Of a stretch of 43,692 nt of DNA, positions 1 through 43,692 are shown one piece after another. The position numbers and the translations under genes were made by a program. Position 1 is the stretch's first letter, and every line of letters starts with the position of its first letter. Source of the DNA: an uncultured Treponemataceae bacterium (GTDB lineage Bacteria > Spirochaetota > Spirochaetia > Treponematales > Treponemataceae). The DNA lies in NCBI GenBank assembly GCA_964369585.1, contig CAYJHL010000001.1, forward strand, positions 1 to 43,692, read 5' to 3'. The notes under the pieces are model-generated. The model made no database searches. It was not told the origin of the DNA and was given only the letters and a program-made list of their open reading frames with translations.

Positions 1-18
1 CCTTGCTTTTTTTGTGTC

Positions 19-47
19 TTGACGATACACACACATTGCGGTATTCT
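19..47 (+). promoter_or_regulatory. sigma70-type promoter TTGACG-N17-TATTCT; candidate leaderless start
   Basis: TTGACG is at 19-24 and TATTCT at 42-47, with a 17-nt spacer. The -10 ends 6 nt before ATG 54. No purine-rich SD lies between them. Confidence 0.5.
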
Positions 48-53
48 ATAGAC

Positions 54-1283
54 ATGAAAATTTGGATTAAATATTTACTTGGAACTGCATTAGGAATTAT
101 TGTTGCACTTTTTTTACCGCTCGATACTGAAAATGCAAAAAATACACTTCAGTTTTTTACTGATTTATCAATAAGAGGTGGGCGATACTTTCTTATCCCT
201 ACATTGTTTTTTGGTATGACTATTGCGGTAGCAAAACTACGCACAAAAGGGAAGCTGATAAAGACAGGTGCCTTTACGCTTCTTGTTGGATTAGCTGTTA
301 CCGTAATGATTGTTGTTTTAGGTGTTTTATCAGCACTTATAGTAAATTTACCAAGAATACCTATTTCAGGGGAAAAAACATCACAGGTGATAGAGTATAA
401 CATTGCAGAACACATACTGCTGCTTTTCCCTTTTAATGGGGTAGAAGGCCTTTTCAACGGGGTGTACTTAGTTCCTTTATATATTTTAGCAGGCTTTTTG
501 GGAGCAACATTTGCCTCAGATGCTCTTAGGGCTAAGTCAACCTACTCTCTATTTGATTCTCTTTCAAAAATCTCATATTCTATTTTGAGCTTTTTTGTAG
601 ATATTTTATCAGTAGGGCTCGTAGCAATTTCATGCACATGGTTTATAGCCTTTTTTGATGTATTGGAATCAGGTGCTTTTACCGGTTTAATAATTTTATT
701 GGCAGTTGATACTGTAATTATAGTATGTGGACTACTACCCCTTCTATTAAAAGTGTTTTCTAAACGAGCAAAGCCGTTTAAAACATTATATGCCTGTATT
801 GCCCCTATAGTAATTTCTCTTTTTTCAGGAGATGCAAACCTTGCATTATCTTCTAGTATGCGACACTCTAGTGATAGTTTAGGAGTTCAACGAAAAATAG
901 GAGCAATAAGCTTACCTTTATTTTCTGCTTTTGTTAGAAGTGGATCAGGATTAGTTGTAGCGGTTTCTTTTATTGCAGTCTTGCGTTCTTATTCAAGTTT
1001 AGAGATTTCTTTTTTTGATGTGCTTTGGATAACATCACTTAGTGTTGTAGCCTCTTTTTTCTTGGGAGGTATACCTGCTGGAGGGCCTTTTATTGCTTTA
1101 ACTGTGTTATGTTCTTTATATGGACGAGGTTTTGAAGCCGGATATTTATTACTTAGACCTGTAGCTTTTATTATTTGTACCTTCGCAACTGTAATCGATG
1201 TGGCTGTAAGTATTTTTTGTACATACTTTATTGCACAGCGTGGAAAGATGGCGGTGGAAAAGCCGAGCAGAAGTTTTGTATAA
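54..1283 (+). CDS. dicarboxylate/amino acid:cation symporter (DAACS/SLC1, GltP-like) family transporter
   Basis: The ORF is open from the window edge. The first ATG at 54 gives MKIWIKYLLGTALGIIVALFLPL. There are many hydrophobic segments. A Ser-rich loop (ANLALSSSMRH) and a GGIPAGGPF hairpin-like motif resemble HP1/HP2 of GltP-type carriers. Confidence 0.7.
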   Translation: MKIWIKYLLGTALGIIVALFLPLDTENAKNTLQFFTDLSIRGGRYFLIPTLFFGMTIAVAKLRTKGKLIKTGAFTLLVGLAVTVMIVVLGVLSALIVNLPRIPISGEKTSQVIEYNIAEHILLLFPFNGVEGLFNGVYLVPLYILAGFLGATFASDALRAKSTYSLFDSLSKISYSILSFFVDILSVGLVAISCTWFIAFFDVLESGAFTGLIILLAVDTVIIVCGLLPLLLKVFSKRAKPFKTLYACIAPIVISLFSGDANLALSSSMRHSSDSLGVQRKIGAISLPLFSAFVRSGSGLVVAVSFIAVLRSYSSLEISFFDVLWITSLSVVASFFLGGIPAGGPFIALTVLCSLYGRGFEAGYLLLRPVAFIICTFATVIDVAVSIFCTYFIAQRGKMAVEKPSRSFV

Positions 1284-1287
1284 AGGG

Positions 1288-1314
1288 AGCATGCCTGAGG
1301 GCATGCTTTTTTTT
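1288..1314 (+). terminator. rho-independent terminator
   Basis: AGCATGCC (1288-1295), a TGAG loop, then GGCATGCT (1300-1307), running into T8. It begins 5 nt after the TAA stop at 1281-1283. Confidence 0.75.
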
Positions 1315-1334
1315 GTCTACAGAAAGTAATGCTC

Positions 1335-1363
1335 TTGAGAATTTTTTAATAGAGTGATATACT
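1335..1363 (+). promoter_or_regulatory. sigma70 promoter with extended -10: TTGAGA-N17 (TG at 1355-1356)-TATACT; leaderless arrangement
   Basis: TTGAGA is at 1335-1340 and TGATATACT at 1355-1363. AATAAG (6 nt) follows, then ATG 1370. No SD is present. Confidence 0.65.
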
Positions 1364-1369
1364 AATAAG

Positions 1370-2077
1370 ATGGAAAAAAGATATCTACTTGCAGGCAAAG
1401 AGTATCCTTTTTGCGAAGATTTCGCAAACTACGCTGTGAATTCAGGCAATTCAATTTTGGTAACTCTTTTAGATAATAAAGAAAAAACAGCTACTCCTAC
1501 ACCAAGTTTTGTATGGAATCGATCGTCACCCATTTCTTCGCGTTCACTTGTGTTGGAAGCAGAAACAACACTCGGGGGTTTAGATACCGCTTTTATTATG
1601 TTTGATACAGAGTTATATGTTGACGAATTTGAGAAATTAGGTATTGAAGTTATCTCTCGTGGCCTTGATACCCTCTTTGCTGGATACATGTATTTAACAT
1701 TAGAATTATTAGAAAGGTTTACAAAGAAAAACGAAGGAAATATTTGTTTTATTTTAAAGACGCACCCATCGTTACATGATGCTGTAAAGCAACAAAAAAG
1801 AACAGAAAGTATTCCTTCTGGACCTATTGTAGATGCCGCAGCCTCGGCCTTTCGATCTTTTGCAGAAAATATTGCTATAAAATATGCTGGAGCTCCAATA
1901 GGAATACAACTTGTTGAATGTCCAGGATCTGCAGATGATATGTCTACCTTATGCCCATGGCTTTTTTCATTTGTTGAAAGTGCAAGTACCAAGCCCGTGG
2001 TTGATGCAAAAGTAGCCGGGAAATGGACGCAAATTGGGGGAAAAGTATCCTCTAATTGGCAGTTGTTTAAACGCTAA
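1370..2077 (+). CDS. Rossmann/SDR-like protein lacking recognisable cofactor and catalytic motifs (hypothetical)
   Basis: 235-aa ORF directly behind a strong promoter. It has SDR-like block order: WNRSSPISSRSLVLEAETTLGGLDTAFIMF, then GNICFIL, then IQLVECPG. The N-terminal TGxxxGxG position reads AGKEYPFC and the YxxxK position reads VDAAASAF. Confidence 0.6.
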   Translation: MEKRYLLAGKEYPFCEDFANYAVNSGNSILVTLLDNKEKTATPTPSFVWNRSSPISSRSLVLEAETTLGGLDTAFIMFDTELYVDEFEKLGIEVISRGLDTLFAGYMYLTLELLERFTKKNEGNICFILKTHPSLHDAVKQQKRTESIPSGPIVDAAASAFRSFAENIAIKYAGAPIGIQLVECPGSADDMSTLCPWLFSFVESASTKPVVDAKVAGKWTQIGGKVSSNWQLFKR

Positions 2078-2088
2078 TAGGAGAAGTA

Positions 2089-2793
2089 ATGTCTTTATCT
2101 GAAACTATCACAATGCTGTTTCACTCAGAAATAACAATATCATCATCGCTTGTGCGAATAGCAATTAGTTTTATCTGCGGTGTAATATTGGGAGCAGAAA
2201 GACAAAAACGAAACCAATTTATTGGTATTAGAACAATTACAATTATATGTGTTTCATCTACTTTGTTAATGTTATTATCAATCTATGCAGGAACAAGCCT
2301 TCCTGGTAGCACAGGGGATCCAACAAGAATTGCAGCACAAGTTGTTTCTGGGATTGGTTTTTTAGGTGCAGGAACAATAGTTTTACAAGGCTTAAATATC
2401 AAAGGTTTGACTTCATCAGCTGTTATTTGGAGTGCAGCCGCTGTTGGATTAGGAATAGGTGCAGGCTTTATTGTACCTACCATTGCAACGGTATTTCTAC
2501 TTGTTTCTGCAATAGTTATTATTGAAAAAATAGAAGAAAAATATTTTACACCTGGGCGAGCAAAAAAACTCGAACTGCACTTTGCAAACAATCGTATTGA
2601 TATTGACGGTCTTACAAAGCTTTTAGCTGAAAATGGTATGATAGTTTCAAATACAGACATTCAGCGTGATTTTACGAAAAAGCACTTTGTGCTTATTTTT
2701 TCTGTTAGGGTTCCTGCTTCAATCGATATATTTGATGTAATTGAAAAAATAAAAACAAAGGGAAAGCTTGCCGAATTTACCCTTACTGATTAG
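2089..2793 (+). CDS. MgtC/SapB family membrane protein
   Basis: Contains GAERQKRNQFIGIRT, typical of MgtC, followed by 4-5 TM segments and a soluble C-terminal tail. AGGAG at 2079-2083 precedes ATG 2089. Confidence 0.8.
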   Translation: MSLSETITMLFHSEITISSSLVRIAISFICGVILGAERQKRNQFIGIRTITIICVSSTLLMLLSIYAGTSLPGSTGDPTRIAAQVVSGIGFLGAGTIVLQGLNIKGLTSSAVIWSAAAVGLGIGAGFIVPTIATVFLLVSAIVIIEKIEEKYFTPGRAKKLELHFANNRIDIDGLTKLLAENGMIVSNTDIQRDFTKKHFVLIFSVRVPASIDIFDVIEKIKTKGKLAEFTLTD

Positions 2794-2804
2794 AATAGGA
2801 CTCT

Positions 2805-4583
2805 ATGGAACAAACAAATCCCCTTATAGTTCAAAGTGATAAAACTCTATTATTGGATGTGCATGCCCCTCTTGCAGAGGAATGCAGAGATGCACTTATC
2901 CCTTTTGCAGAGTTAAAAAGTTCACCAGAGCATTTGCATACATACAATCTTTCACCTCTTTCTTTGTGGAATGCTGCAAGTGCAGGTTTTACAGCAGACG
3001 ATGTTGCAGGAGTCTTAAAACGGTTCTCTCGGTTTGATATTCCACAAAATGTTCTTGCTTGGATAAAAGAAACCGCATCGAGATTTGGGAAGTTGCGTCT
3101 TGTGCCAGACGACATAGAAGAACCTTGTACGCAAGATGAAAAAGAAGATAAAAAAATACCAACACTACTCCTTGTATGTGATGAGTTACTAGTTTTTAAG
3201 GAAATTTTATCAAACAAAAAACTAGCAAAGTATTTGCTTCCGATAAATGACGAAAACGTACATACTGGTTCATTTGGATTTAGGCTGCAGTTAACAAATA
3301 GAGGGATTATAAAGCAAGAACTTATTTCTCTTCTCTGGCCTGTAAAAGATGAAGTTCCTCTAAGAGATGGAGATCCTTTAGAGGTAATATTACGAGAAAA
3401 AACATTAAAAAACAAACCTCTAGAAATTAGAGAGTACCAAAAACAATCTGTCAGATCTTTTTTAGGTGATGGCGGACCTGGAACAGGGTATGGAACTATT
3501 GTTTTACCTTGTGGTGCAGGTAAAACTGTTGTTGGTATCGCTTTAATGGCAAAGCTTAACATGAGCACACTAATAGTTACAACAAATATCTCTGCTGTGC
3601 ACCAATGGAAAGCAGAATTATTAGATAAAACAGAATTAACTGAAGATCAAATAGGTGAATACACTGGTGAAAAAAAACTTATAAAACCAGTTACCATAGC
3701 GACGTACCAAATACTTACCTGGAGACCTGAAAAAGAAGGACCTTTTCCACACTTCCATGTTTTTAATGAGCGTAATTGGGGACTTATAATATATGACGAA
3801 GTACACCTTTTGCCGGCTCCTGTATTTAGAATTGCTGCTGAAATACAAGCTATTAGGCGTATTGGCCTTACGGCAACCCTAGTAAGAGAAGATGGATTTG
3901 AAAAGCATGTTTTTAGTCTTGTCGGTCCAAAGCGTTACGATGTTCCTTGGAAAGAGTTGGAGCGCTCTGGTTGGATAGCACAGTCAGAATGTATTGAAAT
4001 GAGATTAGATATGGCTGAAGAAAAACAAATAGACTATGCTACTGCTTCGCTGCGAAAAAAACATAGAATTGCGTGTGAAAATCCTGCAAAAATACCTGTA
4101 GTTCTTTCGTTAATTGAGCGCTTTACGGATGACAAAATTCTTGTAATCGGACAATATCTCGACCAATTATGTGAATTAGCCGAATTACAAAAAGCTCCAA
4201 TAATTACGGGGAAAACGCCAAATGCACAGCGAGATATAATTTATGACTCTTTTAGAAAAGGTGAAATAAGAGTTCTTTTTGTATCAAAGGTGGCAAATTT
4301 TGCCATAGATTTACCTGATGCATCTATGGCTATACAAATTTCTGGCACTTTTGGAAGTAGACAAGAAGAGGCACAAAGACTTGGTAGAATTCTACGCCCA
4401 AAGAAAAAAGTTGCTCGCTTTATAACGCTAGTAACGAGAAATACAGAAGAAGATGTCTTTGGAGCGAATAGACAAAAATTCTTAGCAGAACAAGGATATT
4501 CTTATAGAATGGTAAATTCTATTGAGGAAATACCGGAGTATCTCGAAGATGGTCGTTGTGAAAGTGGTGGTAGTAATGAGTAA
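2805..4583 (+). CDS. XPB/Ssl2(ERCC3/Rad25)-type SF2 DNA helicase
   Basis: Motifs seen: REYQ (Q motif), LPCGAGKT (Walker A), YDEVH (motif II), LTATLVREDG (motif III plus the XPB RED triplet), QRLGRILR (motif VI). The N-terminal PLIVQSDKTLLLDV...FAELKSSPEHLHTYNLSPLSLWNA resembles the XPB damage-recognition/N-terminal domain. Confidence 0.9.
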   Translation: MEQTNPLIVQSDKTLLLDVHAPLAEECRDALIPFAELKSSPEHLHTYNLSPLSLWNAASAGFTADDVAGVLKRFSRFDIPQNVLAWIKETASRFGKLRLVPDDIEEPCTQDEKEDKKIPTLLLVCDELLVFKEILSNKKLAKYLLPINDENVHTGSFGFRLQLTNRGIIKQELISLLWPVKDEVPLRDGDPLEVILREKTLKNKPLEIREYQKQSVRSFLGDGGPGTGYGTIVLPCGAGKTVVGIALMAKLNMSTLIVTTNISAVHQWKAELLDKTELTEDQIGEYTGEKKLIKPVTIATYQILTWRPEKEGPFPHFHVFNERNWGLIIYDEVHLLPAPVFRIAAEIQAIRRIGLTATLVREDGFEKHVFSLVGPKRYDVPWKELERSGWIAQSECIEMRLDMAEEKQIDYATASLRKKHRIACENPAKIPVVLSLIERFTDDKILVIGQYLDQLCELAELQKAPIITGKTPNAQRDIIYDSFRKGEIRVLFVSKVANFAIDLPDASMAIQISGTFGSRQEEAQRLGRILRPKKKVARFITLVTRNTEEDVFGANRQKFLAEQGYSYRMVNSIEEIPEYLEDGRCESGGSNE

Positions 4584-6639
4584 TGAAACTTTAAAAAATC
4601 TTATCCCCTGGAAAGAATCCCTTTTTCGATTGTCAGAAAATAAGTTTTTAAATATTGTTAGGATGTATGTTGGAATAATAAAAACACCGTACAATAAAGA
4701 ACGCTTAGTAAATGATTTAGTATCGTTTTTATATAAAGAAGAACACAAGAAAACCATAATAGAATTACTATCAGAAAAAGATATTCTTTTTTTAAGTGCT
4801 GTTAAATTTCTTGAAAAACCAACAAATGAAACATTGTTAGCTTTTTTTGAAAATGAATATACTACCTTTTATTTATATGATTATATAGCAAATTTAGAAG
4901 AAAGATTGTTATTGTATCGTTATTTTGATGAAAGAACAAAAAAAGAATACCTATCAATAAACCCATTACTACAAGCACAGCTTGAAGAATACCTTTGTTT
5001 ATCTGTTTTAATACCTCTTTCTGAAAGAAAATTTGATTCTGTAAACATAGAAAAACATCCCACTTTAGGGGCATCATTATATTGTTCATGGTATGCGTTT
5101 ATTGCCCAGTATCCTGATGCTTGCAGGGCAGATGGATCGTTTAAGAAAAAAACACTTACAAATTTAGAAACTGTTTTTTATGGGGTTTCCCTTGATTTTT
5201 TAGCACACTTAAATACAGCTTTTGTACACCTTGGGCTTTTCTTTCACGACGGATCAAATCTGTGTATACATGAAAAAAAGTGGAAGGCTTTTAGTACCCT
5301 CACAGCAGAAGAGCAGCGTTTATATATCTGTGTAGCTTCATTTAGAAGGTTTTCGCGCGAAGTACTTGTAAAGCATACAAATTTTGTAAAAAATCTTATT
5401 GAAAAAATTCCATCTGAAGGTCTTTGTAAAACGACAATAGCGCGATTAGGTTTTATCCTAAAAAACACGCAAAAAGGGTTACAAACAGAAAAAAAAGCAG
5501 GATTTTTTGCAAATATGTTACAGCGTGCACAAAGTACGTCTTTAGAAGAAGAGGGTTTTTCTGATAAAGCTCTCCTTGATAAAATGGAATATTTTGGTTT
5601 ACTAACCTCTATTGGTCAAGATAAAAATGGAAATGATATTTTAGTTTCGTCCTATGAAGGTGAAGAAAAGGAAAGAGTATTAGAACCAAAAATACCATTT
5701 GTAAGCTTGAATGCTGGATACTCTGTAACATTCCTTGTTACGGTTTCTCTTGAAACTATGCTTCCCCTTGTTTCCTGTATGAACTTAGAAAGCTTTGATA
5801 CGGTTTGCCGTTTTGAAATAACAAGAGCCTCTTGTATGCGCAGCTTTGATAAAGGGGAGACAAACGAAAGTTTATTAAAAAATTTAGAAAAAGCTTCTGG
5901 AAATACGGTATCGCAAAATCTTACTTTTACAATTAATGAGTGGTTTGAAACCTATAATTCTGCAGCTTTATACCATGGTTTTGTGTTACAGGTTTCACAG
6001 GAAAAAATTATCCAAATAGAAAACAATGCTTTTTTAGCAAAAAGAATAAAGAAGGTTTTAGCTCCAGGCATATATATTTTTGATTTTGAAACAAGAGAAG
6101 AAATGATGGATGCGGTAGAAAAAAGTTCCCTTGATTTTATTGGCCTTCCAAAAAATAGCATAAAAGAAAGTGACGTTATGCCTTTTAATACATTAAAAAA
6201 TAGCTCATCGTTTTCTTTAAATTATGAAAATATCAAAAAAGATATTGAAATTGTACAAACAGAACATTCTGAAAATATGAAAAAAGAGCTCGAAAAGCTT
6301 AATTTACCCGTTGAGCAAAAAGAAGGTTTGCTTGAAAGGATAAATCGAAAACTTATTATCACTCCAAAACAACTCATTGGAGAAACTGTTCGAAGCGAAA
6401 AAACAGAAGCAAGTGGTATAGATTTTATGGGTAAAATTCAAGTTATCGAGCAAGCTATAGCCTCTTCAAATATGATAGAAATTGTAAGTGCTGCAGGGGT
6501 GTTTGTTGGAAGGCCTGTGAAAATTGATAAAAAAGATGCGGATGCAAGTATAACTTTAAGTCAAGAAGATCAAAAAACTATAACATTATTAATTGGGCAG
6601 GCGAGAAATGTAAAGCGTTTTAGACAACCTCTTTACTAA
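4576..6639 (+). CDS. XPB-associated protein (687 aa) with an internal XPB-N-terminal-like domain; function unknown
   Basis: ATG 4576 sits in an ATGAGTAA overlap with the XPB stop at 4581-4583. The ORF-track extension from 4522 lies inside XPB and is rejected. The protein has no TM segments. The segment encoded at about 5692-5995 aligns without gaps to the XPB N-terminal domain. Confidence 0.8.
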   Translation: MSNETLKNLIPWKESLFRLSENKFLNIVRMYVGIIKTPYNKERLVNDLVSFLYKEEHKKTIIELLSEKDILFLSAVKFLEKPTNETLLAFFENEYTTFYLYDYIANLEERLLLYRYFDERTKKEYLSINPLLQAQLEEYLCLSVLIPLSERKFDSVNIEKHPTLGASLYCSWYAFIAQYPDACRADGSFKKKTLTNLETVFYGVSLDFLAHLNTAFVHLGLFFHDGSNLCIHEKKWKAFSTLTAEEQRLYICVASFRRFSREVLVKHTNFVKNLIEKIPSEGLCKTTIARLGFILKNTQKGLQTEKKAGFFANMLQRAQSTSLEEEGFSDKALLDKMEYFGLLTSIGQDKNGNDILVSSYEGEEKERVLEPKIPFVSLNAGYSVTFLVTVSLETMLPLVSCMNLESFDTVCRFEITRASCMRSFDKGETNESLLKNLEKASGNTVSQNLTFTINEWFETYNSAALYHGFVLQVSQEKIIQIENNAFLAKRIKKVLAPGIYIFDFETREEMMDAVEKSSLDFIGLPKNSIKESDVMPFNTLKNSSSFSLNYENIKKDIEIVQTEHSENMKKELEKLNLPVEQKEGLLERINRKLIITPKQLIGETVRSEKTEASGIDFMGKIQVIEQAIASSNMIEIVSAAGVFVGRPVKIDKKDADASITLSQEDQKTITLLIGQARNVKRFRQPLY

Positions 6640-6669
6640 TAAAAAAAGCTACTTTTTCTTTATAAAGGG

Positions 6670-6698
6670 CTGAAATCTTTTTTTATCTATGATATTAT
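6670..6698 (+). promoter_or_regulatory. extended -10 promoter TGATATTAT (weak -35 CTGAAA); leaderless arrangement for aroA
   Basis: TG is at 6690-6691 and TATTAT at 6693-6698. TATTAT (6 nt) follows, then ATG 6705. There is no SD, and CTGAAA lies 17 nt upstream. Confidence 0.5.
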
Positions 6699-6704
6699 TA
6701 TTAT

Positions 6705-8099
6705 ATGAAAGTACAAGCAAAAAAATCAATATTAAACGGAAAAACTCAGGTCCCAGGATCAAAGAGTCATACAATAAGAGCGCTTCTTTTGGCCGCAGTT
6801 GCTCATGGAAATTCAGAAATAGAAAACCCATTAACGGGTGAAGATTGTGTATCATGTGCTAAGGCAATAGAAACAATAGGAGCAAAGGCTGATTTTTCTA
6901 ATCCAAAAATTTGGAAAGTTTCGGGGGCAGGAGAAAACATTCATTTACCTAACAATGTAGTTGATGTTGGGAATTCTGGTTCTGTTTTGTATTTTTTAAG
7001 TCCCATTGCCGCTACTTTTAAAGGGTGGAGCATTTTTACAGGGGATAAGTCAATTCGAACAAGACCTGTAAAACATTTGGCAGATTTATTAGAACAAGCT
7101 GGAGCTACTGTTCATATAAGTCGCCCAGAAATGGACTCTCCTCCAATCCTGATTGAAGGACCAATACATGCAGGTGAAATTAAAACAGATGGGCGTTTGT
7201 CGCAATATATAAGTGGAATGATGATGGCGGCAAGTATGATAGAAGGGACAACTTCAATTGAGCTCACCGATCCAAAAGAAACACCATACTTAAAAATGAC
7301 AAAGCACTGGCTTGAGGGAGCTGGTATCCCTGTATCAATTAGTTCTGATTACAAACATATTTCAGTTTCTGGTCCTCATAAAATAAAAGGATTTAATGTT
7401 AGCGTTCCTTCAGATTGGGAAGCGGTAGCTTTTCCGTTAATTGCAGCTCTTGTGTCAGGAAGCAACATTACAATTGAAAAAATAGATACATCAGGAACAC
7501 AAGGAGATGATGCAATTGTAGAAGTATTACAATCTGTGGGCGCTGATATCGAATTGAATAAAGATAACAAGACCCTTCTTGTGCGAGGCGGCAAACACTC
7601 TTCAATCTGCGATGAAAAAAAAGGATGGATTAACGGACGACTTTCTGTTGCTTCAGACAACAAAGAGCTTAGAATTAATTGTTCGGGATATCCTGATGCT
7701 GTTTGTGCTCTTGCAGCAATTGCCTGCTTTATTGAAGGTACAATCGTTATAGAAGATATTGGAGTATGTAGAAAAAAAGAAACAGATAGAATTACTGTAA
7801 TGACAAGCGAATTAAAAAAACTTGGTGCTGATATTGAAGAAGGTGATGATTTTTTAATTATTCGTGGTCACTCCCCTATCAATGCCGACGGAAGTGATAA
7901 TGATACTTTTTCTTTGCACGGCGGCGAAGTTGAAAGTTATCATGATCATCGCGTTGCTATGTCTGCAGCTTGCCTTGCTCTTGGTTTAAGAGATGGAGAA
8001 GCGGTAACAATTAATGATTTTGAGTGTCATGAAGTATCCTTTCCTGGCTTTTTTGATACTATGAATTCTCTTGGTGCAAACTTTAAAGAGATTCTCTAA
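6705..8099 (+). CDS. aroA: 3-phosphoshikimate 1-carboxyvinyltransferase (EPSP synthase)
   Basis: Motifs seen: VPGSKSHTIRALLLAAVAHG, GNSGSVLYFL, IRTRPVKHLADLLEQAG, KETDRI, HDHRVAMS. At 464 aa it is somewhat longer than typical AroA. Confidence 0.9.
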   Translation: MKVQAKKSILNGKTQVPGSKSHTIRALLLAAVAHGNSEIENPLTGEDCVSCAKAIETIGAKADFSNPKIWKVSGAGENIHLPNNVVDVGNSGSVLYFLSPIAATFKGWSIFTGDKSIRTRPVKHLADLLEQAGATVHISRPEMDSPPILIEGPIHAGEIKTDGRLSQYISGMMMAASMIEGTTSIELTDPKETPYLKMTKHWLEGAGIPVSISSDYKHISVSGPHKIKGFNVSVPSDWEAVAFPLIAALVSGSNITIEKIDTSGTQGDDAIVEVLQSVGADIELNKDNKTLLVRGGKHSSICDEKKGWINGRLSVASDNKELRINCSGYPDAVCALAAIACFIEGTIVIEDIGVCRKKETDRITVMTSELKKLGADIEEGDDFLIIRGHSPINADGSDNDTFSLHGGEVESYHDHRVAMSAACLALGLRDGEAVTINDFECHEVSFPGFFDTMNSLGANFKEIL

Positions 8100-9679
8100 A
8101 ACATAACGCCTTCATTTTTATGTAATAAAATAGATTCTTGCATGTGTGAAAGGTGAATATTTTTACTTTCACTCATGTCAGCGATAGTACGTGCTACTTT
8201 GATACAGGCATGTAATCCTCTGGCAGAGAACCCATAGCGAAGGGATTCTGAGTTGATAAAATCTTCCGTTTTAGAGTCTAAGTGGCAAATATTTTTTAAT
8301 TCAATTGGAGAAAGGTAACTATTAGCTTTACCTTGTCGTTTACGTTGAATACTTGTTGCAGCTTTTATTTCTTTTCTTAATTCCTCCGTTGTGATAGTTT
8401 TTTTGTTTTCATAGTCTTGTATGTGGTCTATATTCGCTCTTCCCAGAGAAATTCTAATATCAATTCTATCAAGCAAAGGAGCCGAAAAACGTCTCCAGTA
8501 TTGTTCCACTGCACGAGCACTACAAAGACATACTTTATCGGGAGAACCAAAATTCCCACAAGGACATGGATTAGAGGCTACGAGTAACTGAAATCGTGCT
8601 GGAAATTCTGTGCTTCGCCCTGCCCTACTTAATGTTACTTTTCCATCTTCTAAAGGGACTCTCAATGTTTGCAAAACAGAGGACTTAAATTCAGAGGCTT
8701 CATCTAAAAAAAGAATACCATTATGAGCCAATGAAATTTCACCTGGCCTGCAAAAAGGGCCTCCTCCTATCATCCCTTCAAGACTTGAACTTTGGTGAGG
8801 CATTCTAAAAGGAGGCTCTCGCATAAGACTTTCTTCTGGCTTTAGCTTGCCGGCTAAGCTATATATTCTTGTAACAGGTAGAGCTTCTTGAGTGGTTAAA
8901 AGAGGAAGTAAGGATTGAAAATGTTGTAGGGCTAATGTTTTTCCACAGCCAGGGGGGCCATAAACGATAAGGTTGTGTAAACCTGCTGCGGCAACCTGTA
9001 AGGCTCTTAAAAATAGTGGTTGTCCTTTTACGGAACTATAATCAAAAGACTCCTCTATAGGGACAAAGGAAACTTCTTCATGCGTTTCTACCTGTTTGTC
9101 CATGGTGCTTTCTTGTGAAACTACTTTGTTGTAAAAACTTTTAGAGTGCAGTTTAATTAATAAACGATATGCATCTTGAAGATTTTTAACAGTAAAAATA
9201 CGTATATTTTTTAAGCCAGCAGCTTCTTGTGCGTTTTCCTCTGGAATAATGCAAAAAGGAATTCCATGTTCTGCAGATGTTGACAGCGCTGCATGAATTC
9301 CTCGAACAGGGCGTACCCTACCTGATAATTCTAATTCTCCCATTACTAGAATCTCTGTATTTTCAAAAATTTCGTTGCGAGGTAAATTCTCACTGCTATC
9401 CGTTTTAAGTTTTTCTTGTAAAACGGCCAAGGCAATGGCTAAGTCAAATCCTGCTCCTTCTTTTTTAACATCCGCAGGAGATAAGCTAATAAGAACTCTT
9501 TCAAGGGGGAACTCAAAACCTGAGTTTCTAATGGCCGCGCGCATCCTTTCTCGAGCTTCTTTGACTGCATTGTCAGCAAGCCCTACAACTTCAACAAGAG
9601 GTATTCCGCGTCTTAAATCAACTTCAATAGAAACTAAAGCCCCTTCGTATCCAAAAGGCGAAAAACTTATAACTTTCAT
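8096..9679 (-). CDS. YifB/ComM family Mg-chelatase-like AAA+ ATPase
   Basis: Begins MKVISFSPFGYEGALVSIEVDL, a Lon-protease-like N-terminal domain. Also has GPPGCGKT (Walker A), ILFLDE, and a C-terminal Cys pattern CPCG...C. ATG 9679 is preceded by GGAG. The ORF-track TTG start at 9691 is rejected. Confidence 0.85.
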   Translation of the reverse strand: MKVISFSPFGYEGALVSIEVDLRRGIPLVEVVGLADNAVKEARERMRAAIRNSGFEFPLERVLISLSPADVKKEGAGFDLAIALAVLQEKLKTDSSENLPRNEIFENTEILVMGELELSGRVRPVRGIHAALSTSAEHGIPFCIIPEENAQEAAGLKNIRIFTVKNLQDAYRLLIKLHSKSFYNKVVSQESTMDKQVETHEEVSFVPIEESFDYSSVKGQPLFLRALQVAAAGLHNLIVYGPPGCGKTLALQHFQSLLPLLTTQEALPVTRIYSLAGKLKPEESLMREPPFRMPHQSSSLEGMIGGGPFCRPGEISLAHNGILFLDEASEFKSSVLQTLRVPLEDGKVTLSRAGRSTEFPARFQLLVASNPCPCGNFGSPDKVCLCSARAVEQYWRRFSAPLLDRIDIRISLGRANIDHIQDYENKKTITTEELRKEIKAATSIQRKRQGKANSYLSPIELKNICHLDSKTEDFINSESLRYGFSARGLHACIKVARTIADMSESKNIHLSHMQESILLHKNEGVMF

Positions 9680-9779
9680 GAACAACTCCAAAAAAAAGAC
9701 TTTATATATATCTTGTCTTTTTTTTGAAAAACGATAGACTTTTTTTGAATTTTATAAAAATTTCTATAAAATTAAATAG

Positions 9780-10631
9780 TTATACTTGAGACTTTAATCT
9801 CGGTAACAATTCTTGAAACCAAAACCGTTCTTCGATAGTATTTCCACCACTTGTTTTACCTATTTTTCTATCAGCGCGTACATGCTCACCATGAAAATCG
9901 CTTCCAGCTGTAATAAAAAAGCCAATTTTCTTGCCCATTTCTTCTAGTCGTTTCGCTTCAACAACACGTACCCCTGGATGCCATGCCTCCATTCCTTCAA
10001 CGCCTCTGTCAAAGATATTCTGTAAAACGGGTTCAATTTTTCCCCATGAAAGATAGAGAGATAATGGGTGGGCTAAAACAGGAATACCACCACTATCTTT
10101 TATTGCTATAATTGCTTCATCTAAATTAGCACCAGTTTTAGGGACATAAAAGGGTTTATTTCGGGCAAGATATTTATCAAAGGCCTTTTGTCGTGTTTTT
10201 ACAATTTTCTTAGAAACTAAAAAATCTGCAATATGGGGACGCCCCAAAGACTCCGTTTCGAACATATTTAATAGTTCTTCTACAGTGACATTTATATCAC
10301 AAGACTGCATTTTTTTTACAATTTCTTCATTTCGTGTATTGCGAGCTTCGCGTAAAAATGCGATAATGTCTAAAAGAGAAGAGCTCGGATTTTTTAAACC
10401 AAGACCTAATAAGTGGAATTCCCCTGTTGGCCATTGTATATTTAATTCAATCCCAGGGACAAACGTTACATTATGTTGTTTTGCAGAGTTTTTTGCTTCA
10501 GCCAGCCCGGCAATGGTATCATGGTCAGTGAGTGCCATTATTGACAGGCCTTTTGATGCTCCATATGCAATTAAATCTTCAGGTGATAATGAACCGTCAG
10601 ATGCATTTGAATGTGTATGTAGATCAATCAT
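9780..10631 (-). CDS. PHP-domain metal-dependent phosphoesterase (TrpH/YciV, RNase AM-like)
   Basis: Has MIDLHTHSNASDGSLSPEDL, ALTDHDT, AHP and DFHG, which are PHP histidine/aspartate motifs. Confidence 0.8.
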   Translation of the reverse strand: MIDLHTHSNASDGSLSPEDLIAYGASKGLSIMALTDHDTIAGLAEAKNSAKQHNVTFVPGIELNIQWPTGEFHLLGLGLKNPSSSLLDIIAFLREARNTRNEEIVKKMQSCDINVTVEELLNMFETESLGRPHIADFLVSKKIVKTRQKAFDKYLARNKPFYVPKTGANLDEAIIAIKDSGGIPVLAHPLSLYLSWGKIEPVLQNIFDRGVEGMEAWHPGVRVVEAKRLEEMGKKIGFFITAGSDFHGEHVRADRKIGKTSGGNTIEERFWFQELLPRLKSQV

Positions 10632-10637
10632 AAAAAA

Positions 10638-10646
10638 ACTATATCA
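10638..10646 (-). promoter_or_regulatory. extended -10 TGATATAGT (minus strand); leaderless arrangement for the PHP gene
   Basis: The minus strand reads TGATATAGT, then TTTTTT (6 nt), then ATG at 10631-10629. No SD is present. Confidence 0.5.
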
Positions 10647-10661
10647 TAAATTTTATTTTTA

Positions 10662-10697
10662 TGATATAATGAAAAAAATATAATTATGTGATATAAT
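10662..10697 (+). promoter_or_regulatory. two tandem extended -10 elements TGATATAAT (10662-10670 and 10689-10697) upstream of the cNMP regulator gene
   Basis: The identical 9-mer occurs twice, 27 bp apart. The distal copy is followed by GAGG (10705-10708) and ATG 10716. Confidence 0.5.
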
Positions 10698-10715
10698 AAA
10701 CATAGAGGTAAAAAA

Positions 10716-11975
10716 ATGCCAAAGGCAATGCAGTACACAAAAGGATCTATCATTTATTTCGCAGGCGATATGGATGAGAGAATCTTTATTCTCCAAAAGG
10801 GAATGGTTCTTTTGACAAGTACCGATATTGAAACAAATATACCCTCAACAGAGCATATTCGCGAAGGTGAATTTTTTGGTGTAAAATCTGCATTAGGGCA
10901 CTTTCCTCGAGAAGAAACAGCGACAGTGGTAACAGAAGCAAGTGCTATTGCGCTAACTGTACAAGAATTTGAAAAAATGTTTAGTGGAAATCGTCAAGTT
11001 ATTATGAAAATGCTTCGCGTTTTTTCTAATCAATTACGAGCAATTCATAAGAAAACGGAATCAATACTAAAAAGTGAAATTGATATAGATCAAGTAAGTG
11101 GAATGATTTCTGTTGCACAAAGTTTTTTTGATGACGAGCAATATAAAGCATGTTGTGATGTTTGTACAAAATTGCTTTCACGCTTTCCAAACACATCAAA
11201 AAAAGAAGAAGTTGCAAAAATATATGCTTCCTCTAAGCGCAGGTTAGATTTGCAAGGCGGTCGCTCTAAAAAAGCAGCACACATTGGAGATTCAGAGGAT
11301 GATTTAACAGGTAGTTCTTCTGCCCTAAAACAATTTTCTCTTCCAACCTTTTCTCGTTTTGCAAAAACATTTGAACCTGAGGCAGTTATCATTTCAGAAT
11401 ATGAGCCAGGTGATTCATTTTATCTTATTCAATCTGGGCAAGTACAATTAGTTAAATGTGTAAAGGGTGCTAAAAAAAATATCGATATTTTAAAGCCTTC
11501 TGAGTTTTTTGGTGAGATGGCAATTCTTGAAAATACACCCCGTTCTGCAACAGCTGTAGCACTAAATAAAGTAGAAGTTCTGGAATTTAATAAAGAAAAT
11601 TTTGAAGTTTTAATTATGGGTAATCCACAGATTGCACTTATTCTACTAAAACTATTTTGCAAAAGAATATATGATCAAAAACGTCGATTTAAGATTCTCG
11701 TTATTGAAGATTTACAAGCGAGAATTGCCGATGTATTCTTAATGTTTGATGAGATGAATAGAAATCCTCAAGGCCTTGATCGCTCGAGACAATTTAATCT
11801 TACTATTCAAGATTTATCACATTGGGCTGGACTTCCTTTTGATGTAGCTCGTGATGAAGTTAATAAGTTTGTTGAAAAACGAAAACTTGAAGTATATGAC
11901 ACCTACATGGTAGTTTCCAATATTGTGGATATGAGAAGAATCGTGGATACAAAAGCTTCGGTACGCCCTTCATAA
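10716..11975 (+). CDS. tandem cyclic-nucleotide-binding-domain protein with Crp-like C-terminal HTH
   Basis: There are two cNMP phosphate-binding-cassette-like blocks: FFGVKSALGHFPREETATVV and FFGEMAILENTPRSATAVA. The C-terminal LTIQDLSHWAGLPFDVARDEVNKFVEKRKL resembles the Crp/Fnr wHTH. Confidence 0.75.
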   Translation: MPKAMQYTKGSIIYFAGDMDERIFILQKGMVLLTSTDIETNIPSTEHIREGEFFGVKSALGHFPREETATVVTEASAIALTVQEFEKMFSGNRQVIMKMLRVFSNQLRAIHKKTESILKSEIDIDQVSGMISVAQSFFDDEQYKACCDVCTKLLSRFPNTSKKEEVAKIYASSKRRLDLQGGRSKKAAHIGDSEDDLTGSSSALKQFSLPTFSRFAKTFEPEAVIISEYEPGDSFYLIQSGQVQLVKCVKGAKKNIDILKPSEFFGEMAILENTPRSATAVALNKVEVLEFNKENFEVLIMGNPQIALILLKLFCKRIYDQKRRFKILVIEDLQARIADVFLMFDEMNRNPQGLDRSRQFNLTIQDLSHWAGLPFDVARDEVNKFVEKRKLEVYDTYMVVSNIVDMRRIVDTKASVRPS

Positions 11976-12005
11976 TACTCATAATGAGACTTTTCTTTTT
12001 TTCTG

Positions 12006-12044
12006 AAAAATAATTTGCAAAGAAGTTGCAAATTATTTTTTTTT
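12006..12044 (+). terminator. rho-independent terminator
   Basis: Perfect 15-bp stem: AAAAATAATTTGCAA (12006-12020) and TTGCAAATTATTTTT (12026-12040), with loop AGAAG. The T run continues to 12044. Confidence 0.7.
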
Positions 12045-12046
12045 AG

Positions 12047-12075
12047 TTGTAAAAATCAAAATTTTAGTATATAAT
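12047..12075 (+). promoter_or_regulatory. sigma70 promoter TTGTAA-N17-TATAAT; -10 ends 7 nt before ATG 12083
   Basis: TTGTAA is at 12047-12052 and TATAAT at 12070-12075. ATG 12083 has no SD. An alternative ATG at 12098 is preceded by GAGG. Confidence 0.6.
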
Positions 12076-12082
12076 CTTTGAT

Positions 12083-13762
12083 ATGATTTATGAGGTAATG
12101 CTAACGCTTTTTCCTGGACAAGAAGAGGATAAAGAGTTAGTAAAAAAAAGAGTATTAAAAATGTTAAGCGACAGTGGCACATATGTCGGGAGTTCCGAAG
12201 TATCAGCCATTGTGAGCAAAAAAAAGTCAATTGATGCACGTCGAAAAGACGTTAAGATTCATATACGATATGCAGTGTATGTAGGCGAAACACCGTCCGA
12301 TAGCTTTACTCCAGAGTGGAAAAAGGTGGATGCAACAAAGCAGGTTGTAATTATAGGTGCAGGTCCTGCAGGCCTTTTTGCTGCTTTAACTTTTTTAGAA
12401 AAGGGAATACAGCCCATCATCATTGAGCGTGGTTGTGAATCTTCTCAACGGAAAAAAGATATTGCTGAGATAAGCCGTACAGGTAAAGTTGAAGAGAATT
12501 CAAATTACTGTTTTGGAGCAGGTGGAGCAGGAACATTTTCTGATGGAAAATTGTATTCACGCTCTAACAAAAGAGGTGATATCTCTCATATTCTTTCAAT
12601 ACTTCATCATCATGGTGCAGACAAATCAATTCTATCGGATGCACATCCACACATAGGAACGGAAAAGCTTCCTGACATAATAACAGCAATTACAGAAACA
12701 ATACAATCTTTTGGTGGAATTATTCAATATAATTCAATATGCACAGGTTTTGACTTTGATGAAAATCATCACATAGCTGCAGTGGACATCGAAAATACTA
12801 TTACAAAAAAATCTGAAAAAATAATCGCACAAACAGTATTATTAGCAACTGGACATTCTGCAGACGATATTTATCGATTAGTTGCAAAATCGGCTGTTGC
12901 TCATGCAAGTGTTACAAGTGATAATATGTTATATGTTCTTCAGCAAGCTTTGGAAGCAAAAACTTTTGCAATAGGAGTTCGCCTTGAACATCCTCGCGAG
13001 CTAATAGATACTATTCAATACGGACAAGCAAACCAAGATTCAAACTTACCTTCAGCTGAGTATAAACTTACTGCCCAAATTGCAGGTAGAGGAGTTTATT
13101 CTTTTTGTATGTGTCCAGGAGGTTTTGTTGTTCCTTCTTCTAGCTCACAAAACCATTTGGTTATTAACGGGATGTCGGCATCAAAAAGAAATTCTGTTTG
13201 GTCAAACTCAGCTTTTGTTGTTGAAACTCGCCCAGAAGATATTCCTTCTGAATTTGGCAATGATGTTTTAGCAGGCTTGAATTTTAGAAACAGTATAGAA
13301 GAAGAAGCCTTTAAGCAAGCTTCTTTAGGAAAACAAAAAAATCCTCAAGCAGCCCCTGCTCAGAAACTAATAGATTTTTTGGAGGGCCGACTTTCAAAGA
13401 ATCTACCAGAAACATCATATGTTCCAGGCCTTGTTTCATCCCGCTTAGATTTATGGCTTCCGGAACATATCTCTCTTCGCCTACAGGAAGCTTTTCATGA
13501 ATTTGACAAAAAAATGAAAGGGTTTTTATGTGAAGAGGCTGTGCTTATAGCTCCAGAAACAAGAACATCAACACCTATTAGAATTTTACGTCATTCACAA
13601 ACCTGTGAAAATCCTGTTCTTAAGGGGGTTTTCCCTGCAGGAGAAGGAGCCGGTTATTCTGGTGGGATTGTTTCCTCTGCTATGGACGGGGAAAATGTTG
13701 CAAAAGCAATAATTACGCATGTATTTGAGGAAAAAGCGCATGAAAGTACTGTCGGACATTGA
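12083..13762 (+). CDS. FAD-dependent oxidoreductase (COG2509-like uncharacterised dehydrogenase)
   Basis: Has a VVIIGAGPAGLFAALTFLEKG dinucleotide-binding motif, plus GAGGAGTFSDGKL and PAGEGAGYSGGIVSSAMDG near the C-terminus. The start may instead be 12098. Confidence 0.75.
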   Translation: MIYEVMLTLFPGQEEDKELVKKRVLKMLSDSGTYVGSSEVSAIVSKKKSIDARRKDVKIHIRYAVYVGETPSDSFTPEWKKVDATKQVVIIGAGPAGLFAALTFLEKGIQPIIIERGCESSQRKKDIAEISRTGKVEENSNYCFGAGGAGTFSDGKLYSRSNKRGDISHILSILHHHGADKSILSDAHPHIGTEKLPDIITAITETIQSFGGIIQYNSICTGFDFDENHHIAAVDIENTITKKSEKIIAQTVLLATGHSADDIYRLVAKSAVAHASVTSDNMLYVLQQALEAKTFAIGVRLEHPRELIDTIQYGQANQDSNLPSAEYKLTAQIAGRGVYSFCMCPGGFVVPSSSSQNHLVINGMSASKRNSVWSNSAFVVETRPEDIPSEFGNDVLAGLNFRNSIEEEAFKQASLGKQKNPQAAPAQKLIDFLEGRLSKNLPETSYVPGLVSSRLDLWLPEHISLRLQEAFHEFDKKMKGFLCEEAVLIAPETRTSTPIRILRHSQTCENPVLKGVFPAGEGAGYSGGIVSSAMDGENVAKAIITHVFEEKAHESTVGH

Positions 13763-15425
13763 AATAGCACAAAGCAATGAAATGAAACCTATTGCTGAAA
13801 TTGCAAAAGACCTTTCTCTTACTGGAGAGGATTTTGATTTATATGGAACGTATAAGGCAAAAATTTCATTAAAAAAACTAAAAGAGTTTCAGTCAATATC
13901 TAGTAATCAACGAGGTAAACTTATTCTTGTTACGGCTATTACACCAACACCAGCAGGAGAAGGAAAATCAACCGTAAGTATTGGCTTAGCTGATGGATTA
14001 AAAGAAATTGGAAAAAAAACAGTTATAGCATTAAGAGAACCTTCTTTAGGTCCTTGCTTTGGAATAAAAGGAGGGGCATGTGGTGGAGGCTACTCTCAAA
14101 TAGTTCCCATGGAGGATATAAATCTTCATTTTACTGGTGACATTCATGCAATTTCAATTGCAAATAATCTTATAGCCGCGCTGATTGATAACCATATACA
14201 ACAAGGCAATGAGCTTGGAATAAACCCAAAAACAATTACTTGGAAACGATGTGTTGATTTAAATGATAGAGCATTAAGAAATATTATCATTGGTCTTGGT
14301 AGTTCTGCAGATGGCTTTACTAGAGAGGACCATTTTTCAATTGCAGTGGCAAGTGAAATTATGGCAATAGTATGTCTTTCCAAAACAATTAACGATTTAA
14401 AAGATCGATTAAACAATATTGTAATTGCAAAAAATTATGCAAAACAATTTGTTACTCTTGGAAGTTTAGGAATAACAGGGGCAATTGCCGCTGTATTAAA
14501 AGATGCTATAAGACCAAATTTAGTACAAACACTAGAGCATACACCTGCTTTTGTTCATGGTGGACCTTTTGCCAATATAGCCCATGGCTGTAATAGTGTG
14601 AATGCTACCTTAAGTGCTCTTGCTCTTGGTGATTATGTTGTAACAGAAGCAGGCTTTGCAGCAGATTTAGGAGCTGAAAAGTTTTTAGATATTAAATGTC
14701 GAAGTGCTGGAATAGAGCCGAATGCTATTGTAATCGTTGCAACTATTAGAGCTCTCAAAATGCATGGTGGGATAAAAAAAGAAGATCTTTCAAAAGAAAA
14801 TATTGAAGCTATTATAAAGGGTTTTGAAAATTTAAAGGTTCATGTAGAAAATATTTCAAAGTTTGGAGTGCCCTCTGTTGTTGCTTTAAATAAGTTTTAT
14901 TTAGATACACAAGACGAAATAGATACCGTAATGGATCTATGTAAAAAAATTGGTGTTACGTGTGTATTAAGCGAAGGTTGGGAAAAAGGTGGCAAAGGAA
15001 CTATCGATCTTGCAAAAACCATTGTAGATACGATTGAGACTAAAAAGGCCCATTATAAGCCTTTATATGCGCTTACAGAGCCTTTTACAAGTAAAATTGA
15101 AACAGTTGCAAAAACCATATACAGGGCAAAAAATGTTGAGTTTTCTCCACTAGCCTTAAAAAAGATGCAAGAGTACACTGATGCTGGTTTCGCTAATATG
15201 CCTATTTGTATTGCAAAAACACAGAATTCTATTAGCCATGACAAGTCTCTTTTAGGGGCCCCAAAGGACTACACATTTCCTGTGCGAGATGTGCAACTTT
15301 TTTCAGGGGCTGGTTTCTTAGTAGTGTTATCAGGGGATATTATGACTATGCCAGGCTTACCAAAAGTTCCCGCTGCATGCTCCATAGATGTAGATGATGA
15401 GGGGAATATTTCTGGGTTGTTTTAA
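13740..15425 (+). CDS. fhs: formate--tetrahydrofolate ligase
   Basis: Begins MKVLSDIEIAQ. Also has TPTPAGEGKST (P-loop), HGGPFANIAHG and a C-terminal ISGLF. ATG 13740 follows GAGGA and overlaps the upstream stop by 23 nt. Confidence 0.92.
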   Translation: MKVLSDIEIAQSNEMKPIAEIAKDLSLTGEDFDLYGTYKAKISLKKLKEFQSISSNQRGKLILVTAITPTPAGEGKSTVSIGLADGLKEIGKKTVIALREPSLGPCFGIKGGACGGGYSQIVPMEDINLHFTGDIHAISIANNLIAALIDNHIQQGNELGINPKTITWKRCVDLNDRALRNIIIGLGSSADGFTREDHFSIAVASEIMAIVCLSKTINDLKDRLNNIVIAKNYAKQFVTLGSLGITGAIAAVLKDAIRPNLVQTLEHTPAFVHGGPFANIAHGCNSVNATLSALALGDYVVTEAGFAADLGAEKFLDIKCRSAGIEPNAIVIVATIRALKMHGGIKKEDLSKENIEAIIKGFENLKVHVENISKFGVPSVVALNKFYLDTQDEIDTVMDLCKKIGVTCVLSEGWEKGGKGTIDLAKTIVDTIETKKAHYKPLYALTEPFTSKIETVAKTIYRAKNVEFSPLALKKMQEYTDAGFANMPICIAKTQNSISHDKSLLGAPKDYTFPVRDVQLFSGAGFLVVLSGDIMTMPGLPKVPAACSIDVDDEGNISGLF

Positions 15426-15431
15426 CCAAAG

Positions 15432-16103
15432 CTAGGATAATGCAGCTACATATTCTTCAAAGGTTTCAGAATACCATGTTGCCAAAGTCTTAATTTCTTC
15501 TAAGTCTCTTATTGCTGCTAAATCATACAATGCTGCTACAGGGTATCCTGCGTTAATAGCAGTTTTCATAGCGAAGTAAGAATCTTCAAATATTACTGTT
15601 TTATCAACCGATGTCCCAATTGCTTGGAGAGCCATATCAAATATTGCAGGAGACTCTGCTTTTGCACTTCCTGCTTCTGTGGATGTAACAATGCCTTTAA
15701 AATAATCTGCTATTCCATGTCCTTCAAGTGCAATCTCTACAAGGTGCCTATCTGTCGCTGTGGCTACATACATTGGTATATTTTTTTCTTTTAGAAGATC
15801 TAAAAATTCTTTCACAAAGGGCTTTAATGGGACGGTAGTATTGTATTCGTTTTCCATAACGCCATTACATTCTTTTACAATTTCTTCTTTGGTTAAATTA
15901 AGGCCATATGTTTCTTTTAAATATTGAGCGGTTTGAATGATTGTAAGGGGATATAATTTTTCATTTAACTTTTCTTCTGGTTCTAGATTTTTAAGTTTAA
16001 TATATGTACTTCCCATATTTTGCCATTGCTGCATAGAATCAAGTAATGTGCCATCGAGGTCAAAAATAGCCCCTTCAATTTTTTCCCATGTAAAATTTTT
16101 CAT
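15432..16103 (-). CDS. HAD-superfamily hydrolase (beta-phosphoglucomutase/phosphatase-like, subfamily IA)
   Basis: Has the IFDLDGTLLDS motif I, VATAT (motif II-like) and a FEDS motif IV-like block. Confidence 0.8.
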   Translation of the reverse strand: MKNFTWEKIEGAIFDLDGTLLDSMQQWQNMGSTYIKLKNLEPEEKLNEKLYPLTIIQTAQYLKETYGLNLTKEEIVKECNGVMENEYNTTVPLKPFVKEFLDLLKEKNIPMYVATATDRHLVEIALEGHGIADYFKGIVTSTEAGSAKAESPAIFDMALQAIGTSVDKTVIFEDSYFAMKTAINAGYPVAALYDLAAIRDLEEIKTLATWYSETFEEYVAALS

Positions 16104-16113
16104 TGTTTTTCCC

Positions 16114-17043
16114 TTATTTCTTTTTGAGGTGCCATATCAGGCCCTTGTTTTTTAATGCTACTAAGCCTCTTTTTTCTGCATCATGTGCAAGTTTTTTAAA
16201 CCTTGTGTAGCCATATTTTTTGTAATCTATATTTTTTGCTACATCAGCAAAAGGCTTCCATTCTTCAGATTGAAGAAGGGATAGAAGTTCTGTGAATTCT
16301 TTTGGAAGTCCTTTATGTGTTTGTGATTTCAACTGTAGTTTGTTATGCTCTTCTTCTGAGAATTTTATTGATGTTACTTTGATTGCAGCATTAATAAAGG
16401 CTTTCCATGTTCTATAGCCTAGTTGCTTCTCATTAAAATGTGAGTTTAGAAGTTTCATTCTTATTTTAACTGCACCTAAGAAAGGTTCTTTTCCTTCTTT
16501 GATCATTGCGGCAACGGCATCTTCCAGTAGCTCAAAACTTTGTTCTTTTGAAAGCTTTTTGCTGTTAAGAGTGTCTTCTTCGTTATCATCTGCTGAGTCT
16601 GTCGCATCAATTATGTCTCTGTAATCCTTAAAATCATCAGCCATTCTTAAAAGGTCTTCAGAAGCGTTTCTTGTTACGTCACAAATAACAAGTGTTCTTT
16701 TTCCGTATTTTCTTAAACTTTGTAATAAGGGGCGAAAATCTGCATCGCCCGTAATGAGTACAAATTTTTCGATATGGGGATACTGAAAGATAAGCTCAAC
16801 GCCTCTTGCAACCATTGCCATATCAGAGCTGTCTTTTCCTGAAGGCGGTATGTGCAATAGCTCAAAACTGTTGTCTGCAAGTTCTTTTGCTATCTCGGTA
16901 ATGTTTTTTTCATTCCAGTTTCCAAAAGCCATCGCATAGTTGATGTTACCTTCTTCAGATATAGAATCTTTTATCATTTGAACATAATGCATTCCTAATG
17001 GAGGTGTTACATTTTCAATATCCCATAAAATAGCTGTATTCAT
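16114..17043 (-). CDS. NYN (LabA-like PIN) domain protein with two C-terminal OST-HTH/LOTUS-like modules
   Basis: Acidic NYN residues are seen in WDIEN, KDSSDMAM and ITGDADF. Two repeats of about 70 aa follow. They end in ...LGYRTWKAFINAA and ...YGYTRFKKLAHDAEKRGLVAL. AGGAG (revcomp at 17050-17054) precedes the ATG. Confidence 0.7.
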   Translation of the reverse strand: MNTAILWDIENVTPPLGMHYVQMIKDSISEEGNINYAMAFGNWNEKNITEIAKELADNSFELLHIPPSGKDSSDMAMVARGVELIFQYPHIEKFVLITGDADFRPLLQSLRKYGKRTLVICDVTRNASEDLLRMADDFKDYRDIIDATDSADDNEEDTLNSKKLSKEQSFELLEDAVAAMIKEGKEPFLGAVKIRMKLLNSHFNEKQLGYRTWKAFINAAIKVTSIKFSEEEHNKLQLKSQTHKGLPKEFTELLSLLQSEEWKPFADVAKNIDYKKYGYTRFKKLAHDAEKRGLVALKNKGLIWHLKKK

Positions 17044-17063
17044 ATTTGTCTCCTAAGACGTAT

Positions 17064-18497
17064 CTATCGCCCTGCGGTGCGAACTTTATCTGTTTTCATT
17101 CGCATAATCCAGTTTTCTTGCAAAACTTCACTTGTATACAAAAGACAATCGTGGCCAAAACTCACCCATTTCATAATTGTTCCATCAACTGGATTTACAA
17201 AACAATAGTTGTCTTTATGCATTGGAACACTTACTGTATCAGGCCCAATAAACTCAAAGGGAACACCCTCCTCTATTTTGTTCATCGCTTTAAATGGATA
17301 AAGTTGCCAATTCTGTTGTTTTTTTGGAGCATGCGGTATTTTTTCTGGATGGTCTGAATAATCTTTTTCTTTTGCCTTTTGTGCATCAGGATGTAAAGAA
17401 TTAAAAGAATCTTTAAATAATGTTACTGTTTTTTGCCCTTCGTTGAGTATTTTTTCAGTCTCTTCGGTGTTTAAGGCTTTCTCAATTGTACCTGACATTT
17501 CATATGCACCTGAAGATTCTCCAGATGTTGTAATATTGGCATCTTCTGGGCCGAAGAAAAACCCTGTTCCGAATGCTCTGTGTTGAAGGTTGAAAAGTTC
17601 TGCAACATAAGGCTTTGCTTCCTCTTCTGTTAGAAGCTTTTCTTTTGCGTCTATTGCTTTTCTATATGCTCTTGCAGTTAAAGCAACATAATATAAGCTT
17701 TTCATTCTTCCTTCAACTTTTAGAGAGTCAACACCAGCATTTTTAAACTCTGTAAGATAATCTATCATGCAAAGATCTTTTGAGGAAAGAACCGCTGTAA
17801 AGTTTTCTCCTTCAAAAACAGGAAAATATTCGCCGGGTCGTTTTTTTTCTTCTAAAATTAACTCTCCACTTTGTGCTAATTCTTTCGCTGTTTTTATATC
17901 AAAATCCCACCGGCAAGAATGAGAACAAGCTCCCGCATTTGCACTTCGCCCATTCATATATGCGCTCATAAGACATCTTCCGGAGTAGGCAATACACATA
18001 GCACCATGACCAAAGGCTTCTATTTCCATTTCAGGAACAGCATCTTTAATTTCTCGAATTTCTGCTAAAGAAGCTTCTCTTCCAACAACAACTCTGTCAA
18101 AGCCTAGGGATTGATACATTTTTACCGCTTCCCTATTTATGCAGTTTGCTTGTGTGCTCAAATGGAGTTTTGCTTCTGGGAAATGTTTTTGAATAAGGTT
18201 TACCATTCCAATATCTTGAATAATAAAAGCATCAAAGGGGTATTGCTTAAAGTAATCTATTTCACTTAAAAAGGCGTCTAAATCCTTGTTGTGAAAGGTT
18301 ATGTTCATTGCGCAAAACAATCTTTTTTGAGGAAAATGGCTTTTTAAGCTTCGGATAGCTTTATATTCTTCATCGTGAAAATTATCAGCCTTGACTCGAA
18401 GAGAAAAATTTTTTAAGCCAATATAAGCGGCATCTGCGCCATATTCATATGCATATCGTAGTTTTTCAATATTCCCTGCTGGGCATACTAGTTCCAT
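17064..18497 (-). CDS. peptidase U32 family protein (PrtC/RlhA/TrhP-like, probable Fe-S enzyme)
   Basis: Begins MELVCPAGNIEKLRYAYEYGADAAYIG. The Cys cluster C168-X6-C175-X15-C191-X3-C195 is encoded at 17913-17996. The SD AGAGGA lies inside the end of the upstream gene. Confidence 0.85.
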   Translation of the reverse strand: MELVCPAGNIEKLRYAYEYGADAAYIGLKNFSLRVKADNFHDEEYKAIRSLKSHFPQKRLFCAMNITFHNKDLDAFLSEIDYFKQYPFDAFIIQDIGMVNLIQKHFPEAKLHLSTQANCINREAVKMYQSLGFDRVVVGREASLAEIREIKDAVPEMEIEAFGHGAMCIAYSGRCLMSAYMNGRSANAGACSHSCRWDFDIKTAKELAQSGELILEEKKRPGEYFPVFEGENFTAVLSSKDLCMIDYLTEFKNAGVDSLKVEGRMKSLYYVALTARAYRKAIDAKEKLLTEEEAKPYVAELFNLQHRAFGTGFFFGPEDANITTSGESSGAYEMSGTIEKALNTEETEKILNEGQKTVTLFKDSFNSLHPDAQKAKEKDYSDHPEKIPHAPKKQQNWQLYPFKAMNKIEEGVPFEFIGPDTVSVPMHKDNYCFVNPVDGTIMKWVSFGHDCLLYTSEVLQENWIMRMKTDKVRTAGR

Positions 18498-19394
18498 TTA
18501 CTTTTCCTCTTTTTCACGAATATAGGTACCTGCTTTTTCTACCGCTATATGAGAATCTTCTAAAAATTCATCGGCTCTTTGGAAAAGGTGCATAAGATTA
18601 GGCCACCTATCAACATCACATTGAATTCCAAATTTACGCAAACGCCCTTGAAAATATAAAATATCTGTTTCAACTAACTCCCCTTTTGCAACTTGAATAT
18701 ATAGAGGGGGGAAATTTTCTAACATAGATTGTTCTGCGAAGACGGGTGAAATATAGGGACTTTTCAAATTTTCTGAATAAGTATATAGCTCAGAACTCCA
18801 TTTTAAAGCTTGGGGAGTTAGGATTTTATCTTTGATTGGTTTTATATCTGTTGGCTTTTCAAGGTCCTCTGATACATTCAACCAAGGTGAAAACAAAACT
18901 ATACCTTTAATTTTTTTTCTAAAAGAAGCTTTTATTTTTAGTAAAACTCCTAAGGCCAAGCTAGCGCCTGATCCATCTGCTGCTAATATGATATCTTTTG
19001 GCTCTGTATATAGTTTTTTTATAACGGCCTTTATATCATCAACACCTGCAGGAAATGGTGTTTGGGGAGCAAGACGATACTTTGGTAAAATTAGCTTTGC
19101 ACAGGAATAATGAGCCAGAGTTGCACAAAATCCTCTCCATGATGCAGGGGACCCTCCAATGAAAGAGCCTCCGTGAACATATAAAATTATTTGTGAAGTA
19201 GAGCATACTTCAGGAGATAATATATCACATTCAATTCCATTAATAGTAGTGGTTTCTCTCTCTACTCTGTTTGGAAGGATTGGAGAGGCAAATGTTTCTT
19301 CGATATCTTTTCTAAACTTATCTATATCAGAATTCGGGGTCGCAACCAACGTTTTGAGTTTTTTTATGGCTTGCTTTGTTTGTTGCATTTTCAT
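18498..19394 (-). CDS. alpha/beta hydrolase (esterase/lipase, HGG family)
   Basis: Has VHGGSF (oxyanion-hole HGG-type block), a nucleophile-elbow-like AADGSGASL, and C-terminal WPNLMH. The start is set at ATG 19394 (MKMQQTK) because an extended -10 lies 6 nt upstream. The ORF-track start at 19460 is rejected. Confidence 0.7.
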
Positions 19395-19400
19395 ACAAAG

Positions 19401-19409
19401 AGTATAGCA
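19401..19409 (-). promoter_or_regulatory. extended -10 TGCTATACT (minus strand); leaderless arrangement for the esterase-U32 operon
   Basis: The minus strand reads TGCTATACT, then CTTTGT (6 nt), then ATG at 19394-19392. No SD is present. Confidence 0.55.
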
Positions 19410-19423
19410 AAAAGTGTGAAAAT

Positions 19424-19432
19424 GTGCTATAG
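19424..19432 (+). promoter_or_regulatory. extended -10 TGCTATAGT upstream of metA
   Basis: TGCTATAGT is followed by TTTTGGAGTT (10 nt) and ATG 19443, which implies a very short leader. It is an 8/9 inverted copy of the minus-strand element at 19401-19409. Confidence 0.5.
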
Positions 19433-19442
19433 TTTTGGAGTT

Positions 19443-20354
19443 ATGCCAATAAAAATTCAATCAGATTTACCAGCAAGAGAAATTCTTGAGTCAGAAAACA
19501 TTTTCGTAATGACAGATGAGCGAGCAACGCACCAGGATATACGGCCTTTAAAAATTGCTATAGTAAATCTTATGCCTACGAAAATAGCAACAGAAACACA
19601 GTTGTTGAGATTGCTAGGAAATACACCTTTACAGATAGAAATTTCTCTTGTTCATATGGAATCACATACCGCTAAAAATACCGGGGAAGAACATCTTCAA
19701 AAATTTTATGTTAATTCAAAAGACATTTTGGAACAGCGCTTTGATGGAATGATAATAACAGGAGCTCCTGTAGAACAAATTCCTTTTGAAGATGTTGATT
19801 ATTGGGCTGAGCTTAAAATAATTATGGAGTATGCAAAGGAAAATGTTTTTTCAACCTTGTATATCTGCTGGGGTGCTCAAGCAGGACTTTATCATAATTA
19901 TGGAATTCAAAAATATAACCTTGATAAAAAAGTGTTTGGGATTTTTAAGCATACAAAATGTGTCCAAAATGAACCCTTATTGAGAGGTTTTGATGATGTC
20001 TTTCTTGCACCACAATCAAGGCATACTGAAGTTACTAGAAGTGATATTGAAAAAAACAGCGATCTATGCATATTGGCAGAATCAGATGAAGCAGGAGTAC
20101 TTTTGGTGAAATCAAAAGACTCAAGAAAAATTTTCGTTACAGGACATTTTGAATATGATTCGGATACTCTTGCAAGCGAATATTGGCGCGATAAAGAAAA
20201 AGGATTAAACATAGAAGTCCCAGTGAATTATTTTACGAATAATGATCCTTCTTCGCAACCACTTTCTACATGGCGAAGTTATGCAAATTTGTTTTATTAT
20301 AATTGGATAAATTATGTGTACCAAGAAACGCCATATCACTTTGTATGGGATTAA
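19443..20354 (+). CDS. metA: homoserine O-acyltransferase (MetA family)
   Basis: Begins [23 protein letters not shown]...[13 protein letters not shown]. Also has ICWGAQA (catalytic Cys context) and HFEYD. Confidence 0.9.
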
Positions 20355-20356
20355 TA

Positions 20357-22258
20357 ATGGAAAAAACTATGTATACAGGATACAATGATTCTTTTGATGT
20401 TGCTATTGTTGGTGCAGGGCATGCAGGGCTTGAATCAGCTCTTGCCTGTGCTCGTATGGGGCACAAGACCATTGTTGTCACACAATCAATAGATGCCATT
20501 TGCCGCCTATCTTGTAATCCTTCTATTGGAGGAATTGCTAAAGGAAATATCGTGCGCGAAATAGATGCTCTTGGTGGCGAAATGGGTAAAATAATTGATC
20601 AGTCGATGTTGCAATTTCGTCTTCTTAATAAAAGCAAAGGCCCTGCCGTGCAAGCCCCAAGAAGTCAAGCTGATAAAATTGTATATGCAGATATAGCGCG
20701 AAAAACTCTTGAATCGCAAGAAAATATATATATGCTACAAGATACAGTAGTAGATATTGAAACGGTTATTCTAAATGGAGAAAACACGCGTGAACAAAAA
20801 ATAACTGCACTTATAACACAACGAGGCCGAAAAATTCCCGTTAGAGCAGCTGTCTTAACGACAGGAACTTTTTTAGGCGGAAAAATTTTTATAGGCGCTT
20901 ATGATGAGAATTGCGGGCGACTTGGAGAACAAGCTGCTTTTGGTTTAACAGAGTCATTGGTAAAACATGGTTTTGCTATGGGGCGTTTAAAAACAGGGAC
21001 ACCACCAAGGATTTTACAATCGAGTATAGATTTTTCATATCTCGAAGTGCAAGAAGGTGATGAAAGAATCATTCCTTTTTCATTTGATACTGAAAAAGTT
21101 GAACGACCAATGGTTCCTTGTTATCTGGCTTATACCAATGAAAATACTCATGACATAATTAGAGAAAATATAGATTTATCCCCGCTGTTCTCAGGAAAAA
21201 TTAGCGGTACAGGTCCTCGCTACTGTCCCTCAATTGAGGATAAGGTTGTGAGGTTTGGGGAGAGAGAAAGGCATCAATTGTTTTTAGAACCTGAAAGTTT
21301 ACTTACTGAAGAAATGTATCTTAATGGTTTTTCTTCCTCCTTACCTGAAGATGTTCAGGATAGCTTTTTACGATCTATGGATGCTTTTAAAAATGCAATT
21401 ATTTCAAGACCGGGATATGCAGTTGAGTATGATTACATTGATCCAACGCAACTTTATGCGAGCTTAGAAACAAAGAAAGTTGCAGGGCTTTTCACAGCTG
21501 GACAAATTAATGGAACTTCTGGTTATGAAGAGGCAGCAGGACAGGGTTTAATGGCTGGGATAAATGCAGGTCTTTATGCAAAGGCGCACATAGAGATTTG
21601 CGGATGTCACACACGTGAAAAGAACGAAGATGGCCGTGAAGTATGCTTTGCAGGAAATAAAGATAGATTGCACGATATTCCCTCTTATGAGCCTCTAATA
21701 TTAGGGCGTGATGAAGCATATATTGGTGTTTTGATTGATGATTTGGTTACCTTAGGTACAAAAGAGCCTTATCGAATGTTTACAGCTCGTGCAGAGTACC
21801 GCTTAAAATTACGCCATGATAGTGCAGATGAGAGACTTTTTCCGAAAGGCTACGCGGTGGGATTAAAAACACCTCTCCAAATGGAAAAACTTAATAGAAA
21901 GCTTACACAAAAAAAGGAGATTCTATCTCTTTTTGAAAAAGATTTTAATCTTGCAAATGAGGAAACTCTTTTTTCTAGTGAGCTTACAAAAAAATATTCA
22001 ATGGAAATATTAGAATCTGCAGCAATTGATTTTAAATATAAACATTATGTTGAAAAGCAAGATAAGCGTATTGAAAAAATGAGAAAAATGGAAAACGCGA
22101 AAATACCAGAAAATTTTGATTATGCAAGTATTACGAGCCTTTCAAATGAATCGCGACAAAAACTTGAAAAAATACGACCCCAAACGCTTGGACAAGCAAG
22201 CAGAATTTCAGGTATAAGAAATTCTGATGTAATGCTCTTAATGGTGTATTTGAGATAG
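20357..22258 (+). CDS. mnmG: tRNA uridine 5-carboxymethylaminomethyl modification enzyme MnmG (GidA)
   Basis: Motifs seen: FDVAIVGAGHAGLESA, SCNPSIGGIAKG, GPRYCPSIEDK, AGQINGTSGYEEAAGQG, TKEPYRMFTARAEYRL. ATG 20357 lies 2 nt after the metA stop. Confidence 0.92.
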   Translation: MEKTMYTGYNDSFDVAIVGAGHAGLESALACARMGHKTIVVTQSIDAICRLSCNPSIGGIAKGNIVREIDALGGEMGKIIDQSMLQFRLLNKSKGPAVQAPRSQADKIVYADIARKTLESQENIYMLQDTVVDIETVILNGENTREQKITALITQRGRKIPVRAAVLTTGTFLGGKIFIGAYDENCGRLGEQAAFGLTESLVKHGFAMGRLKTGTPPRILQSSIDFSYLEVQEGDERIIPFSFDTEKVERPMVPCYLAYTNENTHDIIRENIDLSPLFSGKISGTGPRYCPSIEDKVVRFGERERHQLFLEPESLLTEEMYLNGFSSSLPEDVQDSFLRSMDAFKNAIISRPGYAVEYDYIDPTQLYASLETKKVAGLFTAGQINGTSGYEEAAGQGLMAGINAGLYAKAHIEICGCHTREKNEDGREVCFAGNKDRLHDIPSYEPLILGRDEAYIGVLIDDLVTLGTKEPYRMFTARAEYRLKLRHDSADERLFPKGYAVGLKTPLQMEKLNRKLTQKKEILSLFEKDFNLANEETLFSSELTKKYSMEILESAAIDFKYKHYVEKQDKRIEKMRKMENAKIPENFDYASITSLSNESRQKLEKIRPQTLGQASRISGIRNSDVMLLMVYLR

Positions 22259-22263
22259 AATTT

Positions 22264-24411
22264 TTATTTTCTTTTATGCTGCTTTTTTCTTACTAAAAAC
22301 TCTTTAGCCGTCTTCTTGCTTTCTTTTTCTGCTGTTTGCATATAAAGATTGTACAATGTTTCTTGGCTTCGGATACGAGGAGCTTCTTTTTCTATTTTTT
22401 GGCTCCAGGTACCATCGGAGTGAAGCTTATGAGACTTTTGATTATCTGTAAAATATATTTTTAATATTTCTTTAATTTCTAAAAATATATTTTTTTGCAT
22501 AACGGGGAACATTAGTTCAACACGCCTGTCTAGATTTCGAGACATCCAATCTGAGCTTGCTAGGTATAATTCTTCAGAGCCGCCATTCTGGAAATAAAAT
22601 ATTCGTGTATGCTCTAAGAATCTATCAATTATGCTAACGACAGAAATGTTTTCACTTTGACCTTTTAACCCAGGAACAAGCATGCAAATTCCTCTAATAT
22701 TTAAAAGAACAGTGACATGAGCGTTGCTTGCTTTGTATAAGGCTTTTATAATTTCTGGGTGTGTTAGGCTATTCATTTTTGCGATAATAAGACCAGGCTT
22801 TTCTTTTGAAGAGCTTTGAATTTCTCTGTCTATCATGGTTAATAGCTGAGATTTTAAGGTGACAGGAGCCATAAAAAGACGAGACATGTTTTGTATTGCT
22901 GAATAACCAGATATCATATTAAAAAGAAGTGCAATATCATTTGCTATCTCTGCATTTGTTGTAAACAAAGACATGTCTACATAAAGCCTAGCTGTTTTTT
23001 CATTATAATTACCTGTGCCCATATGAACATAGCGTACTATACCAGAGCTTTCTTTACGTACAATATAAAGTATTTTTGCATGCACTTTTAAGTGTGCAAT
23101 GCCATAAATTACTATTACTCCAGCTTGTTGTAAAGTATTTGCCCACGTTATGTTTCTTTCTTCATCAAAACGTGCTTTTAGCTCTACAAATACTGTTACT
23201 TGCTTTCCTTTTTGTGCGGCTTTTATAAGACTTTTTATTAAGGGAGAATCACCGCTTGTTCTATAAAGCGTCATCTTGATTGCCATTACATCTTTGTCTT
23301 CCGCCGCGTCTCGTACAAACTGTAATACGGGTTCGTATGATTCATAAGGTACGTGCAAAAGAATGTCCCTTTGCTTTAAAACATCCCAAAGAGGCTGTTT
23401 TTGCTCTAATGTATCGGGATAAAAATTCTTCCATGAAGGATAGCGCAGGTGTCCATAACCATCTGTAGAGTCGAGACCTGTAAAATTTTTAAGATCAATA
23501 AAGTGCGTTTCAGTACTATAGACATCTTGTTCAGATAGACTAGCTTTATCAATAAGCATCTTTGCAATATCGTTGCTGCTTGAAGTACAGGTGAGTCGAA
23601 TTGGAATAGCTTTCTTTCTTTCACTAATGATGCCTTCCATGGCTTCAATAAAATTATCTTCTACTTCTTCATTAACGGCGAAGGCGGCATCACAGACAGC
23701 TTTAAAAACTAAGGTTTGCTCAACTGAAAATCCTGAAAAAAGAGCTGTTCCATACATAATAATTATGTCTTCGATAAGTGTAAAACGGCGCTCCTTTGCT
23801 TGCGAGGGAAGCCAAATAATCCTGTCCATCACAGTAGGCACTTGAACAAATGCCAACGGTTTTTCGTCTGAATGCATTACATTTTTGTAGAAGGTTTGGT
23901 CAGAAGAAAGAGGTTGTAATAAAAAGGCTATATGTACTTTTAAATTTGAAAATAAAGGAAGTTCTCCATTTGCTTCTGTCCTAAGGGGTGTGAGCAAAGG
24001 AAAAATTTGTTCGTTAAAAAGGTTTTCTGTAAAATGCTTTTCTTCAGATGAAAAATCTGCTGGGGGAACATAGATGATTCCTTCTTTCTTTAATTCAACA
24101 AGAACATCATTACTAAAAAGCTTATGTTGTGTATCAAAAACTTCATGCGCTCTTTTTGAAATAAGGCGAAGCTGTTCTTTTGCAGTTAAGCCCGTAATGT
24201 CTGTCCAGCTTGGATCGAGTTTAGCTTGATTTTTTAAGCCTGCTACGCGAACCATAAAAAATTCATCAAAATTAGAGGAAACTATTGATAAAAATTTTAT
24301 TCGTTCAAAAAGGGGAACGCGCTTGTTTTGTGCTTCTTTTAAAACTCTCGCATTAAATTCAATCCATGAAAGTTCTCTGTTAATGAACAAATTCTGTGCT
24401 TCTTTCGACAT
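22264..24411 (-). CDS. ppk1: polyphosphate kinase 1
   Basis: Has FINRELSWIEFNARVLKEA at the N-terminus and two PLD-like HxK blocks (AHLKVHAKI and RFLEHTRIF). AGAGGA precedes the ATG. Confidence 0.92.
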   Translation of the reverse strand: MSKEAQNLFINRELSWIEFNARVLKEAQNKRVPLFERIKFLSIVSSNFDEFFMVRVAGLKNQAKLDPSWTDITGLTAKEQLRLISKRAHEVFDTQHKLFSNDVLVELKKEGIIYVPPADFSSEEKHFTENLFNEQIFPLLTPLRTEANGELPLFSNLKVHIAFLLQPLSSDQTFYKNVMHSDEKPLAFVQVPTVMDRIIWLPSQAKERRFTLIEDIIIMYGTALFSGFSVEQTLVFKAVCDAAFAVNEEVEDNFIEAMEGIISERKKAIPIRLTCTSSSNDIAKMLIDKASLSEQDVYSTETHFIDLKNFTGLDSTDGYGHLRYPSWKNFYPDTLEQKQPLWDVLKQRDILLHVPYESYEPVLQFVRDAAEDKDVMAIKMTLYRTSGDSPLIKSLIKAAQKGKQVTVFVELKARFDEERNITWANTLQQAGVIVIYGIAHLKVHAKILYIVRKESSGIVRYVHMGTGNYNEKTARLYVDMSLFTTNAEIANDIALLFNMISGYSAIQNMSRLFMAPVTLKSQLLTMIDREIQSSSKEKPGLIIAKMNSLTHPEIIKALYKASNAHVTVLLNIRGICMLVPGLKGQSENISVVSIIDRFLEHTRIFYFQNGGSEELYLASSDWMSRNLDRRVELMFPVMQKNIFLEIKEILKIYFTDNQKSHKLHSDGTWSQKIEKEAPRIRSQETLYNLYMQTAEKESKKTAKEFLVRKKQHKRK

Positions 24412-24432
24412 TATATCCTCTTTAACTTTTAA

Positions 24433-25959
24433 TTATGTTAATAAAACGGTATATCCAAATACTGACTCGAATAAATCGCTCTTTTCAGCTATAGCCTGCT
24501 TTTCAAGTTTTGTTTCATGAATATCTTTTAACTCTAATATGAGCATAGTATCACTGAGAGAAATCTTTATGCCTTTTAAGCGTTGAGAGTGGGCTCTGTC
24601 TAGTGCATCAGCGACTCTCAAAATAGCAGACAGCTTTAGAACTTTCATTCTGTCCTTTCTTGGCAGGGCTAAAAAATCTTTGTCATCTGGAAGAGTTACA
24701 CTTCCTCTGTGATAGCGTGTTATCATAGCAATAATATTGAGAGTTGGTTTTTCAAGTCCAAAAATATTTGAATGTGAAATAATATACTGACTATGTAATT
24801 CATGGTCTGTATCACGGATAAAAGTTCCTACATCATGTAAAAGGGCTGCAATTTCTAAAATGAGCCTACCATCATTTTGTAAACCTATTTCTGAACCCAT
24901 TGCATCATGAATTTTTAAAGCCATTGTCTTAACATATTGAGCATGAGCTTCATCGATTCGATATTTTTTGCCTGTTCGTAATGCAGAAGCTAATATTTGT
25001 GAAGAGAAATTGCCTTCTAATAAAGTTGTTTCTGCAAACTTACTTACAAAAAGACCTTCTCTAATGGTTGTATCAGATACAATAATTTCTTCTGCTTTTG
25101 TTAAGTCCAAAAATAATTTGTACACTAAAAGAGAAACTGGTAGCATTCGAATATCGTTGTATTCTACTTGAAATTTAGTAACAATTTCATTTAAAGAAAG
25201 TTGTTCAACTTCTTCAACAAACGGATAATATTTTGAGCGCGAAATTGACCATGTGCGGTTTCCCAGCGGTGTGCCTATTTGCTTTGCAATTATTTGTGCG
25301 TCTGAACCAATGGTAATAAAGTGGTGTATTTTTTTCAATCCGCCGCCAATATTTAAATTGATTCCTGCATTGTTTATATAAGATTCTAGGTACCTTTTTG
25401 TATCACTTTTTGAGCCACCCATAGCTTTTATATATTGGTCTATAAGAACAGTACCCAAACGTAAACTGTGTACAGTAACTATTTTTCCTCTGCTAAGAGT
25501 CATAATTTCAGTAGAACCACCGCCTATTTCTAGGATAACTGAGTTTTTGTTTTGATACTTTGGAAGCTCTTTTCGAAGTATATCTGAAACTGCTAAATAG
25601 ACAAGTCTGCTTTCTTCTATTCCATCAATGAGTTTTATGGGAAACCCTGTCTTAACCATAATTCGGTCTAAGAAAGAATCGCGGTTTTGAGCTTCTCTTA
25701 AAGCACTCGTAGCAACAGTTCTAACCTGAAAAGGTTTTATGCTCCAACCATCTAGCTGTTCTCTAAAACTACTAAAATTTTGGATACATTGTAATAAGCT
25801 GTCTCGACTAATTGAACCAGTAGTAAAAACATCCCATCCCAAAGAAACGGGAAGCTCTGATTTATCAATAATGCGCCAATTACCCCTCTCATCCACTTCG
25901 CACACCATTAGGCGTATACCTGTAGATCCTAACTCAATAACGGCTTCCAATGTTTTCAT
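24433..25959 (-). CDS. ppx: exopolyphosphatase / Ppx-GppA family phosphatase with C-terminal HD domain
   Basis: Has VIELGSTGIRLMV and ILEIGGGSTEI (ASKHA phosphate motifs) and LLHDVG (HD domain). GAGGA lies 10 nt upstream of the ATG. Confidence 0.88.
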   Translation of the reverse strand: MKTLEAVIELGSTGIRLMVCEVDERGNWRIIDKSELPVSLGWDVFTTGSISRDSLLQCIQNFSSFREQLDGWSIKPFQVRTVATSALREAQNRDSFLDRIMVKTGFPIKLIDGIEESRLVYLAVSDILRKELPKYQNKNSVILEIGGGSTEIMTLSRGKIVTVHSLRLGTVLIDQYIKAMGGSKSDTKRYLESYINNAGINLNIGGGLKKIHHFITIGSDAQIIAKQIGTPLGNRTWSISRSKYYPFVEEVEQLSLNEIVTKFQVEYNDIRMLPVSLLVYKLFLDLTKAEEIIVSDTTIREGLFVSKFAETTLLEGNFSSQILASALRTGKKYRIDEAHAQYVKTMALKIHDAMGSEIGLQNDGRLILEIAALLHDVGTFIRDTDHELHSQYIISHSNIFGLEKPTLNIIAMITRYHRGSVTLPDDKDFLALPRKDRMKVLKLSAILRVADALDRAHSQRLKGIKISLSDTMLILELKDIHETKLEKQAIAEKSDLFESVFGYTVLLT

Positions 25960-25996
25960 GTAACAGTTTTCCTCAAGAGAAATTGTAAAACATTTC

Positions 25997-27427
25997 TTAT
26001 AATTTGTCTATGAGCATAGAACATTTGCCTGATGGAATAGGTAACGTTTTTTTCTTTTCTCCTAAAATGTTAATAGTGAAATAGTAAAGCTTTTCACTTT
26101 CCATTTGTATTTCCCATCCGCGAGAACTTTTGTTTGAAAGAATAGTAATTAGGTTTCTTGTTAAGGATAAATTTTCTATTCCCATCATCTCTAAGTTTGG
26201 AATAGTCCAATCTACGGTTTTTCTAGGCAAGCTAATATTAAGCCCAATAATGTTTTCGATCATTATGGCTATTGTTGAAAGACCTGCAAAAATTATATGA
26301 CGTTTTCGAGGAAAGTTTTCGTTATTGGCCATTTTTGCATACCCTTCTTGAAGGGGAAGGTACGCTTCCCATAAGTCACCGCTTTTATTTGAGCCTTCTG
26401 GAAAAAGAGCGTCTAGCATATGATAGAGGTGTCTAATAGAAGCTTCTCTTGCTAAGTCATAGCGTTGGTATTTTTCTAAGCCTTTTATTATCATAAAGTT
26501 GAAAGCAGGAAAAACACTTCCTCTGTATCCTTCGCCATCTTTGCTAAAATCTTTGTGGTCAGCAGAGAGAGAAGGAAAAGGATGGTCTGTGCCAAAGGAA
26601 TTTGGATCTGATAAATAGGCAATAAGTTTTTCAGCTTTGTCTTCATTTGGGATTTCAGCCAACAGAGGCCAAAAGTTGGCTACTGTTTTATGCATTAATT
26701 TGTTGCCATCTTTATCTAAGTCGTAGTAAAAACCTGTTTCATTATCCCACATAAGGGAGTTGATTTGGGTTTTTAGAGAAAAATATAGTTTTTTATATTG
26801 AAAGTTTAAGTCCTTGTCATTAATAATATCTCCAAGAGCTGCCATGTACAGAGCATTAACAGCCATTGTTGCATTAAAGTCAATAGGATAATGTGTTTTT
26901 CCTCGAGGCGAATTAAACATTGTGCTTGCTTCTACCGGAACAGAAAATAAATTGTTTTCTGCTTTAAATGTTGTTTCAATCCAAGTAGAGTAGCGTTGTA
27001 ATATAGGCATAACTTCTTTGATGCGTTTTTTGTTTGCAGTTTTGTGATACAGATTAAACTCTGCCCACGCAAAAAGAGGAAGACCTATTCCTTCTGGGTT
27101 TGTGCTGTCAATTACTGGAGTTTTTTTTGAAAGATCATACTTCCAACGAATAGCTCCATTTTTTTCTTGACGAGCATATAAATAATCTAAATTTTGATTT
27201 GCGTGAAAATTTCTATTAGAATATACGAGAAAGAATGAGGAAAATATAGATTCTAACTGATCAACAATACTACCTGATTCATCGGGATACACAAAGTAAC
27301 CATCAAGGGAGGGAGATTCTTTTTTATCATCCCTCCAGAAATCTTGCACCCATGCCCAAGTTTTGTCATATATATCTACAAAGTCTTGATCATAAAAATG
27401 AATTTTCGGAAAATCGCGCTTGCTCAC
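25997..27427 (-). CDS. six-hairpin (alpha/alpha)6 glycoside hydrolase, GH63/GH37 (MGH1/trehalase)-like
   Basis: Has WDNETGFYYDLD and GYRGSVFPAFNFMIIKGLEKY, which resemble GH63/trehalase-fold signatures. GTG start at 27427 with AAGGAG 6 nt upstream. The family call is made by eye only. Confidence 0.6.
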   Translation of the reverse strand: MSKRDFPKIHFYDQDFVDIYDKTWAWVQDFWRDDKKESPSLDGYFVYPDESGSIVDQLESIFSSFFLVYSNRNFHANQNLDYLYARQEKNGAIRWKYDLSKKTPVIDSTNPEGIGLPLFAWAEFNLYHKTANKKRIKEVMPILQRYSTWIETTFKAENNLFSVPVEASTMFNSPRGKTHYPIDFNATMAVNALYMAALGDIINDKDLNFQYKKLYFSLKTQINSLMWDNETGFYYDLDKDGNKLMHKTVANFWPLLAEIPNEDKAEKLIAYLSDPNSFGTDHPFPSLSADHKDFSKDGEGYRGSVFPAFNFMIIKGLEKYQRYDLAREASIRHLYHMLDALFPEGSNKSGDLWEAYLPLQEGYAKMANNENFPRKRHIIFAGLSTIAIMIENIIGLNISLPRKTVDWTIPNLEMMGIENLSLTRNLITILSNKSSRGWEIQMESEKLYYFTINILGEKKKTLPIPSGKCSMLIDKL

Positions 27428-27536
27428 CGGTACTCCTTGTTTTTGTAAAACGCATTTGCATTTCGCACCATAAAAAATCTTTTGTAAAGCTAAAAAAAGA
27501 TGAATCTAATAAAATTTCTCAGAATGCCTCATTCAT

Positions 27537-27545
27537 AGTATATCA
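27537..27545 (-). promoter_or_regulatory. extended -10 TGATATACT (minus strand), probable promoter of the GH-ppx-ppk1 operon with a leader of about 100 nt
   Basis: Same 9-mer as at 1355 and 39594. It lies about 110 nt upstream of GTG 27427, which has a strong SD. Confidence 0.45.
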
Positions 27546-27548
27546 CAA

Positions 27549-27580
27549 ATTTTGAAAAAAAGGAAGATTTTTTTCAAAAT
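27549..27580. repeat. perfect 13-bp inverted repeat ATTTTGAAAAAAA-N6-TTTTTTTCAAAAT
   Basis: The arms are 27549-27561 and 27568-27580. It sits in the 279-bp divergent intergenic region, directly upstream of the minus-strand -10. Confidence 0.6.
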
Positions 27581-27671
27581 ATTTTATCCTTTTTATATAA
27601 AACGAGAGGTTTTGTTTGATTTTATTAAAAAAAGCTGAAAAAAATGTTCTCATGTTTTCATTATTAAACAC

Positions 27672-27700
27672 TTGTTTATATACTTGAAAAGAGGTATACT
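27672..27700 (+). promoter_or_regulatory. sigma70 promoter TTGTTT-N17-TATACT; -10 ends 6 nt before GTG 27707
   Basis: TTGTTT is at 27672-27677 and TATACT at 27695-27700. Alternative reading: GAGG at 27691-27694 is an SD with a long 12-nt spacing and the promoter lies further upstream. Confidence 0.4.
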
Positions 27701-27706
27701 ATATAT

Positions 27707-28438
27707 GTGTCAGAATTATACGTGGTGGCTACACCAATAGGAAACTTAAAAGATATTACATACCGTGCAGTTGAAACTTTTGAAAGTGTAGATTATGTTG
27801 CTGCAGAAGATACGCGTCGAACATTACAATTGTTGACACACTTTAAGATAAAAAAACCTTTGTTGTCGTGTAGAGCACAAAACGAAGAAAGGGCAGCAGA
27901 AAAAGTTATTTCTTTGCTTGAAGAAGGAAAGAAGGTTGCCTTTGCTAGTGACGCAGGTACGCCTGGTATTAGTGATCCTGGCGCTGTATTAGTTTCTAAA
28001 GTACGTGCAGCAGGTTTTACTGTTGTTCCAATTCCTGGGGCAAGTGCTTTTGCAACGCTCGTAAGTGTTGCAGGCGAAGGCGGGAAGACAATTGTTTTTG
28101 AAGGTTTTCTGCCTGTAAAACCAGGAAAGAGGAGAACAAGGGTTTCCGAGCTACTAGAAACAGGAAATGCATTAGTTTTATACGAATCTCCGTTCAGAAT
28201 AGTTAAACTTTTGGCAGAAATTGCCGATATTGATAGTGAGCGACGTATATTGGTTGGACGAGAGTTAACCAAGATGCATGAAGAAATAGTAGAGGGGAAG
28301 GCTGTAGACGTTTACAGTGATTTTGCCAACAGACCAAAAATTCTTGGAGAGTTCGCGGTTTTTGTTGAGGGAGTAAAAAAGCTCAAGCTTGGGAAAGATA
28401 TTCCAAAGAAAGAGAGGCGAGTAAAAAATGATTATTGA
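27707..28438 (+). CDS. rsmI: 16S rRNA (cytidine1402-2'-O)-methyltransferase
   Basis: Begins (GTG)SELYVVATPIGNLKDITYRAVETF. Also has AAEDTRRT, SDAGTPGISDPG and YESPFRI. Confidence 0.9.
   Translation: MSELYVVATPIGNLKDITYRAVETFESVDYVAAEDTRRTLQLLTHFKIKKPLLSCRAQNEERAAEKVISLLEEGKKVAFASDAGTPGISDPGAVLVSKVRAAGFTVVPIPGASAFATLVSVAGEGGKTIVFEGFLPVKPGKRRTRVSELLETGNALVLYESPFRIVKLLAEIADIDSERRILVGRELTKMHEEIVEGKAVDVYSDFANRPKILGEFAVFVEGVKKLKLGKDIPKKERRVKNDY
28204..28230 (+). promoter_or_regulatory. sigma28 (FliA)-type promoter TAAACTTT-N11-GCCGATAT inside rsmI, upstream of flgM
   Basis: TAAACTTT is at 28204-28211, followed by an 11-nt spacer and GCCGATAT at 28223-28230. The enterobacterial consensus is TAAAGTTT-N11-GCCGATAA and the B. 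subtilis sigmaD consensus is TAAA-N15-GCCGATAT. Confidence 0.6.
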
Positions 28439-28715
28439 CAAACTAGGGAGTTTGGACCCCCTAAAAAATGTGCAAAAAGCCCAACGAAATGTAGAAAAAG
28501 AAAAATTTTCTGCAGGCCATGACAGCATCGAGATTTCAAGCGAGGCACGAGCATTAGCAGAGGATATGTATTTATCTGAAGTTGCAGCTGGAACACCAGA
28601 CGTGCGATTAGATCGAGTTGCTCAAGTGAAAGAAAAAATACAAGATCCTTCATATTTGAGCGCAGACGTTATTTCTTCTGCTGCAGATAAAATAATGGAA
28701 AGCTTCGGCTTATAA
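28428..28715 (+). CDS. flgM: anti-sigma-28 factor FlgM
   Basis: 95 aa. The C-terminal half, RLDRVAQVKEKIQDPSYLSADVISSAADKIMESF, matches the FlgM sigma28-binding region pattern. The start overlaps the rsmI end by 11 nt and is preceded by GAGAGG. Confidence 0.8.
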   Translation: MIIDKLGSLDPLKNVQKAQRNVEKEKFSAGHDSIEISSEARALAEDMYLSEVAAGTPDVRLDRVAQVKEKIQDPSYLSADVISSAADKIMESFGL

Positions 28716-28730
28716 TATAGAGTATTAAAT

Positions 28731-29879
28731 ATGGCAGATTTTGTTTTTAAGTTGTCTCCAAATATTGTTCTAGGTTCATACTCTTCAAGCCGGCTGGGAC
28801 AGTTCGCTAAAGAATGGGGTACAAGGTTTATGCTTTTGATAGACCCTGTTCTTACTGAGTTTGGAATAACTGAAAAGATTACTTCTGCTTTGCACGAACG
28901 AAGCATTGATTTTTTCGTGTATGATGAAATTCCACCGGCTCCTGATGCAGGAGTAATACAGCAAGTTTTTCAACTTGGTAAAGAAGCCCATATTCATGGG
29001 ATTATATCTGTAGGTGGCACAAAAATAAATAATGTTGCACGAAGTGCAGCTGCATTATTCCATGAACTTCATGACATTTATGATTATGTAGAAGGGATGA
29101 TTCCTACAACAGGTGCTCTTCCTGTTATTTGTGTGCCGACAACTCTTTGTGACCCCTTTATTTTTGCAGATAGAACTCCTATTATTGATGGTAGGAGTCG
29201 TCAGGTAAAAATGTTAAAAATGCAGTCAGGTTTATGTAGACTTGCTGTTTTTGACCCAACCCTCACTGTTTCCTTTACAGAAAGCCAACGTACATCAATG
29301 TTGCTACACATGCTTTGTATAGCAGTAGAATCATATACTTCACAAAGAGCAAATTTTTTCTCAGATAGCCTCATAGAAAAAGCGTTAGAATTATTAAGCA
29401 CTGTGATAACTAGTGAACAAAATGAAACACCTACATCTTCAAGAGAAGTTCTTTCTTTGCAAGCTTCAAGTATGATTTCATTAGCTGCTGCTTCAAGTTC
29501 TATTGGAATAGGATCAGGCATAAGCTTATCGATTAATGCACGTCAAAAAATTTCAAGATCACTAACGTCAGCAATACTTCTTCCTTACATGATAGAAGAA
29601 GTTTCAAGATATAAAACAGATAGAGTAGCAAAAATTGCTCGATACTTAAAAGTTACGCCTTCTGGTAGTTCAAATGAAGAAGCTATAGCAGCTCTTTCTG
29701 AAACAATTAGAAGTAAAATAGCAATGACAAACTTACCTGCCCGTCTAAAAGATCTTTCAATGTCAATGGAGCAACTGGCTTTAGTAGCAGAAAATACCGA
29801 ACAATTAGCAGGAATGTATGCTTTTTCTCGCTCAATGTCTTCAGATGATATTTTTGAAATAATTAAAAACGCCTTTTAA
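28731..29879 (+). CDS. iron-containing alcohol dehydrogenase-fold protein, apparently degenerate in cofactor/metal motifs
   Basis: 382 aa, with block order as in Fe-ADH (FucO/DhaT-like). However, GGGSxxD reads VGGTKINN, DxxxH reads HMLCI, and the HG..NAILLP block reads RSLTSAILLP. Confidence 0.65.
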   Translation: MADFVFKLSPNIVLGSYSSSRLGQFAKEWGTRFMLLIDPVLTEFGITEKITSALHERSIDFFVYDEIPPAPDAGVIQQVFQLGKEAHIHGIISVGGTKINNVARSAAALFHELHDIYDYVEGMIPTTGALPVICVPTTLCDPFIFADRTPIIDGRSRQVKMLKMQSGLCRLAVFDPTLTVSFTESQRTSMLLHMLCIAVESYTSQRANFFSDSLIEKALELLSTVITSEQNETPTSSREVLSLQASSMISLAAASSSIGIGSGISLSINARQKISRSLTSAILLPYMIEEVSRYKTDRVAKIARYLKVTPSGSSNEEAIAALSETIRSKIAMTNLPARLKDLSMSMEQLALVAENTEQLAGMYAFSRSMSSDDIFEIIKNAF

Positions 29880-29884
29880 TTAAT

Positions 29885-30724
29885 ATGATTGAACCAGAAA
29901 AACTTTTCCAATTAAAACCCGGATTTCGACGCCGAAAAATAGCTTTGTGCTTCGGAGCCCTGGAGCGCGAAATAGCAGGAATTGATAGCGATTATAATAG
30001 CATTACTGATATCTCTACGGCAAAGTATGGTGGGATGCCAAGAGAGGAATATACAAAAAAGCTTATTACACTTGTATTAGATGACCCTAAGTTGCCAAAG
30101 CCTGCATACGATGAGCTTTCTGTTTTGCTTTTTCAATCTCCTTTTGATGAGCTCAGGGCATGTAATTATGCACGAAACAGACTTTTAGAAATAATTGGTA
30201 CTTTCCCTGCAGAGTGGGATTTGGTTATTGCACCGCATGCAGACCCTACAGAAGTGAGATCTTTTTTTCCAAACATGTATGTATACGCCGAAGATATTCG
30301 CTCCCCTTTTAACCTAGGGTCAATATATCGAACGGCAGAAGCTTTTGGAGCAGAAGGACTCTTTTTATCCCCTTTTTGTACAGATGAAAATCATCAAAGA
30401 GCACAGCGTTCTGCTATGGGGTGTTACAAATATGTTAAAACTAAAAGATGTTCCCTAGATGACTTGCCAAACGATCTTCCAATCTTTGCCCTTGAAACAG
30501 GGGGAACACCAATAAATGAATTTGCGTTTCCTGAGAATGGAATTGTAATTGTGGGATCAGAAGAATTAGGTGTAAGTCCTGAAGCCTTAAAAAAAGCAAG
30601 TTATGGGTGTGTAAGCATTCCTCTTACTGGTATTAAGGCTTCATTAAATGTTGGTGTGGCTTTTGGTATTCTTATGCAGTCGTGGACGGCTCATCTTCTT
30701 TCTCAGACTCAAAAGCATGTTTGA
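29885..30724 (+). CDS. TrmH/SpoU-family RNA 2'-O-methyltransferase
   Basis: SPOUT motifs seen: NLGSIYRTAEAFGA, IVIVGSEELGVS, IPLTGIKASLNVGVAFGIL. It has an N-terminal extension of about 130 aa of unknown function. Confidence 0.8.
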   Translation: MIEPEKLFQLKPGFRRRKIALCFGALEREIAGIDSDYNSITDISTAKYGGMPREEYTKKLITLVLDDPKLPKPAYDELSVLLFQSPFDELRACNYARNRLLEIIGTFPAEWDLVIAPHADPTEVRSFFPNMYVYAEDIRSPFNLGSIYRTAEAFGAEGLFLSPFCTDENHQRAQRSAMGCYKYVKTKRCSLDDLPNDLPIFALETGGTPINEFAFPENGIVIVGSEELGVSPEALKKASYGCVSIPLTGIKASLNVGVAFGILMQSWTAHLLSQTQKHV

Positions 30725-32168
30725 GTTTTTCTGAAAGTTGTATTAATTGCTCTTCGTTAGATATTTTGAACACCTCAAGTATTTCGGTGTCGAATTGATA
30801 GAACTCAACTCCACCCTCTTGATAATTTGACAACATATTTGCAAAATAAACAACTACAGAGAGAGGCTTTTGTACATCAGGATCATGGTGAAGACGAAGC
30901 GTCTCAATAATTACTGGAGGAAAATTCCACTTTGCAGCAATAAGAGATCCAATTTCAGCATGATTTTGGCCTGAAAGAAGCTTTTCAAAGGTATGTGGTT
31001 CTATAGTTTTTTCTTCGCTGAGATTCTTTAGCTTTGTCATAAAATGTGGTTGGGCAGAATAAAAAACACCTTTTCCCATGTCATGCAATAATCCGCAAAC
31101 ATATGAATCTTCAATAACGTCTCGTTGTTTTGGGAAAAAATTACGACTTAAATTATATGAGTAAAAGGCAACTTTATGGCTATGCTGCCATAAGCTTTTT
31201 TGTTCTTTTGTCGCTGTTCCAACAGATTTCATAGACCCTACGGAGTATAATAAGTTTTTTATTCCTCGTGTCCCAACAAGTTTTACAGCATCTGGAATAT
31301 TACGGCAGGGACTTGATAGAGAAAAAGCTGCAGAGTTTACAAGTTTTAATAAATCCGCAGTAAGAGAAACATCACTACTAATGCTTCGTGCAATGTCAGA
31401 AAGCTTAAATTCTGGGTCATTTAACATATTATTAATGTGAATAATGTTCTCTGGAAATTGAGGAAGTTTATCGATCATATTAACAAGTTCTGTAGATAAA
31501 ATAGACATTTTTTCCTGAACATCACCTGAAAGAGGAAGAATAATTCGAGAAACAGTTTCTTCGTTTTCAGAAAAAACTTGAAAGTTATCGCCTGTTAATC
31601 CAAGTTTTTTTAGCATAAGAATCATAATTATGATACCTAAACCAGCACCTTCTGAGTCGTCTAGAATTTGAGAAAAAGCATCATCGACAGAGGAATATCT
31701 TTGTGCGCGAGCAATTTTATCGTGCACTCTTTTATATTCAAATACTGTTAACGGCGCATTATTTCTTATTTCTATTTTAATTTTACCTGCTCGGTGTTGG
31801 AATATTGTTTTAATGTAATAATTCTGTTCTTGTTGCATTTTTAGATAATGCTTAATGTTATCAAGGGTGTCAGCTTTAAAGCTCTTCATGCCCTCGTCAT
31901 AATCTTCAATGTTAGTTATATCAAGGCCTTTTTCTTTAAAATAAACACGCTTTGTATTTGCTTTTTTTGCATTTGTTGTAAGCTCATTTAAGCAGTAGAT
32001 TAAATATTCAGACATAACCTCTTGGTTTAGCTCTTTTAGAAATGCTACTAAAACTTCCGCCATGTATAATTCCATTTCATGAGGGAGCGTATGAGTTGTT
32101 ATAGAAAGGGGAATACCTGCTTGAACAGCTTTTTGTATTTTTGATGTATCTAACTTTGAATCTGCCAT
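30672..32168 (-). CDS. HDOD-domain signalling protein with N-terminal GHKL/anti-sigma-kinase-like ATPase module
   Basis: The N-terminus has LNELTTNAKKAN (N-box-like) and DDSEGAGLGIIIM (G2-box-like). The central and C-terminal region has LPQFPENIIHINNML...DVSLTADLLKLVNSAAF and CGLLHDMGK (HDOD). Confidence 0.7.
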   Translation of the reverse strand: MADSKLDTSKIQKAVQAGIPLSITTHTLPHEMELYMAEVLVAFLKELNQEVMSEYLIYCLNELTTNAKKANTKRVYFKEKGLDITNIEDYDEGMKSFKADTLDNIKHYLKMQQEQNYYIKTIFQHRAGKIKIEIRNNAPLTVFEYKRVHDKIARAQRYSSVDDAFSQILDDSEGAGLGIIIMILMLKKLGLTGDNFQVFSENEETVSRIILPLSGDVQEKMSILSTELVNMIDKLPQFPENIIHINNMLNDPEFKLSDIARSISSDVSLTADLLKLVNSAAFSLSSPCRNIPDAVKLVGTRGIKNLLYSVGSMKSVGTATKEQKSLWQHSHKVAFYSYNLSRNFFPKQRDVIEDSYVCGLLHDMGKGVFYSAQPHFMTKLKNLSEEKTIEPHTFEKLLSGQNHAEIGSLIAAKWNFPPVIIETLRLHHDPDVQKPLSVVVYFANMLSNYQEGGVEFYQFDTEILEVFKISNEEQLIQLSEKLKHAFESEKEDEPSTTA

Positions 32169-32173
32169 ACTTT

Positions 32174-32182
32174 ATTATAACA
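32174..32182 (-). promoter_or_regulatory. extended -10 TGTTATAAT (minus strand); leaderless arrangement for the HDOD gene
   Basis: The minus strand reads TGTTATAAT, then AAAGT (5 nt), then ATG at 32168-32166. No SD is present. Confidence 0.5.
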
Positions 32183-32255
32183 CAAAAAGAAAAAAAGTAA
32201 AGATATAAGACCTTAATTCTTTGATATTATTTTCCTTGTAATAAGATGTAATCAG

Positions 32256-32284
32256 TTGTTTTATTTGGGTATTTCCTTTATTAT
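32256..32284 (+). promoter_or_regulatory. sigma70 promoter TTGTTT-N17-TATTAT; -10 ends 6 nt before ATG 32291
   Basis: TTGTTT is at 32256-32261 and TATTAT at 32279-32284. The first ATG (32285) abuts the -10. The second in-frame ATG (32291) is at leaderless distance. Confidence 0.5.
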
Positions 32285-33391
32285 ATGTTCATGAATTTTT
32301 TTAGCGACGAACTTATTGCTCAATTAGTTGTTTTATCTTTTTTACTCTTGGTTACTCTTAGACCTTTGCTAAAAAAGACCCAATATACAGAATCTTTATC
32401 TGTTTTGTCAATTATTGCACTCTTTTTGGCTTTTTTACTAATTATTGTTTTTGGGCTTAGCCTCTTATTAATAATTCTTTTTTCTCTATCTTTTATAGTT
32501 TTGATAACAAATATCGCAAGTATGTATAGACTTGCTAATGCTTTGTATACCGTTAGAAATACAGCTCTCTTTCGTGTTGTGTCTTTTGCGGAAGCTTTTT
32601 TAGTTGTTCTATGTGTTATAGGGTGTTTTTATTTTAAACCTCTACCCTATGATACAAGTCTGCAGAACAAATATTTGTATTCGGGTTCTTTTTCTCGAGG
32701 GTTTACAGAAAAAGAAGAAATATTTACTAAGACAAGTTTAGTAGTATCTGAGTATAAACATAGTGAAGCGAACCTATCATTCGAGGATCAGAAAGAAAAT
32801 GAAAGTAACATAGCTCTTGTATATCTACCCTCAATTGGAAACACATCTGATGATGCCGCTCTTTTTTTATCGGCCTGCGCTGAAATGGGAGTTTCAGTTT
32901 TTACTGGAGATTTTTTTGCACTAGATGCAATTAATACTGAAACTGCATCTAGCAGAAATAGAAACAATAATCCTATTTTGAAGCCTTATGCTTTACACTT
33001 TATGTCTGATATTGATGGGCGTCAATCAGAAAAATTTCTCGCACAAAAAGAGCTCGAGCTAGAGGCCTTACTTACTTTGGCTGGACAGAAATATGAAAAG
33101 GTGATTATCTTTACAGAAGGTTTAACAGCCTCTCTTGCAACAGATGCACAGAAAAAGTATCCAAACTTTATTAGGGACGTGATTGTTTCAGTGAAGGACA
33201 ATACGGCGGCAAAATATTACAATGCGGGGATAGCAGATTACGCCTTGCTAGACCCTTTTGATGCGTATGCTTCACGATTTAAAACATGGAAAGAGTATAC
33301 CGCTTTTAGACACATTGGACTAACAGAAAAACCACATCTTAGACTAGCAAGAGAAATCGTTTCGAGAATAGAAGAAGGGGAGACAGAATGA
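32285..33391 (+). CDS. membrane protein (about 4 N-terminal TM segments plus a soluble C-terminal domain), hypothetical
   Basis: Long ORF with hydrophobic N-terminal segments such as LVVLSFLLLVTL and IIALFLAFLLIIVFGLSLLLIILF. I recognise no family motif. The true start is probably ATG 32291. Confidence 0.65.
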   Translation: MFMNFFSDELIAQLVVLSFLLLVTLRPLLKKTQYTESLSVLSIIALFLAFLLIIVFGLSLLLIILFSLSFIVLITNIASMYRLANALYTVRNTALFRVVSFAEAFLVVLCVIGCFYFKPLPYDTSLQNKYLYSGSFSRGFTEKEEIFTKTSLVVSEYKHSEANLSFEDQKENESNIALVYLPSIGNTSDDAALFLSACAEMGVSVFTGDFFALDAINTETASSRNRNNNPILKPYALHFMSDIDGRQSEKFLAQKELELEALLTLAGQKYEKVIIFTEGLTASLATDAQKKYPNFIRDVIVSVKDNTAAKYYNAGIADYALLDPFDAYASRFKTWKEYTAFRHIGLTEKPHLRLAREIVSRIEEGETE

Positions 33392-34155
33392 CGCTCAATG
33401 ACTTAGATTTATATTTTAGATCTTTTTTAAATTTTGAAAATTTTATGAAAGACCCATCAAAAAATGGAATACAGGTACAAAATACAAATCCTGAAAGTGA
33501 TACAATAACAAAAGTTGCCTTTGCTGTTGATGCTTGTTTTGAAACTATTGAAAAAACAATTAGTTGTGGAGCACAGGTATTAATGGTTCATCATGGTATT
33601 TTTTGGGGACATGAGCAACCTTTAATTGCAGGTCATTATAAGCGATTAAAAGCACTTATTGAAAATAATATTGCTCTATATGCTTGCCACATTCCTCTAG
33701 ACGCAAATGAGGCTGTTGGTAATAACTATGGATTAGCACGAAAAGTAGAACTGAATAATTTAGAGCCATTTGGTGTATGGAATAACATGACTATTGGTGT
33801 TAAAGGCTCTTTTGATAGCCCTGTTACTATGGATGTTTTAACAAAAAGGCTTTTACCTGAAAATCAAGAACCTCTTGTTACTTTCTCCTTTGGAAAAAAA
33901 GAAATAAGAAAAATAGCTATTGTATCAGGTGGTGCAGAAGATCTTTTGTTTGAGGCCATTGCAGAGGGTATGGATGCCTACATTACAGGAGAGCTTTCTC
34001 ATGAGTCATATCATTGTGCCAAAGAGGCTTGTATGAATGTTATTGCAGGAGGTCACTATAATACTGAAACAATGGGTGTTATGCTTCTAGCAGACAAACT
34101 AGCAAAAGAAAAAAATTTGGAAACGGTTTTTTTAGAAGTCCCTACAGGACTATAG
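33388..34155 (+). CDS. Nif3-like dinuclear metal centre protein (GTP cyclohydrolase I type 2 homologue)
   Basis: Has NGIQVQ, VLMVHHGIFW, ACHIPLD and IAGGHYNTE, which are NIF3 His/Asp ligand blocks. There is an ATGA overlap with the upstream gene, and GGGGAG serves as SD. Confidence 0.85.
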   Translation: MTLNDLDLYFRSFLNFENFMKDPSKNGIQVQNTNPESDTITKVAFAVDACFETIEKTISCGAQVLMVHHGIFWGHEQPLIAGHYKRLKALIENNIALYACHIPLDANEAVGNNYGLARKVELNNLEPFGVWNNMTIGVKGSFDSPVTMDVLTKRLLPENQEPLVTFSFGKKEIRKIAIVSGGAEDLLFEAIAEGMDAYITGELSHESYHCAKEACMNVIAGGHYNTETMGVMLLADKLAKEKNLETVFLEVPTGL

Positions 34156-34175
34156 GCATTATAAAAAAAATTATG

Positions 34176-34181
34176 TATAAT
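34176..34181 (+). promoter_or_regulatory. possible -10 TATAAT upstream of lspA
   Basis: TATAAT is at 34176-34181, about 13 nt before AGGAG (34194-34198) and GTG 34204. No clear -35 is present. Confidence 0.35.
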
Positions 34182-34203
34182 TCATAAGAACATAGGAGTA
34201 CAC

Positions 34204-34782
34204 GTGGATTTAAACGCCAATAAAAAAAATGAAAAAAAAATAGGCTATAAGCTTTGGCCTGTTTTTCTAGCAGTTGTTATTTTAATAGTTGACCAACTAA
34301 CTAAAATAGCAGTTTTTAATAATATTGAATTTGGAACTATTTATGCAAGTTTTTTTGATGGATTATTAAGAATTACTCACGTTTGGAACACAGGAGCAGC
34401 CTTTAGTTTTGGGCACGATTTTGCTCCATTATTACGAGCCGTATTGTTAAAATGGTTCCCTTTATGTGTATTAATTGGCGTAATTTTTTATTATTTTAAA
34501 ACGACAGAATTAAATAGAGTACAACAATGGTGCCTTTGGGGTATTATTGGTGGTGGCTTGGGAAATTTAATAGATCGATTTTTTCGACCAGGTGGAGTAG
34601 TAGATTTTATTGATGTAGACTTTTTTGATATAGATATTTTTGGCCTCTATTTAACTCGGTGGCCAGTTTTCAATGTTGCAGATATGGCAGTAGTAATTAG
34701 TGGGGCTCTATTGTTAGTTACATTTATTAAAGATGCTATGAAAGAATATAAAAATACAAAAGAAACAGAGGAGACAGAATAA
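34204..34782 (+). CDS. lspA: lipoprotein signal peptidase II
   Basis: Has VWNTGAAFSF, GGGLGNLIDR, VVDFIDV and FNVADMAV. GTG start 5 nt after AGGAG. Confidence 0.9.
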   Translation: MDLNANKKNEKKIGYKLWPVFLAVVILIVDQLTKIAVFNNIEFGTIYASFFDGLLRITHVWNTGAAFSFGHDFAPLLRAVLLKWFPLCVLIGVIFYYFKTTELNRVQQWCLWGIIGGGLGNLIDRFFRPGGVVDFIDVDFFDIDIFGLYLTRWPVFNVADMAVVISGALLLVTFIKDAMKEYKNTKETEETE

Positions 34783-35042
34783 TGACAAAAACACAAAATA
34801 CAATTTTATTTTTAATACTAGGAACACTAGCAAATATTGTACTAACTGTAATGCTTATCATTATTCTTACAATTCTTGGTGGTTTTATACTAAAGGAAAA
34901 TTTGGGAACAGCATTACCTGTAATCTTTATTCTTGCCGTTATTGGAGGAATGCTAATTTATCAAAAAAGTATAAAAGTGATTCTAAATAAATATAATTTA
35001 GAATCAAAAATGACACCCTTATTTTCTAAAAAAAAGAAATAA
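34782..35042 (+). CDS. small membrane protein (86 aa, 2 TM), hypothetical
   Basis: TAATG junction with lspA (1-nt overlap), with GAGGAG upstream. It has two long hydrophobic segments and a basic C-terminus, KKKK. Confidence 0.6.
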   Translation: MTKTQNTILFLILGTLANIVLTVMLIIILTILGGFILKENLGTALPVIFILAVIGGMLIYQKSIKVILNKYNLESKMTPLFSKKKK

Positions 35043-35044
35043 TT

Positions 35045-36427
35045 CTATTTGCCCACACAAAATCGTGAAAAAATGCTCTGCAAAATATCATCAGGGCTTA
35101 CTTCTCCTGTAACTTCACCTAGATGAAAAAGAGCTTCTTCTAAATCTTGGGAAACAGCATCAAGAGGCAAGCCTTGTTGTGTTGCCGTGATTGTTTGATT
35201 TAATGCTTCCAATGCATCATCTACAGCTATTTTTTGGCGCTGAGAACCTAGTCCAGCCTGATTTCTTTCTGTTTTATTTTTCCCAAGAAGAATGCTCTGT
35301 ATTGTTTCAACGAGTTCAGAAATTCCTAACGCTTTTTTTGAGCTAATACATACTTGTGTAAATGTGTTTTGTGAAAGAATTTGTTCTTGTGTGGTTTTAT
35401 CGATTTTATCTGTTTTATTCCAAACAACTATTACAGGTGCTGAGTATGACTGTATTGTTTCTAACTCTTCTTTTTGCAAATTTTGTGTACTATCAACAAG
35501 GTATAAAACAAGGTCTGCTTCTTGTGCTAACTCATGTGAACGCTCAACTCCGGCTTGCTCAATTACATCATCAGTAATACGAAGGCCTGCTGTATCAAAA
35601 AGGCGTGTTGGTATTCCACCAAGAGAAATCCAACTTTCAATCCAATCCCGGGTTGTTCCATGTATGTCTGAAACAATTGCACGTTCTTCTTTTAATAAAA
35701 CATTAAAAAGACTTGATTTTCCTGCATTTGTTTTTCCAGAAAGAACTATACGAACACCTTCTTGATATAGTTTTTCACTTTTCCAACTTTGAGCTATTTG
35801 TAAAAGTTGGGTTTGGGCTTGTAATAATTTTTCTGGGTTATAAGCGTTTGCTATAGCATTTTCATCTTCAGGGTACTCAACTTCTGCTTCTATATCAGCT
35901 AACGTTTCTACCAAAAGCTTTTTTACCTCATCAATTTCGGTGTAGAGATTTCCGGCTAATCTTCCAGCTGCCCTACCCCTACTTTCATCGGTTTTAGAAT
36001 CAATTATTTCGTGTATAGCCTCTGCTTGCGTTAAGTCAATTTTTCGATTAATAAAGGATCGAAATGTAAATTCACCTGGCTCTGCAAGCCTAAATCCTAC
36101 TTTTTGTAATACGTTTAATATTGCGAAAACAGTAATTGTTCCCCCGTGACAGAATATTTCTGCCATCTCTTCTCCCGTAAAGCTTTTTGGTGCTCTATAG
36201 ACTCCTACCATAACTTCATCTATTTTCCTGTGCTCAGTTGTTTTGTCTTCTATCCAACCATACACTAAAGTGTTTCCTTTTGCTTCCAAAAGATATTTAG
36301 GACGCGAAAAAGCCTCAGAAAGAAGAGAAATACTACTTGATCCTGAAACTCTTACAATTGCTAATGCAGAGGGAGCGAGCGCTGTTGCGATAGCTACTAT
36401 TGGTTCTTCTGGTGTATACTTACTCAT
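35045..36427 (-). CDS. mnmE: tRNA modification GTPase MnmE (TrmE)
   Basis: Has IVAIATA near the N-terminus, GKTNAGKSSLFN (G1), DTAGLR (G3), NKTD (G4) and the C-terminal CVGK motif. ATG 36427 overlaps the upstream stop by 8 nt (ATGAGTAA). Confidence 0.92.
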   Translation of the reverse strand: MSKYTPEEPIVAIATALAPSALAIVRVSGSSSISLLSEAFSRPKYLLEAKGNTLVYGWIEDKTTEHRKIDEVMVGVYRAPKSFTGEEMAEIFCHGGTITVFAILNVLQKVGFRLAEPGEFTFRSFINRKIDLTQAEAIHEIIDSKTDESRGRAAGRLAGNLYTEIDEVKKLLVETLADIEAEVEYPEDENAIANAYNPEKLLQAQTQLLQIAQSWKSEKLYQEGVRIVLSGKTNAGKSSLFNVLLKEERAIVSDIHGTTRDWIESWISLGGIPTRLFDTAGLRITDDVIEQAGVERSHELAQEADLVLYLVDSTQNLQKEELETIQSYSAPVIVVWNKTDKIDKTTQEQILSQNTFTQVCISSKKALGISELVETIQSILLGKNKTERNQAGLGSQRQKIAVDDALEALNQTITATQQGLPLDAVSQDLEEALFHLGEVTGEVSPDDILQSIFSRFCVGK

Positions 36428-37361
36428 TTGTGGTTTTACTCCTGCTTTTAGCAATTTTTAAATAGATAAAAAATTTAGGTAGTAGAAAACTAGCTGAAAA
36501 ACCAACTAAAAAATAACGAAGAAATCTAAAAAGCTGATAATTGTTTTCACCTTCAGAAGGAAAGAAAAATTTTAGGCCGCCATAGATAAAGCCTAGGACA
36601 AGTAATCCAAGAATAATGCGTAGTGATTTTTGTATTAGGGTTCCTTCTTTTGCATTATAGCCGTTTTTATCAATAAGGTATATGTAGCCAATTCCGAGGC
36701 CAAAAAAGGCAGCTGCCATAGATGTATCATTAGGACCTAACCAGTTTAAGATAATGGAAAGAATACCTATGCTTAGAATCTTAAAAGACCGAGGTAGGCT
36801 TTTAAGTTTTGTTTCAATTAGGGGAACAAATAGAATAGCTCCCATGGAAAGTAAAAATCCTATTGTTAGTCCTAAAAGCACATCGGAAGGATAGTGAACA
36901 CCTAAATAAATTCTTGAAAAACCAATTACCAAAGGTAAAGCAATAGATAACAGGCATTTAAGAAGGAGCTCTTTTCGGCTATTGCTTTTTGGTACAAAAA
37001 GGGATAGGGTATACGGCCAAAATGCTGCTGAGTTTTGGGAATGTCCTGATGGAGTTGAAAAACCATGCTCAGGGATTAATCCTACTGTGGGGTCTTGTAC
37101 ATAAGGACGCGGTACTTTCAAAAAATCTTTTATGCTTGTATTGAGAGAGGCTGAAAAAAGTATAAAAAGCCCCGCCTTAAAAGTCTTTTTTTCATCAACA
37201 CACCAAAAAAAGACAGGAAGAAAACCGAGGTATGCAAGAGGATCTGATAAAAAACTTATAAAAATCATTAGATAGGTTAAAAACACACTTTTAACTTCTT
37301 GCACGTCATGAATTACTTGTAATCCCCACTCATACACAGATGAATCAAAAATTGCAATCAT
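36420..37361 (-). CDS. PAP2-family phosphatase (membrane, undecaprenyl-diphosphatase/lipid phosphatase-like)
   Basis: All three PAP2 motifs are present: KDFLKVPRP (KX6RP), PSGHS, and SRIYLGVHYPSD (SRX5HX3D). AGGAG (revcomp at 37368-37372) precedes the ATG. Confidence 0.88.
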   Translation of the reverse strand: MIAIFDSSVYEWGLQVIHDVQEVKSVFLTYLMIFISFLSDPLAYLGFLPVFFWCVDEKKTFKAGLFILFSASLNTSIKDFLKVPRPYVQDPTVGLIPEHGFSTPSGHSQNSAAFWPYTLSLFVPKSNSRKELLLKCLLSIALPLVIGFSRIYLGVHYPSDVLLGLTIGFLLSMGAILFVPLIETKLKSLPRSFKILSIGILSIILNWLGPNDTSMAAAFFGLGIGYIYLIDKNGYNAKEGTLIQKSLRIILGLLVLGFIYGGLKFFFPSEGENNYQLFRFLRYFLVGFSASFLLPKFFIYLKIAKSRSKTTNE

Positions 37362-37370
37362 AATTAGCTC

Positions 37371-39545
37371 CTAATATTTTTTATCAGAAAAAACAGGAAT
37401 CGCATCAACTTCTTCTCTTTCTGCTTTTTCCCAAGGGTATGGAGTGTTTTGTTCTGCATCTCCAATGTGTGGTCTTACTTCATCATAGCGACCAACATTG
37501 TTCCAGTACATGTATCCTGAGTCTGTTGCATCTCTAACACCAAAGACTTGTCGCTGAACGTAATTACTGCTGTAGTACTGTTCATCAAAAGAATTATGTT
37601 TTAAGAAAAAAGATTGAAGCCAAGGGCGAATAATTACTTGATTGCGCGCAATTACAGCATTTCTATAAGTTCCATAAAAGTAGATTCGGTATGGACGCTC
37701 TATTATTGGAGTGTAGGCTAAAAAAATTGATTCAAAATGGCTTGGGTATGACATTGGGCTTATAACATCTACATAAGGAGCTATTAATTCAACGTCTTGG
37801 CCTGTTCGAGACCCGCTTCTATACCAGCCATTTACACCGTAAATATCTATTCCAATAGGAACATCTATATTGTTTCGTGCATAAGAAAGAAATGACAAAA
37901 GGGCACTTTCTTTATCCATTCCAGCGTCTTGCCATCGATATTCTGCATCATATAGGTTTTTTCCATCCGTGGGGAAACGTATATAATCGAATTGTATTTC
38001 GTCAAAACCAAGTGAGATTAGTTCTTTTGCGATTGCTACATTGTATTCCCATACCTCATGAGAGTATGGGTCGACCCAGTGCTCATCATAGTATGTTGCA
38101 GTGTTGTCTTCTGCATACTCTCGAACTCCGAGCCAAGAGTAATTTGTTTTATTATCCCATACAGCATACTCACGGTTATTATATTTATAGAGATTTGCAT
38201 CTTTAAATACAACTATTCGAGCAATGAGATATATATTTTTTTCTTTAAATGTTTTGACAAATTCATCTATATTCAATGCAAACCTACTGATATGCGCCTT
38301 TTCTGCTATGAGAGGATCTTTTGTTTGATATCGTAAGACACCCTTATCATCTTTCATATCAATAACAATACTGTTTAAGTTGTTGCTTTCTACAATGGAT
38401 ACAAATTTATTAATCCCAGCAGTATCTGCAACTTGTCCGGAGGGAACATAAATACTCCTCTTATCTGAGGCTGTAGAGATATGCTCACCTTCTGGTAAAG
38501 CAGGGCGAGTTAGCCATAACTCGCTTAATGAAAGAGCTGATTGTAGCCCTGTCTGAGAGGGAGGAAACCATCCGCAATGAGGCACTTGCTTTAATGATGA
38601 TAACATAGTAGTTATTTTTAATGATACACTTGGTTTTTTTATAAGTGCTTGTGTTGTTTTGGAATAAAACTGTACTCCATCCAAACTCACAAAGGCAATT
38701 TCTTGTCCAAGTGAAGCTAAGCTATCCCATGTGTTTACAGGTTGGTCTTGTGTCGCGATGCGCACTACACTTCTGTTAGGCCAATCAAGTTTATATAAAT
38801 TTGGTAAAAAGCTTTGAGAAAAATAAACTTCAGTAGATAAGTTGCCATCAGTATTTTTTTCTTGCACTACTAAAATATCAGCCACTTCATCAGGATTATC
38901 TAAGGTTGGCATTTTTTCAAATCCAGTAGGTATATCTATCCAAGTTGGATTTGGGCTTTCTGGGTGTTTATAGGCAACTCCATAAATTGGGTGGGATAAA
39001 AATACTGTTAAAGTGTCTTTGCCCTCTTGGGTTGGCAGCATTGCAACAGCAACAGCTTTTGCACCTGTAGTGCGCGCACTGTAACCAATAGAGGTCCAAC
39101 TTAAGCCACCGTTTCTGCTAATAAAGGCTTCTTCTTTTGTTGTTGTTACAAGAGTTCTTGAATCCCCCGGAAGGATTTCTAAATCTTTTAAAGGGTGGAC
39201 TTGCTGTATAAAAGAGGTTTCATTGCCATCATAATCTTTTATGGTACTAAAGGGAAGGCCATTATTTCTAGGTTCAAAATGCTTTAAGTCGGCACTAAAG
39301 TAAATACCCTTTGATGTTAAGAAAAACCAACCTTCTGCATATATAATTTTGTTTACCGAACCTTCTGTCCATAAGGGTGAAAGTCTATTAGACGATAAAC
39401 TATAAAGTCCTATTTCATTTCCTATTAAAGTCTGAGAGTAAGGTGCTGCAGGGGCTGGAGAAGTTGAAACTCTCTGGGCAAAAAGAGGAAACACTGAAAA
39501 AAACATCAATGTACATAGCAAAAAAATAAAAGTAATATGTTTCAT
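37371..39545 (-). CDS. secreted protein: N-terminal Asp-box/beta-propeller-like region plus C-terminal putative glycoside-hydrolase TIM-barrel (DUF4015/GHL-like)
   Basis: Signal peptide MKHITFIFLLCTLMFFSVFPLFAQ. One Asp-box-like SRNGGLSWT. The C-terminal NSIVIDMKDDKGVLRY...FDEIQFDYIRFP resembles the DUF4015 family. The TTG start in the ORF track is rejected in favour of ATG 39545. Confidence 0.6.
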   Translation of the reverse strand: MKHITFIFLLCTLMFFSVFPLFAQRVSTSPAPAAPYSQTLIGNEIGLYSLSSNRLSPLWTEGSVNKIIYAEGWFFLTSKGIYFSADLKHFEPRNNGLPFSTIKDYDGNETSFIQQVHPLKDLEILPGDSRTLVTTTKEEAFISRNGGLSWTSIGYSARTTGAKAVAVAMLPTQEGKDTLTVFLSHPIYGVAYKHPESPNPTWIDIPTGFEKMPTLDNPDEVADILVVQEKNTDGNLSTEVYFSQSFLPNLYKLDWPNRSVVRIATQDQPVNTWDSLASLGQEIAFVSLDGVQFYSKTTQALIKKPSVSLKITTMLSSLKQVPHCGWFPPSQTGLQSALSLSELWLTRPALPEGEHISTASDKRSIYVPSGQVADTAGINKFVSIVESNNLNSIVIDMKDDKGVLRYQTKDPLIAEKAHISRFALNIDEFVKTFKEKNIYLIARIVVFKDANLYKYNNREYAVWDNKTNYSWLGVREYAEDNTATYYDEHWVDPYSHEVWEYNVAIAKELISLGFDEIQFDYIRFPTDGKNLYDAEYRWQDAGMDKESALLSFLSYARNNIDVPIGIDIYGVNGWYRSGSRTGQDVELIAPYVDVISPMSYPSHFESIFLAYTPIIERPYRIYFYGTYRNAVIARNQVIIRPWLQSFFLKHNSFDEQYYSSNYVQRQVFGVRDATDSGYMYWNNVGRYDEVRPHIGDAEQNTPYPWEKAEREEVDAIPVFSDKKY

Positions 39546-39554
39546 AATCAAACC

Positions 39555-39563
39555 ATAATATCA
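39555..39563 (-). promoter_or_regulatory. extended -10 TGATATTAT (minus strand) 9 nt upstream of ATG 39545
   Basis: The minus strand reads TGATATTAT, then GGTTTGATT, then ATG. No SD is present. The implied 5'UTR is 3 nt or less. Confidence 0.45.
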
Positions 39564-39593
39564 TAAAAATGCCTTGCGTGGAAGAGGGGAACA

Positions 39594-39602
39594 TGATATA
39601 CT
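39594..39602 (+). promoter_or_regulatory. extended -10 TGATATACT, probable pfkA promoter (leader of about 80 nt)
   Basis: Same 9-mer as at 1355-1363. The downstream gene has a normal SD (GAGGA at 39680-39684) 5 nt before ATG 39690. Confidence 0.5.
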
Positions 39603-39689
39603 TTAAAATAAGCTAGATTATCATTGAGTCATTACAAAAAGAGTGTAAGAATCATTGTGGTATTAAACATTGAAAATTTGAGGAACAGT

Positions 39690-40775
39690 ATGAAAAATTC
39701 AGTTGTTAAAAAATTTGGAATTTTAACCTCTGGGGGAGACGCTCCTGGTTTGAATGCCGCTATTCGAGGGGTAGCTAGAACAGCTATTGATGAATATGGA
39801 ATGAGAGTCATAGGAATCGAAAATGGTTTTCGAGGTCTTATACATGCACAATATCGAGAATTACGTTCAAAGGATTTTTCAGGAATACTTACAGTGGGGG
39901 GCACAATATTAGGAACCTCACGCGAGAAACCATTTAAAAAACCTACAGTAAACCCAACAACAGGGCTAACTCCAGTAGAAAGCATTGTAAAAAATTATAA
40001 AGAGATGGAGCTAGATGCTCTTGTTGTTTTAGGTGGGAATGGTACAAATACAACAGGAAAATTACTTCAAGAAGAAGGTCTTAATGTCATTGGCCTCCCA
40101 AAAACTATAGATAATGATTTAACAGAAACCGATGTAACATTTGGTTTTCATACCGCTGTTGATGTGGCAACAGAAGCTATAGACCGTCTTCACTCAACTG
40201 CACATAGTCATAATAGAATAATGATTATTGAAGTAATGGGTCATAAAGCAGGATGGCTAGGTTTATATGCAGGTGTTGCGGGAGGAGGAGATGTAATTCT
40301 TATTCCTGAAATTCCATATAGTATTGATTCAATAGCTGGGCACTTAAAAAAGCGAAAAGAGCAAGGGAAAAACTTCTCAATTGTCGTTGTAGCAGAAGGG
40401 GCTTTAAGTAAAAAAGAGTCCTTAATGGACAAAAAAGAATTTAAGAAAAGTCGAAAAGAAATGACTCAATCAATTGGCTATCGAGTTGCAGAAGAGCTTG
40501 GAGAGGCTACAGGCCTTGAGCCCAGAGTTACAGTCTTGGGCTATACACAACGCGGAGGAACTCCCTCTTCTTATGATAGAGTTCTTGCTTCACAGTTCGG
40601 AGTAGAAGCTGCACATATGTTGGCACGCGGAGACTTTGGACGTATGGTTGTAATGAAAAATGGTATTATGCAAAGTGTTCCTCTTGAAGATGTGGCAGGA
40701 AAAATAAAAAGAGTGTCGCTTGATAACGCTGTTTTGTTAGCAGGCAAGGCAGCTGGAACGTGCTTTGGTGAATAA
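39690..40775 (+). CDS. pfkA: 6-phosphofructokinase (PfkA family; phosphoryl donor not assignable from motifs)
   Basis: Has FGILTSGGDAPGLNAAIRG, VLGGNGT, GLPKTIDNDL, MGHKAGW and LGYTQRGG. The ORF-track TTG start at 39624 is rejected. Confidence 0.9.
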   Translation: MKNSVVKKFGILTSGGDAPGLNAAIRGVARTAIDEYGMRVIGIENGFRGLIHAQYRELRSKDFSGILTVGGTILGTSREKPFKKPTVNPTTGLTPVESIVKNYKEMELDALVVLGGNGTNTTGKLLQEEGLNVIGLPKTIDNDLTETDVTFGFHTAVDVATEAIDRLHSTAHSHNRIMIIEVMGHKAGWLGLYAGVAGGGDVILIPEIPYSIDSIAGHLKKRKEQGKNFSIVVVAEGALSKKESLMDKKEFKKSRKEMTQSIGYRVAEELGEATGLEPRVTVLGYTQRGGTPSSYDRVLASQFGVEAAHMLARGDFGRMVVMKNGIMQSVPLEDVAGKIKRVSLDNAVLLAGKAAGTCFGE

Positions 40776-40787
40776 ATGTCTTTATTC

Positions 40788-40815
40788 TAAAGACAAAAAA
40801 ATATAATTCCGATAA
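40788..40815 (+). promoter_or_regulatory. sigma28-like element TAAAGACA-N12-TCCGATAA (overlaps a possible sigma70 -10, TATAAT at 40802-40807)
   Basis: The -10 half matches GCCGATAA at 7/8 and the -35 half keeps TAAAG. The spacer is 1 nt longer than consensus. The element ends 7 nt before ATG 40823, which has no SD. Confidence 0.35.
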
Positions 40816-40822
40816 TAATAAG

Positions 40823-41707
40823 ATGAGTATACATAGTTCAAAGTGCCATTTTTGTCCTGTTTGTGATGGGAATGGTTGTATAGGAGAACTTCCTGGAATG
40901 GGAGGTTTTTCTGATAATGTTAATTTTATCTTAAATTGTTCAGCTTGGAAGGATCTACCCTTTTTGACACAATCTGTTGATAACAATTTTCTTGCAAAAA
41001 TACGGCTTGGACCGATGACAGGAGCTGTAGAAAATGTAGGGTATGAAACAGAAGAATCTTTTTATTTTGATATTATAGAGGCCGTGCTAGAAGCAGGAGG
41101 CCTACTTAGTATTGGAGATGGTTGTCCAGATATTAAGCTTCTTACTGGAATAGAAGCTGTAAAAAAGCAACAAGAAAAAAATAAAGATGTGAAAGCAGCT
41201 GTATTTATCAAGCCTTATCCTAATAATCGAATTTTCGAGCGTATTGACTGGTCTGAGTCTGTTGCAGAAAGTGTAGGAATTGATATAGATTCGTACAACA
41301 TTGCAACAATGAGAAATCTTGTGAACCTTGAAAAGAAAACAGCTACGCAATTGAAAGATATAAAAAAAAGACTAAACGTTCCCTTTTCAATAAAAGGTAT
41401 TTTTAATTCTGAAGAAATAGAGATGATAGCGGAAGTAAAACCCGATATTGTAATTATTTCAAATCATGGAGGCAGGGTAGAAAATCGAATAGGAAGCACG
41501 GCAGATTTTTTAGCTACACATGGAAAAGAGATACAAAAGCATTGTGGAGAAATTTGGGTCGATGGAGGGATACGTACCCTACAAGATATAAAAATTGCAA
41601 GTTCCTATGGTGTAAAAGAAGTTATGGTTGGAAGACCTTTTGCCTCCGCTCTTTGCGAGAAAGGAAAGCAAGGTGTTATTGACCTTATAAAATATATGTC
41701 AAATTAG
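40823..41707 (+). CDS. FMN-dependent alpha-hydroxy-acid dehydrogenase/oxidase-family TIM-barrel protein with Cys-rich N-terminus
   Basis: Has IISNHGGR and VDGGIRTLQDIKIASSYGVKEVMVGRPF, typical of the FMN-dependent dehydrogenase family. The N-terminus has CHFCPVCDGNGC. Confidence 0.7.
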   Translation: MSIHSSKCHFCPVCDGNGCIGELPGMGGFSDNVNFILNCSAWKDLPFLTQSVDNNFLAKIRLGPMTGAVENVGYETEESFYFDIIEAVLEAGGLLSIGDGCPDIKLLTGIEAVKKQQEKNKDVKAAVFIKPYPNNRIFERIDWSESVAESVGIDIDSYNIATMRNLVNLEKKTATQLKDIKKRLNVPFSIKGIFNSEEIEMIAEVKPDIVIISNHGGRVENRIGSTADFLATHGKEIQKHCGEIWVDGGIRTLQDIKIASSYGVKEVMVGRPFASALCEKGKQGVIDLIKYMSN

Positions 41708-41716
41708 TATCGAAAT

Positions 41717-41759
41717 AAAACAAAGGCCTTTTTTGAGCTTCAAAAAAGGCCTTTGTTTT
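41717..41759. terminator. bidirectional rho-independent terminator (20-bp perfect stem)
   Basis: AAAACAAAGGCCTTTTTTGA (41717-41736) pairs with TCAAAAAAGGCCTTTGTTTT (41740-41759) around a 3-nt loop. A/T runs lie on both sides, between convergent genes. Confidence 0.8.
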
Positions 41760-41772
41760 TATATCAGGTATC

Positions 41773-43398
41773 CTATATATCAATATTTTGTAGAGCTATG
41801 TTTACAGAATTAGATACTTTAACATTTTCATCTGATGTTGACTTAATGGTATCCAAACTGCCTTGGATATTTGTAATTTGGCCATTTGCAGAAAGCATTT
41901 CGCTTTTAAGTGTTTTTGCAAAACCAGATAAATCGTCCATAATTTCTCTTTGTTGAACAATTTTTCCTGAAACATCATCAACAAGTTCACCATTTTGTCT
42001 AGAGGAATCAACAATAACTTGCATTGAATTCATAACCCCTCTTGTCCCAATATCCATTTCTGCAATCCCCATAAGGATTCCATCTAAGGCTGAAATTGTA
42101 TTTTGTAGTTCTTCTGTACTTTGCTCTGATTGAGAAGCGAACGAAATAACTGCATTAGCAGCAGCTTCAACTGTTTGTTCATTTCCTTTAAGAACATCTC
42201 CAATATATGCAGCATTTTTTGCAGTTTCTTCTGACAACTTTCTGATTTCTTGTGCAATAACAGCAAACCCTTTTCCCGCAGTTCCGGCATGAGCAGCTTC
42301 AATTGATGCATTCATAGCGAGAAGCCCTGTTTGATTTGCAATATCTTCTACCGTGTGAATAAAGTCACCAATACTTGCTGAAGATTCTTTTACTTTTTGA
42401 ACCTCTAAAAGAGCTTGTTGTACAAGAACTTTTTGATTTTTTATCGATTCTAAAAGTGTTTTCATGTTTTCGCTGCGTTGCGTAGCAATTTGGTTTACGC
42501 TTGAAAGGTTTGTTGAAATTTCAGTAAGTGCAACAGAACTTTCTGTAATAGACGCATTCTGTGACTTTGTACCTTCTTGCATAACAGTCGCATTCTTTTC
42601 GATAGTTAAAAATAAGTCCATTACGGTAGAAATGCTGTTCGTTAACTGTGTAGCAGAAGATTGCAACGTTGAAAAAACAGATGCCATTTTTCGCAAATCT
42701 AATGCTGCTGTAGTTGCTTCTTCAGAAAGAACATTACCTACTTCTAATCCCTGCTTACTGTCAGTTAAGACATTTGTTACTTTTTCAAAGGCATTTTCAA
42801 CTTTTTTCTTTTCTCCTTCTGCATAGGCTGTAAGAGAATTCATCATCATATAAAGTGAAGCTAAAACAAGCATAGTTCCTACAATACATACAAGGCTAAT
42901 GCCTACACATGCAATAAAGACATCTATTTGATCTACTGGCATTTCTTTATATGAAAGAATTGCTTTTGATACAAACATTGCCATTGACCAAACAGCAAAA
43001 GTTAAAAGTTCTTTTAATGAAGATGTAAGTAAAAACTTTCCTACAAAAAGAAACAATGTAAAAGCTAAAATTCTATATAACCCATATGGGTTCGGACCAA
43101 AAAGAAGGAAATAAACTACTATTGATTCTGCAATGAGTAGTGCTATGGTAGAAATAGATGTTCCTGATTTTATTTTACCAACTTTGAATTTCTTAAAAGC
43201 AAGAATAAAGAAAATAAAGCCTGAACCCATCAACGCGGCTCCAATAGGGCTCCCTACAAAAAACAATGCTGCTGCTATAAAAACAAAGATGATAGTCATT
43301 ATCAATGACATCAAGATAAAGAAAGGAAGTTTTATTCTTTCTTGCGGTGTTAAGTCTTCTGTGACTAAATCTAAACTCAATAGACCTTTATTTTTCAT
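41773..43398 (-). CDS. methyl-accepting chemotaxis protein with multi-TM N-terminal module
   Basis: Has the highly conserved signalling hairpin LLAMNASIEAAHAGTAGKGFAVIAQEIRKLSEETA. The N-terminal 190 aa or so contain about 6 hydrophobic segments. The start is set at ATG 43398 (GGAG 6 nt upstream) rather than 43413. Confidence 0.85.
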   Translation of the reverse strand: MKNKGLLSLDLVTEDLTPQERIKLPFFILMSLIMTIIFVFIAAALFFVGSPIGAALMGSGFIFFILAFKKFKVGKIKSGTSISTIALLIAESIVVYFLLFGPNPYGLYRILAFTLFLFVGKFLLTSSLKELLTFAVWSMAMFVSKAILSYKEMPVDQIDVFIACVGISLVCIVGTMLVLASLYMMMNSLTAYAEGEKKKVENAFEKVTNVLTDSKQGLEVGNVLSEEATTAALDLRKMASVFSTLQSSATQLTNSISTVMDLFLTIEKNATVMQEGTKSQNASITESSVALTEISTNLSSVNQIATQRSENMKTLLESIKNQKVLVQQALLEVQKVKESSASIGDFIHTVEDIANQTGLLAMNASIEAAHAGTAGKGFAVIAQEIRKLSEETAKNAAYIGDVLKGNEQTVEAAANAVISFASQSEQSTEELQNTISALDGILMGIAEMDIGTRGVMNSMQVIVDSSRQNGELVDDVSGKIVQQREIMDDLSGFAKTLKSEMLSANGQITNIQGSLDTIKSTSDENVKVSNSVNIALQNIDI

Positions 43399-43432
43399 TT
43401 TTTTCTCCTGCATCGCGCAATAAACGCAATCG

Positions 43433-43692
43433 TTATTTTACATCTATTTTTTTCAGCTTCCAAATATCGGTAACATAGTCTTCAATTGTTCTGTCTGAAG
43501 AAAACTTTCCAGATCTTGCAATGTTTAAAAGTGTCATTTTTGCCCAAGTTAACCGGTTAGAATATGCTTCAGCAACTTTTTCTTGTGCTTTGCAATAACC
43601 TTCAAAGTCGGCGAGTACATAATAAGTATCAGGACGTTGTCCTTCAACTCCATACACCAAGGAATCGTAAAGTTCTCTAAAAAGAGATACAT
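43433..43692 (-). CDS. glgP: alpha-glucan (glycogen/starch) phosphorylase, C-terminal end (partial, runs off the window)
   Basis: The C-terminal sequence ...VLADFEGYCKAQEKV...NIARSGKFSSDRTIEDYVTDIW is the conserved GT35 phosphorylase tail. The ORF is open to the window edge. Confidence 0.85.
   Translation of the reverse strand, partial: VSLFRELYDSLVYGVEGQRPDTYYVLADFEGYCKAQEKVAEAYSNRLTWAKMTLLNIARSGKFSSDRTIEDYVTDIWKLKKIDVK

What the first reader, a model, noticed from the sequence alone, without database searches (positions are those of the whole stretch)
2805..6639. XPB/Ssl2-type helicase translationally coupled to a 687-aa partner carrying a second copy of the XPB N-terminal domain (candidate bacterial XPB-p52/Bax1-like module)
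Seen in sequence:
- CDS 2805-4583 has the full XPB signature: LPCGAGKT, YDEVH, LTATLVREDG with the RED triplet, QRLGRILR, and an XPB-type N-terminal domain.
- The next gene starts at ATG 4576 inside ATGAGTAA, an 8-nt overlap with the XPB stop, which implies coupled translation and 1:1 stoichiometry.
- The partner segment encoded at about 5692-5995 aligns without gaps to the XPB N-terminal domain encoded at about 2820-3104. For example, XPB YNLSPLSLWNAASAGFTADDVAGVLKRFSRFDIPQNVLAWIKE aligns with partner FEITRASCMRSFDKGETNESLLKNLEKASGNTVSQNLTFTINE. They share S, G-x-T, L, S, QN and I-x-E at identical spacing.

Established knowledge:
- In TFIIH, the XPB N-terminal domain pairs with a structurally similar 'clutch' domain of p52/Tfb2, which stimulates XPB.
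- In archaea, XPB pairs with the nuclease Bax1.

Inference: this partner may be the bacterial counterpart, heterodimerising with XPB through the paralogous domains. I recognise no nuclease or ATPase motif in it. As far as I know, the function of such bacterial XPB partners is not defined.
Basis: partly seen in the sequence, partly recalled or inferred. Interest (0 to 1): 0.7.

Follow-up and report, generated by a model that had tools for sequence, protein, structure and literature searches.

The report
Bacterial XPB helicase with p52-like partner
A Treponema genome encodes an XPB DNA helicase whose gene overlaps that of a 687-residue protein resembling p52/Tfb2, the subunit that holds and switches on XPB in the eukaryotic factor TFIIH, and the same gene pair recurs across five bacterial phyla.

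Summary

- **XPB:** CDS 2805-4583 is a bona fide XPB (NCBIfam repair_heli_XPB, 816 bits).
- **Partner:** the next CDS starts at ATG 4576 and overlaps the XPB stop by 8 nt. It encodes 687 aa.
- **Shared domain:** partner residues about 376-520 are homologous to the XPB N-terminal domain. Pfam Helicase_C_3 gives E 1.4e-7 here and matches 34 of 34 homologues.
- **Resemblance to p52:** a confident AlphaFold model (pLDDT 83) has TFIIH p52/Tfb2 as its 19 best PDB matches (E down to 9e-9, about 530 aligned columns). The N-terminal 367 residues alone still hit p52 first, but only at E 1e-3.
- **Differences from p52:** the C-terminus (helical hairpin plus Sm/WYL-like barrel) is not p52-like. No nuclease or Bax1 signature is present.
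- **Co-conservation:** the pair is adjacent in 68 of 79 Treponema loci. A comparable partner lies within 7 kb of XPB in 12 of 12 loci from Cyanobacteria, Actinomycetota, Deinococcota and Bacillota.
- **Prior knowledge:** databases call the partner only "helicase-associated domain-containing" or TP_0021_N. I found no paper on it.

Best reading: a bacterial p52-like "clutch" subunit that binds and regulates XPB. Physical binding is untested.

The parts
2805..4583 (+). XPB/Ssl2-type SF2 DNA helicase/translocase, 592 aa
   Evidence: NCBIfam NF045503 at 815.7 bits. Pfam Helicase_C_3 + ResIII + ERCC3_RAD25_C. Best PDB sequence matches are yeast and human XPB (281 and 267 bits), against 140 bits for archaeal XPB.
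2823..3236 (+). XPB N-terminal domain (aa 7-144), the counterpart of the eukaryotic XPB domain that binds p52
   Evidence: Pfam Helicase_C_3, E 2.5e-31. Residues 6-100 align to yeast Ssl2 131-226, E 1.8e-13.
3420..4535 (+). XPB helicase core (HD1 and HD2) with Walker A, DEVH, RED and motif VI
   Evidence: Motifs read in the translation. ResIII at aa 206-360 and ERCC3_RAD25_C at aa 385-577.
4576..4583 (+). ATGAGTAA junction: the partner start codon overlaps the XPB stop codon by 8 nt
   Evidence: Sequence. Of 68 co-oriented Treponema loci, 34 show overlaps of 1-14 nt and about 20 more have gaps of 18 nt or less. Paenibacillus has a 14-nt overlap.
4576..6639 (+). Partner protein, 687 aa (TP_0021 family); p52/Tfb2-like
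   Evidence: AlphaFold2 model with pLDDT 83 and pTM 0.74. Foldseek top 19 PDB hits are all p52/Tfb2, E 9e-9 to 2e-3, 343-561 aligned columns. Precomputed Pfam: TP_0021_N + Helicase_C_3.
4576..5655 (+). N-terminal helical and tandem winged-helix region (aa 1-360; Pfam TP_0021_N). Conserved basic loops at aa 31-42 (GIIKTPYNK) and 180-191 (DGSFKK)
   Evidence: Separate model with pLDDT 90.8. Its best PDB hits are again p52 (E 1e-3, probability 0.97, 362 columns), followed by multi-winged-helix proteins PaaX, BpuJI and MarR. Conservation.
5701..6135 (+). Clutch-like domain (aa 376-520), paralogous to the XPB N-terminal domain and the p52 MD2/clutch domain
   Evidence: Pfam Helicase_C_3 in 34 of 34 homologues. 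hhalign against the XPB N-terminal domain, P 1.6e-7, and against p52 clutch fragments, P 8e-5. Weak Pfam Tfb2 hits map to model positions 315-358. A1 profile against PDB: best real hit is human p52 257-371 (E 1.6, not significant).
6244..6621 (+). C-terminal extension absent from p52: helical hairpin (aa 557-610) plus one helix and a five-stranded barrel (aa 611-682, Sm/WYL-like), carrying the near-invariant motif EASG(M/I)DFxGK
   Evidence: Secondary structure of the model. Only weak Foldseek hits: Hfq, LSm and Gemin6/7 at E 0.3-0.4, PafBC at E 0.07. Conservation. A comparable extension is present in the Paenibacillus and Deinococcus partners and absent from the cyanobacterial ones.

Best explanation
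The two overlapping genes encode a two-subunit DNA translocase that is the bacterial counterpart of the XPB-p52 sub-module of TFIIH.

XPB (2805-4583) is the ATP-driven motor. The 687-aa partner (4576-6639) is a p52/Tfb2-like regulatory subunit.

Proposed mechanism (inferred):
- The partner's clutch-like domain (aa 376-520) pairs with the paralogous XPB N-terminal domain (aa 7-144) through their beta-sheets, as p52 MD2 does with the XPB N-terminal domain in TFIIH.
- That pairing holds the two RecA lobes in an ATPase-competent arrangement and sets the ATPase rate.
- The N-terminal tandem winged-helix array and the C-terminal Sm/WYL-like barrel, which carry the most conserved and basic motifs, bind DNA or another ligand and direct the motor to its substrate. 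That substrate is probably damaged or partly single-stranded DNA.

Shown here: homology of the domains, whole-protein fold resemblance to p52, gene overlap, and co-conservation across phyla.

Inferred: physical binding, stimulation of the ATPase, the ligand of the C-terminal domain, and the cellular pathway.
For: - XPB identity. Its N-terminal domain aligns to the Ssl2 N-terminal domain at E 1.8e-13.
- Partner mid-domain: Helicase_C_3 in 34 of 34 members. hhalign to the XPB N-terminal domain, P 1.6e-7. hhalign to p52 clutch fragments, P 8e-5. Those p52 fragments themselves carry precomputed PF13625 hits. The Paenibacillus partner hits the bacterial XPB NCBIfam model at positions 37-157, E 2e-9.
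- Whole-protein fold: the top 19 PDB matches are all p52/Tfb2. The N-terminal 367 aa alone still rank p52 first.
- Linkage: 68 of 79 Treponema loci have XPB immediately upstream, half of them overlapping. In 12 of 12 XPB loci from four other phyla a partner lies within 7 kb, in varying gene order.
- Published mechanism of p52 MD2 with the XPB N-terminal domain: PMC7708078 and PMC6422496.
- Purified M. tuberculosis XPB alone is active only at high concentration, and its authors state that no bacterial partner had been identified (PMC3353954).
- Housekeeping context (MgtC, AroA, ComM-like) and no PADLOC hit for the partner.
Against: - No interaction was modelled or measured.
- Similarity of the N-terminal region to p52 rests on structure prediction only (E 1e-3, TM-scores about 0.2 because the domains are flexibly linked). 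Pfam Tfb2 is hit only weakly (best 5.6e-4, below threshold) and only over the clutch region.
- No Tfb2_C/p8-binding domain was detected, and the C-terminal third differs from p52.
- About 12% of Treponema loci have the partner without XPB nearby. In actinobacteria the genes can be kilobases apart or divergent, so obligate co-translation is not general.
- The XPB-p52 profile comparison has only 61% hhalign probability.
Confidence: 0.6

Rival explanations
1. The partner is mainly an adaptor. Its clutch-like domain is only a handle for XPB, and its winged-helix and barrel domains dock the helicase onto another machine such as RNA polymerase, the replisome or UvrABC. It would not regulate the ATPase itself.
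For: Three conserved non-clutch regions carry the strongest motifs. Weak structural resemblance to PafBC bound to RNA polymerase (E 0.07). In TFIIH, p52 also bridges XPB to the rest of the core (PMC6422496).
Against: No conserved third gene accompanies the pair across phyla. The resemblance to PafBC is not significant. In eukaryotes the clutch domain itself activates the ATPase (PMC7708078).
Confidence: 0.15
2. The partner is a free-standing DNA-binding transcription regulator (tandem winged helix plus a ligand-sensing barrel). It controls xpb or a damage regulon and does not form a complex with XPB.
For: One homologue is named 'winged helix-turn-helix transcriptional regulator' by NCBI. MarR, PadR and PaaX-type repressors are among the Foldseek hits to the N-terminal model. 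Some genomes have the partner away from XPB.
Against: This does not explain a domain paralogous to the XPB N-terminal domain in every member. It also does not explain the stop-start overlaps or p52 outranking every regulator in the fold search. A 687-aa, five-domain protein is atypical for a repressor.
Confidence: 0.13
3. The pair is an anti-phage or anti-plasmid defence module, consisting of a helicase and an accessory sensor.
For: XPB gives weak PADLOC hits to PbeA, BrxH and DpdF helicases. In cyanobacteria the pair sits on plasmids beside toxin-antitoxin genes and transposases.
Against: The PADLOC hits cover only generic SF2 helicase regions, and the partner has none. No nuclease or other effector domain is present. 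In Treponema the locus is syntenic with housekeeping genes across species. No viral structural relatives were found.
Confidence: 0.07
4. The partner is a Bax1-like nuclease working with XPB, as in archaea.
For: Only the analogy that archaeal XPB is paired with Bax1 (PMC7293015).
Against: No Bax1 or other nuclease family is hit in Pfam or NCBIfam at E <= 1. XPB-Bax1 crystal structures are in the PDB sequence set that XPB itself matched (6p66, 6p4f), yet no Bax1 chain appears among the 50 best-listed Foldseek matches. The domain binding XPB here is a copy of the XPB N-terminal domain, which archaeal XPB lacks.
Confidence: 0.02

Closest known systems
TFIIH subunit p52/Tfb2 (GTF2H4) paired with XPB/Ssl2
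   Same: A helicase-less partner carries a domain paralogous to the XPB N-terminal domain (the clutch, or MD2), preceded by a winged-helix-rich N-terminal region. The whole-protein fold match ranks first in the PDB. The XPB here has the eukaryote-type N-terminal domain.
   Different: The system is bacterial and has two genes, with no p8, p34, p44, p62 or XPD context. No Tfb2_C/p8-binding domain was detected. There is an extra C-terminal helical hairpin plus an Sm/WYL-like barrel. Pfam Tfb2 is matched only below threshold and only over the clutch. The protein is 687 aa, against about 460 aa for p52.
Archaeal XPB-Bax1 helicase-nuclease complex
   Same: An XPB helicase encoded next to a dedicated partner protein.
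   Different: Bax1 is a nuclease and binds XPB differently. The partner here has no nuclease signature and no Bax1 fold match. Archaeal XPB lacks the N-terminal domain duplicated here.
Bacterial 'helicase-associated domain-containing protein' / TP_0021 family (Pfam TP_0021_N + Helicase_C_3), e.g. the proteins next to XPB in Paenibacillus, Deinococcus and Actinomyces
   Same: This is the family the window protein belongs to: the same mid-protein Helicase_C_3 domain and the same linkage to XPB.
   Different: The family is only named by automated annotation. No function, no link to p52 and no publication were found. Members from different phyla align with the Treponema family only over the clutch domain, and the cyanobacterial ones lack the C-terminal extension.
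Characterised bacterial XPB (M. tuberculosis Rv0861c; Biswas 2009, Balasingham 2012)
   Same: An orthologous helicase with the N-terminal domain. A related actinobacterial XPB is 49% identical.
   Different: Those studies used XPB alone and stated that no partner was known (PMC3353954). Here the partner is identified.

Membership tests
XPB/Ssl2/Rad25 helicase | Full-length match above the curated threshold, with Walker A, DEVH, RED motif and motif VI | tested here: met
   NF045503 at 815.7 bits (cut-off 610) and TIGR00603 at 344.7 bits (cut-off 328.7). Motifs read in the translation.
XPB/Ssl2/Rad25 helicase | Eukaryote-type N-terminal domain (Helicase_C_3) ahead of the helicase core | tested here: met
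   PF13625 at aa 7-144, 108.7 bits. Aligns to Ssl2 131-226, E 1.8e-13.
Pfam Helicase_C_3 (XPB N-terminal / clutch fold) in the partner | Match to PF13625 | tested here: met
   The window protein scores 32.0 bits, just under the 34.2 cut-off. All 34 homologues match, up to 44 bits. Precomputed PF13625.12 is assigned to the window protein P0001. hhalign against the XPB N-terminal domain gives P 1.6e-7.
Pfam TP_0021_N (PF27388) | Match to the N-terminal family model | tested here: met
   A precomputed hit is listed for P0001 and for all 120 homologues shown. The model is absent from the local Pfam copy, so it was not re-scored here.
TFIIH p52/Tfb2 | Clutch (MD2) domain homologous to the XPB N-terminal domain | tested here: met
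   hhalign of A1 against p52 fragments: partner 375-460, P 8e-5, probability 61%. Foldseek matches to p52 chains. Shared ITR-S...G-T motif.
TFIIH p52/Tfb2 | p52-type N-terminal region (NTD + MD1) | tested here: inconclusive
   For the N-terminal-only model, p52 gives the best PDB hits, but only at E 1e-3 to 8e-3 and TM about 0.2. There is no sequence-level match outside the clutch.
TFIIH p52/Tfb2 | Pfam Tfb2 (PF03849) above the gathering score | tested here: not met
   Only 5 of 34 members hit, best E 5.6e-4. The three hits scored individually reach about 14-16 bits against a 34.5-bit cut-off, and all fall at model positions 315-358.
TFIIH p52/Tfb2 | C-terminal p8/Tfb5-binding domain (Tfb2_C, PF18307) | tested here: not met
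   No Tfb2_C hit in any of 34 members at E <= 10. The C-terminus is a helical hairpin plus a five-stranded barrel.
TFIIH p52/Tfb2 | Binds XPB and stimulates or limits its ATPase | not testable with these tools
   No multimer prediction or biochemistry is available here. Only genetic linkage was shown.
Bax1 (archaeal XPB-associated nuclease) | Bax1 nuclease domain or fold | tested here: not met
   No nuclease family in Pfam or NCBIfam at E <= 1. No Bax1 chain among the 50 best-listed Foldseek PDB matches.
Known anti-phage defence systems (PADLOC) | Match of both components to a defence-system model | tested here: not met
   The partner has 0 hits. XPB gives only generic helicase-region hits to PbeA and BrxH.

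The most novel reading that the evidence does not exclude
The XPB-p52 'motor plus clutch' pair is an ancient, self-sufficient two-subunit DNA translocase that is widespread in bacteria. The XPB-p52(-p8) arm of eukaryotic TFIIH would then descend from, or share a direct ancestor with, this bacterial module rather than the archaeal XPB-Bax1 system. In bacteria the p52-like subunit would couple the motor to a DNA-damage or single-stranded-DNA signal through its extra Sm/WYL-like C-terminal domain.
Probability: 0.3. Interest if true: 0.85.

Novelty: new variant of a known kind. Interest (0 to 1): 0.66.

Why it matters
- **An open question becomes testable.** Bacterial XPB has been an orphan enzyme for over fifteen years. 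It is weakly active alone in vitro and has no known partner or pathway (PMC3353954; a 2026 review still calls its function 'elusive', PMC13024598). A conserved p52-like partner gives a concrete experiment: reconstitute the two-protein complex and ask whether it restores robust ATPase and translocase activity.
- **A minimal model for TFIIH.** The pair would be a two-protein bacterial model for the XPB-p52 clutch mechanism, which in eukaryotes is affected by trichothiodystrophy and XP mutations.
- **Origin of TFIIH.** Bacterial XPB shares both the N-terminal domain and a p52-like partner with eukaryotes, whereas archaeal XPB has neither and uses Bax1.
- **Possible core function.** The family name comes from T. 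pallidum TP_0021, which hints that even the syphilis spirochaete, with its reduced genome, keeps this gene. That retention was not checked here.

Tried and rejected
- **Bax1 or nuclease reading:** rejected, no nuclease family or fold.
- **Defence-system reading:** PADLOC gives nothing for the partner and only generic helicase hits for XPB. The BFVD fold search gives nothing at E <= 1e-3. The phage collection holds one unverified fecal scaffold with the pair.
- **Exhaustive profile search of 1.84 billion representatives:** 2471 hits at E <= 1e-3, but only the top 150 are listed and all are Treponema-like. It therefore did not reveal distant relatives.
- **Word-indexed search with the six-phylum alignment A3:** again returned mostly Treponema proteins.
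- **tblastn of the partner against plasmids:** no match. Partners in other phyla were reached through XPB instead.
- **A1 profile against PDB sequences:** p52 was the best real hit but not significant, E 1.6.
- **Full-length eukaryotic p52 sequences:** only exon-sized fragments were available, so the p52 N-terminal region could not be compared by profile.
- **WYL assignment of the C-terminal barrel:** one Pfam WYL hit at E 0.2 among 34 members and none in the Paenibacillus or Deinococcus partners. It is kept only as a fold-level resemblance.
- **Deinococcus small ORF as a p8 homologue:** no sequence support. The equal-sized Actinomyces ORF is unrelated.
- **DNA-level features in the window:** repeats, Rfam, tRNA and promoter/terminator scans around the locus showed nothing beyond chance.
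- **Literature:** ten searches found no paper on a bacterial XPB partner, Helicase_C_3, TP0021 or Rv0862c function.

Full report
**1. Observation**

The window region 2805-6639 holds two co-directional ORFs.

The first ORF (2805-4583, 592 aa) carries LPCGAGKT, YDEVH, LTATLVREDG and QRLGRILR.
- It scores 815.7 bits on NCBIfam repair_heli_XPB (cut-off 610).
- In Pfam it shows Helicase_C_3 (aa 7-144, E 2.5e-31), ResIII and ERCC3_RAD25_C.
- Against PDB sequences it is much closer to yeast and human XPB (281 and 267 bits) than to archaeal XPB (140 bits).
- Its residues 6-100 align to Ssl2 131-226 (E 1.8e-13). This is the N-terminal domain that archaeal XPB lacks.
- No bacterial XPB or partner structure is in that PDB copy.

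The sequence at 4576-4583 is ATGAGTAA, so the second ORF (ATG 4576-6639, 687 aa) overlaps the XPB stop by 8 nt. An upstream in-frame ATG at 4549 gives the 696-aa database form, and a TTG lies at 4522. The start Met of all aligned homologues coincides with ATG 4576.

**2. The repeated domain is real**

- Pfam Helicase_C_3 matches partner aa 401-480 (E 1.4e-7, 32.0 bits, just under the 34.2-bit threshold).
- All 34 aligned homologues match the model, up to 44 bits.
- A profile-profile comparison of the partner family with 67 Treponema XPB N-terminal domains (the window's and 66 from related loci) aligns partner 401-473 to XPB 34-107 without gaps. Probability is 94% and P is 1.6e-7.
- The Paenibacillus partner even hits the bacterial XPB NCBIfam model at positions 37-157 (E 2e-9).

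**3. The whole protein resembles p52/Tfb2**

An AlphaFold2 model built on a 34-sequence alignment is confident (pLDDT 83, pTM 0.74). It shows these segments:
- a helical and tandem winged-helix N-terminal region (aa 1-360);
- the clutch-like alpha/beta domain (aa 376-520);
- a disordered linker;
- a helical hairpin (aa 557-610);
- one helix followed by a five-stranded barrel (aa 611-682).

Foldseek against the PDB returns TFIIH p52/Tfb2 chains as the 19 best matches. These come from human and yeast cryo-EM complexes and from the Chaetomium p52/p8 crystal structure 6TRS. E-values run from 9e-9 to 2e-3, with 343-561 aligned columns. XPB/Ssl2 chains follow, matched through their N-terminal domain only (about 160 columns, E about 3e-3). 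TM-scores are low (0.14-0.31), as expected for flexibly linked domains.

To exclude the possibility that the clutch domain alone drives this result, I modelled aa 1-367 separately (pLDDT 90.8). p52 chains are again the six best hits (E 1e-3 to 8e-3, probability 0.84-0.97, 331-365 columns). They rank ahead of multi-winged-helix proteins such as PaaX, BpuJI and MarR. This is suggestive, not conclusive.

At sequence level:
- The family profile's best genuine PDB hit is human p52 257-371 (E 1.6, not significant).
- Pfam Tfb2 is hit by 5 of 34 members (best E 5.6e-4), but only at model positions 315-358, the start of the clutch.
- hhalign against an alignment of eukaryotic p52 fragments aligns partner 375-460 to the clutch (P 8e-5, probability 61%).
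- Several of those p52 fragments carry precomputed PF13625 hits themselves.
- Tfb2_C, the p8-binding domain, is never hit.

**4. Co-conservation**

*Within Treponema.*
- A genome scan found 344 relatives of the partner. The 79 loci retrieved are all Treponema or Treponemataceae.
- XPB lies immediately upstream on the same strand in 68 of the 79. It is on the opposite strand downstream in one and absent from the flank in ten.
- Half of the co-oriented junctions overlap by 1-14 nt, and most of the rest are 18 nt or less apart.
- XPB is far more conserved (59-87% identity) than the partner (31-70%). Within the partner, the N-terminal 130 aa, the clutch and the C-terminal domain are the most conserved parts.

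*Other phyla.* XPB hits in the plasmid and phage collections all have a 620-850-aa Helicase_C_3-bearing protein within 7 kb:
- Paenibacillus: XPB then partner, with a 14-nt overlap.
- Three Deinococcus species: XPB, a small ORF, then partner.
- Gloeocapsopsis and Acaryochloris: partner then XPB.
- Arthrobacter: partner then XPB.
- Actinomyces: divergent orientation.
- Tsukamurella, Nonomuraea and Nocardia: 3.5-4.7 kb apart.
- One fecal scaffold.

That makes 12 of 12 bacterial loci. A haloarchaeal plasmid XPB-like helicase has no such partner.

**5. Context and alternatives**

The window neighbours are housekeeping genes: an SDF transporter, MgtC, AroA, a ComM-like protein and a PHP-domain protein. 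This synteny is kept in the closest relatives. PADLOC finds nothing for the partner. No nuclease or Bax1 signature exists. No viral structural relatives were found.

**6. Mechanism**

In TFIIH, p52 MD2 packs its beta-sheet against the XPB N-terminal domain and contacts HD2. This both activates XPB's ATPase and caps its rate (PMC7708078; PMC6422496).

The bacterial XPB has the same N-terminal domain. Its partner has the same clutch domain within a p52-like scaffold. The most economical reading is therefore the same heterodimer and the same regulatory logic. This step is inferred, not shown.

The conserved basic loops of the winged-helix region and the invariant EASG(M/I)DFxGK motif of the C-terminal barrel probably provide nucleic-acid or ligand binding that targets the motor. 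The barrel's resemblance to Sm/WYL domains is weak (E 0.07-0.4).

**7. What is known**

Public annotation calls these proteins 'hypothetical', 'helicase-associated domain-containing' or 'Helicase XPB/Ssl2 N-terminal domain-containing'. Pfam names the N-terminal part TP_0021_N, after an uncharacterised T. pallidum protein.

Ten full-text searches found no description of a bacterial XPB partner. The M. tuberculosis XPB study says explicitly that none had been identified, and a 2026 review calls bacterial XPB function elusive. Closed-access literature could not be searched.

**8. Verdict**

The Bax1-like interpretation is not.

By the membership tests it is not a certified member of Pfam Tfb2: it falls below threshold, has no Tfb2_C and has a different C-terminus. 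Its fold and gene linkage nevertheless suggest that it works like p52.

It is a new variant of a known kind. It has clear experimental follow-ups and bears on the origin of the TFIIH XPB arm.

Noticed in passing
L082 6747-7046; L092 6741-7070; L095 8737-9084 (Deinococcus plasmids): A conserved 99-115-aa ORF lies between xpb and the partner in all three Deinococcus loci, overlapping the partner start by 4 nt. Two of the copies, aligned here, are 82% identical. By eye its core reads as a beta-alpha-beta-beta-alpha pattern, like p8/Tfb5, so it may be a third subunit.
   Followed up: partly
window 1370-2077 (+): This 235-aa ORF has no Pfam, NCBIfam or PDB sequence match. It is conserved just upstream of xpb in 38 of 79 Treponema loci, directly adjacent or separated only by the MgtC gene. 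It may be co-transcribed with the XPB-partner pair.
   Followed up: partly
L013, L015-L017, L026-L028, L051, L054, L088-L090; L023: In about 12% of Treponema loci the partner gene stands alone, with no xpb within 2-6 kb. In L023 xpb is downstream on the opposite strand. Whether xpb is elsewhere in those genomes or lost could not be checked.
   Followed up: partly
L080 3107-4981; L085 4111-5979 (cyanobacterial plasmids): The cyanobacterial partners precede xpb, end right after the clutch domain (no C-terminal barrel) and sit on plasmids among toxin-antitoxin, transposase and integrase genes. Acaryochloris has two plasmid copies. This suggests horizontal mobility of the pair.
   Followed up: partly
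L091 4620-6620 (Haloterrigena plasmid pHTUR04) and similar haloarchaeal plasmids: Haloarchaeal plasmids encode a 666-aa XPB-like 'DEAD/DEAH box helicase' that aligns from query residue 27 at about 31% identity. No Helicase_C_3 partner is nearby, and the neighbours include type II/IV secretion ATPase and ParA genes.
   Followed up: no
L096 1648-4434 and 7712-9226 (MT836665.1, 'Bacteriophage sp.' scaffold from human faeces): An unverified 9.2-kb 'phage' scaffold carries both a partner-like ORF and a truncated XPB (46% identity to the window XPB). It is more likely a bacterial fragment than a phage.
   Followed up: no
L081 1494-2705 (Tsukamurella): In Tsukamurella a sigma-70 family factor, a YciI-family protein, a DUF6069-family protein, a TetR regulator and a YqeB-like PH-domain protein lie between the partner and xpb. 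No link to transcription was examined.
   Followed up: no
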